DNA from: Octopus sinensis
Taxonomy: Eukaryota
Length of the DNA: 64,000 bases
Assembly (NCBI RefSeq): GCF_006345805.1
Contig: NC_043003.1
Span: 20,336,001-20,400,000, forward strand
Direction: 5' to 3'
Part shown: one piece after another, positions 1-64,000 of the stretch
Position numbering within the stretch: position 1 is the first letter of the stretch
Layout: each line of letters begins with the position of its first letter
Program-made: the position numbers and the translations under genes
Notes under the pieces: model-generated
The model's database searches: none
Seen by the model: only the letters and a program-made list of their open reading frames with translations
What the model was told of the DNA's origin: nothing

Positions 1-520
1 ATATGCGTCTACCTATCAATTTGTCCCTCTACCGTATCCATCAATCGATCAATCAAAGGATGTAATTATGCAGTCATCAAACAATTAGCCAATTAATCTC
101 TTTCAATTTTCTCTTAAGTGCTGGGATCGATTTAATCAGTTACCGATCTCTCGACGTGCAATGGGCCTAACGTATTACAGATGTGCCCCCAAACCGCACA
201 AATGACTACTAAAGCGAATAATTTTAACAGCCGATCCTAGCGGACCGGATCGGCAGACTTAAAACCGAACTCTAATTACATCAATTAGAATCAGAACAGC
301 TAAGCTGCAAGGACTACAGGTTACCACCCAAGTAAATACGCTGACATCTGCAAGTCTCCAAGCAGAAATGGAAATCTTATAACAACTGGACGGCGGACAT
401 CCAAAGCTGAAAGACATCAAAGGATAACGAGAGAGCTGCTACTCAGCAATGCAAGAGAAATGGAGGATTTGATTGGTTGATTGAATTTTCTCTCTTTCTA
501 TACGATCTGTTAATATGGTA

Positions 521-610
<90 letters not shown>

Positions 611-772
611 ATATATATATATATATATATCTATATATATATCTATATCATATATATATATATATATATATATATCGTCTATCTATCTACAATTACATAC
701 ATACGTATATATACATTATGTATGAGCATTTACGCACTCACTCACTCACTCACTCACTCACTCACTCACTCA

Positions 773-819
<47 letters not shown>

Positions 820-835
820 GCACACATTAATTTTG
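521..835. repeat. Compound microsatellite (ATCT)n-(TA)n-(CACT)n-(CA)n
   Basis: Directly visible; explains ORFs 515..841 and 718..915. Confidence 0.95.
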
Positions 836-839
836 ATGT

Positions 840-1050
840 AATGCGGCGAGCTGGCAGAAACGGTAGGATGACAAATAAAATGTCAAGCAACATTTCGTCA
901 ATCTTTATGTTCTGAGTTCAAATTCTGCTGAGGTCGACTTTGCCTTTCATCCTTTAGGAGCCGATAAAATGACTACCATTTGAGCAGTGGGGTCTATATA
1001 ATCAATTTACACCCTACTCCAAAATTGCTGATCTTGGACCAAAATTCGAT
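840..1050 (+). mobile_element. SINE family A copy (diverged)
   Basis: GCGGCGAGCTGGCAGAAAC head, B-box-like GAGTTCAAATTC, and core GTCGACTTTGCCTTTCATCCTTT...GATAAAA shared with many copies in the window. Confidence 0.85.
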
Positions 1051-1118
1051 GTACATTAATATGTATATTGATATTTGTATTTATATATATTTCTGTATTT
1101 ATATAACGTAAAGTATAC

Positions 1119-1219
1119 TAGCCATCTCAATATGGCTAACCATTAAGGGTGGGTGTTTCTGTAGCTTTTAGCCCCAGGAGATCATCGTCTCCAACTGCCT
1201 TTAGGCACACTTTCTGTGC
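1119..1219. other. Three-hairpin structured module, homologous in layout to 19053-19157
   Basis: Stems TAGCCAT/ATGGCTA, GGAGA/TCTCC and GCACA/TGTGC in the same order and similar spacing as in the 19 kb element. Confidence 0.55.
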
Positions 1220-1319
1220 ACGTATGGTATTTAGATTTATTATTGTATTTATATAGTTTTATGTATAATTACATATGCAACTATTTACAACTATATAACT
1301 ATATTTATATATATAATGT

Positions 1320-1510
1320 ATGCATTTGTGTGTTTCACAAGTGATGTTGATGTGCTTATGGCCCGGTAACATAGCAGTTCGGCAAAGGAAACCAATAGAA
1401 TAATAACTCAGCTTAGAAGGAATACGTTCTGGGGTTGATTTATTCGACTACATACGGTGTTCCAGCATGGCCGCAATCAAATGACTGAAACAAGTAAAAT
1501 AATAAAAGAA
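1320..1510 (+). mobile_element. SINE family B, 3' half (diverged)
   Basis: GTTCGGCAAA...ATAGAATAA...CCAGCATGGCCGCAATCAAATGACTGAAACAAGTAAAA tail. Confidence 0.8.
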
Positions 1511-2659
1511 TAATAATGAAATTAGTAACACATGAGAAAGGTTACGAAACGGCTGTAGCCTTATGGTAGTCTCTTAGTTAAATAAATAAATATATTCTCA
1601 ACGCTCAAACCTCCTAATTTTATGTTTTTATATTAAGAATTATGTGAATGCGTTTGTATGATGTATTTATTTATGCATAGTAATACACATCGCTGCATAC
1701 ATACATACATACATACATACATACATACATACATACATACATACATACATACATACATACATACATAGATACGTACATACATATATATATGTACATATAC
1801 ATACATTTATACACACACACATATACACTCACATATGCACCGGTACATACATGCATACATATACGACAATGTAATCATCAACCAATCAAACAGTTAGTCC
1901 CTAAATCTCTCGGTTTCGTTGCTCGATTATCAGTGTCTTAGTCCGCTCGTCTATCTTGAATATCTTTATATCTATCATATCTACTTAATACCAAGCACTA
2001 TTGTGTTACTTAACTTGCAGCCGCAACTCTTTCAGAATCGCAAGAGCCAGGTTTGAGCAGAATGCCGTTAAGTGGAAATTTATTCGCATTCTCACGTTTT
2101 CATCCTTTTCCTTTAATCTCCATGCTTTGCTTCATTTTCAGGTATATAAACAGACTAACAGACAGTTAGACAGACAGATGGATAGATCAAAATAGTGATA
2201 AAGAAATTTAGATAGACAGTTATCTATATTCTCTAAGCGACACACACACACATTATGTCATTTACACACACATACACACACACACAAACACATATTATTA
2301 GAAATTATCACAAGCATATGCATACGTACATACACACACTCACATAGTACATACACATACACACACACACAAACAGACACACTCACACACACATACACAC
2401 AAACACACACACACAAACAGACACACGCACATACACATACACACAAACACACACATACAAACACATATTTTTAGAAATTCACACAAGCATATGCATACGT
2501 ACATGCACACACACGTACATACACACACACACGCACACACAGACACACATACAAACACACAGACACAGACACATACACACATAAACAGACACATACACAC
2601 ACATATACATAAACAGACATATATGCATATCTACATGCATATGTGTATTAGATCTGTAT

Positions 2660-3085
2660 AGCTAGCTGGCAGAATCGTTAGCACGCCGGGCTAAATGCAT
2701 AGCGGCATTTCGTCCGTCTTCACGTTCTGAGTTCAAATTCCGCCGAGGTCGACTTAGCCTTTCATCTTTTCGGGGTCTATAGAATAAGTACCAGAAATAC
2801 AGGGGGGGGGCCGAACTTGCTGGCCTTGTGCTAACATTTCAAACCCTTACTAAGCTGATGTTTAAGGCGGCAAGCTAATCGATTGGTTAGCATGTCGGGC
2901 AAAATGCTTCCCAGCATTTCTTCGGCTCTTTACATCCTCAGTTCAAATTCAGTCGTGGTCAACTCTGGCTTTCCTCCTTTCGAGGTCGATAAAATAATTA
3001 CCTGTCATGCACTGGGTGAATGTAATCGACTTCCTTCTCGCTTCAAAAATTGCTGGCCTTGTACCACTATTAGAATGTATTATTA
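2660..3085 (+). mobile_element. Two adjacent SINE family A copies (about 2660-2850 and 2864-3085)
   Basis: Both have the family A head and the GAGTTCAAATTC...GTCGAC/GTCAAC core. Confidence 0.85.
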
Positions 3086-3641
3086 AGCCGGGATAATTTT
3101 GAAACAAGGATTTTCTGTTACAGAACCAAAGACGTTCTCATTCGGGTTGGTATTAGAAAAGCTTAAAAAATATAATGCTATGATAAACTGCGTGTAAGCC
3201 GAAATTACAACAACGGATATAAATAGAAGTATGCAATGTATTTTAAATGGTAGCTGTGAAGCATAAATTATACGAGTATGAAACGCTTGGGAGCAGCCAT
3301 TTTGGCCACGCTTATTAGGCGTCAGTGTTTCGACGCTGATTTATTTAACACCGTGAAAATTTTGGCACCGTGAAAATTTTGTTTTTATTTTAGTTGACAG
3401 CAAATTTGTAATCTCATCTACCAATCTAGTTGAATACTAATATGATAGCTGGTGAAATATTGACAAAACATGGAAAAGAAAGGGACTTTCTCACGATGGA
3501 ATGAATTCCTCTTCTTATTTGACGAAGTAAGCATACTGATAGTGAATTTAAATGTTGGAGCTGTGAGCTAAGAAATCTCTGATAAAGGAAGATACATTAA
3601 GATGTTTCTCTTTCTACATTAAAATGTATTAAATGACCCTG

Positions 3642-3674
<33 letters not shown>

Positions 3675-3894
3675 TCTCTTTCTGTGTCTCTTTCTTACTT
3701 TCTCTGTATGTGTATAAATCTAGGTTTACGTACGTGTGTGTGCATATATATCTGCATGCACGTACGTGTGTGTATGCAGATATATATGCACACACATACG
3801 TACGTACATATATATTTATATATGCGTGTGTAGATAGAAAATGTGATTAAAATATCCCTGCAGATTTCAATAAATCACCCACTATTAAAAGACT

Positions 3895-4383
3895 TTGGTG
3901 GCTGTGTGGTAAGTTGCTTGCTTAACAACCTGATGGTTCCAGGTTCAGTCCCACTGCGTGGCACCTTGGGTAGGTGTCTTCTACTATAGCCTCGGGCCGA
4001 CCAAAGCCTTGTGAGTGGATTTGGTATACTGAAACTGAAAGAAGTATGTTGTATATGTGTGTGTGTGTGTGTGTAAAAAATTAATTTATTTTGCATGGCA
4101 CAACAATGCTCTATAATAACAACAATGGACTATAATAACTGTTATAATTTGACTGTTATAAAACAATTCCTTCAGATATCCATAGGAATTGATCGATCAA
4201 TTCCTCGGGGGTATCTGAAGAAAGAATTTTTATATTCTAAAATATTATATTAGACTATGGATGATTGAATTATAACAGTTATTATAAGTCCATTGTTGCT
4301 ATTATAGTGCATTGTGCCATTCAAAAAACATTACTTGTTTACAAACAATACACAAATACTTCAAGTGAACTCTACAATACTCT

Positions 4384-4431
<48 letters not shown>

Positions 4432-4615
4432 TGTGTGTCTGTGTTTGTCCCTCCACCATCGCTTGAGAACAGATGTTGGTTCGGCAAAAGTGACCGATAG
4501 AATAAGTACTAGGCTTACAAAGAATAAGTCCTGGGATCGATTTCTTCGACCAAAAGGCGGTGCTCAACCATGGCCGCACTCAAATGACTGAGGCAAATAA
4601 AAGAATAAAGAATAA
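3895..4615 (+). mobile_element. SINE family B copy interrupted in its internal microsatellite by a fold-back insert
   Basis: Head GTGGCTGTGTGGTAAG...GGTTCAGTCCCACTGCGTGGCACCTTGGG at 3895-4072; tail resumes after (TA)n at about 4428. Confidence 0.85.
4093..4322. repeat. Fold-back (inverted repeat) element with central perfect 22-bp palindrome
   Basis: Arms about 4095-4149 and 4268-4320 are reverse complements; AGGAATTGATCGATCAATTCCT at 4184-4205. Confidence 0.85.
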
Positions 4616-5068
4616 ATGTTCAACAATCAGATACCATTAAATATAATGCTCCTATATTGTTGCGCCATATTTATTCCGAGTTTAGCTAACAATAAATGCT
4701 GATCAAATGTTTTTGTTATGAATGCAAATTTCAAACAAAATAATACACTCATCGTAAAATGTGATTTTGAGTGTATTCCATTAAGCCCTTTCAACTCGTT
4801 CTTTTGCACATTTTGTCTATGTAAGGGTGTTAAGTGTTAACTAGTTTCACGTAAAGAAAATATAAGCACAACAGCATAAATTGCCTCGCTGTTAAGTAAA
4901 AGTATCGAGAAAATAACCCAAGTGTCAGAAATAACAATTCTTTTCTTTTAATTCCACCCACATGATACAGTTCTATACTACTATCATATCCAAAACCTCC
5001 TCCTCATCTCTTTCTGTCCGTCTGTCTCTCTGTCTCTGATTCTGTCTGTCTGTCTCTGTCTGTCTCTG

Positions 5069-5111
<43 letters not shown>

Positions 5112-5435
5112 ATATAGATATTGATGATTGATTCTATCTATTCAGCTTATGAGCTGTGGCCATGCTGTATATATATATATATATATTATTGTTGACTTGA
5201 AATGTGTTTTTATGCTATAAAAACAATTTTACGTTAAACTGAAGAGTTTCTCAATACATTACTCAGAGTACAAATTCATTATTCTTTAACAAGAATTGAC
5301 AGTGACTTCGAAGTTTCGGCCGATGATGACTTAGCTGGTCAAAACTTCGCCGCCTCTTCTAACACTATTCTTGCTAAAAATATAAGTGTGTCCGTGAGTG
5401 TTTGCGCATGCATACATACACACACACACACACAC

Positions 5436-5523
<88 letters not shown>

Positions 5524-5572
5524 ACAAGTGTGTGTATGTATGCACAAACACTCACACAGACAGACAGGCAGG

Positions 5573-5671
<99 letters not shown>

Positions 5672-6069
5672 GGTTGCACATCAACATGTTTCACAAACTT
5701 CTGATGAACAATTTCCTCTAACCAGGGCTTTGGTCAGCTCGGGAGCATGGTTGCTGAATGTATCAGTGTTGAGAAGTAGCGTTGATGAAAGCGAACATGT
5801 AACTGTAAGGCTCCTCCTAAATCACATACCCGTACATAACGTACTTTTAACTATAGGTTAAGGCAATCATTCTTGATTAGGAATATCATAAAGAGGTGGA
5901 ATGGTTTCTATTTTCTAATGCAAGTCCATCGTAAATTTATTTTAAATATAATCTCGTTGGCCGTGGAATTGGAGACGTTAATCTTTAAACCGTCTCACAT
6001 TTCAGAATACAAATGGTAACTGTATACGAAGAACACGTACATACATACATACATACATACATACATACA

Positions 6070-6099
<30 letters not shown>

Positions 6100-6100
<1 letters not shown>

Positions 6101-6510
6101 GAAACCAATAGCATTATCATAGCAGAACAAGCAGCAGAGAAGAAGGGTGTCTGGGGATGTGCTGAACGTTTGTTAATCAACAAAACTGCGATTTCAAAGG
6201 CGCGAGAGCGTAGGAGGAACCTAGATTCAAACTGGCTAGACTTTGAAAGCCCTTGACTCTGTTTCCACTCATGGGTACTAGAAGCCCTTCAACTTGCTAA
6301 AGTTCCAGTGAGAATAGTCAAAGCCATAGCTGATCTGACTTCATCGTGGGCACCATCTTTAAATCAACCACAAAGAGTGACTATTATCACAAATAGGATA
6401 CAGTATCGCAAAGGCATATTCCAAGGAGACATTCTCTCTGTGATGTTGTTTATACTTTCTGTAAACTCCTTGACATTCATGTTAAAGAGGTCTGAAGGAT
6501 ATCTCACTGG
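6100..6510 (+). pseudogene. Decayed reverse transcriptase fragment of an R4/Dong-type (RLE) non-LTR retrotransposon
   Basis: Translates to EQAAEKKGVWGCAERLLINK...WLDFE, frameshift, then IQYRKGIFQGDILSVMLFILSVNSL, matching the EQ..GC.EQLLI / WIDY.KAFDSV / GIFQGDSLSPLLF motifs of this clade. Confidence 0.8.
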
Positions 6511-6870
6511 TTCATTTGGGCAAGTGTCTTCTACTATAGTCTCGGGCTGTCCAAATCCTTATGAGTGAATTTCGTAGACAGAAACTGAAAGAAGCCCGTC
6601 GTATATAAATATTCGTGTGTGTGTGTACGAGCGCGCGCTTGTCTGTGCATATGTGTTTTCACGTCTGTTTGTCCCCCACCATCGCTTGACAACCAGTGTT
6701 GTTGTGTTTACGTTCCCGTAAATTAGCGGTTCGGCAAAACAGACCGATATAATATGTATGTAGCAGGATTTAAAAAAACAGGACCCGGTATCAATTTGAT
6801 CGACTAAAACCCTTGAAGGCGGTGCTCCAGTATGACCGCAGTCAAATGACTGAATGAAACGAGGATAAGA
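6508..6870 (+). mobile_element. SINE family B copy, 5'-truncated, abutting the RT fragment
   Basis: TTGGGCAAGTGTCTTCTACTATAG...GCGGTGCTCCAG...CAAATGACTGAA. Confidence 0.85.
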
Positions 6871-6874
6871 TCAG

Positions 6875-7120
6875 AACACGTGATTACGTGACCGACCAGT
6901 CTATCAGATGTCATACATCGCTGGTCACAATGTGTTTTGCTTTGGTTCAATCATCTGGCTAGGCGAGCAGGCCAACATTCCCCGCCAAAAGAGGTACTGG
7001 AGCATCAGGAAATGAAGTGTTTTTCTCAAAAACACAACGTGCCACCCAGTCAAGGAATCGAATCTACGATCTAACGAACGTGAATGCAAGGGCCTTACCA
7101 CTAGGCCACACACTTTCACA
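6875..7120 (-). mobile_element. SINE family C-related copy with the same tail type as 49999-50279
   Basis: Reverse complement gives GTGTGGCCTAGTGGTAAGG...TTCGATTCC head and CATTGTGACCAGCGATG...TCACGTG tail. Confidence 0.7.
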
Positions 7121-7564
7121 AAACTAAACAAAAAAATAACAAAGAAACAAAGAAGAGATATTGCAAGTATTTATCGATTTAAGTTCTAATTTAATGCCAT
7201 TTCTGATTGTATATCAGGAAAATCTGAAAACAAATCCGTGTCATGCGTTGCCGCCTCATATGCATAGGCAGAAATTCGCCATTTTACAGAGTAAAATCTC
7301 TCAATATTTCCAACAGATAGTAGCTAACAACTACCAAAGATGGACAATTCGCACTAGTTTAAATTATGTTTGGAAATCGATCTGATTTTGACGTATATCT
7401 GTTGTGATCGTGCCAAGAAGTTTGATGTGCCAAAAGAAATTATGTTCGATGACAATTTTTACGTTTTTGCCTTCTCTGTCTGTCTGTCTCTCTCTCTCTC
7501 CCTCCCATCTCTCTCTGTCTCGATATATGTGTGTATGCGTATGTATACAACACACTTATATACT

Positions 7565-7653
<89 letters not shown>

Positions 7654-7744
7654 CAACAGCATTTACATGTGTATGTATATGTAATACACGTATACATACA
7701 TACATACACACGCACATACATACACACATGCACATGTATAGATG

Positions 7745-7783
<39 letters not shown>

Positions 7784-8534
7784 TACATATATATATATGA
7801 ATATGTATATATATATATATATATGTATACCTATATATATATGAATATGTATATATATATATATATAATATATATAGAGAGAGAGAGATAGATGTATGTA
7901 TGTATGTATGTATGTATGTGTATGTATGTATGTATGTATGTATATCGGTGTGCTTTGCATAGTTTGTTGCTACGATATAAATAATTGCATTTATATATTC
8001 TTATATCTGTATGTTCCACAGGTTATGTACATCACTAATGCAAATAACGACAAACGCCCGAGAGAAAGTCAGAAACATTTGCTGTTAATGCACACACACA
8101 CACACACACACACACACAACACACACGCACACACACATACGCGCGCACGCACACGTATATATTATACATACACGCGTCTACACATTTATTATACGTGAGA
8201 TCAGATCAAAAATAATCTGCTAATGTTAATCACGTAACCCAGTACTTCTTGCATCACAGTCAGGTCGTCTGAGACTAAACTAAACAACATCAATCTAAAT
8301 TTTGTGCTTTCTCACCCTTTTGTATCTCAACGTCACCTTTGTTGGCAAAATGGCGTATTTCAAACGAACGCTCTCTTTCATGTTATGCAAAGAAAAAAGA
8401 GAAAATGGATAAACAAAAATGGCGGAGGTTATTTTAATCAAACAAAAACGTAATTTTGCATTGTGGTTTATTGTCCCTAATTTTTTTTATATTTATTTGT
8501 GTAGAACCCCTTCCTAGTATTCTTTTATTATTTT

Positions 8535-9030
8535 GTTTTTTGGTCAGTCATTTTTACTGTGGCCATGCTGGAGCACCGCCATTATGTGCGTCTTTCTTTT
8601 ATTCTGTTATTCTTTCACGTCTTTCAGTCATTTGACCGCGGCCATGCTGGGGCATTGCCTTGAAGAATTTTACTCGAACAAGTCGACCCCAAGAGTATTT
8701 TTTAAAGTCCAACAGTCTCTTGTGTCGAACCGCTAAGTTACGGGGGCGTACACTCAGCAGCGTCGGTTGTCAAGCGGTGATGGGTGACAAACACAGATAC
8801 AAAGGCACGTACCCATACATACATATATACATACATACATGCGCGCGCACACACACATACACACACATACACACACACACATACATATACGATAGGCTTC
8901 TTTCAGTTTTCGTCTACCAAATCCACTCACAAGGCTCTGGTCAGCCCAAGGCTATAGCAGAAGTCACTTGCCAAAGTTACCCCGCAGTGGGACTGAACCT
9001 GGAACCACGTGGATGGGATGCAAGCTTATT
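8535..9030 (-). mobile_element. SINE family B copy
   Basis: Reverse complement of head (GCAGTGGGACTGAACC) and tail (TTTCAGTCATTTGACCGCGGCCATGCTGG). Confidence 0.85.
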
Positions 9031-9052
9031 AAATATGTGCGCACACTAAATG

Positions 9053-9485
9053 AGGTGCATGCATGACTCTCTGATTTAGAAGTTCACTTTGCAACCATGT
9101 AGTTTCGGGTTCAATCCAACATTCACAAGCGTCGTCTACTATATCTCTGGGCCGACCAATGACTTGTGAGTGAATTTGATAGACGGAAACTGTGTGGAAA
9201 CCCGTAATAAATCTGTCTGTCTGTGTGTGTCTCTCTCTATATCTATATATATATATATATCTGTCTATACACATATATATTAATATGTGTTGTACGTCTT
9301 TGTGATTTTGCTTGACGTTCCTCCACTACTTCGCAATCGCTGTTGGCTTGTTTACATCCTCGTAATATAGCGGGTTAGTGGTTCAGCAAATCACAAATAC
9401 AATGATTACAAAGCTTAAAAAGACCTTCAAAGCAGTACCCAAGCATGGCCACAGTCCATCGATTGAAAGAGGTAAAAGATAAAAG
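9053..9485 (+). mobile_element. Old diverged SINE family B copy
   Basis: GGCCGACCAATGACTTGTGAGTGAATTTGATAGACGGAAACTG and AGCATGGCCACAGTC tail. Confidence 0.7.
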
Positions 9486-9698
9486 ATTACGTTCATTTTT
9501 TTATAAATATTCTAAAGACAAGGGTTTATAGAACGAAATAATTTTATCTTGATGCATCATTAGTCATATTTCTGCTCATTTATAACACAGTGTGCCACTC
9601 ATATTCTCCTCCGAAAAAGAGTTTTTGAAAATGTGTTTAAAATATATACAAGGTTGGCCAAAAGTCACCCGACAGTAAATAAAAATTCTATAAATTCT

Positions 9699-9885
9699 AG
9701 GCGCAAGGAGTGGCTGTGTTGTAAGTAGCTCACTTACCAACCACATGATTCCGGGTTCAGTCCCACTGCGTGCCACCTTGGGCAAGTGTCCTCTACTACA
9801 GCATCTGGCCAACCAAAGTCTTGTGATTGGATTTGGTAGACGGAAACCGAAAAAATCCCATCGTATATGTGTATATGTATATATA

Positions 9886-9941
<56 letters not shown>

Positions 9942-10138
9942 TTGTGTGTGTGTTTGTGTTTGTGTATCTGTGTTTGTCTCCCCCACATCATTTGACAACC
10001 GACGCGGTTCGTCAAAAGAGACCGATAGAATAAGTACTAGGTTTACAAAAATATGTTCTGTGGTCGGTTTGCTCGACTAAAGGCAGTGCTCAAGCACGGC
10101 CGCAGTCAAATGACTGAAACACATAAGAAAAGAAAAGC
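9699..10138 (+). mobile_element. SINE family B, near full length (tRNA-derived head, CORE-like ACCTTGGGCAAGT, internal (TA)n(TG)n)
   Basis: A-box TGGCTGTGTTGT, B-box GGTTCAGTCCC, conserved body and tail. Confidence 0.9.
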
Positions 10139-10149
10139 ATACATCAATA

Positions 10150-10365
10150 TATAACTCTCAAAGTTTCGTACAAGGCCAGCATGTCCTGGGCACGGAGTGA
10201 GTCAATTACATCAACCCCAGTGCTCAACTGGTACTTATTTCTTATTTTATGCTCTCCAAAAGAATAAAAGGCAAAGTCGAACTCGGCGGACTTGAACTAA
10301 GAACGTAAAGACGGACAAAATGCCCCTAAGCTCGCAGTGCTATCAATTTTGCCAGTTCGCCACCA
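10150..10365 (-). mobile_element. SINE family A copy
   Basis: AAAGGCAAAGTCGAACTCGGCGGACTTGAACT is the reverse complement of the family A core. Confidence 0.8.
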
Positions 10366-10929
10366 GTTCGTCTTCATCAATATACCACGATTTTTTCTCG
10401 GCTCGGTTTTTATAAATCTTCATGAGTATATAAAAACCAAAGCGGAAATAGGAGCAGAAGATGAGTGGGGGAAGAATGCTTTCTGATCACAAATAAAATA
10501 TAACCGAGAAATGAAAGAGTCGTGGCACTTTGCCAGAGACTCTGCCCCATATTTGTTGTTTCTCTCTTTCTCTCTCACCCTCCCTCCCTGCCTCTCTGTC
10601 TCTCTATTGTTTTAGGTTAACATCTAGGACATGTTACTTACTCATAAATAATTAATTGAAAATAGCAACGAGTCATTTTTATTGCTCAGCGACAAGTTTT
10701 TTTTTTATATATGTATATAAACAAAGCAACAACTTTATATATTTGTATATTTTTCATAAGTAGGTCGCTTAGTAACTTGCAGAAAGTGACAAGTAGCACG
10801 AAGGGAGATAAATCACTTGAAATGGGAAACTAACACGCATTCTTGTCATTTTCAAATCCCATAATTCAAACAATACATTCGAATATTCTGAGATAATTTC
10901 TGTTGCATACATAACTCACTTAAACAGCT

Positions 10930-10940
10930 ATGTTTCATAT

Positions 10941-11036
<96 letters not shown>

Positions 11037-11118
11037 TTTATATATATATGTATATATATATACTCATATGTTGTATTATATATGTATAATATATATATAT
11101 ACGTGATATAAATATACA

Positions 11119-11158
<40 letters not shown>

Positions 11159-11265
11159 CATATATGTATATGTATGTATATAAATATATATATATATGTA
11201 TGTATGATATATATATTATATATACATACATATATGTTATATATATATTTATATACATACATACA

Positions 11266-11299
<34 letters not shown>

Positions 11300-11347
11300 T
11301 ATATGTATGTATATATATCTATATATATATATGTATATTTATATCTC

Positions 11348-11384
<37 letters not shown>

Positions 11385-11530
11385 TATATACATACATATG
11401 TGTATATATGTACATATATATATAAATATACGTGTATATACATATATATGTGTGCGCGTGTAGTACACATATGTGTGTGCGTGTGTATAAATACACACAA
11501 AGACAAACATACACATATATATATACACTC
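10930..11530. repeat. Long degenerate (TA)n/(TACA)n microsatellite
   Basis: Directly visible. Confidence 0.95.
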
Positions 11531-12067
11531 ACATGTATATTTTATTTCATGTTTTAATGTCTCGTTTAAAACTTACAATGAACATAAATACTGCGTATAA
11601 AACTGTAACTGAGAACAGAATGATACTAAGGGATAATAAATTAAATATCATTGCCGTCTCAATGTTATTCTCGTAGCAATTTGAATTTAATTCAATTTAA
11701 ATTCTCGTGCATGTAATAAATGTGACTAACATAGTCGCAAGTGCTGAAATTTTTATGACAGGGATTAGTGAATTAAATCGACTCAATGCTGGAGTGGTAT
11801 GTTATTGGTAAAATATCTTTCACCTGGGCGGTATTTAAACCAGAACATAAAGACTCATATCTAAATATCTCAAAGTATTTTGTCTGGAAGTGTTAGAATT
11901 CTGGAGTTTTAATGATTGTCTGTGCCATAGGTAAAAGAAAATTACTCCTCTACCATAGCCTTGTCCCAACATTTCAAATTAGAAACAATTTTTATAACAT
12001 ACAGGAGATTCCTTTTGTGTTGCAGTGCAAAAGGTTTGACTTACAGAGGCTCGGCCATTAAAAGTTT

Positions 12068-12475
12068 TTTTAACAGCATCTAGGTTCCTTAATCAATCAC
12101 CCATCTAAATATTAATTTCTCTCTACGTTGCTTGTGAAGGCGCGTGGCTTAGTGGTTATGGTGTTGGACTCATGATAGTGAGATTGTTGTTTCGATTCCT
12201 ACACCAGGCACCGCAATGCGTTCTTGAACAAAACACTTCGTTTCACATTCCTCCTGTCCACTCCACTCAGCTGGCAAAAATTAGTAATCCTGCGACGGAC
12301 CGGTCTCCCGTCCAGGTGGGGAAAATAGACACCATGGAAACCGGGAAACAAACCCTTATGTGTCGGCATGACTCGTGAAGGTAATTTTATTTTTTTATTA
12401 ATTTTTTTTATCTACGTTGCTTAACTTCAGTGATCGAACGAGAACTGATATTTTCAACGTGATATTGCCTCTATA
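12068..12475 (-). pseudogene. 5S rRNA pseudogene split by a SINE insertion (halves about 12423-12475 and 12068-12133)
   Basis: Minus strand reads ...ATATCACGTTGAAAATATCAGTTCTCGTTCGATCACTGAAGTTAAGCAACGTAGA [SINE] ...TTAATATTTAGATGGGTGA...GGAACCTAGATGCTGTT, matching invertebrate 5S rRNA with many substitutions. Confidence 0.85.
12134..12410 (+). mobile_element. SINE family C-related copy with 12-bp TSD TCTACGTTGCTT
   Basis: A-box TGGCTTAGTGG, B-box GTTTCGATTCC; TSD at 12122-12133 and 12411-12422. Confidence 0.9.
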
Positions 12476-12479
12476 AGTT

Positions 12480-13060
12480 GATTTTTACATTTCATACTTC
12501 CCGAGTCGATAAAAAAATACCAGATAAAGTAAATAATAAGGTTTATCTAATCAGTTATTCACACCATCGAAATTAATGGACTTGTGCCTATGTCACCGAG
12601 AATCGTAAGTACATTGGACAAAATGATTAACGGTATATGTCCCATATCGCCGAGATCAATTTTAACTTGTATTATTTCGAAATTGATAAAATATAGTACC
12701 AGTCACTTACTGGGATCGATCTAATCGACTAAGTTCCCTTCCTTTAAAATTGATGATCTTATGCTTAAGTTAGAAACAATTATGATTTATATTATTACAG
12801 AGTTGTGAGCTCAAAGGATAGTTTGACGGTCGGAAGAATAACGCTTTGTCGTAGGTTCTCTGGCTCTTTAGTTTCTGAGCTGAATACCTACTGAAGTTAG
12901 TTTTGCTTTTCGTCATCAATAAAAGAATGTATCAGTTAAGTGCTAGTGTTGATTTAACCGATTTACTCCCTCTCTTCAAATTTGCTGGCCTTGCACCTAG
13001 ATCAGAAACCATTCCAAGCGGTTAGCTGGCAGAATTATTATAGCATCGGAAAAAATGGCT
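12480..13060 (+). mobile_element. Cluster of old, diverged SINE family A fragments
   Basis: Repeated GTCGATAAAA..TACCAG, CTGGGATCGATCTAATCGAC and GCTGGCCTTGCACCTAG motifs. Confidence 0.65.
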
Positions 13061-13267
13061 TGAGTTGTTCACCCCATTTCATTACCGTCTGGGATACAAA
13101 TATATCCGTCTCATATCAAGATAACCAGCACATAGCCTTGCAAGTGGGGGCCAGTTAGAATTTCCTTCAGGTCGAGCAGCTCATCACGTTCAAAAGGTTT
13201 CTGAATAAAGGTTGTTTAAGTATGAACGAAGCACCCATATTTCCAGTAGCGAATTATTCAAATCCTC

Positions 13268-13548
13268 TGTGTGGTAAGTAGCTTGCTTATGAACCACATG
13301 TTTCCGGGTTCAGTCCCACTGCATTGCACCTTGGGCAAGTGTCTTCTACTATAACCTCTGGCCGACCAAAGCCTAGTGGGTGGATTTGGTAGACGGAAAC
13401 TGAAAGAACACCGTCGTATATATGTATATATATAGAATAAGTACAAGGCTTACAAAGAATAAATCCTGGGGTCGATTTGCTCGACTAAAGGCGGTGCTCC
13501 AACATGGCCACAGTCAAATGACTGAAACAAGTACAAGACTTAAAGAGT
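13268..13548 (+). mobile_element. SINE family B copy with internal deletion, nested in another repeat
   Basis: Head joined via short (TA)n directly to ATAGAATAAGTAC tail; AATCC on both flanks. Confidence 0.85.
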
Positions 13549-14697
13549 AATCCCTTTCAACACTTGGCTATGATGCTGCCCCATTATTCCTGCTCTTGAT
13601 TAGAGATGCATATGTCGTCAGCTGCTAAGTGACTTGCTCAACTGATTAAGGTCAAGCAACTGACAAACAAATCTGTGGTGCTGATCAGCAGTAGAAGTAT
13701 TTTAGAGGGGTGAACTAGCAGAAGTGTTATCGTCACGAAAAATAAGCCCTTTAAGATCTGACTTAGAACCTTGCTGAAGTCAATTTTGCTTTTCATTACC
13801 TTCAGACGTTAGTAAAAGCAGACTATAGCAGTTAGGTACACGGTTTGCTTTGAACAACTATACTTGTTTCGCCAAAATTATAAGCCTTGTACTTATGTGT
13901 TACAGACTGTTATGAATAACTTATTGTACTTTAACGAGAGTTACCAGAAGGGGATACAAAGAACAATAAATATTTTAGAAGAAATAAATGCATTTTTCAT
14001 TAAAATTCGTATCTATTTTAGATGTCGGAGAAGAGATACATAGAATGATCATATGAAAATAACAATTATCTGGGTGTGAGTTTGAGAAATGGGAGAACAA
14101 TAGACAGTCTGTAAGAATACATATTTTTCAAACAATATATAATGCTATTAAAAGTAATTGTCAGTTACCGGATGAATGGCTAATTCAGTGAATCTTGTGA
14201 CGTGGAAACAGCCATGCAAATAATTACAATTTCTATTGAAATATATGTGTGTGTGTGTCTATGTGAGTGCGCGGGTGCGTGCTTGTTTGTGTGTGTGCGT
14301 GTGTATGTGTGTGTACATGCATGTATGTGTGTGTACATGCATGTATGTTTGTGTATGCATGTACTCAGGTATTGAAGACTATTGTAGAGATAATATTATA
14401 CGCTATCATCAAATCAATTTAATTATTCTATCGTATTAATGCATATAACTTGTTAGACACACACACACGTACACACACATATACACACACTCTCTCTCTC
14501 ACACATACACGTCCATACACATTTACATTCATACAACTATAGCCTTACATATATATATGTACATATTCATAGAAATGAATGTGTAAATATGTGTATATAC
14601 ATGTGTGTGTGCATTATATGTATGAGTTTGCGTGTATATATATATTTATATATATATATATGTATAAATACATACACACACACACACAACACACACA

Positions 14698-14738
<41 letters not shown>

Positions 14739-15072
14739 ATATATTATATATATATATATTATATAGATCTATATATATATATATATATAATATATATACA
14801 CGTATGTATGTATACACGCATACATTCAATTAAATGTGTGTATTTGCAAATATGAAATTACATTCTGAAATACGCATAAATTCATTATTGACTTCATAAT
14901 TGCAATTTATACACTGTCTTTCCTCCTACTCCTTCCCTCTCTCTCTTTTCTCTCTTTCTCTCGCTTTTCCCTTCTTTCTCCTTTTTTCTCTTCCTATTTC
15001 TCACTCTCTCTCTCTCTTTCTCTTTCCCTCACAAACAACCCTTTTCACATCTTGTATGCACTTACGTGTATG

Positions 15073-15359
15073 TCGAGGCACATGGCCTAGTGGTTAGAGT
15101 AGTGGACCTGCGGTCGAGGGATCGCGGATTCGAATCTCAGACCGGGCGGTGTGTGTGTTTGTGAGCGAAACACCTAAGGTCCACGCGTCTCCGGCAGAAG
15201 TTAATGGCGAACCTCTGCCGACTCTTTCGCCACAAATTTCTCTCACTCTTTCCCCCTGCATCTTGCATTTCACCTGCGACGGACCGGCGTCCCGTCCAGG
15301 TGGAGAACCTGTACGCCAAGGAAATCAGGGCTCGAGAAGGAAGAAACAGCTAACAACTA
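15073..15359 (+). mobile_element. SINE family C copy with 13-bp TSD ACTTACGTGTATG
   Basis: tRNA-like head TGGCCTAGTGG...TTCGAATC; TSD at 15060-15072 and 15360-15372. Confidence 0.9.
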
Positions 15360-15834
15360 ACTTACGTGTATGCACGAATATTTGCGTGGTTTCTTACTTC
15401 CATAGAAAATACTACATTCTTTAATAGCGATGAAAAGATACCGTGGCACACATACTTGTCTCAAGATCATTTGGGACACACTACCTGCTTGATCTCCATA
15501 GAGCAGACCTGACCACGTATCCATGCAGGCAGGTACAGCACTAGGCAAGTGTTTTATGGTGGGCCACTATTTGTTACCAACACATACAAGTCTAACTTCT
15601 TAATACGCCATATTTTGACCACTACAACATTGACGTTTGCGTCAGAGCACAAAGGACCTAAACTGTTACCGCAGACATGCACGTGTCTCAGCCAGTCCAC
15701 CACGTTTGGTCAGTAGTTTGTTTATCGACCCCATAGCAGGAAAGATAAAGGTGATCTCGGCGAGATTTGATTGCAAATCACAGTTAGATATACTAACTAA
15801 CGCTTTAAAAACTCGCTTCTCTCTATATGTTTAT

Positions 15835-16057
15835 ATGTCTTTTATTTTTTATTTGCTTCAGTCATTAGACTGCGGCCATGCTGGAGCTTCGCTTTGAAGT
15901 ATTTTTAGTCGAATAGATCGACCCTATCACTGTTTTATTTTAAAGTCTTGTACTTATTTTATCCATCACTTTTGCCGATCCGCGTGTTTACGCAGACTTC
16001 AACCCACCGACACCGGTTGTCATGCAGTTGTGGTGGGCGAGAAACACAAGCAGAGAA

Positions 16058-16089
<32 letters not shown>

Positions 16090-16110
16090 TCGACAAGTTT
16101 CTTTTCAATT
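15835..16110 (-). mobile_element. SINE family B, 3' part
   Basis: TTCAGTCATTAGACTGCGGCCATGCTGGAGC. Confidence 0.75.
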
Positions 16111-16196
16111 TCCTCTGTCTTCTGCATTATGCGTGTGTGTGTGTGAATGTATGTATGAATATATGCATAAACGTATATGTATATATATATATTATC

Positions 16197-16512
16197 ATTT
16201 ATTTATGCGCCCTTTCCAAGCCTAGCTAGGCTCAGGGGCCTGGTTTCCCGGTTTCTGTGGCGTATGTGTTCCCCCCAAGCTGAACGGAACGCCAGTCTAT
16301 CGCAGCGCTATTCAAGAAACAGGAAGAAAGAGTGAAAGAAAGTTGGGGCAAAAAAGTACAACAGAGGTCACCATCACCCCCTGCCGGAGCCTCGTAGAGC
16401 TTTTAGGTGTTTTCGCTCAATAAACACACACAACGCCCGGTCCGGGAATCGAAATTATGATCCTCCGACCGCGAGTTCGTTGCCCTAACCACTGGGCCAT
16501 TGCGCCTTCACA
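16197..16512 (-). mobile_element. SINE family C copy
   Basis: Reverse complement head GTGAAGGCGCAATGGCCCAGTGGTTAGGGC and body GAGCGAAAACACCTAAAAGCTC. Confidence 0.9.
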
Positions 16513-17662
16513 TAAGTATATATGTATACATATATAATATATGGCATATGTTACCAAGCCATAATAATTCGCCAGTGGCCGTTCACTGTCCATTAAGTGT
16601 CGTGTTACGAGCCTAAGGGAAAAATTACGTGCTGTCTGTGAAGTTTCGTTGCCCAGTGGCTGTGAACATTTCATTCAAAGTTGATGATAAGACATACAAA
16701 AATTCGTGAAAAGATTCCGCCACATTAACATCTATACTATGTTTCAGTCGGTTTGACTTCTGATTTTCTTATCCAACGTTTTATTTCTGTAATGTAGGAA
16801 AGCGTATATGTTTGAAATACATGTGTATGCTGACATCCTTATAAAGCTTTGCTAAGATATTTTTATCGTAAACATTTAGTGATTTAGTAATAATAACGAA
16901 GGAAGAAAATAGAGATTATAATCTACTTCTTCGTTATTTTTTTCTCTCTGAAAAGAGATGTTCGTTTCATATGAAGCTGAGAAATTTAGCAATATATTTA
17001 TCTGTACTGTAATTCTAAGACAGCTATTTTCAATATTTAGACTTTCTTTTCTATTGAAAATTCGTTTGCTTGACTTGGACATAGAGCAATCTATATCTTC
17101 CCGGGAGTTCGTTTGAAAAAAAAATAATAAACATCTCTGACACACACCGGGGGAAAATATAAAAAGATATTGTTTATATACATTATTCATGCTACTGTGT
17201 TATATACATTCCCACAGTTACCAATACTATAGATAACATTCATATTCAAATGTCAGTCAAACGATTTTTGCTGCTAAGAAATCTTCATAAAAATACAACA
17301 AAAACTGCAACAGTAATAACACTGTATCCATTTAGCTTAGATCAATTTTGTTACTAGACAGTTTGATTGAAAATATATATAAGTAATAAGAAGCAACATA
17401 TCAAATGAAAGTTATCAATCAATAATACCACATATTTGCTATTGTTGTTTAAAGCCCCCGGTCTTGATCGAACCAACTTCTGAGCAAAGAAATTTCAGCC
17501 ACGATTATCCGCACGGCCAGTACCACGGTATGCTGCGCCTTAGGCCAGATCTACAACTTGTGCGCCATGAGAGCTCCTTCTTCCAAATCTGTTTCTAAGA
17601 CTTCCTCCGGTCATCCACTTCATTAAGCCAGACTGGAAATCTGTCGAGCAAGCATATCTCTG

Positions 17663-18263
17663 AAGGCGGCAAGCTGGCGGAAACGTTGGCACGTCGGGCG
17701 AGATGCTTAGCGGTACTTCGTCTGCCGCTCCGTTCTGAGTTCCAATTCCGCCGAGGTCGACTTTGCCTTTCATCCTTTCGGGGTCGATTAAATAAGTACC
17801 AGTTACGCACTGGGGTCAATATTATCGACTTAATCCGTTTGTCTGTCCTTGTTTGTCCTCTCTGTGTTTAGCCCCTTGTGGGTAGTAAAGAACTAGATAT
17901 TTCGTCTGCCGCTCCGTTCTGAGTTCTAATTCCGCCGAGGTCGACTTTGCCTTTCATCCTTTCGGGGTCGATTAAATAAGTACCAGTTACGCACTGGGGT
18001 CAATATTATCGACTTAATCCGTTTGTCTGTCCTTGTTTGTCCTCTCTGTGTTTAGCCCCTTGTGGGTAGTAAAGAAATAGATATTTCGTCTGCCGCTACG
18101 TTCTGAGTTCAAATTCCCCCGAGGTCGACTTTGCCTTTCATCCTTTCGGGGTCGATTAAATAAGTACCAGTTACGCACTGGGGTCGATATAATCGACTTA
18201 ATCCGTGTGTCTCTCTTTGTTTGTTCCCTCTGTGTTTAGCCCATGTGGGTAGTAAAGAAATAG
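17663..18263 (+). mobile_element. SINE family A trimer: one head plus three tandem 184-bp body units
   Basis: TTCGTCTGCCGCT at 17717, 17901 and 18085; units nearly identical. Confidence 0.92.
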
Positions 18264-18909
18264 ATCATGCATATGTCTGAGTAAATATATTATCGAGAAA
18301 ATTTTGAAATATTTCCAACCAAAAAACTGCACCGTCGTCTCGATCACTGTTCTCTGTTTTGCATTATTCCAGAAGTGAAGTCCTAAGTTCTCTTCATTTC
18401 CATGTTTTCGTAATTTGAATTGGATACAGAAATTTTGGTAAAAATATGGTGCACGTGATTTGAACACCCCTTCTTGGATGTCACTTACACTACTTGGTTC
18501 GTAGCTTCGGGCCCTAATGTAAAGATTTAGCTCAGGTGCAGTTAAAAAAACAAAACAAAACAGGAATATGTTATTAAATGCGTTTTTTCCGAAGGCGGTA
18601 AAATGTGATTCGCTGGAATTTGAGTTGCGATTTCTAGCAGGCTTCACTGCGTATATGCTCTTATAATTACATACATACATACATACATATATACATACAT
18701 ACATACATACATATATACATACACACACACACACACACATACATACATACATACACATACATACATACATACATACATACATAAATACATACATACATAC
18801 ATACATACATACATACATACATACACACACACACTAAGAACTAAGAATATGGATACAAACTGCTAACCCCTAATTTTTACCTCTTTTACTTCCCCACAAA
18901 TTCTTTCTA

Positions 18910-18946
18910 ATATTTGATAAGATGGATACATCGAAACCGGTTATAT
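18910..18946 (+). ncRNA. Minimal hammerhead ribozyme motif, U3-A8 variant
   Basis: ATAT | TTGATAA | GATG-GATA-CATC | GAAA | CCGG | TT | ATAT: core, 4-bp helix II, palindromic helix-III loop, short AU helix I. Confidence 0.6.
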
Positions 18947-19201
18947 ATTAAATCATTCACTGAAGCAAAAATATCAAATATTCCCTAAAATGTATTTCTG
19001 TTCCTTTTCCAACTTTATTTACTTTTTTAACTGTATATATATAATAGTTATCGCCATACTAATATGGCATTCTTATAAAAATAAGAAAAAAGCTGTCCGC
19101 TTATTAGCTCCATGAGGCCATCGCCTTAAGTTAGCTATTTGATACACAAACTGTATCCATATAACCTTCGAACATGGGAGGTCCGTCGCTCCACACTACT
19201 T

Positions 19202-19261
19202 GACCGGCAGCTACAGACGCGTTTCGGGGTATTGCCCCTTTTCAATGCAGCGTAGCCAGCC
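19202..19261 (-). ncRNA. Minimal hammerhead ribozyme motif (antisense twin of 19561-19620)
   Basis: Reverse complement of the motif at 19561-19620. Confidence 0.8.
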
Positions 19262-19560
19262 AGTAGGTGTCGCTTCCGACAATCTCTGTTCGATGGTTTT
19301 ATTTACCTAGTTTCGGTGGAATACATCCACTTGTTTTCAATAATAGAAATATTAAAATAACTAAGTCTCTCTAAAAGAGAACAGCGGCAGCGTTCCCGGA
19401 AGATAATAGTTATCGCCATACTAATATGGCATTCTTATAAAAATAAGAAAAAAGCTGTCCGCTTATTAGCTCCATGAGGCCATCGCCTTAGTTAGCTATT
19501 TGATACACAAACTGTATCCATATAACCTTCGAACAGAGATTGTCGGAAGCGACACCTACT

Positions 19561-19620
19561 GGCTGGCTACGCTGCATTGAAAAGGGGCAATACCCCGAAA
19601 CGCGTCTGTAGCTGCCGGTC
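19561..19620 (+). ncRNA. Minimal type I hammerhead ribozyme motif, U3-A8 variant, predicted cleavage after GUC at 19606
   Basis: GCTGCA | TTGAAAA | GGGG-CAATA-CCCC | GAAA | CGCG | TC | TGTAGC; helix I extends via GGCTGGC/GCCGGTC. Confidence 0.8.
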
Positions 19621-19841
19621 AAGTAGTGTGGAGCGACTGACCTCCCTTGTTCGAAGGTTATATGGATACAGTTTGTGTATCAAATAGCTAACTTAAGGCG
19701 AGGCCTCATGGAGCTAATAAGCGGACAGCTTTTTTTCTTATTTTTATAAGAATGCCATATTAGTATGGCGATAACTATTATTTTCCGGGAACGCTGCCGC
19801 TGTTCTCTTTTAGAGAGACTTAGTTTTTTAATATTTCTATT

Positions 19842-19903
<62 letters not shown>

Positions 19904-20060
19904 ATATAAACAACTTATAAATAAGGGGAAACGAAAAAAATACTAATGCCAAATATGCCGAAGAATTGGTCATATTGTCCATTTACCATATAATTTTTTC
20001 CAAGTACGCACGCTACTCGAAAATAGGTCGACAGAAATCTCTAAAAAATTCCATTATTAC

Positions 20061-20118
20061 CATATCGGATCAATTTCAGGGTTAGTTCAAAAAGAACCCT
20101 CCATTCGTCAGTGATACA
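20061..20118 (-). ncRNA. Hammerhead-like motif (left arm)
   Basis: Minus strand: TGTATCA CTGACGA ATGG AGGGTT...AACCCT GAAA TTGA TC CGATATG. Confidence 0.55.
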
Positions 20119-20337
20119 TGTGGCAAAGAAGTAAATGAGATACTTACTCATACTCACGGAAGAAGCAAACACTAAGTTATGATCACTCTGTGAGTGCCTC
20201 AGTTCAAATCGCACGTGTCTTGAATAGGCTCGACCATTTCTATTTTGGATTTATTTGGTGTACTTAGTTGTGCTCATGACTTAGTGTTTGCTACTTCCAT
20301 GGGTATGAGTAAGTAACTCTTTTACTTCTTTGCCACA

Positions 20338-20394
20338 TGTATCACTGACGAAGGGAGGGTTCTTTTTAACTAACCCTGAAATCGGTCCGATATG
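20338..20394 (+). ncRNA. Hammerhead-like motif (right arm)
   Basis: TGTATCA CTGACGA AGGG AGGGTT...AACCCT GAAA TCGG TC CGATATG. Confidence 0.55.
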
Positions 20395-20626
20395 GTAATA
20401 ATGGAATTTTTTAGAGATTTCTGTCGACCTTTTTTCGAGTAGCGTGCGTACTGGGAAAAAATAGATATGGTAAATGGACAATATGTCCAATTTTCGGCAT
20501 ATTTGGCATTAGAAATTTTTTCGTTTGCCCTTATTTATAAGTTGTTTATAATTTAACGTTTAAAGGTATTTTTTAATATGCTGGCCATTGATAAAATTTA
20601 TTTTCGAAAATCTTTTATCCTACATT

Positions 20627-20695
<69 letters not shown>

Positions 20696-20783
20696 AATGA
20701 TTGGACAAACGAAAGAAGGGCACTCAACAAATTTATTGGAGTTAAATGTATGGATCAAAAAATTTGATCAAATCGTTTGTACT

Positions 20784-20876
20784 CTCGAGTTTCAAGCGTG
20801 ATACTAGTCGTCAGCCATTTTGAATCTGAATTCAAATTAAAAATGGCTGACGATTAGCATCACACTAGAATTCGAA
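20784..20876. repeat. Small inverted repeat of two decayed HHR-like cores
   Basis: Both arms read AAAATGG CTGACGA ..ATCAC.. GAA(A) (C/T)TCGA outward from the centre; element lies between (TA)n tracts. Confidence 0.55.
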
Positions 20877-20882
20877 TTTGAA

Positions 20883-20952
<70 letters not shown>

Positions 20953-21397
20953 ATATATAAATGATATTAAATTACCAATTATCATTTTATACACACGCAC
21001 ATACTTGTACGTATGTATGTATGTATTTGTACGTACACATATTCATAGATGCTTAGTATCAATGTGCATGTATCGACGAGGTTGCAGATAAACGCGTCGA
21101 ACATCAGTTCCGTACATGACATGTCACTTTAGGTTGAGATCGGCCTTACAATTTGGCTTTGCCACATCGAAGAGAGAGAAAAAATACTGGGTCGATAAAT
21201 ATATAATCGAATACTATTTTCGTTAGTGTAGTCTGCTAAAATGATATCATGAGAGAGAGAATACACGCGCACGCCCACGCTCACACGCACATACAAATAT
21301 ATGTATATACATACATATATGTGTATTTATAGATATACACACGCACAATCACCCGGAAACTCACATATATATACTTAAATGTGCATCTATCTGTCTG

Positions 21398-21482
<85 letters not shown>

Positions 21483-21600
21483 CATCTATCTATTTTTCTT
21501 TCTATCTATCTATCTATCTATTTATCTATCTATCTAATCTATCTATCTGTATATATATATATATATATAAACTTAGATAAACTTATATATATATGTATAT

Positions 21601-21650
<50 letters not shown>

Positions 21651-22429
21651 GTGCGTGTGTATGTATGTGTATTATGTAAGAAATAATGTTAAATGCATTA
21701 AAAATTTTACATTTGTAAATAATACCTGAAGTGAGAAAATGAAAAAACAAAAATGACTATCTCTTTTTATCTCTCGTGGTCTCTATCTCTCTGTTTCTCT
21801 TCCTTTCAGTTCCTCTCTCTTCCTGTCCCTCTTTGTCTACCTCTGTTTCTTTCTCTTTCGGCTCCTTCTCCTCATTTCTGTCTGCCTCAAAAAAAAAAAC
21901 ATTCAAAGCAATTTACTTCCATTTATAACATGGGAACGTCTTAGTAGAATGTCTGGTTCTATAAACTTGATATTGGTTACCATTTGCCAGAACAAGAATT
22001 TTTTCTTCATAATACTTTATGGGTGGCGAACTGTTAGAGTCAGAATATGCATAGTGCTATTTGGGTCTCTTGTTTACGTTCTGGTTTCAAATGCTGCTGT
22101 GGTCACCTTTTCCTTCCGTCCCTAGGACTGGACAGTAACCCGAAACAAACATGGTGCAGGCTGAATGACTGCAACGGAGTGGTCGCCCCTGAAATGTAGT
22201 ACCAGAAGATACTCATATAGACCATGCCAGATTAATTTTTAGCTCTCGAGTATATGAAACGTCTTATTCAACTTTATGCACTATTAGATATTCACATCAC
22301 TTTCTTTTATACGTTTATTTCTTCATCTAATCTATTATTCGCGCTCACTATTATTCCCTAATATTTTAGAATGATATGTTATTATATTATTCCGTTTGTC
22401 TCATTGTCTATGATATATATTCTTTTATT

Positions 22430-22547
22430 AATTGATATCATATATGTACATATAAATACATATATAAACACACATACGCACACACGCGTATATACAAACA
22501 AGTACATACGTATATATATGCATATATATATGCATATATACATATGC

Positions 22548-22582
<35 letters not shown>

Positions 22583-22953
22583 ATATATATATATATAATA
22601 TATATATATATATGTATATGTTAAAAGACACACACAAACACGTATATTATTTTCCTTCGCCGTCTGTATATTTTGTATGCTATTGTTTCATTTTACCAAT
22701 TCCTTCTAAGTTTGGTTTAATTATTTACTTATGTTTCAATCTTGTATTACTATTGCTTTTTTTCTTTTCTTTCTCTTTGTTTATTTTGTCTTTTGTCTAT
22801 TATTAACCTTCCATTTATGCCCACCCTCCGGCACATACACACTTCGCATTATTATTTCCTTTCATTTCTTAGTATTCCCAATTATTGCTGCCATTCTTTT
22901 ATTCGCTTATATTATTTTAAAATCTATTGCCTTTAGACACATATGTATATACA

Positions 22954-22984
<31 letters not shown>

Positions 22985-23080
22985 GTATGCAGACACATGT
23001 ACAGAGACATATTTGCATAATATACTAACGCATAAATATGCATACTTATATATTTATACCTACCTACCTACCTAACTACC

Positions 23081-23138
<58 letters not shown>

Positions 23139-23154
23139 CATACATACATATATA

Positions 23155-23186
<32 letters not shown>

Positions 23187-23939
23187 GTATATACATATAT
23201 ATATTTATATACACTGTACAAACATACATACCTTTATATATGTATATATGCATGCATATATATATGCAAGGAATTTTGTTTCTGTATCTGCATACGATGA
23301 AAAACTCTTCAAGTATTTGCCAAGTTTTAGAATATTGGTGATTTTACTTACATATTTACTTATATATTTCAAATTTTCATTATTACTATTGTTGTTGATG
23401 CTGTTGTTATTGTTGTTGTTGTTGTTATTGTTATTATTATTGTATTTGTTACCGTCGTCATCATCATTATCATTTTTTGGATCTATATCAACTTCAATAG
23501 ACCAGAGGAAAAAACATATTTAATCAAATACATGTATATTTACTTGAAAAAATACAAACAAAATTATAAAAAAAACACTAGTAAATATACAACCAAAAAC
23601 ACACATACACATACACCCGCACACACGTACACACACATACACACACAAACACATACACGAAAACGCACAGAATATGTTACACTATGCTACACACACAAAA
23701 GAAAAATAACACTTATTATCGTATTTCTTGTTCAATATGTTCGTTCTAAGTTCGGGGCATAAAGAGTTATTTTGTATTTTTGGCAAACATTCCCAAGTCA
23801 ATTGAAATTTTCCAACGTTGATGTTGTAACTTACGAACCAAATTTTCCATTCTTTTGTATGCGAGTTTAACATCACCGTATTTTGATCTCCGCTGTACTT
23901 ACATATATACATACATACATACATACATACATACATACA

Positions 23940-23971
<32 letters not shown>

Positions 23972-23992
23972 CGTATACACACATACACACAC

Positions 23993-24049
<57 letters not shown>

Positions 24050-24192
24050 CATATATATATGTGTGTGTATATATATGTATATGTATATATATATGTATGT
24101 ATGTATATATATATGTATATATACATATATATGTATACATAAACATATATATCATCTATCTATCTATCTATCTATCTATCCATCTATCTATG

Positions 24193-24279
<87 letters not shown>

Positions 24280-24360
24280 ATATATATATATATATATATA
24301 TGTCAATATGTCATATGCATATATATATTGTGTAGGTATATAGGTAAATATATATATATA
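22430..24360. repeat. Microsatellite-rich block (TA, TACA, TG, ATCT, TTG/TTA)
   Basis: Directly visible. Confidence 0.9.
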
Positions 24361-24815
24361 TAGGTATAGAGCTATTTGTGTGAGTGCTGTTTGTGTGTTT
24401 GATCAACATGTTTATTTTTTTGTGTGTTTTTAATTTATGTGTCTGTCTTTTGTATTGCTCTCGCCATGTTAGAACAAGAAATATGGGTATGAAGAAAAGA
24501 AGAAGAAAACATATTTTGGCACTGTCTAAGACGATATATTAACATGTGTGCGTGCGTATGTGTGTATGTGTGTAAATCTATGTAAGCACATGCTTCACAT
24601 ACATAAATACACCCGTATACTTACACACATAAGCACTCACGGACACATATTATATACCCGAAGTTAAAACAAAAGTAAACTAAAGTGAAGCTTATTCGGG
24701 GTAGTTTATATTTATATATGGATTTATGGGTAGAGACATCTATATTTATGTGATAGACATATAAATCATATAAGTAGACCAAATACACACGCAGACACAC
24801 ATACACACACACATA

Positions 24816-25430
24816 CCAGGGTAAGTTATATTTACAATTGTTTCAATAATTTATTAAAACAAAAGCGGTGATAGCACATTTGCATGCTTTTTCGACACAA
24901 TTTCCTTCCTTTTCGATGTGATCCACAGGCTTGGTTATTCTATCGCAAAAGTTCTTCATGTGGTCGCGTAGCCATTTATGCACCACTTCCTGCGCTTCTT
25001 CCTCTAGCAAACCGGCGACCCCGTAAAGGAGTTGAAGGACGTGATAGTCGGAATGGCCGAGATCTGGACTATATCCAGTGTATTTAAGTAACTCGAAATT
25101 CAGTTTTTCTAGTCTCAACGTTGGTGATGGTGTAAGTGGGCTTACATTGTAGTGCAATAATAAAACTTGATTTGTCAAAAGAACTCCCCGTCGAGTGTAA
25201 ATATCTGGTTTCAGTTTGTTGGCCAGCATTTCCCCGTAGCCTATACTGGTGACTGTAGTCTAATTTTCCAGATAATGTTCCAGGATAGGCCCTTTTGGGT
25301 CACAAAAATCGATAAGTACCACTTTTTCAGCGGATTCCGGATGTTTCCACTCCATATCCTGCTCTTTGAATTCTAGCTTAAAGTGATAGACCTGGGTCTC
25401 ATCTCCTGTGACTATTATTTCCACTCGAGA
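24816..25430 (-). pseudogene. Decayed mariner-family transposase (catalytic domain) with probable terminal remnant
   Basis: IVTGDETQVYHF, LLHYNVSP (HDNARP-like), GYSPDLGHSDYHV (YSPDLAPSDY-like), IEKEGNCVEK; internal stop; TA-CCAGGG end at 24814-24821. Confidence 0.88.
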
Positions 25431-26584
25431 CCAACTCCTGGTTATCTATAGTACTTGAAGACCAAGACCCAAATTTAAATAAGTCCACTGGTGCGTTAGT
25501 ACTAGAACTGTAGGTTGCAACCACTGGCATAAATTCTACTTATGAATTTCGTAGAATAACATAGAAGCCAAGGAAGCCGAAAAACCAAAGCAGCCCAAAT
25601 TAATACTCAGTGCCAATTATTACAGTACCATTCTGTTTCGAAGCATCTTACATAAAAGTTATGCGTACTAAAACTTACAGTATAAATCTACAGATAAAAG
25701 GATATGCGATTCATTATACTACTTCAATCTACAATTGTTTCGTCGTAGTTTAAATAATCTTCCAACATTATGCAATAATTAATGCAACTATTGATTACTT
25801 TTCATATACTATTTCATAGCATATATTGCAAAAGCTTTTGGTATGAAGAATCCCGTACGAAATAATACGCTGACCGAACTCATAAAACATACCTATTCCA
25901 CACGAAAGCCGTTACATAACATAAACAGAAGAGTGATAAAAATTGAATTGAAGGGAATGTTATTTTGTTTAGACGGGATAATTGGCCGTTTGACCAGCTG
26001 GTTGTTAAGTCTTATACTGGCAAAGGAATTTTATAGCAGCTTGCCTCATTAAATAGATATTAAGATTTTATGACTTTATTAACGGATTTCCATTAAGACA
26101 GTTAAGTAGATTTAATGACTAGACATTAAGTCTTAGAATTTATCTGTTGAAAAGACGAAACAATTGTAACTTGCAGTAGTAAAAGCATTTGCTTACTCAC
26201 TTTTTTATATTATAACAAAATCTTTTGGATATTTGTGGATTTTCAGGTATTTGTTTTGTAGAACAAATTATCTCCAATTTATAATTTTGTCCGATAACCA
26301 ATATCCGTGGATGAACTTAATATGTTAAACACCAGGATTATATAGTCCAATGAACTTATATAGGTAGACACGAACACACACAGATGTATGCAGAGATATA
26401 CATGTGTATATAGGCATACTTAGACGTATAAATATATATGATTTGCTGGGACTAGCTAAAATGCTTAATGTGTTAAAGGCTTTTACGTTAAATCTCTCAA
26501 CATTTCGGCCGCATGTCTGTGATAACTTAGTACATTACAATCTTAAGCAGCACCTCTATGTGGATGCTTGTTCTGCTCATAATA

Positions 26585-27015
26585 ATAGTCTCAAATTTTG
26601 GCTCAAGGCCAGCAATTTCGGAGGGGTGGGTAAGTAGATTACGTCGACCCCAGTATTCAACTATTAGTTATTTTATCGACCCAGAAAAGAAGAAAGGTAA
26701 AGTTGACCTCAGCTGAATTTGAGCTCAGAACGTAAAGACGGACGAAATAGGCGTGCTAACAATTCTGCCAGGTCGCTGCCTTTGGTTTGCTAATAATAAT
26801 CCTTTCTACTAAGGGCACAAGGCCTGAAAATTTTGGGGAGGTGACTAGTCGATTATATCGACCCCAGTGTTTCATTGGTACTTAATTTATCGACCCCGAA
26901 AGAATAAAAAGCAAAGTCGACCTCGACAAAATTTGTACTCAGAACGTAAATACGGACAAAATGCTGCTAACCATTTTGCCAGGTGTGCTAACAATTCTGC
27001 GAGCTTACCGCCTTT
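26585..27015 (-). mobile_element. Two tandem SINE family A copies
   Basis: TTTATCGACCC..AAAG..AAAG.CAAAGTCGACCTC..GAATTTG..CTCAGAACGTAAA twice. Confidence 0.85.
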
Positions 27016-28117
27016 GTTTTGCCAATAATGATAACAAACATTTATGCCTCAATTTTGAACTGTATTGTCTTTAAAAACGAATACTTTAGATAATTTCATG
27101 TCAGATACATAAATCAATTCTCCTAAATATTGGTTGGTATTGGCAAGAAAACCTTTTACTATAAAACAAAGCCATCAAAGCTGAACCAGGACAACCGCAA
27201 CAATAGCAACAAGAAGCATATTATATTTGTTATGATATTCTTGGTCAACGTCAGCTAAGTATATCCACCCTCTGTGATAAATAACAAATGTCTCTATCGT
27301 AATGTTATATGTCATATAAATAATTATCCGTCATTAGCATATGTTTCCTTCGATTCTTTGTGGAACATTGAAAAGCAAGCAAAGTTTTGGTCGGGTCAGC
27401 GACTAACAAAACGTCTACTTTCTCTAATTATAGTTGCGCATTCTGGTCTTGAGCCAAGTGAATTTCAAGCAATTTTGCTTAATTTTCTTATCGAACAGTG
27501 AATGTAATCAAACCTTATGGTTACAAGATTGCTGCAATAACGATTTTTAACTTTGGCACAAGAACACAGATTTTTATGGCGGGGTGAATAGGGGCACTCT
27601 ATTTAATCAACCTCAGTATTTTGTCAGGTATTCATGCTCTCGGCCCAGGAGGAAAAAGGGTAAATTTACAAACTGAGAGTTATTTGAAAGCAAAGTATAT
27701 GCAGCAAAATATTTTGGCTAATATTCATCCGAATCTAAGATATTACTACTCTTAATAATTTAAAAATAGATTCTAATTTACGCAACAACCGAGAACACTT
27801 GGGAACGGACAAGTTATTGACTTGCCCGTTGTTTATACTTTATTGACTGACCTACGCACCATCAGAAAGAAAAGTAAATCTGGCTTCGACAGAATTTGAA
27901 TTAAGAACATAATGAGTCAGAACAAATACCTTACGAGATTTTGTCAACATTGCGAAGCCACAATAACTTATTACATTCTTACAGAAATGGATGATGGAGA
28001 AGTTGATGTAGCAGAGTTCATTTCAGAATATAAAGGCTAGTAACTTAATATCTCAAAATCTTTACTTCGCTACGTTAAAAGCTTGTCATCCATCTAGTAT
28101 GACCTTCATGATACTGT

Positions 28118-28325
28118 AAATCCTTTCTACTAGAAGCACAAGACCTGAAAGTTTGGAGGGGGAAGCTTGTCGATTACTTGATTCGTATTTTGCCTTATCA
28201 ACCCTGAAAGAATGAAAGGCAAAGTCGACCTCGACGAAATTTGAACCTAGAACGTAAATCTGGAAGAAATGCTGCTAAGAATTTTGTCCGATATGCTAAC
28301 GATTCTTCCAGCTCGCTACCTTAAA
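28118..28325 (-). mobile_element. SINE family A copy
   Basis: AATGAAAGGCAAAGTCGACCTCGACGAAATTTGAAC. Confidence 0.85.
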
Positions 28326-28415
28326 TATGGGTTTTTCCTAAAGTCATAATTTTAAGTGAAATTATAGTTTAATTAAACCATCCTCCACAGTCTTCATAGT
28401 ATTAATATACCGTGA

Positions 28416-28632
28416 AAGCGGCGAGCTGGCAGAAACGTTAGCACGCCGGGCGAAATGTCTAGCGGTATTTCGTCTGCCATTACATTCTGAGTTCAAATTC
28501 CACCGAGATCGACTTTGCCTTTCATCCTCTTGGAGTCGATTAAATAAGTACCACTAAACCACTGGGGTCGATACAATCTGTCCTTGATTGTCCCCTCTAT
28601 GTTTAGCCCCCTGTTGGCCAGAAAGAAATAAG
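28416..28632 (+). mobile_element. SINE family A copy
   Basis: GCGGCGAGCTGGCAGAAACGTTAGCACGCCGGGCGAAATG. Confidence 0.9.
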
Positions 28633-28644
28633 TATTGGTATACC

Positions 28645-28712
<68 letters not shown>

Positions 28713-30465
28713 GTGTAGTATGCGAGGAGTTTAATGTTAAAAAACTAATTTTAAAAATCAGTATCAAAATCACGAGATTACATTATATTCAGGTGAGAAT
28801 AAAAGAACAGTAATTAGCAACAAACCTGTGAAACTGAATATAGCGAAAGCCCTGAGACATCTAACGACTAGTGTATACATTTCATGACCTGGAGTTATGA
28901 AATATTGTACGTTTTGCGAACGCCTCAATTGGTATTGTGCGTATGTGTGTAGTTACACACTATATTGTTTAAAAGTGATTGTCTAATTTAAAAGCGATTG
29001 AAAAATCACAAAGACTAGTTTCAAACGTTTACATTTACATTATTGACGTATGCTAGTAGTGGAAAACAAAACAAAGTTCAGTGTCCTTATAATGAAAAAA
29101 TGTGTTTGTAAAAAGATATCTATTGCATTAAGTCAAAAATATATAAACTCAATTCATAGAATTAACCCAAAATTTAAACTTCATCACAAATATATGACAA
29201 TAAAATATATTAATTATTCTTTGCTATAAAAAGTGTGAGTCGTGTTATATGGAACTGTGCATTGTTCTCGAGTAAATACAGTAGACTTTTAGCATAAACA
29301 AACGGCTATGCATTTTGATGGGCTTGTAATTTCATTAAATCAATAGCTATTCTTACCTGTCTACATATTTTATAGATCACGAAAAGGTAGTAAGCAAAGT
29401 TAACTCTGATTTAAGGTGGTAAGCAAAGTTAACCTTGATTTGATTTATTTGTTGCTATCAAATAATACTTTGATGAAGTCTCATCAGAACTGAAACTCAT
29501 GACTGGTGAAGTGACCAAGTGATTTGAATACATGGAATCTTGAGACTGGTCAAGGTCATTATACATTGCAGGAAGACAATGGGTTAACAATACACCGACA
29601 GAATAAGTTCCAAGCTTTTAACAACTGAAGGCAATTCAGATGGCTCTTCGCTTCCCACTGACACCCAAATGTCTTTGACGATGATGATGATAACAATGAT
29701 GATGATGCTACTAATGATAATAAAAGGCAGCAATTTCGAGGAAGGATTTAAGTCGATTACGTCAACCCTAGTGTTCAACTGGTGCCTATTTTATCGACCC
29801 CGAAAGTATAAAAGGAAAAGTCGACCTCGGAATCGACTATCGCCTCCCCTAAAAGGACTAGTCTTGTGCCAAAATTAATAACAATAGTAGTTACATTTGC
29901 TAAAGTATAATGGTTAAGATATCTGATTATACTAATTGTATTAAATTTAATTAGACCCTTTATAAATACTAATCTAGTCTTTATAAAATGTCTTTTTATC
30001 GAAATTCTTTACCGTTTCCTTTATAATGTACTGAAGTGTTTGTTTGAAATGATACTTCAAGGTGTCAGGTTTAATCCATTTTTTTGGAAATACGAGCCGT
30101 TTTCTGTGGAACATAGTAAGATAAAGAACAGTCTTGTATTCGTTTGTATATTTGAGTGTGTAGGTGCATGTTTTGTTTTAGTTGTTGTAGCTTTTGATCC
30201 ATAATATTTTAGTAGCAAGGCAACTTACTGAATTGAGTAAACGTTCATAGAATTAATTAGCTTCTTACTAAATGCTGCATGAACACAACTAATGGTAATT
30301 AATTAACGAACATTATTCATCCTCTCAAGTACGAAATTGTTTTAAACTTCAATCCTTAATTTCGGAAACATACAGACTTAAATCATAAAATATATAATCC
30401 TCCAGTTCATAAAATGCCTGGACTTGAGCCAAACTTTGAAATCTTTATTATTACTATTACATATA

Positions 30466-31920
30466 AGGCGGCCAGCTGGCAGAATCGCTAGCACGCTGGA
30501 TAAAATACTTAGCCGCATTTCGCCCGTCGCCACGTTCTGAGTTCGATCTCCACTGAAGTCGACTTCACCTTTCAGCTTTTCGGAGTCGATAAAATGAGTA
30601 ACAGTTGCCCTTGTGGCAAAAATTTTAAATTATTATTACTGTTACATAAATACAATTTGTTGTGACATTATAAGACATTATATTGTGTAATTATAAGAGC
30701 ATATATTGTGACATTCTTATCACGTCTGTAAAGATGGAGAGCTGGCAGAATCGTTAACACGCCGGGCGAAATGCTTAGCGGAATTTCGTCTGCCGCTATG
30801 TTCTGAGTTCAAATTCCGCCGAGGTCGACTTTGCCTTTCAACCTTCCGGTATCGATTAAATAAGTACCAGTTACGCACTGGAGTCGATGTAATCGACTTA
30901 ATCCGTTTGTCTGTCCTTGTTTGTCCTCTTTGTGTTTAGTTCCTTGTTGGGTAGTAAAGTATTTCGTTTGTCTTTACGTTTTCATTTCGAATTCCACCGA
31001 GGTCGACTTTGCCTCACAGCTTTTTGGAGTCCATAAAATAAGTAACAGTTGAGTTTTAGCGTCGATGTAATCGACTTGCTCCTATCCCGAAATTGCTGTC
31101 CTTGTACCAAAATTTGTATAATGTCTTTAAGAATGGAGCAGATGGTAACATACTGAGAGGTTATTAATTTCATTGATTAATATCGAAGTTCAAATCCTGC
31201 CAGCCAGCCAGGCAGGCAGCCAGCTTCGACGTTGCATTATACCTCACCGTTAAGGCGGCGAGTTCAAATTCCACCGAGGTCGACTTTGCCTTTCATCCTT
31301 TCGGGGTGCATAAATTAAGTACCAGTTACGCACTGGGGTCGATGTAATCGACTTAATCCGTTTGTCTGTCCTCGTTTGTCCCCTCTGTGCTTAGCCCCTT
31401 GAGGGTAGGAAAGAAATAGGTGCTTCGTATGCCGCTACGTTCTGAGTTAAAATTCCGCCAAGGTCGACTTTGCCTTTCATCCTTTCGAGGTCGATAAATT
31501 AAGCACCAGTAAGGCACTGGGGTCGGTGTAATCGATTGTCCCATCCCCCAAATTTCAAGCCTTGTGCCTATAGCAGAAAGGATTATATCCCACCGTTGGT
31601 GAACAATAAATATTTACCACATCGACGTTGAATTATACCCCACCGTTATAGCAACAAGCTGGCAGCAATGTTAGCACGCCGGGCGAAATGCTTAGCGGTA
31701 TGTAACCAACTTCCCTCTCACCTTGTACGAAAAACGAGAAAGAATTACTTTTTTCATTGATATTAATAATTTTTCATACATCAAATTCCTCCGAGGTCGA
31801 CTTTCCCTTTCATTCTCTCGCGGTCGATAAAATAAATACTAGTTGAACACTGGAGTCGATGTAATCAAATTACACCGCTCACCCGAAATTACTGGCCTTG
31901 TGCTAAAAGTTGAAACCAGT
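30466..31920 (+). mobile_element. Cluster of SINE family A copies, including dimers at about 30730-31120 and 31252-31586
   Basis: About six repeats of the GAGGTCGACTTTGCCTTTCA core. Confidence 0.85.
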
Positions 31921-31933
31921 GTGGTAAGTAGCT

Positions 31934-32120
31934 AGGCGCAGGAGTGGCTGTGTGGTAAGTAGGTTGCTTACGAACCACATGGTTCCGGGTTCAGTCCCAC
32001 TGTATGGCACCTTGGGCATGTATCTTCTACTATAGCCTCGGGCCGACCGAAGCTTTGTGAGTGGATTTGGTAGACGAAAACTGAACGAAGCCCATCGTAT
32101 ATGTGTATATATATATATAC

Positions 32121-32178
<58 letters not shown>

Positions 32179-32652
32179 TATATATTTAATCCAAACATGA
32201 AAACACAAAGAGAAAACACAACGCGAGGACGTGGAACAAGTATGGTGTTATTGGACACTCAGGAAAGGAAAGAAAGAAGGAGGATTTAACGTTTCAAAGC
32301 GTCAGAAACATAGGAAAAGGAAATATCCAAGGAAGGAAAGACGGAGGGAAAAAAATCGCCAACGATACACACGCGGTCACATATTGAATGTATATATATG
32401 TATATATATATATGTATATAAGTATGTATGTGTGTTTGTATATGTTTGTGTGTCTGTGTTTGTCCCCCCCCCAACATTGCTTGACAGACGCTGGTGTGTT
32501 TACCTCGCCGTAACTTAGCGGTTCGGCAAAAGAGACCGATAGAATAAATACTAGGCTTACAAAGAATAAGTTCTGGGGTCGATTTGCTCGACTATAGGCA
32601 GTGCTCCAGCATGGTCGCAGTCAAATGACTGAAACAAGTAAAAGAGTAAAAG
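31934..32652 (+). mobile_element. SINE family B copy with a 200-bp insert (about 32188-32385) in its internal (TA)n
   Basis: Intact head and tail; foreign sequence AATCCAAACATGAAAACAC...CGGTCACAT between TA tracts. Confidence 0.9.
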
Positions 32653-32666
32653 CGTATTACATTATG

Positions 32667-33051
32667 AGTGGAGGCGCAATGGACCAGTGGTTAGGGAAGC
32701 GACTCGCGGTCATAGGATTGCGGTTTCGATTCCCAGACCGGGCGTTGTGAGTGCTTATTGAGCGAAAAACACCTAAAGCTCTACGAGGCTCCGGCAGGGG
32801 ATGGTGGTGATCCCTGCTGTACTCTTTCAACACAACTTTCTCTCACTCTTACTTCCTGTTTCTGTTGTACCTGTATTTCAAAGGGCCGGCCTTGTCACTC
32901 TCTGTGTCACGCTGAATATCCCCGAGAACTACATTAAGGGTACGCGTGTCTGTGGAGTGCTCAGCCACTTACACGTTAATTTCACGAGCAGGCTGTTCCG
33001 TTGATTCGGATCAACCGGAACCCTCGTCGTCGTAACCGACGGAGTGCTTCC
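32667..33051 (+). mobile_element. SINE family C, long-tail variant, TSD ATTACATTATG
   Basis: TSD at 32656-32666 and 33052-33062; tRNA-like head. Confidence 0.9.
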
Positions 33052-33964
33052 ATTACATTATGGAAATTCTGTCTTAATAGCTGGACCTCCTAGGTTGACA
33101 AAACTCTTCTGCTGGCGACAAAATGTCGCCTGAACTGACAGTGTGCTGCTGTTCAGATTCACTTACTAATCTATATTTTATCATTTTATTCTAAGCGGTT
33201 TGTTTGAATACGTTTTATTGTACATGGTTCATTTATATTTATAGCATTTCACGTTATTAGCAGAGATGTGATTGCTCGAATAAAGAACATTACAACGGAA
33301 GAAACGTTTGCTTAAAAGGATATTTTTTTTCGCTGTTTTTCTTTCTTTGATTTCTAAAGTAATTCTTAAAAGATAAACGCAATTATTTGCAGATATGCTG
33401 TGAACGAAAATGTAATTGAATATGGAAGTTGTTATGAGGGTACTTTACTGCTTGAAAGAAAGAAGTATTTCAAAGGTTTTTAATGTCTCTAAATATAAAT
33501 TTAAATAAGAATCACAGACATGGTTGTGTGGTTCAGACTCGCTTTTACAATTACGTGGTTTCAGATTCAATTTCCCGGCGTGACACATTGGGCAAGTGTT
33601 ATCAACTACCGCTTAGTGCCGACCAATGCCATGTGAGTGAATTTGATTGAAGGAAACTGTAAGGAAGCCTGTCGTATTTATATGTCGAACATATCGACAC
33701 TGGTGCTTATTTTCCATGTCTAGTACTTATTCCATCAAAACTTTTTACCGTACTGCTATGTTATGGAAGCGTAAACAAACCAATACCGGTTGTCAAGAGG
33801 TTGTGAGCTGAAAAACAATATCACAAAAACAAAAAAAAGACACACACACACACACATACTACGAACTTCCATTTAGTCTTCACCCACTCAACCCACCCGC
33901 AGCCCATCGGTTGACTCGGGGTCATAGTAGAAGACATATTCTGATTCAGGCATTACATATGAAT

Positions 33965-34178
33965 TCTTTTACTCTTTTACTTGTTTTAGTCATTAGACTA
34001 TGGCCATGCTGGAGCACCGCCTTTAGTCGAGCAAATCGACCCCCAGGACTTATTCATTGTAAGCCTAGTACTTATTCTATCGGTTTCTTTTGCTGAACCG
34101 CTAAGTTACGGGACATGAACACACCACCATCGGTGGTCAAGCGATGTTGGGGAGGGGGGAAAACACATACACACAAAC

Positions 34179-34229
<51 letters not shown>

Positions 34230-34378
34230 TACGACGGTCTTCTTTCAGTTTCTGTCTACCAAATCTACTCACAAGGCTTTAGTAGAAGACTCTTGCCCAA
34301 GGTGCCACACAGTGGGACTGAAGCCGGAACCATGTGGCTGGTAAGCAAGCTACTTAACACACAGCTACTCCTGCGCCT
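33965..34378 (-). mobile_element. SINE family B copy
   Basis: Reverse complement ending CAGCTACTCCTGCGCCT. Confidence 0.9.
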
Positions 34379-34572
34379 GTTAGTAGTTCGTTTTTGATAT
34401 TTTACGATATGTAATTCATAATTTCAAAGACCAATTGAATTACATTCAGAGAAGAAATCCTGTCTCTTATATAGAAGATATGAATGGGAACCTAACCTTC
34501 TCAGACCTAAGACCATGCGTCTAGTTTTGTCTTCCATCTGGGATCCTGAGCAAAAAAGTGATAATAGTAAAT

Positions 34573-34995
34573 AGGCACAGGAGTGGCTGTGAAGTAAGAA
34601 GTTTGCCGCCCAAACACATGGTTCCGAGTTCAGTCCCAATGCCTGGCACCTTGGGCAAATGTTTTCTACCATAGCGTCGGACCGACCAAAGCCTTGTGAG
34701 TGGATTTGGTAGACGGAAACTGGACATAGATGTGTGTGGGTGTGTGGGTGTGTGTATGTGTGCATGTATATATGCATTTGTATGTGTTTTTGAGGCTGTA
34801 TTTGTTCCTCACCTCCGCTTGACAACCGGTGGTGGTGTTTTTACATCCCCGTAACACAGCGGTTCGGAAAAGTGACCGATAGAATACGTACTGGGCTTTA
34901 AAAAAGTTCCAGGATCGATTTATTCGACTAAAACCCTTCAAAGCGGTGCCGCAGCATGGCCGCAGTCAAATGCCTGAAACAAGTAGAATATAATG
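34573..34995 (+). mobile_element. SINE family B copy
   Basis: AGGCACAGGAGTGGCTGTG...GCATGGCCGCAGTCAAATG. Confidence 0.9.
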
Positions 34996-36926
34996 GATAA
35001 ATAGTTGCATATACAACTCAAAAGTAACGCTTGCAGGCAAACTAATGAACAGAATCGGTTGCATCTTGTTTTTCTATGTCTGTTGTTTATTAGCGATTTA
35101 CCGAGAAAGCGGTAAAGATGGCGCTTAACCCATTCCCGCTATAGCTGGAGTCAGCGTGACAGAGTTTACATAGATTTCGGGAAGGGTTATTTTCAGTTAC
35201 TCGGTCAAAGGGAGTAGCTTTATAGTTTTGCAGTGTACCTGACTGAATATTTCATTGACAAGTGTATAGTTAACATTATTCGCTGACATATTCAGTGTGA
35301 CATTATATATGACAAAGGTGGTTCTTTAAGCTAGAAGAACAGTTCATTTTGAATAGCGTACGAACAGCGTACATATACATATTTGAATAGCGTATGCATA
35401 AACTAGAAGAATAGTTCATTTTGAGTAGTGTACGTATATGAGTGATTTCAGAATTGCCTTTATATTCGTGTAATCTTTTGGCAGAATCAGCGTGATAACG
35501 TGCGTGACTAGACTCGATATTCTTGTTCGAGGTACAGTCTATTTGATTGACTTCAACGCAGCTCTGGTCGAGCTAATTTCATTCATGGAAATGTGATTCG
35601 CTCGGCCCAAGAAAGCGCGCAATGGGAGTTGATTCGTAATCTGAATAAATAGCGGACATAACAACGTGGCTTTGCAACAATTAGACGCATGCACGAACAT
35701 ACGAACACACACATATGCATAAACATACGCACTCAAACACACACAAGCATACATGCACTCCGTCACACACGCATATTTGTGTAGAACGGTGTATTGAACA
35801 CGGCATAAAACCAATGTTTTGAACTCCATGTGTTCGATTATTTATCAGAAGGTTTATGTATGAATTGCAAATATCTTATTATTCCCGAATTCTTGCTATA
35901 ATTCAATGCGGATATTTTGAAAGCAAAGTAAAAAAATCTTTTAAAGAACCCAATATAAAAATATTATTTTTCCGTGAACAACTTTGCAGGTGACAAATAC
36001 TGAAATATAAACACATAAAGGCATGCAAATCATCGAATCGTACTTACAAAGAGAAGATAAATCTCTAAGCTTATGTTATGCATTTTATACCCGACGAATA
36101 TATCGTTTTGAACTCATTATAATCCAAACTTTTATATGTCTAAAATACGGTTTTGTCAGAATGTGTTGATCTCAGTCTAGATTAAGCAGAATAGTTCCAT
36201 AAACATTACTTTTGTTTATAAAGCAATTTGCAATAATATTTAAACTTAATTAAATTTACCATTTCAAGCAAACAGAGCCATTGTAAAATATTTCATGGAA
36301 AATTCGTTCGTGAAATTAGTTTTCTTTGATGAAAAATTTCAGTCGTTATAATCGAGTACCGTACACAAATGATCTTGCGAAACAGATATCTAAAATCCTA
36401 AATCATTTCAACACGTTTCTGATAAGCAGAAAATCATCCAGACAAAATAATGTTAGTCTTGAGAACAAAGGAGAAATATTTTATATTAAACGCACAACGT
36501 AGACATAGATTATATAACAGCTCCTTACACATACTAATCAAACCATAACGAAAGCCATCAATATACTTACATATATGGTTGTATGACTTGCGCATACACT
36601 GAAGAGATACACAGACTAAAGGATGCTACATATACAGATACACACACATCTATAACATCACTGTAGACATATTCATCAACACACGCACACACATACACAC
36701 CACACATATTTACAGCACCACATAGAAAACCACGGGTACGCATGCATGTGCACATATAATGCATGAGTGCATCCAATAGACACATACACGTGCAATCATG
36801 CTTACTAGGCTTATATAACGCACGCATTCACAAAACAATAACCGCTAGTATACACACATACATCAAAGTAATGCATACAAATACTCAATATTTACATACG
36901 GACACGTGCACACGCAGAGGTATAAA

Positions 36927-36965
<39 letters not shown>

Positions 36966-37106
36966 TAGTTTCCTTCCTTATCACCCTTGCAAGAATGAAA
37001 TCTTTATCCTTTCGAACGTTCGACTATTTCGTCCATTACTTAATGTAGATAATACAGAGTTGTTTATCTTACTCCCAGTTATACTTTTTATTCTGTCACT
37101 TTCTTC

Positions 37107-37141
<35 letters not shown>

Positions 37142-37359
37142 TCATTCTTTCATTCTTTCTTTCTTTCATTCTTTCTTTCTGAAAGAGAACTAAAATCCCG
37201 AAGCGTCATATACATTTGTATTTTTCGTTCGTCTGCACCGAAACAGAAGAAAAACCTATATTAATAAAAGAAAGGAAAAAGAAATTATAAATAATCATAC
37301 AAATGGAAGAAAATAGCCGAATGAGAAAATAAAGCACAAAATCACATAAATATGCATAT

Positions 37360-37392
<33 letters not shown>

Positions 37393-39025
37393 CAAACACA
37401 TGTTGTATTGATAAATTCATCTGTGCATATGTCTGCTTGCTTAAATCATGATGCTATGCAATTGTTTTATCGTAGCACTATTTTTCGCTTATTCTGCTGT
37501 CACTGATAATTTATTTAATGATGTCATTCCGATGTATTAAAAAAAAATTGTAACGTTTGAATATACAAACATGCATAAGGGATGAATTGGCTGAGTTCAA
37601 GCTTTACCAAGTTCTCCTTTGCCGTCCATTCTTTGGCAGGAATGGCGTCTATAAATATTGCCCTCGTTAGTTAATTATGATCTCGTTCAGCATAATGCCC
37701 TCTCAAATTCACACACACACATTGCCGCGGTCCTTGAGGTGTTCTAAGCCCTGTAAAAGAACTCGGAATTTTGGGCCTTCAACCAGCCCTTTTGCAATGA
37801 TTTTAAAGCCATGAACTTTGCTGAACCACCTCGTTCATCGAGTTATGTTATTATTTTTGTCGTCGATAACAGTAAAGTGTACCCCTGCTTAATAGGTCAA
37901 CTGAATATAAAGTTCCTTTACTTCGTAGATTTACTGAAAGTAAAGTACAAAAATCTATACTTGGAAACAGAGCTATTAATATAAAGGACACGAACCAGTG
38001 AAATTTTAAGCATATGCTTTCTTGTTGACTCGGCGTATCGTACATAATTCTCTCTTTGGTTGTAATCAGAAGCAATAATTCAATTCCGCTAAAGACGAAA
38101 GTCATCCATATAGTTAATATCATTGTTGTGACATTTATAAGTTGTACATCAATTACTAATGTGTTGTACATCACATAAATGTCAGACGGAAACGTAGGTG
38201 GACTCATTTATCTTATCGTTTTGGTTTGAACTTGAGGTAGAGAGAGAGAGAGAGAGAGAGAGAGTAACACACCGACCTATTATTTATGTTCATATATTGA
38301 TCTCTTATAGATACAAGTTCTCTTGTATTTTAATATATTGAAACAGCTGTCACACGGTTGGTTAGCAGCGTTGCTGTACATATGGGAATATGTTACTGTT
38401 GATTTATATATAACATCTACAAATGAGACAAAATAACACACATATACAGGATTTAAAAAAATAAAATACGTGAAATTACGGCAACAAACAGCTTTAATGT
38501 TTCTGTCTTAATCCTCTAATTCCTAACTTGTTGAAGAAAAGAGCCGAGAGAATATCATATTTGAATGTCGAATCATTGGTTTAGTGTTAGGAACTTAATA
38601 TCCGCCATCAATGGCGCTAGTGTGCAGCAGCATTGTCAATCGTTTACCAGACAGATTATAGTGGTAGGAATGTTGGTGGCAGCGACGGTAAATGGTTACC
38701 TGGTTTTTATCGTATGATAAATGTTATATGGTATCTGTGGTTAGCGACTGATTTTTGTGTGCCTTAATCGTCATCAATCTGCGCTTATTTAATTTATATT
38801 CTTTTCGTTTCGTTTCTTTTTGTCTGTTGCTCTACTCAGTATTTTGTCATCTAATCCCTCTTCAGTATACTTCCCTCTACATAATTGTAAGATGATAAAC
38901 AAGTACTAATAGTTTTGGCCTCCGGCTGGCGGAGGTATGGAATGCTTTGCTCAATCGCTGACTCCTGATGGGACGGAACGTTTTTTTCGATAGTCGTCAG
39001 GTTGTGAACCTTTGGAAACTGCTAT

Positions 39026-39214
39026 AGGCGCAGGAGTGGCTGTGTGGTAAGTAGCTTGTTTACCAACCACATGGTTCCGGGTTCAGTCCCACTGCATGGC
39101 ATCTTGGGCAAGTGTCTTCTGCTATAGCCCCGGGCCGACCAATGCCTTGTGAGTGGATTTGGTAGACGGAAACTGAAAGAAGCCTGTCACACACATATAT
39201 ATATATATATATAC

Positions 39215-39252
<38 letters not shown>

Positions 39253-39455
39253 ATGTGCCTGTGTTTGTCCCCCTAGCATTGCTTGACAACTGATGCTGGT
39301 GTGTTTACGTCCCTGTCACTTAGCAGTTCGGCAAAAGAGACCGATAGAATAAGTACTGGGCTTACAAAGAATAAGTCCCGGGGTCGAATTGCTCGATTAA
39401 AGGCGGTGCTCCAGCATGGCCGCAGTCAAATGACTGAAATAAGTAAGTAAAGAGT
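39026..39455 (+). mobile_element. SINE family B, full length, low divergence
   Basis: Complete head, body and tail. Confidence 0.92.
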
Positions 39456-39489
39456 GAGAGAGCTATTGACGCTGCTGTTATTGACTTCT

Positions 39490-40040
39490 GCATTTTATTT
39501 TCTCCTACTTCTTCTCTGGATTGAAAGCTCTCAAATGCCCCTTGCTGCCACACGAGTAGCAACTAGGCCTTCTGCTCTGTACCCCCAATCTATTTACCTT
39601 CTCTATTTGTCATATTCTCTACTGTACGGCTTTGCAATACAACTCCAAAAAGGTCTTTCTGTTTTCAGAGGTTATCATAATCGACACAGCCATGTAGATG
39701 TCACGCAAATGCATCTTGTTGCATGTGTTTTTGCTCTGACCATTTCAAGGCGTTGTGCCGCAAATGTGACGACAGACACAAGCTCAGCGTCTGTAGTAGT
39801 GCCTATAGCCATTGCCCTTGTATATCCTCGCTCCAATACTGCAGCATCGATCTGATGGATGATGGGTAGAATGCCAATTTCGCCTGTCGCTTGGCTAAAT
39901 TGGGTCCTCTAATCTTAAACAATGGGATCAAACATTAATATGCTAAGCCCAGAGGGTGCACACATTCTGCCATACATAAGCCAGGGTTTAGTTTCCAACA
40001 GCTCCTTTGGGAGCAGATAAAGGATTCCACCACTTTTAGG
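39490..40040 (-). pseudogene. Decayed retroelement ORF1/gag-like fragment with zinc knuckle
   Basis: Minus strand at about 39515-39590 encodes VQSRRPSCYSCGSKGHLRAFNP (CX2CX4H, last Cys lost); stops and frameshifts around it. Confidence 0.55.
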
Positions 40041-40254
40041 GGGAAAGAAAAAAAAACATTTGCAGAAGAATGAAAGGCAAATTAGACTTCCGTGACGTTT
40101 GAAGTCAGAACGTAAAACGCCAGTAGAAATGCCGCCAAGCATTATGTCCGACGCGCTTAACAATTCTTTCAGCTTACCGCCATAAACATGATGATGATGA
40201 GGATGATGATGATGATGATGATGATAATAATAATCATAATAACAACAACAACAA

Positions 40255-40300
<46 letters not shown>

Positions 40301-40502
40301 AATAATAATAATAATTTCTACTAAAGGTACTGAAATGTGAGAGTGAAGTCGATTACATCGACCTCAGTGTTTCACTGGTACGTATTTTATCGACCCAGAA
40401 AAGATGGAAAGCAAAGTCAACTTCACCAGACTTTGAACTTATAACGTAAGGACACTAAGTATTTTACTCGTCGTATTAACAATTCTACCAGCTTGCCGCC
40501 TA
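40030..40502 (-). mobile_element. Two SINE family A copies separated by (GAT)n(AAC)n(AAT)n
   Basis: Reverse-complement cores at about 40070 and 40400. Confidence 0.75.
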
Positions 40503-40538
40503 AATATTAATAATAATATAATAATAATAATAATAATG

Positions 40539-40588
<50 letters not shown>

Positions 40589-40677
40589 TTCTTTATTTAC
40601 CACAAGGGTTCGCATTAAGGAAAACATGGACAGCACAGGATAAAACAAAGATTGTGTGTGTGTGTGTGAGTGTGTGT

Positions 40678-40718
<41 letters not shown>

Positions 40719-40799
40719 AAAGCGAGAGAGAGAGAGAGAGAGTAAGTGTGTGTTGTGAGGGTTTTGCGTGTAACCAAGACTAACAAGATTTTTTTTTTA

Positions 40800-41436
40800 A
40801 ATCAACAATGTGAACACAAACTTTTGGGGTAGGCACCTCTTTTCCTTTCCTTTTTTTCCAACTACAAGCGGATGCTCAAGGCAGGCTCGTTCACTTGCAC
40901 CATTCTCGCCACTTTCAGACACCTTTCAGCAAATTTGTTAGAAGACAACTCATCCCTCTCTACCCTTATTTTCCTTTTCAAGTGAGACTTGAAGAAGTTC
41001 ATCAGGGATTGGCCAAAGACAAAAATGTTTGTCTTCAGCTCCCTGAATCTCGTCCAACTTTCGTCATGGCCACCAGGCATATGAAAATAGCCCTTCCTTC
41101 CCACCTAAAAGAAGGCGGCAGGGTGATCTTCACGATGGATTCAGATGACCGCCAGATCCGTCCCGCACGCGACAGCAGGTGTTTGACATAAACCCGCACG
41201 TCAGCAATGCTCAGGCACTGGACGGGTGCATACAGGGCCGTCTCGACATCTTGCGCGCATCTCGGACATACTCGGCTGACGGCACTTCCGTGCCTGTAAA
41301 GTTTGTCCCGAATAAGCAAAGCTCCCTGGTAGCACTGCCAAGCCAGAGATTTTTGAAAATTATTCATCCGTCCCGACCCGAAAGTTCTCCGCAAAAGTGC
41401 GACTAGCTTATCTTTTCGACGCCCAAGGTCTCCCCA
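40800..41436 (-). pseudogene. 3' end of an L1/Tx1-type LINE ORF2 (zf-RVT-like region)
   Basis: NNFQKSLAWQCYQGALLIRDKLYRHG...VCPRCAQDVETALYAPVQC followed by W..R motif in a shifted frame; typical L1/Tx1 C-terminus. Confidence 0.8.
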
Positions 41437-41651
41437 ATCCTTTCTACTATAGGCACAAGGCCTAAAATTTGGGGGGGAAGATCAGTCGATTACATCGACC
41501 CCAGTGTTTCACTGGCTGTTAATTTATCGACCCCGAAAGGATGAAAGGCAAAGTTGACCACGGCGGAATTTGAACTCAGAACGTAGCGACGGGCGAAATA
41601 CCGCTGAGCATTTCATCCAGCGCTCTAACAATTTTGCCAGCACGCCGCCTG
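41437..41651 (-). mobile_element. SINE family A copy
   Basis: TTTATCGACCCCGAAAGGATGAAAGGCAAAGTTGACC. Confidence 0.9.
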
Positions 41652-41661
41652 AATGATGATG

Positions 41662-41721
<60 letters not shown>

Positions 41722-42219
41722 GATCTCCGATTTTCATTAAGTACAACGTGATCAAAAAGCAGCTCTTCTCTAGAGCTGTGTTAAAATAGTCGTTCATTTC
41801 AAACAACAACATCAACAACAACAGCAACAAATACTACCGTAAACAATAACAGCTCTTCATCAACAACAAACAGCAATAATAAACAAAAAACAACACCAAA
41901 AGAAGAGAAAAATGAACAACAAATCGTAAAAAGCTTTTTGGGAGAAAACTATCGACAAATGTACTGCGTTCGACTTGATTGAAATTTAGACCTAATTTTA
42001 CAAACACCCGACATTTTTGAAACCGCCAGTACCATGGAATAAAGGAAGCTACCCCTTATTCCATTAGTCTCTTATATTGATTAATTGAATGTTGGTAGGG
42101 TACAGATTAGGGTGTATGGGGTGGAGGAGGGCAGCAGCAGACGATAATCAGGAAGTTTCTGAAATGCTTTTAGAATCGATTTATTGTAATGTCGAAATAA
42201 ATAATTTAAGAAAACACAA

Positions 42220-42303
<84 letters not shown>

Positions 42304-42380
42304 GTATGTATATATATATGTATGTATGTAGATATATATATTACATATATGTATGTATGAATATATATATATAATATATC

Positions 42381-42429
<49 letters not shown>

Positions 42430-42679
42430 ATATACAACACACTGAGAGAAGAAGGAGAGAGAAATATATGTGTTTATACAAGTCACAGAGGGAGAATAGT
42501 GAGATAGAGAGAGAACGAGAGAGAGAGTAAACGAAATGGAAATAACAAAAATAAATAATCTACAAAACGAAAATAGAATAATAAAAATGATAACTTGAAA
42601 AAAAATAAACGAAATGATCTATGATAGAAAAGGCAAAATTATTTTTGCAGATCTGTTTCAACGCGAATATATAGAATAA

Positions 42680-42710
<31 letters not shown>

Positions 42711-43272
42711 AACTTACACATGCATACATTTAGGCATAAATTCATACATACACATGTATATATATATATACACACATACATAAATGGAAACACATATGTA
42801 TACATATAATTATATGAATGCATATATACCTATATAAACATATATATACATATAAACATATATATATATATATATATAATATATATATATATTATATTAT
42901 ATATATCATATATATATATACCTATCTATCTATGTACCTATCTAAATATATTTATATGTGTGGATATATGTGTATATATATATAGTATATTATTATATAT
43001 ATATATATATGTATATATGTATCTATGTATGTATTATGTATCATTATCTATCTATCTACCTATCTATCTATCTATTCTATCTATCATACCTATCTATCCT
43101 ATCTATCTGCGTGTGTGTATATGTATTCGCGTGTATATATATTATTATATATATATATATATTATATATTATATATATAATATATATATGTAATACATAC
43201 ACATATAACTGTGTGTGTTTGTGTGTGCACGAGTGCACAATATGTATATATCATAATACTAATGTATATGTC

Positions 43273-43309
<37 letters not shown>

Positions 43310-43409
43310 TTATATACATATTTGTACGTGAGTGTATGTATGTATGCATGTATGTTTGTGTGACTGTGTTGTGTGTGTGTGTGCGCGCGCGCATGTGTAA
43401 ACCTTTAGA

Positions 43410-44880
43410 TGAGTGTATATAACCATTAAGTATCTTCGCAACACCACAATTATCACCTCACCCAACACCTCAGCCACTTCAATCATCAACAATGCCCATC
43501 ACTACCCTCGCTACCAGCACCGTCAAAATCTCCACCATTACTACAACCACAACCACAACCACAACCAGAACCGCAATCAGAACCGCCACTACCTCCTAAA
43601 CCACACATCGCCCCTCACCCCCATCCCGTTTCTGCTACCTAAATAGATAAATAAATAAATAAATATATAAATAGTGTGGTTACGAGATTACAATGTACAT
43701 CGCAGCGATTAGCGCAACAACGTCAATATCAAGCATTATTGCTTCCATTAACAACAATGGCAATAAGAGCTACAACAACCACAAGAGTAGCAATAACAAC
43801 AACAACAACAACAGCAGCAACAACAGCAGCAGCAGCAGCAGTAGCAAATGCAACAACAACAACAACTATAGCAATAACAATGAGGCTACCACTAAACACT
43901 AGCGGTACCGTAATCGTCTCAAACATTGACATCAATATGCGAACGTTAATGTCATCGCCGTCGCAATCGTTATCAGCGACTGATCGCCGCCACCACCACC
44001 AAAACCATCACCACAACCACGAAAACCACCACCACCACCACCACCACCAAAACCACTACCACGACCACCATCATCATAATCCTCATATTCCTCATCATCA
44101 TCATCACCACAACTACTACAACCACCACCACCACCACCACAACCATCATCATCATCATCACCATCATCATCACCACAACTACTACCACCTCCACCACCAC
44201 CACCACCACCATCACCACCATCATCATAATCATCATCATCACCATCATCATCACCACAACTACTACCACCTCCACCACCACCATCACCACCACCACCATC
44301 ATCATAATATCATCATCATCACCATCATCCTCACCACAACTACTACCAACCACCACCACCACCACCATCATAATTATAATCATCATCATCATTACCATTA
44401 TCATCACCACCATAATTATTGCTATTATCATCATCAATATTGCCACCGCCATCACCTTCATCGTCGTTCCCCATCGCTGACCCCACCGTCACCATCATCC
44501 ATCCCCATTACCTCCACCGTCACCATCACCATCACCACCACCACCGCCACCACCACTACTACCACCACCATCACCACTACCACCATCATCATCATCACCA
44601 CCATAACTACCATCACCATTATCATCACCATCATCGTCGTTACCATGACCTTTACTATGACCATACCATCACCATCACCGTCACCATCATCGTTTCTACC
44701 ATGACAACGACTTCCATGATGGCAACGATCACTACCACCACCACCAACACCGTCGATGCAGCCGCTTTCACTGCCACCACGAGCTCACACCGCCTCTTCT
44801 GCTTTCTTCTCCTCCTCCATCTCCCTCCCTACTCTTGCTCCTCCTCCTCTAACACCGCCAGTACATTATAATATCACGAC
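43410..44880. repeat. Long degenerate trinucleotide tract (AAC/CAG, then CAC/CAT/TAC)
   Basis: Directly visible; produces poly-His, poly-Thr and poly-Val ORFs. Confidence 0.9.
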
Positions 44881-44934
44881 TAATTCACTGCCAAAGCCAC
44901 TGCCATAATCAAAATCATATTCCTAAGACATTAT

Positions 44935-45280
44935 GTGGAAGCGCAATGGCCCAGTGGTTAGGGCAGCGGACTCGCGGTCGCAGGATCGCGGTTTCGATTC
45001 CAGGACCGGGCGTTGTAAATGTTTATTGAGCGAAAACACCTAAAGCTCCACGAGGGTCCCGGCAGGGGGTTGTGGCGAGCCTTGCTTGTACTCTTTCACC
45101 ACAACTTTCTCTCACTCTTTCTTCCTGTTTCTGTTGTGCCTGTAATTCAAGGGACCAGCCTTGTCACACTCTGTGTCACGCTGAATCTCCCCCAGGAACT
45201 TAAATTTTAATTTCACGAGCAGTATGTTCCGTCGTTCGGATCAAATGGGACATTCGTCGTCGTAAGCGACGGGATGCCAC
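44935..45280 (+). mobile_element. SINE family C, long-tail variant
   Basis: Colinear with 32667-33051, with an internal deletion. Confidence 0.9.
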
Positions 45281-45827
45281 GATCATCACCAGTGGGTAGC
45301 AGTGGCAGCGACAGCAGCTGTGGTGGCAACAGCAGCGACGGTCGCTGCAGCAGCAGCAGCAGTAATCGTACAAAATCCCCCCCCCCCCGTATGCTGTACT
45401 ATCTCCACATTCTCTACATTGATTACCGTCGCCTATACAATTTTTTTTACTAGACCAATGGTCCCCAACATAATTATCTGCGTCGGAGTCCGCGACGTTC
45501 TGACCATTGTCAGCATTATCAGAAGCAGATTAATCATCATTGTCATCATCGTGGTCATCACCATCACCATCAGCATCATCTTTAAATGTAAGGCAAACAA
45601 GTCGTTGAACAGCATATTTATTCCGGTGAGATTACACACATACACACATTCATGCATACACAAACACACACACACACACACACACACTCACACATACGAA
45701 CTGCGTATGTACATATGCATGTACCTCACGTTTTCTCACTCTATACAAACATATACATACCTCTCCCTCTCTCTCTTTTCCTCTCTCTCACTCTCTTTCT
45801 CTCCCTCTCACTCTATATATATGTATG

Positions 45828-45860
<33 letters not shown>

Positions 45861-45981
45861 ACATATATATATATATGTTGTGTGTGTGTGTGTGATTGAG
45901 TGTGTGTGTATGTATATATATATGTGTGTATCTCTCTTTCTCTCTCTCTCCCTCCCTCTCTCCCTCTCTATATATACATAC

Positions 45982-46032
<51 letters not shown>

Positions 46033-46063
46033 ATCTGTGTGTGTGTTTGTGTGTGTACGTAAG

Positions 46064-46100
<37 letters not shown>

Positions 46101-46121
46101 CCCTCCCTCCCTCTCTCTCTA

Positions 46122-46167
<46 letters not shown>

Positions 46168-47012
46168 TACATATATGTGTATATATGTACGTATATACAT
46201 ATATATATATGTATTTACTCATGTATATCTATATATATAATATAGAGCGTCCACATAGTGGATTCTCTCTCATATTTGTGTATTAATATATAATATATGT
46301 ATATTATATATAGATGCATATATGTACATGCATAGGCATATGCAAATTGGCTGTTTGAGCCGTATCTTTTGCTGAAATAGATATATCTGGGCTCTCAGTA
46401 GACCACTTCATAAATATAACATCATCAATTATTAGAATTTAATTAGATATGCTCTAGGTTATCTGCTACGCCACTACCATCACCACTAACACTATCACCG
46501 GCCACCAGTCTGCTCCTCACTTCACCACATACACACAAACATATACACACGCACATTATCATATATTAACTGTTGACGATAATTAGAATAACGGCAATGA
46601 GTATTATTTTCAAAATACTGGCACAATATCAGTCAAGTACTGTGATGTGAGACAGAAAATACCCCAGAGGGCGCCTTGCATATTAAAACACGGCTGCGGC
46701 AGACTCTCACGTAGGGAATATAGTAAGTTCAAAAACTTCGATAAATAGATTATATCTATGAAATTAGTTGACTAAAACTCCCTCCTAGGATTTCTCGATG
46801 TCTGAAATCAAGAGGAAGGACGCAAATCCTATAAGTTCATTTGATAGAAATTTCTGGACCGTTTAAGCAATGAGGTTTATAGTAGATCAGGCTAATAATA
46901 CCAAATGATGAAACAATGGACATGTTTCGGTATTAGTAAATCTCCTCAGTGAAATATGTTATATTCAGATGGTAAAACTTGAACGTAATGGGTATATACA
47001 TATACACACACA

Positions 47013-47093
<81 letters not shown>

Positions 47094-47196
47094 GTCTGTC
47101 TGTCTCTCTGTCTGTCTGTCTTTCAGTCTGTCTATCTGTCTGTCTATTTGTCTCTCTCTCTCTATCTATCTATATGTCAATCTGTCTGTCTGTCTA

Positions 47197-47244
<48 letters not shown>

Positions 47245-48167
47245 TCTATCTAACTATGCATGTATAATATGCACATCTATGTGTGTGTGCATGTGTGTGT
47301 GTGTATATACATACTTCATTCTCATTTTTTCTTTATTCTCTCAATTTTATATTGTTATTTAATCACAAAACAGACCTAATCGAGAGCAAGCCTATGATCA
47401 TTGACATTCCAGCCGAAACCACCTTCTCTAAGTTTCCGACATAGTGTATCTCTGGAATCAATACGAACTTTCTTAATACTTCATGATGTTGGCTATTTGA
47501 GGAGATATTTGGTAATCATTTAAATCAGGTCGACTAACCACGTAGTGACGGTTCCTTCATTGCTTTGGTGCTTTAAGACGTTTTAACTGAGGAAGCCATT
47601 GAAAGCAAATGTGTCCACTTATGAAAGACCGCCATTTGTATGGCAGAGAACAACTTCAAATACAGAAGAAAGCATTTATTATTGATCTGTTCAGAATAAT
47701 TACAAGTTACTACTTTTCCTGCTTCTAGCAACGTTGCTCTAATTACAGCACTGTGTAATGATCTGTATTAGCGTTTAATTATTGTGACCTCCGCGGTCAA
47801 TTGACATATATGGCACATTCCATTGACGTCAAACTGATACAGCCAGAGTCGTATCATATCGTATCACTTACTAAACAGAAGTACTTTTAGCGAGGTAACC
47901 ATGCACTTAACGGATTCGCATCGCAGTCATGTGACTCTAGGCTCGATCTGGGTGCGTTAGTACTTGTTATTTGGGACCAAGTTTCTTCTACATTCGTGGT
48001 AGACACGAGTCGAACAACACATTGTAAGTGGAATTTTGTGGAGTTTTGGTATTTGTTCTGCATCGAATTCCAGATACTCCTCTGTTCTTCTCGTCGTTCG
48101 AAATTCTCTGGACCGGCTTTGGGGTATCTGCAAGCCCGTAATCACCGATAATATTGACTGCCGAATG

Positions 48168-48621
48168 TGGGCGTGTGGTTAAGAAGTTCCCTTTGCAGCC
48201 ATGTGGTTTCAGGTTCGACTCAACAGCAAGTAAATGTCTTCCACTGTAGACCAATACCTTGTGTACGAGTTTCATTGTCGGAGTTATATAGAAGCCCGTT
48301 GTATATATGTATGTATATATATATATATACATATATACATGCGTCTGTATATATGTTTGTGTACGTATGTGTGTGTGTGTCTTTCTGGTTACGAAGTGTT
48401 TGTATCCCACCATCACTGAGAACCGGTGGTCGTTTATTTATGTTCGGTATCTTAGAAATACGGAAAGAAGACCGATAGAATAAGTATCAGATTTAAAAAT
48501 AAGTACTGAGGTCGATTCCCTCGGCTAAACCGCTTTGAACGGTTTAGTCGACGAAATGGCCGCAGTCCAGTGACTGGAACAAGTAAAAGATAACAGATAA
48601 AAGTTAAATAAATAAGTTATA

Positions 48622-48660
<39 letters not shown>

Positions 48661-49085
48661 ATAGGCGTAGGAATAGATGTGTTGTAAGTGGCTTGCTTAC
48701 GAACCACATGGTTCCGAGTTCAGTCCCAATGCGTGTCACCTTGGGCAAGAGTCTTCTACAATAGACTCAGACCGACCAAAGCCTTGTGAGTGGATTTGGT
48801 AGACGGAAACTGAAAGAAGCCCGTCGTATATATGTATATATATATATGTATGTGTGCGTATATATGTTTGTGTCTCTGTATTTGTCCCCCTAACATCGCT
48901 TGACAACCGATGCTGGTATATTTATGTCCCTATAACTTAGCGGTTCGGCAAAAGAAACCGATAGAATAAGTACTAGGCTTACAAAGAATAAGTCCTGGGT
49001 TCGATTTGCACGACTAAAGGCTGTACTCCAGCATGGCCACAGTCAAATGATTGAAACAAGTAAAAGAGTAAAAGAGAAAGAGTAA
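48168..49085 (+). mobile_element. Two tandem SINE family B copies (about 48168-48600 diverged; 48663-49085 younger)
   Basis: Head and tail motifs present in both. Confidence 0.85.
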
Positions 49086-49391
49086 AGTGAAAATAAGTTA
49101 AATAAACAAATAAATAATCCAAGCAAACTCTTGGCTATATGGAAACTACAATGCTGAGAACTGAAGTAATGCGCAAAATCGAAGCAAACTACTGCTGGTC
49201 AGCTAACATGTTGATGTACTTTTAGAATTACTGATCGAAAGAATTAAACAGTAAGAAAGTAAGAAAACTGGTGCTGGTCTGGTGAACAGACAGACGTTTG
49301 TTTTTTGAGAAAAAGATTTTGAAAAAATTTATGTGAGATTTTTGCGGAATTTATAAATAAGAGACCAGAGGGGCATATATATATATATATA

Positions 49392-49829
49392 CTAGCAGCA
49401 TAGCCCGGCGTTGCCCGGGTATGTAAGAGCCCCTAGTAGGCAACGACTAATCCCAATCTAGTCCTTTCCCTCTAGGGAACGAAGGCGCATGTGTAGGTTG
49501 CAATGTCTTCTCTTCACTCGAATACTTCTGTGTATACGATGTTCCTAGCTGTCCCTTTGGGCGATAAAAAGGTCGAGTTGTGGTCCCTAGACAGAAAATG
49601 TGTTGCATATAAAAAGCTAGATTCTCGACCCCATGTCGAATTTATCGATTTTTTTCAGAACTGGGGGAACTTTTCAAAATTTTCGCTGCGTTAGTTTTGA
49701 ATTATGACATTGGGCTAGGTTGTGTATCAAGTTTCATCAGAATCGGTTGTGAAAGCCGTGGTCAGGGTGAGGGTACAACCTGACAGACACACAGACACAC
49801 AGACAGACAAACTGCCGTTTATATAGAGA
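49392..49829 (-). mobile_element. Non-autonomous Helitron
   Basis: Minus strand starts A|TC, ends with hairpin CCCGGGCAACGCCGGG then CTAG|T; sub-terminal (CTGT)-type microsatellite; no TSD or TIR. Confidence 0.85.
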
Positions 49830-49998
49830 TATATTATATATATATGTATATATATGTGGTGTATATATATATATAATATATAATACATATATATATATAA
49901 CATATACATATATATATATATATATAATATATATATACATATATATATAGATATATATATATATATATGTGTGGTGTGGTGTGTGTGTGTGTGTGTGT

Positions 49999-50279
49999 GT
50001 GGAGGTGCAATGGCCCAGTGGTTAGGGCAGCGGACTCGCGGTCGGAGGATCGCGGTTTCGATTCCCAGACCGGGCGTTGTGTGTGTTTATTGAGCGAAAA
50101 CACCTAAAAGCTCCACGAGGCTCCGGTAGGGGGGGGGGGTGATCCCTGCTGTACTCTTTCACCAACTCTTTCTCTCACTCTTTCTTCTGTTGGCCTGCTC
50201 GCTTAGCCAGCGGGGTGGCGTCGTTCGAAGGCTAAAACAATGCAAAACGCATTGTGACCAGCGACGTGATCACGTGATG
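49999..50279 (+). mobile_element. SINE family C copy with alternative tail
   Basis: Family C head and body, then GGCCTGCTCGCTTAGCCAGCGGGG...CATTGTGACCAGCGA. Confidence 0.9.
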
Positions 50280-50372
<93 letters not shown>

Positions 50373-51854
50373 GTATATATATATATAATATATATATATA
50401 TATATGTGTGGTGTGTGTGTGTGTGTGTGTTGTGTGTGATTATGTTTTCGTTTCTCATTGCGTTCGACGTTTTTTTGTGTCCTGTACCCATATATGCATG
50501 TATATATGCATATGTTTTATTTATTATTTTGTTATTATATGATAGAACGCACGCATCCACTTCTAATTAAGTTTTATCTCTCTCTCTCTCTCTCTAGATA
50601 TATACACTACATATATCTCTCCGTTTTCTTTCTACTCTTAGTTGTTTTCTTTTCTCAGTCTTTCTATAGATGAGCGTAGGTTCGAAACGTAAAAGAATTC
50701 TGCCATTTCACCTGAGTGTCAAACTTTTATATTTTGCTTGTTGCTCCCTCGTCTTTTATTTTTTTATTTTTTGTACGACATTGAACTATATAAGACATGG
50801 CGTAACAATAAGTGTCGTTTCTTTTCTCTGTTTTTACCAGAGTGAAATGGAAGATATTTATATAGGTAGACATCAGAAATAGCCATTGAGTAAAATCGAA
50901 ATAAATGAGAGGTAGGAACGAAAAAAGGTTGTTATGACTGTTGCTCTTGTCTAATCAGAAATAAACTCTGACTACAACATCCTTCCCTGTGTCATTTCAT
51001 GTTTAGGAATACGCTAGTAAATGGAGCCCTAGACGTTAACACTTCTGTTAAAGACAGCAGAGTGTAATTTGATGGAGCTCAAGCTACTGCTTTTCACATG
51101 TCGAATTATTACCGAAAGGTTTCTTCATTGGCTCAGGAAATACAAGAAAAACCGGGAGATAGAGATTATGAGAGGGAGTAATCGTGTGAAGGAGTTGGAC
51201 AATGAAGAGAAAAGAGAAAGAATGACAGATAAAGAGTGGTGGGGTGAGAGAATCGAAGAGAATACGATATATTTATGTAAACTGGGAACTAAAATGAGAG
51301 AGAGAGATGGCAAAGAAAAGAGTGAGAAAAATAGATAGCGCTACAAGGAGTTGTTTGGGAGAAGATAATAAAGGCATGAGCTAGCAAGACAGAATTAAGG
51401 AGAATAAATTGTAAATTGAAAACGAAAGTAAATCAATGAGAGAAAGTGGAAGACAAAATTACTGAAAAGATTGATTGTAAGAGAAAAATAGAGACAGGAT
51501 GGGGGACAAGAGAGCGAAGGAAAAGCTTTAGGGAAATAAAGAAGTGGACTATAATGATAGAAGGGTTAAAAAGTGACAATAAAAAGGTCACGAGAATAAA
51601 ACAGGATTGAAAGACAGAAAGTGAGGTAGGAGAAAATTTAAAATAACTAGAAATTCAGAGATACACAGAGAATTTTGAGATTTTGAAGGACAAAGAGGGG
51701 TCGTTGTTTTTCATAGCAATATAGAGGTAACTTATATAATTTATCTCTGGTTGATCATCTAGAAATTTCTGTATTTCAAATCTATCTATCAATCTATCTG
51801 TCTCTGCCTGTCTGTCTGTTATCTCTGTCTGTCTGTCTGTCTGTCTCCCTCTCC

Positions 51855-51906
<52 letters not shown>

Positions 51907-52087
51907 CTAGATCGAGATATAGATATAGATATATACCGACCGAGCTCGACTGCTAATGGGGTCATAGGGGCGCCATCACGATGTATTCGGCGTCGTAAAT
52001 AATTGAAACCTAGAAGAATTCATCCTCTCCATGTCTGAACACAGCAATACCCAACGTACGCATTAAAGGGAGAAAGAAAGAGTGAGT

Positions 52088-52119
<32 letters not shown>

Positions 52120-52752
52120 AATAAAAAAGGAAGGAGAGAGTGAGTGAGAGAGAGAGAGAAAGAAAGAGAATGAAAGAGCGAGAGAGAATGGAGAAGAAGA
52201 TTTTAATAAATGTAGATTATGGATACATATGAAATTCATACTACATATCCCAACTTATACAAACACGAAGTATTTATTGCCGAAAAATTTCAAAACATAA
52301 TTAAGTAGAAACAACGCCATTGTGAAGAAAATAAAATAAGAAAGAGGTATTTCCGGATATGTCATACAAAACAGATATTTAGATATTATCATTAATCCAG
52401 GATATATGCCTATGCTAAGATATTTTGGGAATTATCTTGTCACCAGAAAGAAATAATATTGGATTATGTATACATACATTTATACATACACACACACACA
52501 CATACATACATACATACATGCATACATACATACATACATACATACATACATACATGCATACAGACAGACAGACAGATAGACATACATGCATACATGCATA
52601 CATGCATGCATGCATATACAATTACATACGTATATGTGTGAGTGTATGATTGTATTTGTGTGTATATGAGCGTGTGTGTGTATGTGTGTGTGTGTGCGCT
52701 TAGGTGCGCGCGCGCGCATGTATATAAGTCAGTCAATTTATCTTATCTTTAT

Positions 52753-53175
52753 AGGGCGGCGAGCTGGCAGAAACGTTAGCACGACGGGCGAAATGCTTAG
52801 CGGTATTTCGTCTGCGTTACGTTCTGAGTTCAAATTCCGCCGAGGTCGACTTTGCCTTTCATCCTTTCGGGTTCGATAAATTAAGTACCAGTTACGCACT
52901 GGTGTCGATACATCGACTTAATCCGTTTGTCTGTCCTTGTTTGTCCTCTCTGTGTTTAGCCCCTTGTGGGTAGTAAAAAATAGGTATTTCGTCTGTCTTT
53001 ACGTTCTGAATTTCACTTCTGCCGATGTCGACTTTGCCATTCATCCTTTCAGGGTCGATTAAATAAGTACCAGTCGAGCCCTGGGGTCGATATATTCGAC
53101 TTAGTCCGTTTGTTCTTGTTTGTTCTCTGTATGTTTAGCATGTATGTTTAGCACCCTGTGGGCAATAAAGAAATG
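52753..53175 (+). mobile_element. SINE family A dimer
   Basis: Head plus two body units (TTTCGTCTG at about 52806 and 52987). Confidence 0.9.
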
Positions 53176-54183
53176 AATATATCTCATCCAGCTAGATAAC
53201 TATCTGTCTACCTCTCCATTCATCCATCTGTATGCCTGCCTATCTATCTATCGATCTATATAATATAGTATTGACTTTAGTGTGAGTGCGCACGCGCGTG
53301 TTGTGTGTAGTGATGCTTGATTATTTATGAATATCAACAAAATGGTTATCAGAAAACAGGTTCTCCATACCGAAAAGATAAATATCGTAGTGTCTCGTAT
53401 ATAACATAGTGAATTGAAAAATGTAAGATCAACGTAGATCATCCAATCATTTAATATATAAAATCTTTCTCTTGTCATGTTTAAAATCACAAAGCAAAAA
53501 CCAAGGGAGATAACTTCAATAAGTTCAATTGATCAAAATTTTTGGACAATGAAGACAATACAGATTTGTATATATCTGATCAGTAAAGTCAACTGCTGAA
53601 AGCAACCGGCCTGTTTATTTTAGACATGATACTCCCGTGTTGACTCATGAAGTATGCACATCATTACTAACTACAATGAAAGCTATGACAACATTTGTCT
53701 TTCTATAGAAATACTTCAAAAAGTATTTGACATTTTATCTCTGTTTTGTAGCTCCACTTACGGTGCAAACTAAACTTTAAACGCTTCCTGCACATTGGCA
53801 TCATTACATAGGGGGTCGGGGAACACAAACCAACCAACGAACAAATCTGTATATTTTTAGTCGACGGCACACGAAAGGAATATCGTTCATTTTTTCCGAT
53901 AGCTTTCCTTGCACAAAGCGTTTAGCTATGTGTTTGCAATTCTGGTTAGAGTGCATGCAGACACACTACCCCACATCACCCTACACACATAACTACGTAT
54001 GCAATGTGCGCGTATTTATGTGTGTGCGTGCATGCGTATGTATCTATATACATATATGTATGTATATTATATATATATATAATATATATTATTATATATC
54101 TATATATATATATATTGTTATATTCGGAATGGTCATGGAGCTACAAAACTGAGATAAAAAATCTTGCACAACAAATACTTAAC

Positions 54184-54254
<71 letters not shown>

Positions 54255-54301
54255 GTTAGCCATATTCAAGGCATATATGCATCACGATATATATATATAT
54301 A

Positions 54302-54332
<31 letters not shown>

Positions 54333-55050
54333 GCCCTCTTACGGACTCTGCTAACAGTCCACTGAAACAGTTACTACATGAAGAAGACCTACGAAACGGC
54401 CGTAACCCCAAGCATGTCAGGTAGTTAAATAAATATATTCAGCTGCTATACCTTCTGACTTATACTATAAAATAGACGTAAATGCGTACATACTATACTA
54501 CACACGCACACACATACATTATTAACTATCGTATATGACAGGAATCTTTGGTCGCACACTTTTGCCATCATGATTATATCAGGAAATGCATCATCCATAT
54601 AATAATTGTAATTTAACTTTTATCAAATTTATGCAAAAACAATGAAATGAATTCTAAATTCTAAACGAAAAATATGTCTTAAAATTAAATTAATTGAAAT
54701 TTCTCATTTGTCTATTTTCTCCCATAACTAGACCGTCACTTACTCGCCCTCCTGTACCTACTACTCTTCCACATTTGCTGTTTCTAAGATTCTTTCTCCC
54801 ACTCTGAGTGGGGTTTGTGTTTGGCGTTTATTAACGAGCTACATGCGATATAATGTAGGGACCATTTCCAGGAATCTCTGGGGGAAATGTAGTTGTTTCA
54901 AGTTAGTCGAATTAGCCAAAACCAAAACAACTTAGGCTAAGATCATGATATTAAATTATCAACTCCTATTACCACATACGTAAATATATACATACATACA
55001 CATACATACATACACTTATATCAACATGAGCATATATATATAAATATTTG

Positions 55051-55101
<51 letters not shown>

Positions 55102-55563
55102 TATATGTATGTGTACACACATACGCATATATATACTATTTTATCATATTGATTTATTGAGTATGCCGTTAATCAACAGCAGAACTCACGGTAGAATATC
55201 GATATATTTTTACCCTTGCGAATAAAATCGCATGTCACCTGTCTGCTTCCCGCACCTTTCTCTTTCCCTGCAACTTTCTTTTATCCCTCCCCATCTCTCT
55301 CACAGCATCTCTCTCTCTCCCTCTCTCTTTTATGACTGCCTCTTTTTTCTAAACCTCTGTTTCATTCTTTAAACCCCACCTCCCTCTGACTATTTTACCC
55401 TCTAGCTAATTCTCCAAGCTTCTCTCTCATTCTCCCTCTCTCTCTCTCTCTCTCTTTCTCTTTCCAGCTTTTTCTATTTTACTATCTGTCTCATTCGCTA
55501 AACATCTCTCCAGCACTATTTACCATCTATCAAATTCTCTAAGCTTCTCTCTGTTTCCTCCTA

Positions 55564-55596
<33 letters not shown>

Positions 55597-56056
55597 CTCT
55601 CTCTCTCTCTCCCTATTCTACTATCGGTCTCATTCTCTAAACTGCTCTCTGTCTGATTGACTCTATCTCTCTTTCTCACTCCCTTTCTCTTTTTACTGAA
55701 CACAGCTTGTCTTTAATATCAACTAAAACAATCAATGTCCATTTGTATTTCGTTTTTGTTTCCTCCTGGGTTTTATTCATTTCAAAGTCTGTCTCTGTAT
55801 CTATTACTCATTTCCTCTGCCTCACCCTCATCCTTTCGTTTTTCATTTTTTTTCCTCAATTTGTTCGTCTTTTATCTTTTATTTCATAGTTCTTTTAAGT
55901 CATTAGACTGCAGCCATACTGGGCACTGGCTTGAAGGTTTTAGCTGAACGAAACGTCCCCGTACTTACTATTTATGTTTGGTATTTATTCTGTAGACAAG
56001 AACTATGTGGAACCACGTCATGTGTGTGTGTGTATGTGTGTGCGCGTGTATATATA

Positions 56057-56105
<49 letters not shown>

Positions 56106-56150
56106 CATACATACATACATATATACATACACACATGCAAAAACATATTA

Positions 56151-56182
<32 letters not shown>

Positions 56183-56586
56183 CAATAGCATAAGGGTAAA
56201 ATTAATTCATTAATTAATAATTGATAATTTTACCAAGTAGTTCGGTATGTTAAAAACCATTAATCGGTAAACTAAACAATTTTTTTTATAATTATGAGCA
56301 TAATTATAATTAGGGTTCAGTAAAAATTTGCTTCATCACATTCCGAATTATACTCATAATTATAAAATTATACTCATAATTATAAAAATTTTGTATATAT
56401 ATATATGCAGACCTATCACTGCAAATTACGAACGTTTGGTATGCGAATAAGTCTCTGCAATATTTACGTACGAATTGTCAGGAATGTGTTCAATATATAA
56501 ATTGGCCGATCCAATAATGTTACGGCCGGGTACGCCGCTACACTTAGTGAAATTTAACAAATATGCTTGTGGATAGTTGATGGGTT

Positions 56587-56637
56587 GGATGCAGCGCTGA
56601 TGAGAAAGTAATATTCTCGAAATATGTATGTACATCC
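56587..56637 (+). ncRNA. Hammerhead-like motif, copy 1
   Basis: GGATGCAGCG CTGATGA GAAAGT-AAT-ATTCTC GAAA TATG TA TGTACATCC. Confidence 0.6.
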
Positions 56638-56855
56638 ATGACCTATTTTTTTTTATTTTCCATTCTATAGTTTGCATAGATGTATTTAGTTACGAAACGT
56701 TGTAACTTGTAATACTGGCTCTGGATTTTATTGAAAAGTTATAGAGATTAAATAGAAATAAGAACATCGCACTGCTACTACGAAGACAATACACGCTAGT
56801 AACTTATAAGACTTTATGGTTGCAAAAAGAAAAACTCTATCCTTGCGTGCAATTA

Positions 56856-56910
<55 letters not shown>

Positions 56911-56952
56911 CATACATACATACATCATATATACATACACACATGCAAACAT

Positions 56953-56990
<38 letters not shown>

Positions 56991-57372
56991 ATAGCAATAA
57001 GGGTAAAATTAATTCATTAATTAATAATTGATAATTTTACCAAGTAGTTCGGTATGTTAAAAGAACCATTATCGGTAAACTTAAACAATTTTTTTTATAA
57101 TTATGAGCATAATTATAATTAGGGTTCAGTAAAAATTTGCTTCATCACATTCCGAATTATACTCATAATTATAAAATTATACTCATAATTATAAAAATTT
57201 TGTATATATATATATGCAGACCTATCACTGCAAATTACGACGTTTGGTATGCGAATAAGTCTCTGCAATATTTACGTACGAATTGTCAGGAATAAATTGG
57301 CCGATCCAATAATGTTACGCCGCTACACTTAGTTGAAATTTAACAAATATGCTTGTGGATAGTTGATGGGTT

Positions 57373-57424
57373 GGATGCAGCGCTGATGAGAAAGTAATAA
57401 TTCTCGAAATATGTATGTACATCC
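57373..57424 (+). ncRNA. Hammerhead-like motif, copy 2
   Basis: Same as copy 1 with one extra A in the helix II region. Confidence 0.6.
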
Positions 57425-57644
57425 ATGACCTATTTTTTTTTATTTTCCATTCTATAGTTTGCATAGATGTATTTAGTTACGAAACGTTGTAACTTGTAAT
57501 ACTGGCTCTGGATTTTATTGAAAAGTTATAGAGATTAAATTAGAAATAAGAACATCGCACTGCTACTACGAAGACAATACACGCTAGTAACTTATAAAGA
57601 CTTTATGGTTGCAAAAAGAAAAACTCTATCCTTGCGTGCAATTA

Positions 57645-57676
<32 letters not shown>

Positions 57677-58679
57677 TCATAAATGTCTGTCATGTTTTCC
57701 GTGTTTAGTTTTCCAATGCGTGACACTCGGTGTTGGTTTGGTTACGTTCTTTTAACAAAATTGATAGTTCGATAAAAGAGACCGATAGAATAAATACCAA
57801 ACTTTATGATATATGTACTGGATTAATTTGTTCGACTAAAATTCTTAAAGACACTGCCCGAACACGGCCGCTGTCTAACGACGAATAACAGTGAGATAAA
57901 TGATACATTTTTGCATTTCTTCTTTCTTTTTCCTTTCGTCTTTCTTTCTACAAATCGGTCTTAGTTCTTCCTTTCATCTATCTCTGTCTCTCCCCTCCCT
58001 CCCTCCCTCTCTCTCTCTCATTCATTCCCATCGACTTCTCTATCACTAGTTTTCTTTTCCTCTCCACGATTCATTCTTAACTCCTTCGTGCACCTTTCAC
58101 CCACTCGAATTTTCCTCTTTCCGTCATAACTGTTCGCTCTTTCTATTTCTCTCTTCCCTACTCTCGAACGCTCTTACTACTTGCTCTGCCATCCTCCATA
58201 TTCCATTTTCCATATATTTCTACCACGTCGCTCTCTCTTTAATTTTCTCAGTTACTTACTCTAACTCCCTATACTGATTCCACTTCCTCCTCCTTCTCCT
58301 CTCCCTCCTCCACATCCCATTTTATAATCTCCTCTCCCTTTCCCCCTATTCACAAAACCTTTCCTCTCTTCACTTCCCCCTCTGCCTAAGGCTACCTATC
58401 TTATGCTTCATCCTATTCAGTGATTCCCCCTTCTCTCAAAGTATCCCTCCCTCCCTCCCTCCATCCATCCATCCATCCATCCACCCATTTATCCATCCAA
58501 CAATCTATATATGCGTACACACCCATACACATACACACACACATATACACTCACACACACATATTCACACATGTATAAACACATAGATACATACGTACAT
58601 ACATACAATATACCTACATAGTTCTAAACATATATGCGTAAATATATGTAAATAACTATACGCACACACCCACATATAA

Positions 58680-58732
<53 letters not shown>

Positions 58733-58911
58733 GTAAGGCAATTCGTTGCTAAACCCTTATTGCTTAGTAATATATATATATATAGAATATATATGTATAT
58801 ATATATAGAATATATATGCATGTAATTCATACATATATATGTGTGTTGTGTGTGTGTATGTATGTATATATATATATATATATATATAGATTATATAATA
58901 TATATATATAT

Positions 58912-58943
<32 letters not shown>

Positions 58944-59849
58944 TATATAATATATATGTGTGTGTGTGTGTAAATATGTTGTCATCAGTCAGCATACGCT
59001 ATATCACAGTTATAAAGAACTACTTAATGCAAGCAGACAATAGATTTTATAAAGTCCTATTCAGCATATATTTACTATTATTTGTCATGTAGGCAACATA
59101 ACAGATTACAACAAGAGCCACTATACAATGGTGATATTGCATCTTTGATGTGGCAAATAGAGAAACAGAATAGTGAATATCTATATTGGGTGATGCAGAA
59201 ACGGTCGGAAACCGATAGAGTATCAGACATGTAAAGAAACCAACAAGATAACATGTTTATGAAGTCATGCAAGATGGCATTTGAAGGATACAGCTCCGTT
59301 ATTACTTATCCAGTAATGTAGTTGTTATAGTACATATATAACTTATATATGTGCAATATACTTACATACATACATTCACATCTATCTGCTTGTTTCTGTC
59401 TCTCTCTATATATTATTTACACTCAGCCCCCACACATGCATTCACAAGCACACACATATATATAGTGTTAGAGTAGTGCGATCCAAAAGGTCTTGGTAAA
59501 AGTAGTGAGCATCAAGCATGTACACGGCTTCTTTAGATGGCATAAAGCGGATGATACTCGATCAACACAGTTTATTAATCGACGTATGTATGTTATACAC
59601 TCCGTCTCATATCGAATTAAATGGAAATATTTATAAGATGGCCGCAAATATACAACTCAGCGTTTAGCAACGAGGATTGTTAATCATGAAGCTATGACTT
59701 AAATGGTGTAAGGTATGGAGCAGGTAAATAATAGACTACATCTGTTTCGAAACCAACCTATGTTACAGCTTTGAGTTACGTAAGAAATTCTCACGTTGAC
59801 TTAAAATTATATAAATGTATGCCTGTATGTATTTATGCGCGTGTATGTG

Positions 59850-60140
59850 TGTGTGTGTGTATGCGCGCGTGTGTGTGTGTGTGTTTGTGTGTGTATGTGT
59901 ATAAAATCTTTATTGAAATCAATCACGACAGGTGTGAAAGTTTTCGCAGTTATAAACTTGTCAAACGTGTCATTTTTGTCATGTGTCCCAAATCATTTTA
60001 ATAAATACTAACCATTCTCGACCTCTGTTTACATGTCGAATCCTTCATTTGTATACATACATGCATACATAAATATATATACCTTTGTATATATATGCAT
60101 ATATATATGTATGCATGTGTGTGTACATATATGCATAATA

Positions 60141-60181
<41 letters not shown>

Positions 60182-61650
60182 TATATATATATTCCCTTTC
60201 ATTTTGATACAATATGGTGGTTCACTTGTACCTATTATGGTCTTGTGCGACAGCAGAATACCCTTCGATTTTTCAGTGTCTAACTCGTCGCGAATCACAC
60301 GCGTTGGTAATACCAGAGAGTAAGTAATTTCGTCTACTTCCATTTTGGTGATTTTTTTCTAGTGTTGCGAATAGTGATTCATTGAAAAAAATGCGTTGAC
60401 AGCTGTGGTCATTTCCTCTCTGATATTGTTATCACTATCTTTTGACCTTCGTCTATTTTTCTCCTCCTCCTCAAGTGGCTTTTCACTAAACACACTTATA
60501 GCAATTGTACTTGATTTTCAGCGCTACCCATCGAATTGTCACCATCTTTTCCCCTGCTCACTTGAGAAAAGTTCTGAATTACCTTGTTATCAGAGTATGC
60601 CCGCAGAACTGCGATGTTCACACAGACCCTTGTTTTTGCAGGTTCACTCTACTTTTACTCTGCCCGAAAGGTTAACTCAACTCAAGATCAACGTTACTAC
60701 TAATATCCTTGCCGAGACGTTGTACTTCTGTTTCCTATGTATTGTGGTACTAATCTGAGGAGAGTGTGTGTCAGTCAATAGCAATTTTCTCTCTCCCTCT
60801 TTCTTTCTCTCCTCTCTCCTTCTCTCATATCGTCTTTGATCTTAAAAACAGATGCACGCCTTCATATATCCGTATCCGGTAGACGGAGCACGTATGTGTG
60901 TGAATGTGTGTGTGCGCGCGCGTGTGTAAAATCTTTTAGTAAAATCATTCACGGCAAGTGTGAATATTTTCGCAGCTATAAACTTGTCAAACGCATCATG
61001 TGTACCAAATCATCTTAGTAATTAATATTCATTCCCGAAATCTGTTTACGCTTCGAATCCTTCATTTGTATACATACATACATACATACATACATACATA
61101 CATACATACATACATAAATACATACATACATATATACATATATACATACATACATACATACATACATAAATACATACATACATACATACATACATACATA
61201 CATACATACATACATACATACATGGCCAATTGTTCATGTTTTTATATGAACAGCTATATTCAACATGTATGGAAGTTAGTTTTACTGTCTACCTCCATCA
61301 CACTGTCCATATATATACATAGTTGTCACCTCGGCAAGAAACGCATGTTGAATTGTGGAGGATAGTAAGCATAGCTTTTTCTTTCCCTCAAACATTTTGC
61401 AATATATATATATATATATAATATATATATATATATATTATATATATATATATATTATATAACATATATATATATAACATATAACACATATATATATATA
61501 TATATATTCCTTTCCACTTCAATACAATAGGTTGTCCACGTCTTGTAGCTATTACAGTCTTGTGTTGCAGCAGAATGCCCTTCGGCTTTTCACTGTCTAT
61601 CTCGTCGTGAATCATACGTGTTGGTGGTATTAGGGATAAAAGTAATTTCA
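59850..61650. repeat. Old diverged direct duplication (about 59850-60330 vs 60895-61650)
   Basis: Shared blocks AAAATCTTT...TTTTCGCAG.TATAAACTTGTCAAACG...CGAATCCTTCATTTGTATACATAC and CAGCAGAAT.CCCTTCG..TTTTCA.TGTCTA.CTCGTCG.GAATCA. Confidence 0.8.
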
Positions 61651-62378
61651 ATACCGTCTGCTACGAACTCCGTATTCGAAGGCATATGAAAAAGCCTTCC
61701 AGTTTTGTGAAAAGCGTATTTATGTCACCCCCCCCACCCTTCACGCTTTTCTCTAGATAAACCTATCGGGCAAGGAGGTATTCGCTTTTGCGACATGCTG
61801 CTTCCATGCTGCCTCGTTTATTTGGAATTGACAGATGTCCGATATTTCCTTTTGACTTGAAAAACTAGTGAGGAAGTGATTGATTTTGCTTGTGGCGCAT
61901 TTGTTAATATCAGATAAATCTGCATTTTCGTTGGTCAGTATTGATCACTTTATCAGTTTGTTTAATTAGCTTTTTCATTTCGTTTCTCTTACGTATATTT
62001 ATCTTCCCGTTTCGTTTCCATTACGTCTATTTACTTTTCCGTTTCGTTCCTCTTTTATTTCTTCTTTTCGTTCCTCCTTAATTTTCGTTTCATTTCTTTT
62101 TTTCTGTTTTCGTTTTCTTTTTGATCGTCTGTCATTTACTTATTTTCGCGTTTTCATGCTTCCAAAACATGCTTAAAGAATACTAGCCACTACTATCTTT
62201 GTGGCGAGCTCCTTTTCCTGCAACTTCAGACTAATCCATGTTGATCCATTGATAAACCAAAAACCAAAATTATTTTATATAACAATATGATTCTTTATTT
62301 CTATTTAATGTGACGGATAATCAAATGATCCATACTCCTTTGTTAAAAGAAACACGCATTCTATGCAAGTACTACTGT

Positions 62379-63620
62379 GTAGTACTTGCATAGACTGGGA
62401 CTGATGCTTAAGTCGAAATTAAACGGACGGAATAAGAGTGAAGCTATCAACACCTGAGCGGTTTCACTCCTTGGATATGGAGCAGGAGTAATCGCATGGA
62501 CAGTAGACAAACTAAACAGCTTAGACAGAAAGAAAGGAAGGTGCTGACTAGATATGGGATCCGCCACCCAAAAAGTGACAGAGACAGACTGTATATACCA
62601 AGAAAAAGTGGAGTAAGAGAAGGATGCGAAGACAGCGTTAGAGCAGAATAAAACAACATGGAATGGTATGTAAAAAATGCCACAGAACCACTATCATTGG
62701 AAGTAAGAAGGTCAGACTTGTGTAGGATGGTAGATTGCAAAGATAAGTCACTGTACAAGCACTTGAGAACGAATGAAACTGAAAATAGGCGGATAATGAA
62801 AAGAATGCATGGATAATTTCATAAGAATGTTGAAGATATGACAGACAGAGAAAAAAGTTGGCTATGGATGATTAAAATGATTTAAAACCGGAAACGGAGG
62901 CTCTAATCTGAGATGCACAAGAGCTAGCACAAAGAACAAATTACATCAAATACAGAATTAGCAACACATCAGAAAGTGATAAGTGCAGAATTTGTGAGAA
63001 AATGGTGAAACTGTATGGCATGTTACCAGTCAATGTACGCCACTAGCCCAGAAAGAATATAAGAGACGTCATGAAAATACAGCAAGGACTGTCCATTGGA
63101 CACTTTGCAATAGGTATGGACTTGATAGAGCAAAAAGCGGTATGAACATAAATCCGAAGGCATCATCGAAAATGATAATGCAAAGATCCTAAGGGATCTT
63201 ATGATTCAGTGCGACCATAAGAATAGAAAGCCATACGTAGTGTTAATTGAGAAAGAAAGCAAACGATGTGGATCATAGGTATAGCATGCGCAGCTGACAA
63301 GGTATGCGATCAGAAAGAAAGAAAAGTCGATAGATATGACAGGTTAGCTTGGGAGGTTATGCAGTTGTGGTTTATGAAAAAGTGGTAATAGTACTAATAA
63401 TTGTCGGAGTCCTGGGAACAGTGAGTAAAGATCTTGAGAAGTACATGGAAAAAAATAGGGGCTGCAATGAGGGTGAAGCACTTGCAGAAAACAGCACTGC
63501 TTAGAACCGCTCGAATACTTCGGATGGTAGTGAACATCTGGCACCGTAGTACATCTCCAGCGATAGAAGCCGTGCAAAGACCATAATATGATGATAACAA
63601 TAATGATAATGATAATGATA
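62379..63620 (+). pseudogene. 5'-truncated R4/Dong-type retrotransposon: thumb, CCHC knuckle and RLE endonuclease, with (TAA/TGA)n tail
   Basis: LKSKLNGRNKSEAINT, RLYIPRKSG, KRMHG, LKPETEALI.DAQE, KCRICE..ETVWHVTSQC, YKRRHE, QKTALLRTARILR; many stops and frameshifts. Confidence 0.9.
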
Positions 63621-63714
63621 CTGGGCTTCGTATATTTTTATATTTTACCCCAGTGTCACTTTGATGGCATGCTCTGCTCGCTCACTCAATAATAATAATA
63701 ATAATAATAATAAT

Positions 63715-63951
63715 ACGAGACACCAGTAGTGATCGGAGGCTCGGCTCAATCCCATTGAAACTTCAAAACTTCTTAAGGTAACTGGAAATCCCATACAAGA
63801 TTGATGTCTTGCAAAAAGCAGCCTTATTGGGAAGAACAGTGCACATCTTAAGGAAGGTATTGTCTGTCTGACGTCCTTGTTGTGACTTGACAGATGACTA
63901 AAGACTTCGGTGCATTTTTACCTACACTGTGGTACGAAGAAATAATAATAA
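63715..63951 (+). pseudogene. Second R4/Dong-type 3' fragment flanked by (AAT)n
   Basis: PVVIG..GSIPLKLQNFL...VLQKAALLG..HILRKVLSV*; (AAT)n at 63688-63713 and 63941-63951. Confidence 0.8.
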
Positions 63952-64000
63952 TCATTTCTGCTGGAGGCACAAGGCCTAAAATTTGTGGGGAAGGAACTAG

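Follow-up and report, generated by a model that had tools for sequence, protein, structure and literature searches.

Minimal hammerhead ribozymes (HHRs) with a short helix I, a palindromic helix III and U3-A8 cores have been described from the pseudo-LTRs of Penelope-like elements (PLEs), with numerous families in a genome, most copies being solo and truncated, and with opposite-strand pairs 100-700 bp apart (PMC4209133); these traits are shared by the octopus elements reported here. HHRs are also carried by non-LTR retrozymes (PMC7229834; 10.64898/2026.07.22.740005), which have in common with three of our families (B, B' and C) ORF-less monomers of 360-480 nt, a G+C content of 34-42% and the presence of PLEs in the genome; mussel retrozyme monomers are 350-390 bp (PMC7229834). 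In PLEs the insertion pattern includes inverted 5'-truncated arms and one-sided tails (PMC8557442), and the tail has been traced to two internal start sites of reverse transcription, the enzyme cutting AT-rich DNA (PMC11167929). The kind of element found at our locus is already in print, including minimal HHRs, U3-A8 cores, opposite-strand pairs and retrozymes as non-autonomous PLEs, and its value is therefore as test material. The initial annotation of this DNA knew of no octopus precedent, though without excluding one, which overstated the novelty given that a TA-targeted, HHR-bearing PLE, Hydra-1_Obim, is in a 2021 supplement, its (TA)n preference and hammerhead being given in Files S1 and S2 (PMC8557442). 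The four families themselves are undescribed in the searched literature on octopus hammerheads, retrozymes and non-autonomous PLEs, and further supplements or repeat libraries may contain descriptions; neither the text nor the searched supplement files of PMC4209133 mention cephalopods by name, and the words hammerhead and ribozyme are absent from the main text of two cephalopod repeat papers (PMC13282606, PMC8967140).

What the locus contributes is a set of added families of a known kind, two of them retrozymes, one a PLE end and one probably so, stacked in a shared target. Three further features are of use: compensatory changes between B and B', ORF-less arrays that terminate like PLEs, and candidate helpers that are intact in the same genome. 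Several differences from the described systems are apparent. The retrozymes of PMC7229834 have canonical cores, whereas the core of B is minimal, U3-A8 and PLE-type, with a bulged, extended helix I, although minimal cores are also admitted as retrozymes in 10.64898/2026.07.22.740005. The long extended helix I likewise sets B apart from the minimal HHRs of PMC4209133. The ends of the arrays here carry tails and inverted arms as in PLEs and lie in TA targets, features that are not described in the available text of the two retrozyme papers (PMC7229834, 10.64898/2026.07.22.740005). In Xenopus, 21 of 57 retrozyme families are linked to a parent pseudo-LTR (10.64898/2026.07.22.740005), whereas no such sequence link was found for B and C.

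Positions 18834-20959 of the 64-kb window (the whole stretch of DNA that was analyzed) contain four unrelated non-coding elements, A to D, with TA tracts between them; comparison of their sequences bore out the original description on this point. HHRs were sought with a descriptor for the type I hammerhead with a C3-G8 or U3-A8 core, in strict and relaxed versions, which identified three strict and five relaxed cores within ~2 kb. Those that passed the strict version were at 18914-18942 (+), 19216-19245 (-) and 19577-19606 (+), and cores at 20345 (+) and 20111 (-) passed only the relaxed one. When 18900-20885 was shuffled 1000 times (block-wise, dinucleotide), there were no strict matches, and one relaxed match occurred in one of the 1000 shuffles. 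The same descriptor found no HHR in the remaining 62 kb of the window and made no strict match in 60 shuffles of the full 64 kb, and an Rfam scan of 16000-24000 (E<=5) returned no hammerhead family, only microsatellite noise. Of the seven cores originally proposed, the five that passed the descriptor thus stand out from shuffled sequence, but three of the seven are damaged, with the other four intact or nearly so. The features are as follows, with the basis of each in parentheses.

18834-19033, plus strand: element A, an old 5'-truncated PLE-type 3' end that stops at the short 3' end of its family (relatives)
18910-18946, plus strand: HHR of A, with a U3-A8 core, 4 bp in helix II and ACCGGU as helix III; cleavage is predicted after 18942 (descriptor)
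19041-19535, minus strand: left arm of element B, 1.4 head-to-tail copies of a 361-nt monomer that terminate in the short 3' end (relatives)
19198-19262, minus strand: HHR B(-), intact, U3-A8 core at 19216-19245, extended helix I (descriptor)
About 19300-19346, minus strand: core look-alike B2, overlying the long 3' end and a stem-loop (likely no working hammerhead)
19536-19845, plus strand: right (inverted) arm of B, 0.85 unit, ending at the long 3' end ~63 nt beyond the short one (relatives)
19560-19622, plus strand: HHR B(+), intact, core at 19577-19606, predicted cleavage after GUC at 19606 (descriptor)
19846-19908: (TA)n tract between B and C (sequence)
19909-20186, minus strand: left arm of element C, ending at the short 3' end, damaged HHR at 20063-20111 (relatives, relaxed descriptor)
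20186-20628, plus strand: right arm of C with the long 3' end and an HHR core at 20345-20392 (relatives, relaxed descriptor)
20629-20692: (TA)n tract between C and D (sequence)
20693-20830, minus strand: left arm of element D with the long 3' end, damaged HHR at about 20766-20830 (relatives, endonuclease/RT link)
20831-20884, plus strand: inverted arm of D, hammerhead destroyed by internal deletions (relatives)
20885-20959: (TA)n tract closing the cluster (sequence)

All four families are dispersed and carry the marks of PLE insertion, namely two fixed 3' ends 45-85 nt apart (compared with tails of 30-40 nt in PMC8557442), flanks of (TA)n, truncation at the 5' end and a second arm in inverted orientation, the inverted arms being 92-98% complementary and sitting in TA. 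These marks and the relatives agree with the earlier view that the motifs are PLE-type minimal hammerheads from several independent families. The ribozyme-motif cluster is real. We consider it highly probable (roughly 0.85) that four elements with Penelope-like ends inserted separately at a single TA-rich site, B and C being protein-free tandem repeats likely mobilized by PLE enzymes, D the 3' end of a Hydra-clade element and A likely a similar end. The elements had been described as mostly inverted pairs, which is the case for B, C and D but not for A, a single arm in the window that has inverted arms at other loci. Each pair is a single PLE insertion whose second arm, as is usual, is inverted and 5'-truncated. 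Cores on opposite strands cannot pair as a dimer in one transcript, whereas the head-to-tail copies found elsewhere can. A helix III of one base pair with a palindromic loop, at first annotated throughout, holds for A (ACCGGU) and B (ACGCGU), but helix III has 4 bp in the favored register of C and in the relatives of D. The copy searches scored 40 candidates per element, so that the match counts given below are lower bounds.

An ORF with RT and GIY-YIG domains in the same element was found only for D, in broken copies. In one relative (L108) the C-terminal end of a PLE endonuclease lies upstream of D; a Pfam scan of this 69-aa end identified 0 families. Among 30 loci picked by the endonuclease peptide, D was downstream on the same strand in 13 (the query locus included), present only as an inverted upstream arm in five and not within reach in 12, with the D hammerhead 750-1030 nt downstream of the GIY-YIG-type endonuclease match. 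The elements had been considered ORF-less throughout, which holds for B and C, both of which close on themselves without an ORF, but not for D. Longer D copies, which have a common 3' region, reach into the RT; the D-type ORFs are all broken and no intact copy was found. Among 67 homologs of 650-760 aa, RWK is present in 52, DKT in 55 and CxCx5C in 61; RWK and DKT were not seen in four long broken D-type copies, whose matches begin at residue 102 or later, and both are present in the intact families. In PMC8557442 all three motifs characterize the Hydra clade. The D parent has a CxCx5C linker, CxxC/CxH around a conserved E and N, and a (TA)n target, and it shares the C-terminal endonuclease, these motifs and the target with the Hydra clade (PMC8557442). 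Its RT block resembles that of Hydra-1_Obim by eye, and the hammerheads of both have a helix III of 4 bp with a loop of 1-2 nt (PMC8557442 File S2); however, D has another hammerhead sequence and a longer 3' region, which make it a separate family. Judged by these sequence features, D derives from a decayed Hydra-clade PLE, of which it keeps the truncated 3' end.

D has at least 78 matches (40 of 1,444 candidates scored), mostly 80-88% identical, with 77 exact core matches and two 3' ends ~55 nt apart. The intact form in the relatives has a helix I of 3 + 10 bp, helix III A-CUC-AA-GAG-U and predicted cleavage after GUA, and the CTCGAG of the window is a substitution in one copy. In the window, D(-) carries substitutions in helix I and helix II, and deletions have removed GAAA, helix III and the cleavage site from D(+). 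Element A is likely to be the truncated end of a Penelope-like retrotransposon, similar to D. At least 46 matches were found for it (40 of 266 candidates scored), which are 77-88% identical and show two 3' ends ~45 nt apart; helix I in the window copy is only 4 bp. Upstream of A in its relatives are >1 kb of CA-rich subrepeats, and no ORF linked to A was identified in 30 upstream-picked and 10 extended loci. Two endonuclease fragments were rejected as its parent ORF: one lies 1 kb upstream of A (L160) with other sequence and a TA tract intervening, and one is placed downstream of A's end (L193). A Neptune-type parent is a lead for A, as its HHR type (U3-A8/ACCGGU) was found downstream of Neptune-type endonucleases in the same genome.

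Family B is very young. Its core pattern has 1,278 exact matches in the 2.72-Gb genome, versus 0 for a control pattern, and 41 of the 43 matches listed (of 1,001 candidates) were identical over the full length of 115 nt. The 361-nt monomer (fold z = -6.65) is repeated head to tail, and a second arm, inverted and 5'-truncated, is often present (30 loci, some overlapping). The outer ends are at monomer positions 133-137 or 196; of the distinct arm ends, 19 are short, with TA following 16 of them, and 18 are long, with TA following 13. Loci picked away from the HHR have 0-7 cores each, with two or more in 17 of 30. The sister family B' (~359 nt) is 81% identical to B and also young, its best copies being 98-99% alike. 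Its ends and arrangement are as in B, with 21 short ends (19 followed by TA) and 16 long (15 followed by TA); head-to-tail junctions were present in 26 of 30 loci and both orientations in 20 of 30, and among 30 loci picked away from the HHR, 14 had no core. Partial tandems of 1.2-1.5 units are common at B, B' and C loci, and natural arrays of these families have no ATG frame >49 codons, the longest stop-free frame being 60 codons. The junction of the B arms in the window is at a TCGAACA/TGTTCGA helix, the foot of the HHR hairpin, and is explained by a 5' breakpoint that recurs there, in five of 42 contexts for B and in 18 of 52 flagged for B' (three of which continue with mismatches and several of which are one locus). 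The original list of cores had missed B2, which we rejected as a second ribozyme: it is unconserved in B', where GAAA reads GUAA in 36 of 37 copies while the stem-loop at the long end is kept.

Comparison of B with B' revealed 54 modal differences in 361 columns, eight of which are within the 42 HHR columns and none at invariant core positions. The changes in the HHR affect the free position N7, the first helix II pair (G-C to A-U), one loop base, the helix III palindrome (CGCG to CAUG) and helix I (G.U to G-C), and one breaks the last helix I pair. Such a pattern is what would be expected under selection on a dimer-type hammerhead. In family C, subfamilies C1 and C2 differ by a helix II change from U-A to C-G: of 20 C2 loci chosen for the 5' letter of the pair, 19 have the matching 3' change. 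Between C1 and C2 there are 19 modal differences in 481 columns and 0 in 13 core positions, where only ~0.5 would be expected. The compensations represent few events, as B/B' and C1/C2 are each a single split. Preferential conservation of core over flank had been proposed as a check. Within families there was no excess (A 0.89 versus 0.87, D 0.87 versus 0.90), which is not diagnostic since a lack of core excess is expected of dead copies, but the compensation between sister families is of the kind sought.

The C monomer (~483 nt) has at least 47 matches (40 of 1,893 candidates scored), full-length ones being 93-97% identical. Its two 3' ends are ~85 nt apart in TA, and 26 of 29 short ends are followed by TA; as the arm ends of B, B' and C mostly run into TA, the proposed homing to (TA)n was upheld. 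In the window the C(+) HHR, with predicted cleavage after AUA at 20392, has one base deleted in outer helix II, and in C(-) both helix II and helix III carry substitutions. We favor a 4-bp helix III register for C, A-UCG-guc-CGA-U, based on fixed-structure energies (-12.0 kcal/mol versus -5.4 for the one-bp register first annotated) and on an unrelated family (L195) that has the same layout in other letters, A-UUG-auu-CAA-U; minimum-energy folds pair the core with helix III and hence give no choice between registers. With short head-to-tail units, a type I HHR per unit and no coding capacity, B and C are, by sequence, non-LTR retrozyme families.

Candidate helpers are present in the same genome. 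They include an intact young Hydra-type ORF of 727 aa with its own hammerhead and a tandem pseudo-LTR form (the repeats at L218 are 99.3% alike); the ends of this intact family are at TA in 19/19 and 11/11 cases, with a tail of ~70 nt. A young Neptune-type family has a 781-aa ORF and its own hammerhead with a U3-A8 core. The Neptune-type PLEs here (CX2-5CxxC linker) have U3-A8 cores with CAUG or CCGG in helix III, the same HHR type as in A, B and B', but no nucleotide homology to A or B. More generally, A, B and C showed no nucleotide homology to 67 ORF-bearing loci beyond neighboring insertions, and a 14-nt B match beside a Neptune-type ORF was discarded as a link as it belongs to a separate neighboring repeat. 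At one locus (L042) a 75-nt piece of C is fused directly, with no TA between, to a truncated endonuclease; this belongs to another Hydra-type element, which is equipped with a hammerhead and a TA end of its own. We read this chimera, a single case, as a probable template switch within one insertion.

In the fetched loci (701 kb) the descriptor found 50 distinct HHR cores versus one in shuffled loci. Among the best 20 unassigned core rows, 17 fell by eye into 13 further families and three were B or C variants, and with at least 13 further families in the flanks the genome must hold a large set of hammerhead elements. To relate these to the cluster, foreign-element densities were taken from 125 loci, 12 overlapping ones having been removed from 137: at distances of up to 500 nt from the focal element there were nine foreign hammerhead elements in 124 kb, compared with six in 121 kb at 500-1000 nt and one in 92 kb at 1000-1600 nt. 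These small counts are consistent with the same TA tracts being targeted repeatedly. Divergence from relatives suggests that A and D inserted before C, and C before B, each into a TA tract beside the earlier ones.

Starting from what was observed, i.e., the families, their ends and tails, the TA flanks, the inverted arms, the link of D to an ORF and the compensation in the B and C hammerheads, we propose that B and C, which are protein-free tandem repeats, are likely mobilized by the RT-endonuclease of autonomous PLEs. The PLE endonuclease would nick (TA)n, reverse transcription would begin at one of two fixed internal RNA sites to give the short and long 3' ends, and the cDNA would stop early, with a second, inverted cDNA completing the other side. 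At somewhat better than even odds, B and C transcripts with tandem units are cut by hammerhead dimers, the monomers circularize, and copying round the circle produces the head-to-tail arrays; what favors circles is the persistence of long arrays in the face of truncation, together with the apparent selection on the hammerhead. A substantial but lesser probability goes to a template that is the uncut multimeric transcript, with no circle and with the hammerhead acting at another step (release of read-through RNA, or only with PLE protein). Most arms of B, B' and C continue across the cleavage site, cleavage by minimal hammerheads is poor in vitro (PMC4209133), no cleavage was seen for eight of nine Xenopus retrozyme dimers (10.64898/2026.07.22.740005), and for the anole PLE, the one PLE tested, the hammerhead was dispensable for insertion in vitro, uncut RNA being the main substrate with no reads ending at the cleavage site (PMC11167929). 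However, arrays of up to seven cores persist though most arms are 5'-truncated, which would call for regeneration of multimers, and mussel, coral and axolotl retrozymes of similar size do yield circles (PMC7229834). A pile-up of 5' ends was considered as evidence of in vivo cleavage and set aside, as it is weak in B and absent in B' and C: ends <=3 nt from the cleavage site numbered five of 85 in B (1.6 expected, p 0.025 uncorrected), one of 87 in B' and two of 117 in C. The spread of 5' ends fits circles and uncut RNA alike.

The remaining explanations are unlikely. That the B and C arrays are minisatellites, grown in place from solo pseudo-LTRs by unequal crossing-over, a model discussed in 10.64898/2026.07.22.740005, would account for the long arrays but is improbable, since arrays are on many contigs with the same two end sites in TA, partial tandems of the length noted above are common, and both arms of one inverted B insertion (L026) are multimeric. 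The array ends argue for retrotransposition, and against satellite growth, as the way in which retrozyme arrays are built. The confinement of four families to 2 kb, with none in the other 62 kb, might suggest a regulatory module selected by the host for double-stranded or self-cleaving RNA, with no pile-up of insertions; we consider this very unlikely, given that three of the seven cores are damaged, that the elements are of different ages and that other hammerhead elements are likewise enriched beside unrelated insertions at the 125 loci. Least likely of all is an origin from MITE-like or foldback DNA transposons, with the inverted pairs as their terminal inverted repeats and an incidental likeness to HHRs. 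Although the arms are highly complementary and sit in TA, the inversion point differs by locus, the ends are unequal, single arms and tandems occur, D is joined to an RT and endonuclease ORF, and the hammerhead helices covary.

Returning to mobilization by PLEs, we speculate that B, B' and C could at present be active circular-RNA parasites of PLEs: transcripts would cleave as dimers, a Hydra- or Neptune-type enzyme would copy round the circle from two starts into TA and build arrays in one step, the helper would recognize RNA structure without sequence homology, and L042 would name a Hydra-type helper for C. This full version is tentative, and we place it a little short of even odds. With a young B, a compensated sister B' and intact Hydra- and Neptune-type ORFs in one genome, both the trans mobilization of retrozymes by PLE enzymes and the in vivo cleavage and circles of minimal U3-A8 hammerheads are testable. 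In contigs of four sequencing runs, B and C are covered by short pieces that give no usable starts, ends or sign of circles. The B monomer was identified in contigs from 20 of 24 runs, 14 of which are RNA by guess only, none being recorded as RNA.

Candidate helper elements were identified in the host genome among PLEs of both the Hydra and the Neptune type. The Hydra-type PLEs (loci L217-L246; for example L218, at G000:C1:132565023-132570140) comprise two families, both of them young and with frames intact at 717-728 aa. In the larger of these families helix II of the hammerhead consists of only ~2 bp and a tetraloop, and its helix III has the same layout as that of element D, the 3' end of a decayed Hydra-clade PLE. 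The Neptune-type PLE (L310-L314) is likewise young and encodes a 781-aa frame, with a U3-A8 hammerhead ~900 nt past the stop; two copies also have a frame of 479 aa ahead of the 781-aa one.

At locus L042 (250-1303, minus strand) a piece of element C was found joined, without an intervening TA, to a truncated Hydra-type endonuclease element that has its own hammerhead. This chimera possibly arose by a template switch between parasite RNA and helper RNA.

The B monomer contains a hairpin of the form GCCAT-loop-ATGGC at its positions 105-120, ~150 nt past the cleavage site. The same hairpin is also present in other repeats (L057, L315, L148 and L223), and in L315 its spacing to a hammerhead is similar to that in B. 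We regard the hairpin as a candidate recognition structure. A diverged third relative of B was identified in L212 near position 2679.

Near-identical B sequence (window 19175-19535) was present in 20 public runs from 12 studies, under nine coded organism labels, which may reflect close species, mixed samples or transfer.

At least 13 additional hammerhead families, in which helix III is palindromic and the loop of helix II reaches up to ~45 nt, were identified in the flanks of L002, L005, L011, L023, L049, L059, L079, L125, L184, L185, L187 and L195.

The window also contains a 184-nt unit, which presumably resembles mollusc SINE domains:

17714-18265, three head-to-tail copies, 96% alike
22075-22121, diverged solo piece

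Frames of at least 150 codons number 16 in the window (1-64000), and by coordinate comparison most of them overlap simple repeats.

Follow-up and report, generated by a model that had tools for sequence, protein, structure and literature searches.

Non-LTR retrozymes of metazoans are hammerhead-bearing repeats of 150-450 bp that are expressed as circles, and those described from molluscs have units of 350-390 bp (PMC7229834). On the strength of co-occurrence and sequence trees they have been argued to be non-autonomous derivatives of Penelope elements, and the same work counts a retrozyme locus as 'active' when two units in a row each have a complete hammerhead (Li et al. 2026, 10.64898/2026.07.22.740005). 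According to a 2020 review, the animal repeats have no motif from which the autonomous element responsible for their movement could be recognised (PMC7761336).

The published layout of Penelope-like insertions is a partial tandem next to which stands an inverted, 5'-truncated copy, with a tail of 30-40 bp at one end and a bias towards (TA)n (PMC8557442). The Adineta elements have an inverted pLTR that overlaps the direct one by 15 bp at head-to-head, palindromic junctions, and pLTRs alone are reported to mobilise non-coding cargo in trans (PMC3846280). According to work on the Poseidon protein, it cleaves and extends both target strands in vitro from two internal start sites that delimit the tail, and ribozyme cleavage is dispensable for this (PMC11167929). 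Penelope-like elements also carry hammerheads of a minimal type, for which the U3-A8 core (in the Cercyon elements of Schistosoma) and opposite-strand pairs 100-700 bp apart have already been published (PMC4209133). The element described here joins a retrozyme-type unit with a Penelope-type insertion; each of these features has separately been published before.

Structure of the locus

The window, by which we mean the whole 64-kb stretch of DNA analysed, is AT-rich, animal-type DNA that is rich in microsatellites and dispersed repeats. The element lies within (TA)n and has the block order X-Y-Z-X-Y'-X'-Z', which amounts to one and one-third units set head-to-head with an inverted partial copy. 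Its parts are as follows.

19033..19041, no strand: short stretch of (TA)n bounding the element on the left, target microsatellite (sequence; (TA)n loose ends in runs)
19041..19535, minus: left arm of 495 nt, or 1.37 units, reading X'-Z'-Y'-X' in the ribozyme sense, a partial tandem (sequence)
19041..19402, minus: a complete unit of 362 bp with 42% G+C and without a long ORF; folded as a circle it is predicted to be highly self-paired (folding; ring closure)
19158..19303, minus: long imperfect hairpin, an extended helix I, with the hammerhead at its tip and TCGAACA/TGTTCGA at its foot (predicted, -62.2 kcal/mol for 146 nt)
19216..19245, minus: type I hammerhead core, U3-A8, left-arm copy (sequence/descriptor)
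19338..19402, minus: Z2, a 65-nt segment between two recurring family ends, putative equivalent of the Penelope 'tail' (loose ends; right end only)
19529..19535, no strand: inversion junction, 7-base exact overlap (sequence)
19529..19845, plus: right arm of 317 nt, an inverted, 5'-truncated copy Y'-X'-Z2' that terminates in the tail (sequence)
19571..19612, plus: type I hammerhead, predicted cut after 19606 (sequence/descriptor; motif of PMC2632901)
19846..19908, no strand: long stretch of (TA)n bounding the element on the right, target microsatellite (sequence)

The block order and the 362-bp period proposed by the initial annotation were both recovered by block comparison. The first copy of X (block X1, 19041-19174) and the second (block X2, 19403-19535) are separated by a single 1-base indel in 134 positions, and the period is 362, or 361 past the indel. 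Against its inverse (19529-19647), Y (19175-19293) shows 2 differences in 119 bases, while the inverted X (block X3, 19648-19781) shows two indels against block X1 and three against block X2. Taken over their 317 positions the arms have 6 differences and are about 98% alike. The annotation also had the sequence continue as inverted X and Z; X is indeed inverted whole, whereas 19782-19845 is the inverse of 19338-19402 only, that is, 64 of the 109 bases of Z, with one indel and one substitution. The shared heptamer TCGAACA at which the strands were said to switch is real, although it lies at 19529-19535 and not at 19528-19534; the overlap is exact over these 7 bases, and likeness extends to 14 of 16 bases over 19520-19535. 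Y itself is flanked by an inverted repeat (TCGAACA at 19168-19174 and TGTTCGA at 19287-19293), which forms the foot of the hairpin enclosing the ribozyme. Besides the element itself, no further copy of the 362-bp unit was found within the 64-kb window.

There is no stop-free frame of 120 codons overlapping the element. A 38-codon ATG frame (19294-19423, minus strand) runs from near the end of X' through all of Z'. Penelope pLTRs and tails contain an ORF start, and for this reason the frame may be an ORF remnant, or it may be there by chance.

The hammerhead ribozyme

On the plus strand a type I hammerhead can be followed from a helix I of 6 pairs through the core TTGAAAA (19577-19583), a 4-pair helix II of GGGG/CCCC with a CAATA loop, GAAA at 19597-19600, and the pair A15.1-U16.1 with its CGCG loop to a terminal TC, with the cut predicted after C19606. 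A mirror hammerhead occupies 19216-19245 on the minus strand. The intact ribozyme with U3-A8, GGGG/CCCC helix II and CGCG loop that had been read from the DNA, one per strand, is therefore present as claimed. The internal loop adjoining helix I has a 5' U and a C in its last position and loop 2 has a 3' A, which on sequence grounds are the contact nucleotides of the Schistosoma-type loop-loop motif (PMC2632901).

In order to set this motif against chance, we used a structural descriptor that admitted either core and demanded at least 4 pairs in both helix I and helix II, with 100 block-wise dinucleotide shuffles as the control. It matched three times in the 64 kb, at the two element copies and at 18914-18942, compared to a mean of 0.02 per shuffle, and matches with a palindromic loop III arose in 0 of the 100 shuffles, so that chance falls far short of explaining the motif. 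A search against Rfam produced no hammerhead, either at the gathering score or, over 18800-19900, at E <= 10. When metagenome contigs and viral contigs were scanned for exact patterns of the core, there were 0 matches in each.

Helix III consists of one pair and a palindromic tetraloop, as in HHR_Amex1 of the axolotl, and an axolotl hammerhead with a one-pair helix III is reported to be 6% cleaved as a monomer and to cleave efficiently as a dimer (PMC7229834). The two CGCG halves co-fold at -8.9 kcal/mol. By this analogy a hammerhead with a one-pair helix III likely needs a dimer to cut, and self-cleavage by the present one is predicted.

With the minimal Penelope hammerheads the ribozyme shares the U3-A8 covariation, the palindromic helix III and the opposite-strand pairs 100-700 bp apart. 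However, in the minimal type as described in the same source helix II is long and helix I short, A9 is followed by an additional base, and the loops make no contact (PMC4209133), whereas the element has helices of 6 and 4 pairs, does not have the extra base in the window's copies and carries the Schistosoma-type contact nucleotides. We rejected the minimal class for the element on account of these canonical helix sizes, the missing extra base and the contact nucleotides. One contig each of sequencing runs X2 and X7 (introduced below), read by eye from 8 loose letters at position 19241, appears to be a family variant in which a free core position (N7) is changed and one base is added before helix II, with U3 and A8 kept.

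A separate stretch of Z (19304-19340, minus strand) resembles a decayed hammerhead, with a U3-A8-type core, a 5-pair hairpin, GAAA and CTAG. A descriptor fitted post hoc to that stretch matched 1 of 5000 unit shuffles. As a working second hammerhead it was rejected, since the strict descriptor does not match it and its structure is lost in common variants at 19311 and 19315. The second family end (19338-19340), described in the next section, coincides with the start of its core.

The repeat family and its insertion footprint

The initial annotation had proposed looking for other genomic arrays with a 362-bp period, and the existence of many further copies is supported by public sequencing data. 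We searched the contigs of public sequencing runs for sampled words of 18835-19845; 20 of the 24 listed runs (11 studies, 7 organism codes) contain 0.40-0.60 of these words, and none of the listed holder runs is on record as RNA. For closer comparison one unit with its left flank (18835-19402) was set against the contigs of four of these runs, which we call runs X1, X2, X7 and X9 and which are not to be confused with blocks X1 to X3; run X9 may be RNA and was not taken as evidence of expression. The summed contig depth in run X2 is 154,540-811,859 over the unit compared to 53.5 on the adjoining flank piece, which shows no differences. Runs X1 and X7 show a contrast similar in kind, with the unit 3-4 orders above the flank in the three DNA-like runs, although summed contig depth is not copy number and can be read only as 'very many'. 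The 362-bp unit is thus a very abundant family in several related organisms.

Contigs with the joint that leads from 19401 back to 19041 number 10, 2, 3 and 3 in the four runs, and X, Y and Z are bridged by further pieces, which indicates closure of the unit into a ring. From this closed graph of contigs we infer same-strand hammerhead dimers in the family, the contigs being too short to show a dimer. Folded as a circle, the 362-nt unit reaches a predicted -121.9 kcal/mol with 66% of its bases paired (z -6.9), and 0 of 100 shuffles were as low; judged by this folding, a 362-nt circle is plausible for the family.

The element resembles the metazoan non-LTR retrozymes in being non-coding, in the size of its unit (362 bp, as in the 350-390 bp of the mussel repeats), in a G+C content below 50% (42%), in its many genomic copies, taken from contig depth and not as a copy number, in its canonical type I hammerhead with normal helix sizes and loop 1-loop 2 contact nucleotides, and in its self-paired predicted circle (PMC7229834). 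It differs from them in its U3-A8 core where theirs is C3-G8, and the window copy, known here from DNA sequence alone, bears a single ribozyme on each strand together with an inverted arm, whereas the main text of that report never uses the word 'inverted' (PMC7229834). With a single hammerhead on each strand, the locus falls outside the 'active' rule of Li et al. 2026.

Two kinds of contig end bear on how the family inserts. Among the loose ends listed, those before 19034 run into (TA)n in all four runs (23, 12, 6 and 2 contigs), and those before 19340 do so in at least 33 contigs of one run, X1. Both ends of the insertion are therefore recurring family ends, and they lie 65 nt apart on the RNA. 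Three other opposite-strand joints within the unit (19076/19119, 19113/19200 and 19160/19380) were found in one contig each, which suggests that inversions recur in the family at varied places. The inversion junction at 19529-19535 is absent from the 11 joints listed for the contigs of the four runs, and in a single case a contig of run X9 joins (TA)n directly behind 19175, the hairpin foot. With this absence and only one truncation at the same place, the idea of TCGAACA as a recurrent hot spot is unsupported. The copy's private letter at 19184 is also unseen in runs X2 and X7, so these runs may not show the window copy at all. Two changes in the left arm are private, one of which breaks a stem pair. 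When the five listed hairpin variants were placed in the window's copy, three lowered its predicted energy by more than 1 kcal/mol, one was neutral and one raised it, against a baseline in which 10.5% of all 438 single changes lower the energy by more than 1 kcal/mol. With the variant at 19294 the foot of the hairpin gains a longer exact overlap, of 12 bases.

The locus can now be compared with the endonuclease-bearing Penelope-like elements. It has a partial tandem with an adjacent inverted, 5'-truncated, head-to-head copy and a short overlap, a tail on one side between two ends that recur beside (TA)n (19041 and 19338-19340, the second in one listed run), and a microsatellite target, with (TA)n on both sides of the element and at loose ends of all four runs. 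All of these are features of the described elements (PMC3846280, PMC8557442, PMC11167929), as is the internal start of reverse transcription (PMC11167929). This combination of partial tandem, inverted 5'-truncated copy, one-sided tail and microsatellite target is the published Penelope signature and points to Penelope-like machinery; together with the contig ends beside (TA)n, it supports the Penelope-type origin that had been suggested for the locus (PMC8557442, PMC3846280, PMC11167929). There are differences as well: the tail is 65 nt compared to 30-40 bp (PMC8557442), and the element has no RT-endonuclease ORF. A target-site duplication is unreadable in (TA)n at this locus. No Penelope-type RT or GIY-YIG domain was found by Pfam among the 91 stop-free frames of at least 75 codons in the window, and hence no autonomous partner within it. 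The sole Pfam match of these frames is a LINE-type zf-RVT at 41038-41481.

In L1 twin priming an inverted 5' segment is joined by microhomology to a direct 3' segment. The element shares the inverted 5' segment and the microhomology joint with the products of this process, which is the subject of PMC2837659, but unlike them it has no poly(A), is longer than one unit and has two fixed ends.

Other repeats surround the element. A second, different repeat (18888-19032) abuts it tail-to-tail across the (TA)n tract and contains a minimal-type hammerhead motif with a U3-A8 core and a CCGG palindrome (18909-18947, plus strand). Its depth peaks on the motif, at about 4,000-5,300 in runs X1 and X2, the majority letter at 18947 gives helix I of this hammerhead a fifth pair, and an opposite-strand joint (18922/18976) is found in two runs. 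It is probably the terminus of a different Penelope-like family lying in the microsatellite that also holds the element. Between (TA)n tracts at 19905-20550 there is a MITE-like palindrome with arms of about 280 bp that is 87% self-complementary. Elsewhere the window holds a 5S rRNA-derived fragment (12373-12475, minus strand; 40.3 bits, good over the first two thirds only), a pseudogene or SINE head; three tandem 184-bp copies (17714-18265) of a dispersed repeat that is also found near 30740, 31260 and 52760; a tandem duplication (56050-57671) with a period of about 806 bp and 95% identity; and, on the minus strand at 41038-41481, the LINE-type ORF fragment, whose zf-RVT match is weak (E 0.00032, below the curated cut-off).

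Origin and meaning of the insertion

In our view the locus probably results from one insertion event, in which a 362-bp non-LTR retrozyme, abundant and non-coding, entered a TA microsatellite, likely in trans through a Penelope-like RT and endonuclease, with two cDNAs joined at the hairpin foot. Under this reading both strands of the (TA)n target would have been nicked, allowing two priming events. The left cDNA would start at the end of X (19041), extend for 495 nt across the cut site and beyond one unit, and stop at the hairpin foot, whereas the right cDNA would start 65 nt further on the RNA, at the tail end (19845), and in 317 nt pass through the hairpin and cross the cut site. Because the left cDNA exceeds one unit and the cDNAs cross the cut site, the template would have been a circular or an uncleaved multimeric RNA. 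The 3' ends of the two cDNAs would be the two strands of the hairpin foot; they would thus be complementary and could anneal via TCGAACA/TGTTCGA and be filled in, giving the head-to-head inversion. In the ribozyme sense the arms indeed point outwards, one ending at X and the other at X plus the tail. The X9 contig that ends at the hairpin foot beside (TA)n is a single, weak parallel for the stop of the left cDNA. Elsewhere in the family, tandem units would yield RNAs with predicted dimer cutting via the CGCG palindrome and closure into 362-nt circles.

Tandem-then-inverted copying had initially been said to fit template switching during Penelope-type reverse transcription. The Penelope-type origin is supported, but we rejected one simple switch by which synthesis returned to the copy already integrated, as this would continue into the left flank and block X3 instead runs into Z. 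The main rival to two-ended priming is fold-back self-priming, which calls for the same element and enzymes: one cDNA (Z2-X-Y-Z-X) would fold its TCGAACA end onto its own TGTTCGA and be extended as far as the tail at its 5' end, and at integration the tail on the left would be trimmed off. We regard it as improbable though well worth keeping in mind. It accounts for the exact end of the right arm at the tail and for its entry into Z rather than flank, and block X3 is nearer block X1 (two indels) than block X2 (three). Self-priming has been proposed for head-to-head Penelope junctions (PMC3846280), as has endonuclease resolution of the tail (PMC8557442). Yet it requires an extra trimming exactly at the other family end, and in vitro two start sites, together with extension of both target strands, account for the tail (PMC11167929); the sequence differences between the arms appear to fit two-ended priming and fold-back alike. 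Quite unlikely, in our judgement, is a rearrangement at the DNA level, in which opposite copies in one (TA)n tract were joined by deletion via the 7-16-base inverted repeat, or replication switched template in a longer array. The inverted repeat bounding Y would be a natural substrate and the tract does contain other insertions (18888-19032 and 19905-20550); however, a switch between two repeats of one unit would invert Y alone, and the layout found is the standard Penelope one. That the arms are so alike and that neither carries the family's majority letter at 19359 also points to one template.

An assembly or library chimera is very improbable. No listed run rises above 0.60 of the sampled words, the junction is missing from the joints listed, and such structures are known to trouble assemblies (PMC8557442), but contigs drop rare variants, and the private 19184 letter is likewise unseen in runs X2 and X7. 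The fold-back of this molecule would moreover give identical arms and run into the left flank, while here the arms differ at 6 places of 317 and the right arm enters Z and stops at a true family end, which makes a chimera unlikely. The locus had further been credited with two mutually exclusive folds, and both can be computed; they are nevertheless far from equal. Folded without constraint, either strand pairs X-Y with Y'-X' (257 pairs) and masks the ribozyme, at -565.0 kcal/mol on the plus strand and -567.3 on the minus, compared to -479.3 and -476.2 when this pairing is forbidden and the ribozyme exposed, so that the masked fold is favoured by about 86-91 kcal/mol. With the alternative fold, each strand has its ribozyme hairpin intact, and on the minus strand the exposed fold could arise first during transcription, while on the plus strand the masked fold would form first. 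A functional switch, in which the locus is transcribed and toggles between masked and exposed ribozyme, is nonetheless the reading to which we give least credence. Besides the stability of the masked fold, each strand has only one ribozyme, with a one-pair helix III of a type that cuts poorly alone (PMC7229834), two private changes mark the left arm, one of them disrupting a stem pair, and any tandem-plus-inverted insertion gives such alternative folds. A single ribozyme per strand does not allow the locus to free a monomer by cutting twice, and given the dominance of the masked fold the window copy is likely inert; we treat the two folds as a by-product of the inversion.

Going back to an insertion by two joined cDNAs, the whole may be extended to the family, albeit tentatively and with less confidence than the origin of this one copy. 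The family would consist of thousands of copies that carry a U3-A8 hammerhead with full tertiary contact, missed by Rfam, and whose 362-nt circles are copied by Penelope-like enzymes from two fixed internal starts; every insertion would bear a tail-and-inversion footprint, and the hairpin foot would both stall one cDNA and supply the joining overlap. Our literature search found no description of this 362-bp family, no canonical-build U3-A8 hammerhead in a retrozyme and no tail and inversion footprints of retrozymes, although earlier surveys may already include the family or describe such motifs.

The value of these observations lies in the family rather than in the window copy, which as a single locus is probably inert. 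The family carries a physical Penelope-type footprint, with two fixed ends, a tail, an inverted arm and a (TA)n target, on a repeat with a canonical-type hammerhead, and it draws attention to the fact that Rfam overlooks hammerheads that combine a U3-A8 core with a canonical build. Its abundance makes the insertion model testable on thousands of junctions. If the reading of two start sites and a hairpin foot is true, the family would provide direct genomic proof of the machinery by which animal retrozymes are moved, and it would offer a simple reason why the inverted junctions of Penelope insertions are palindromic.
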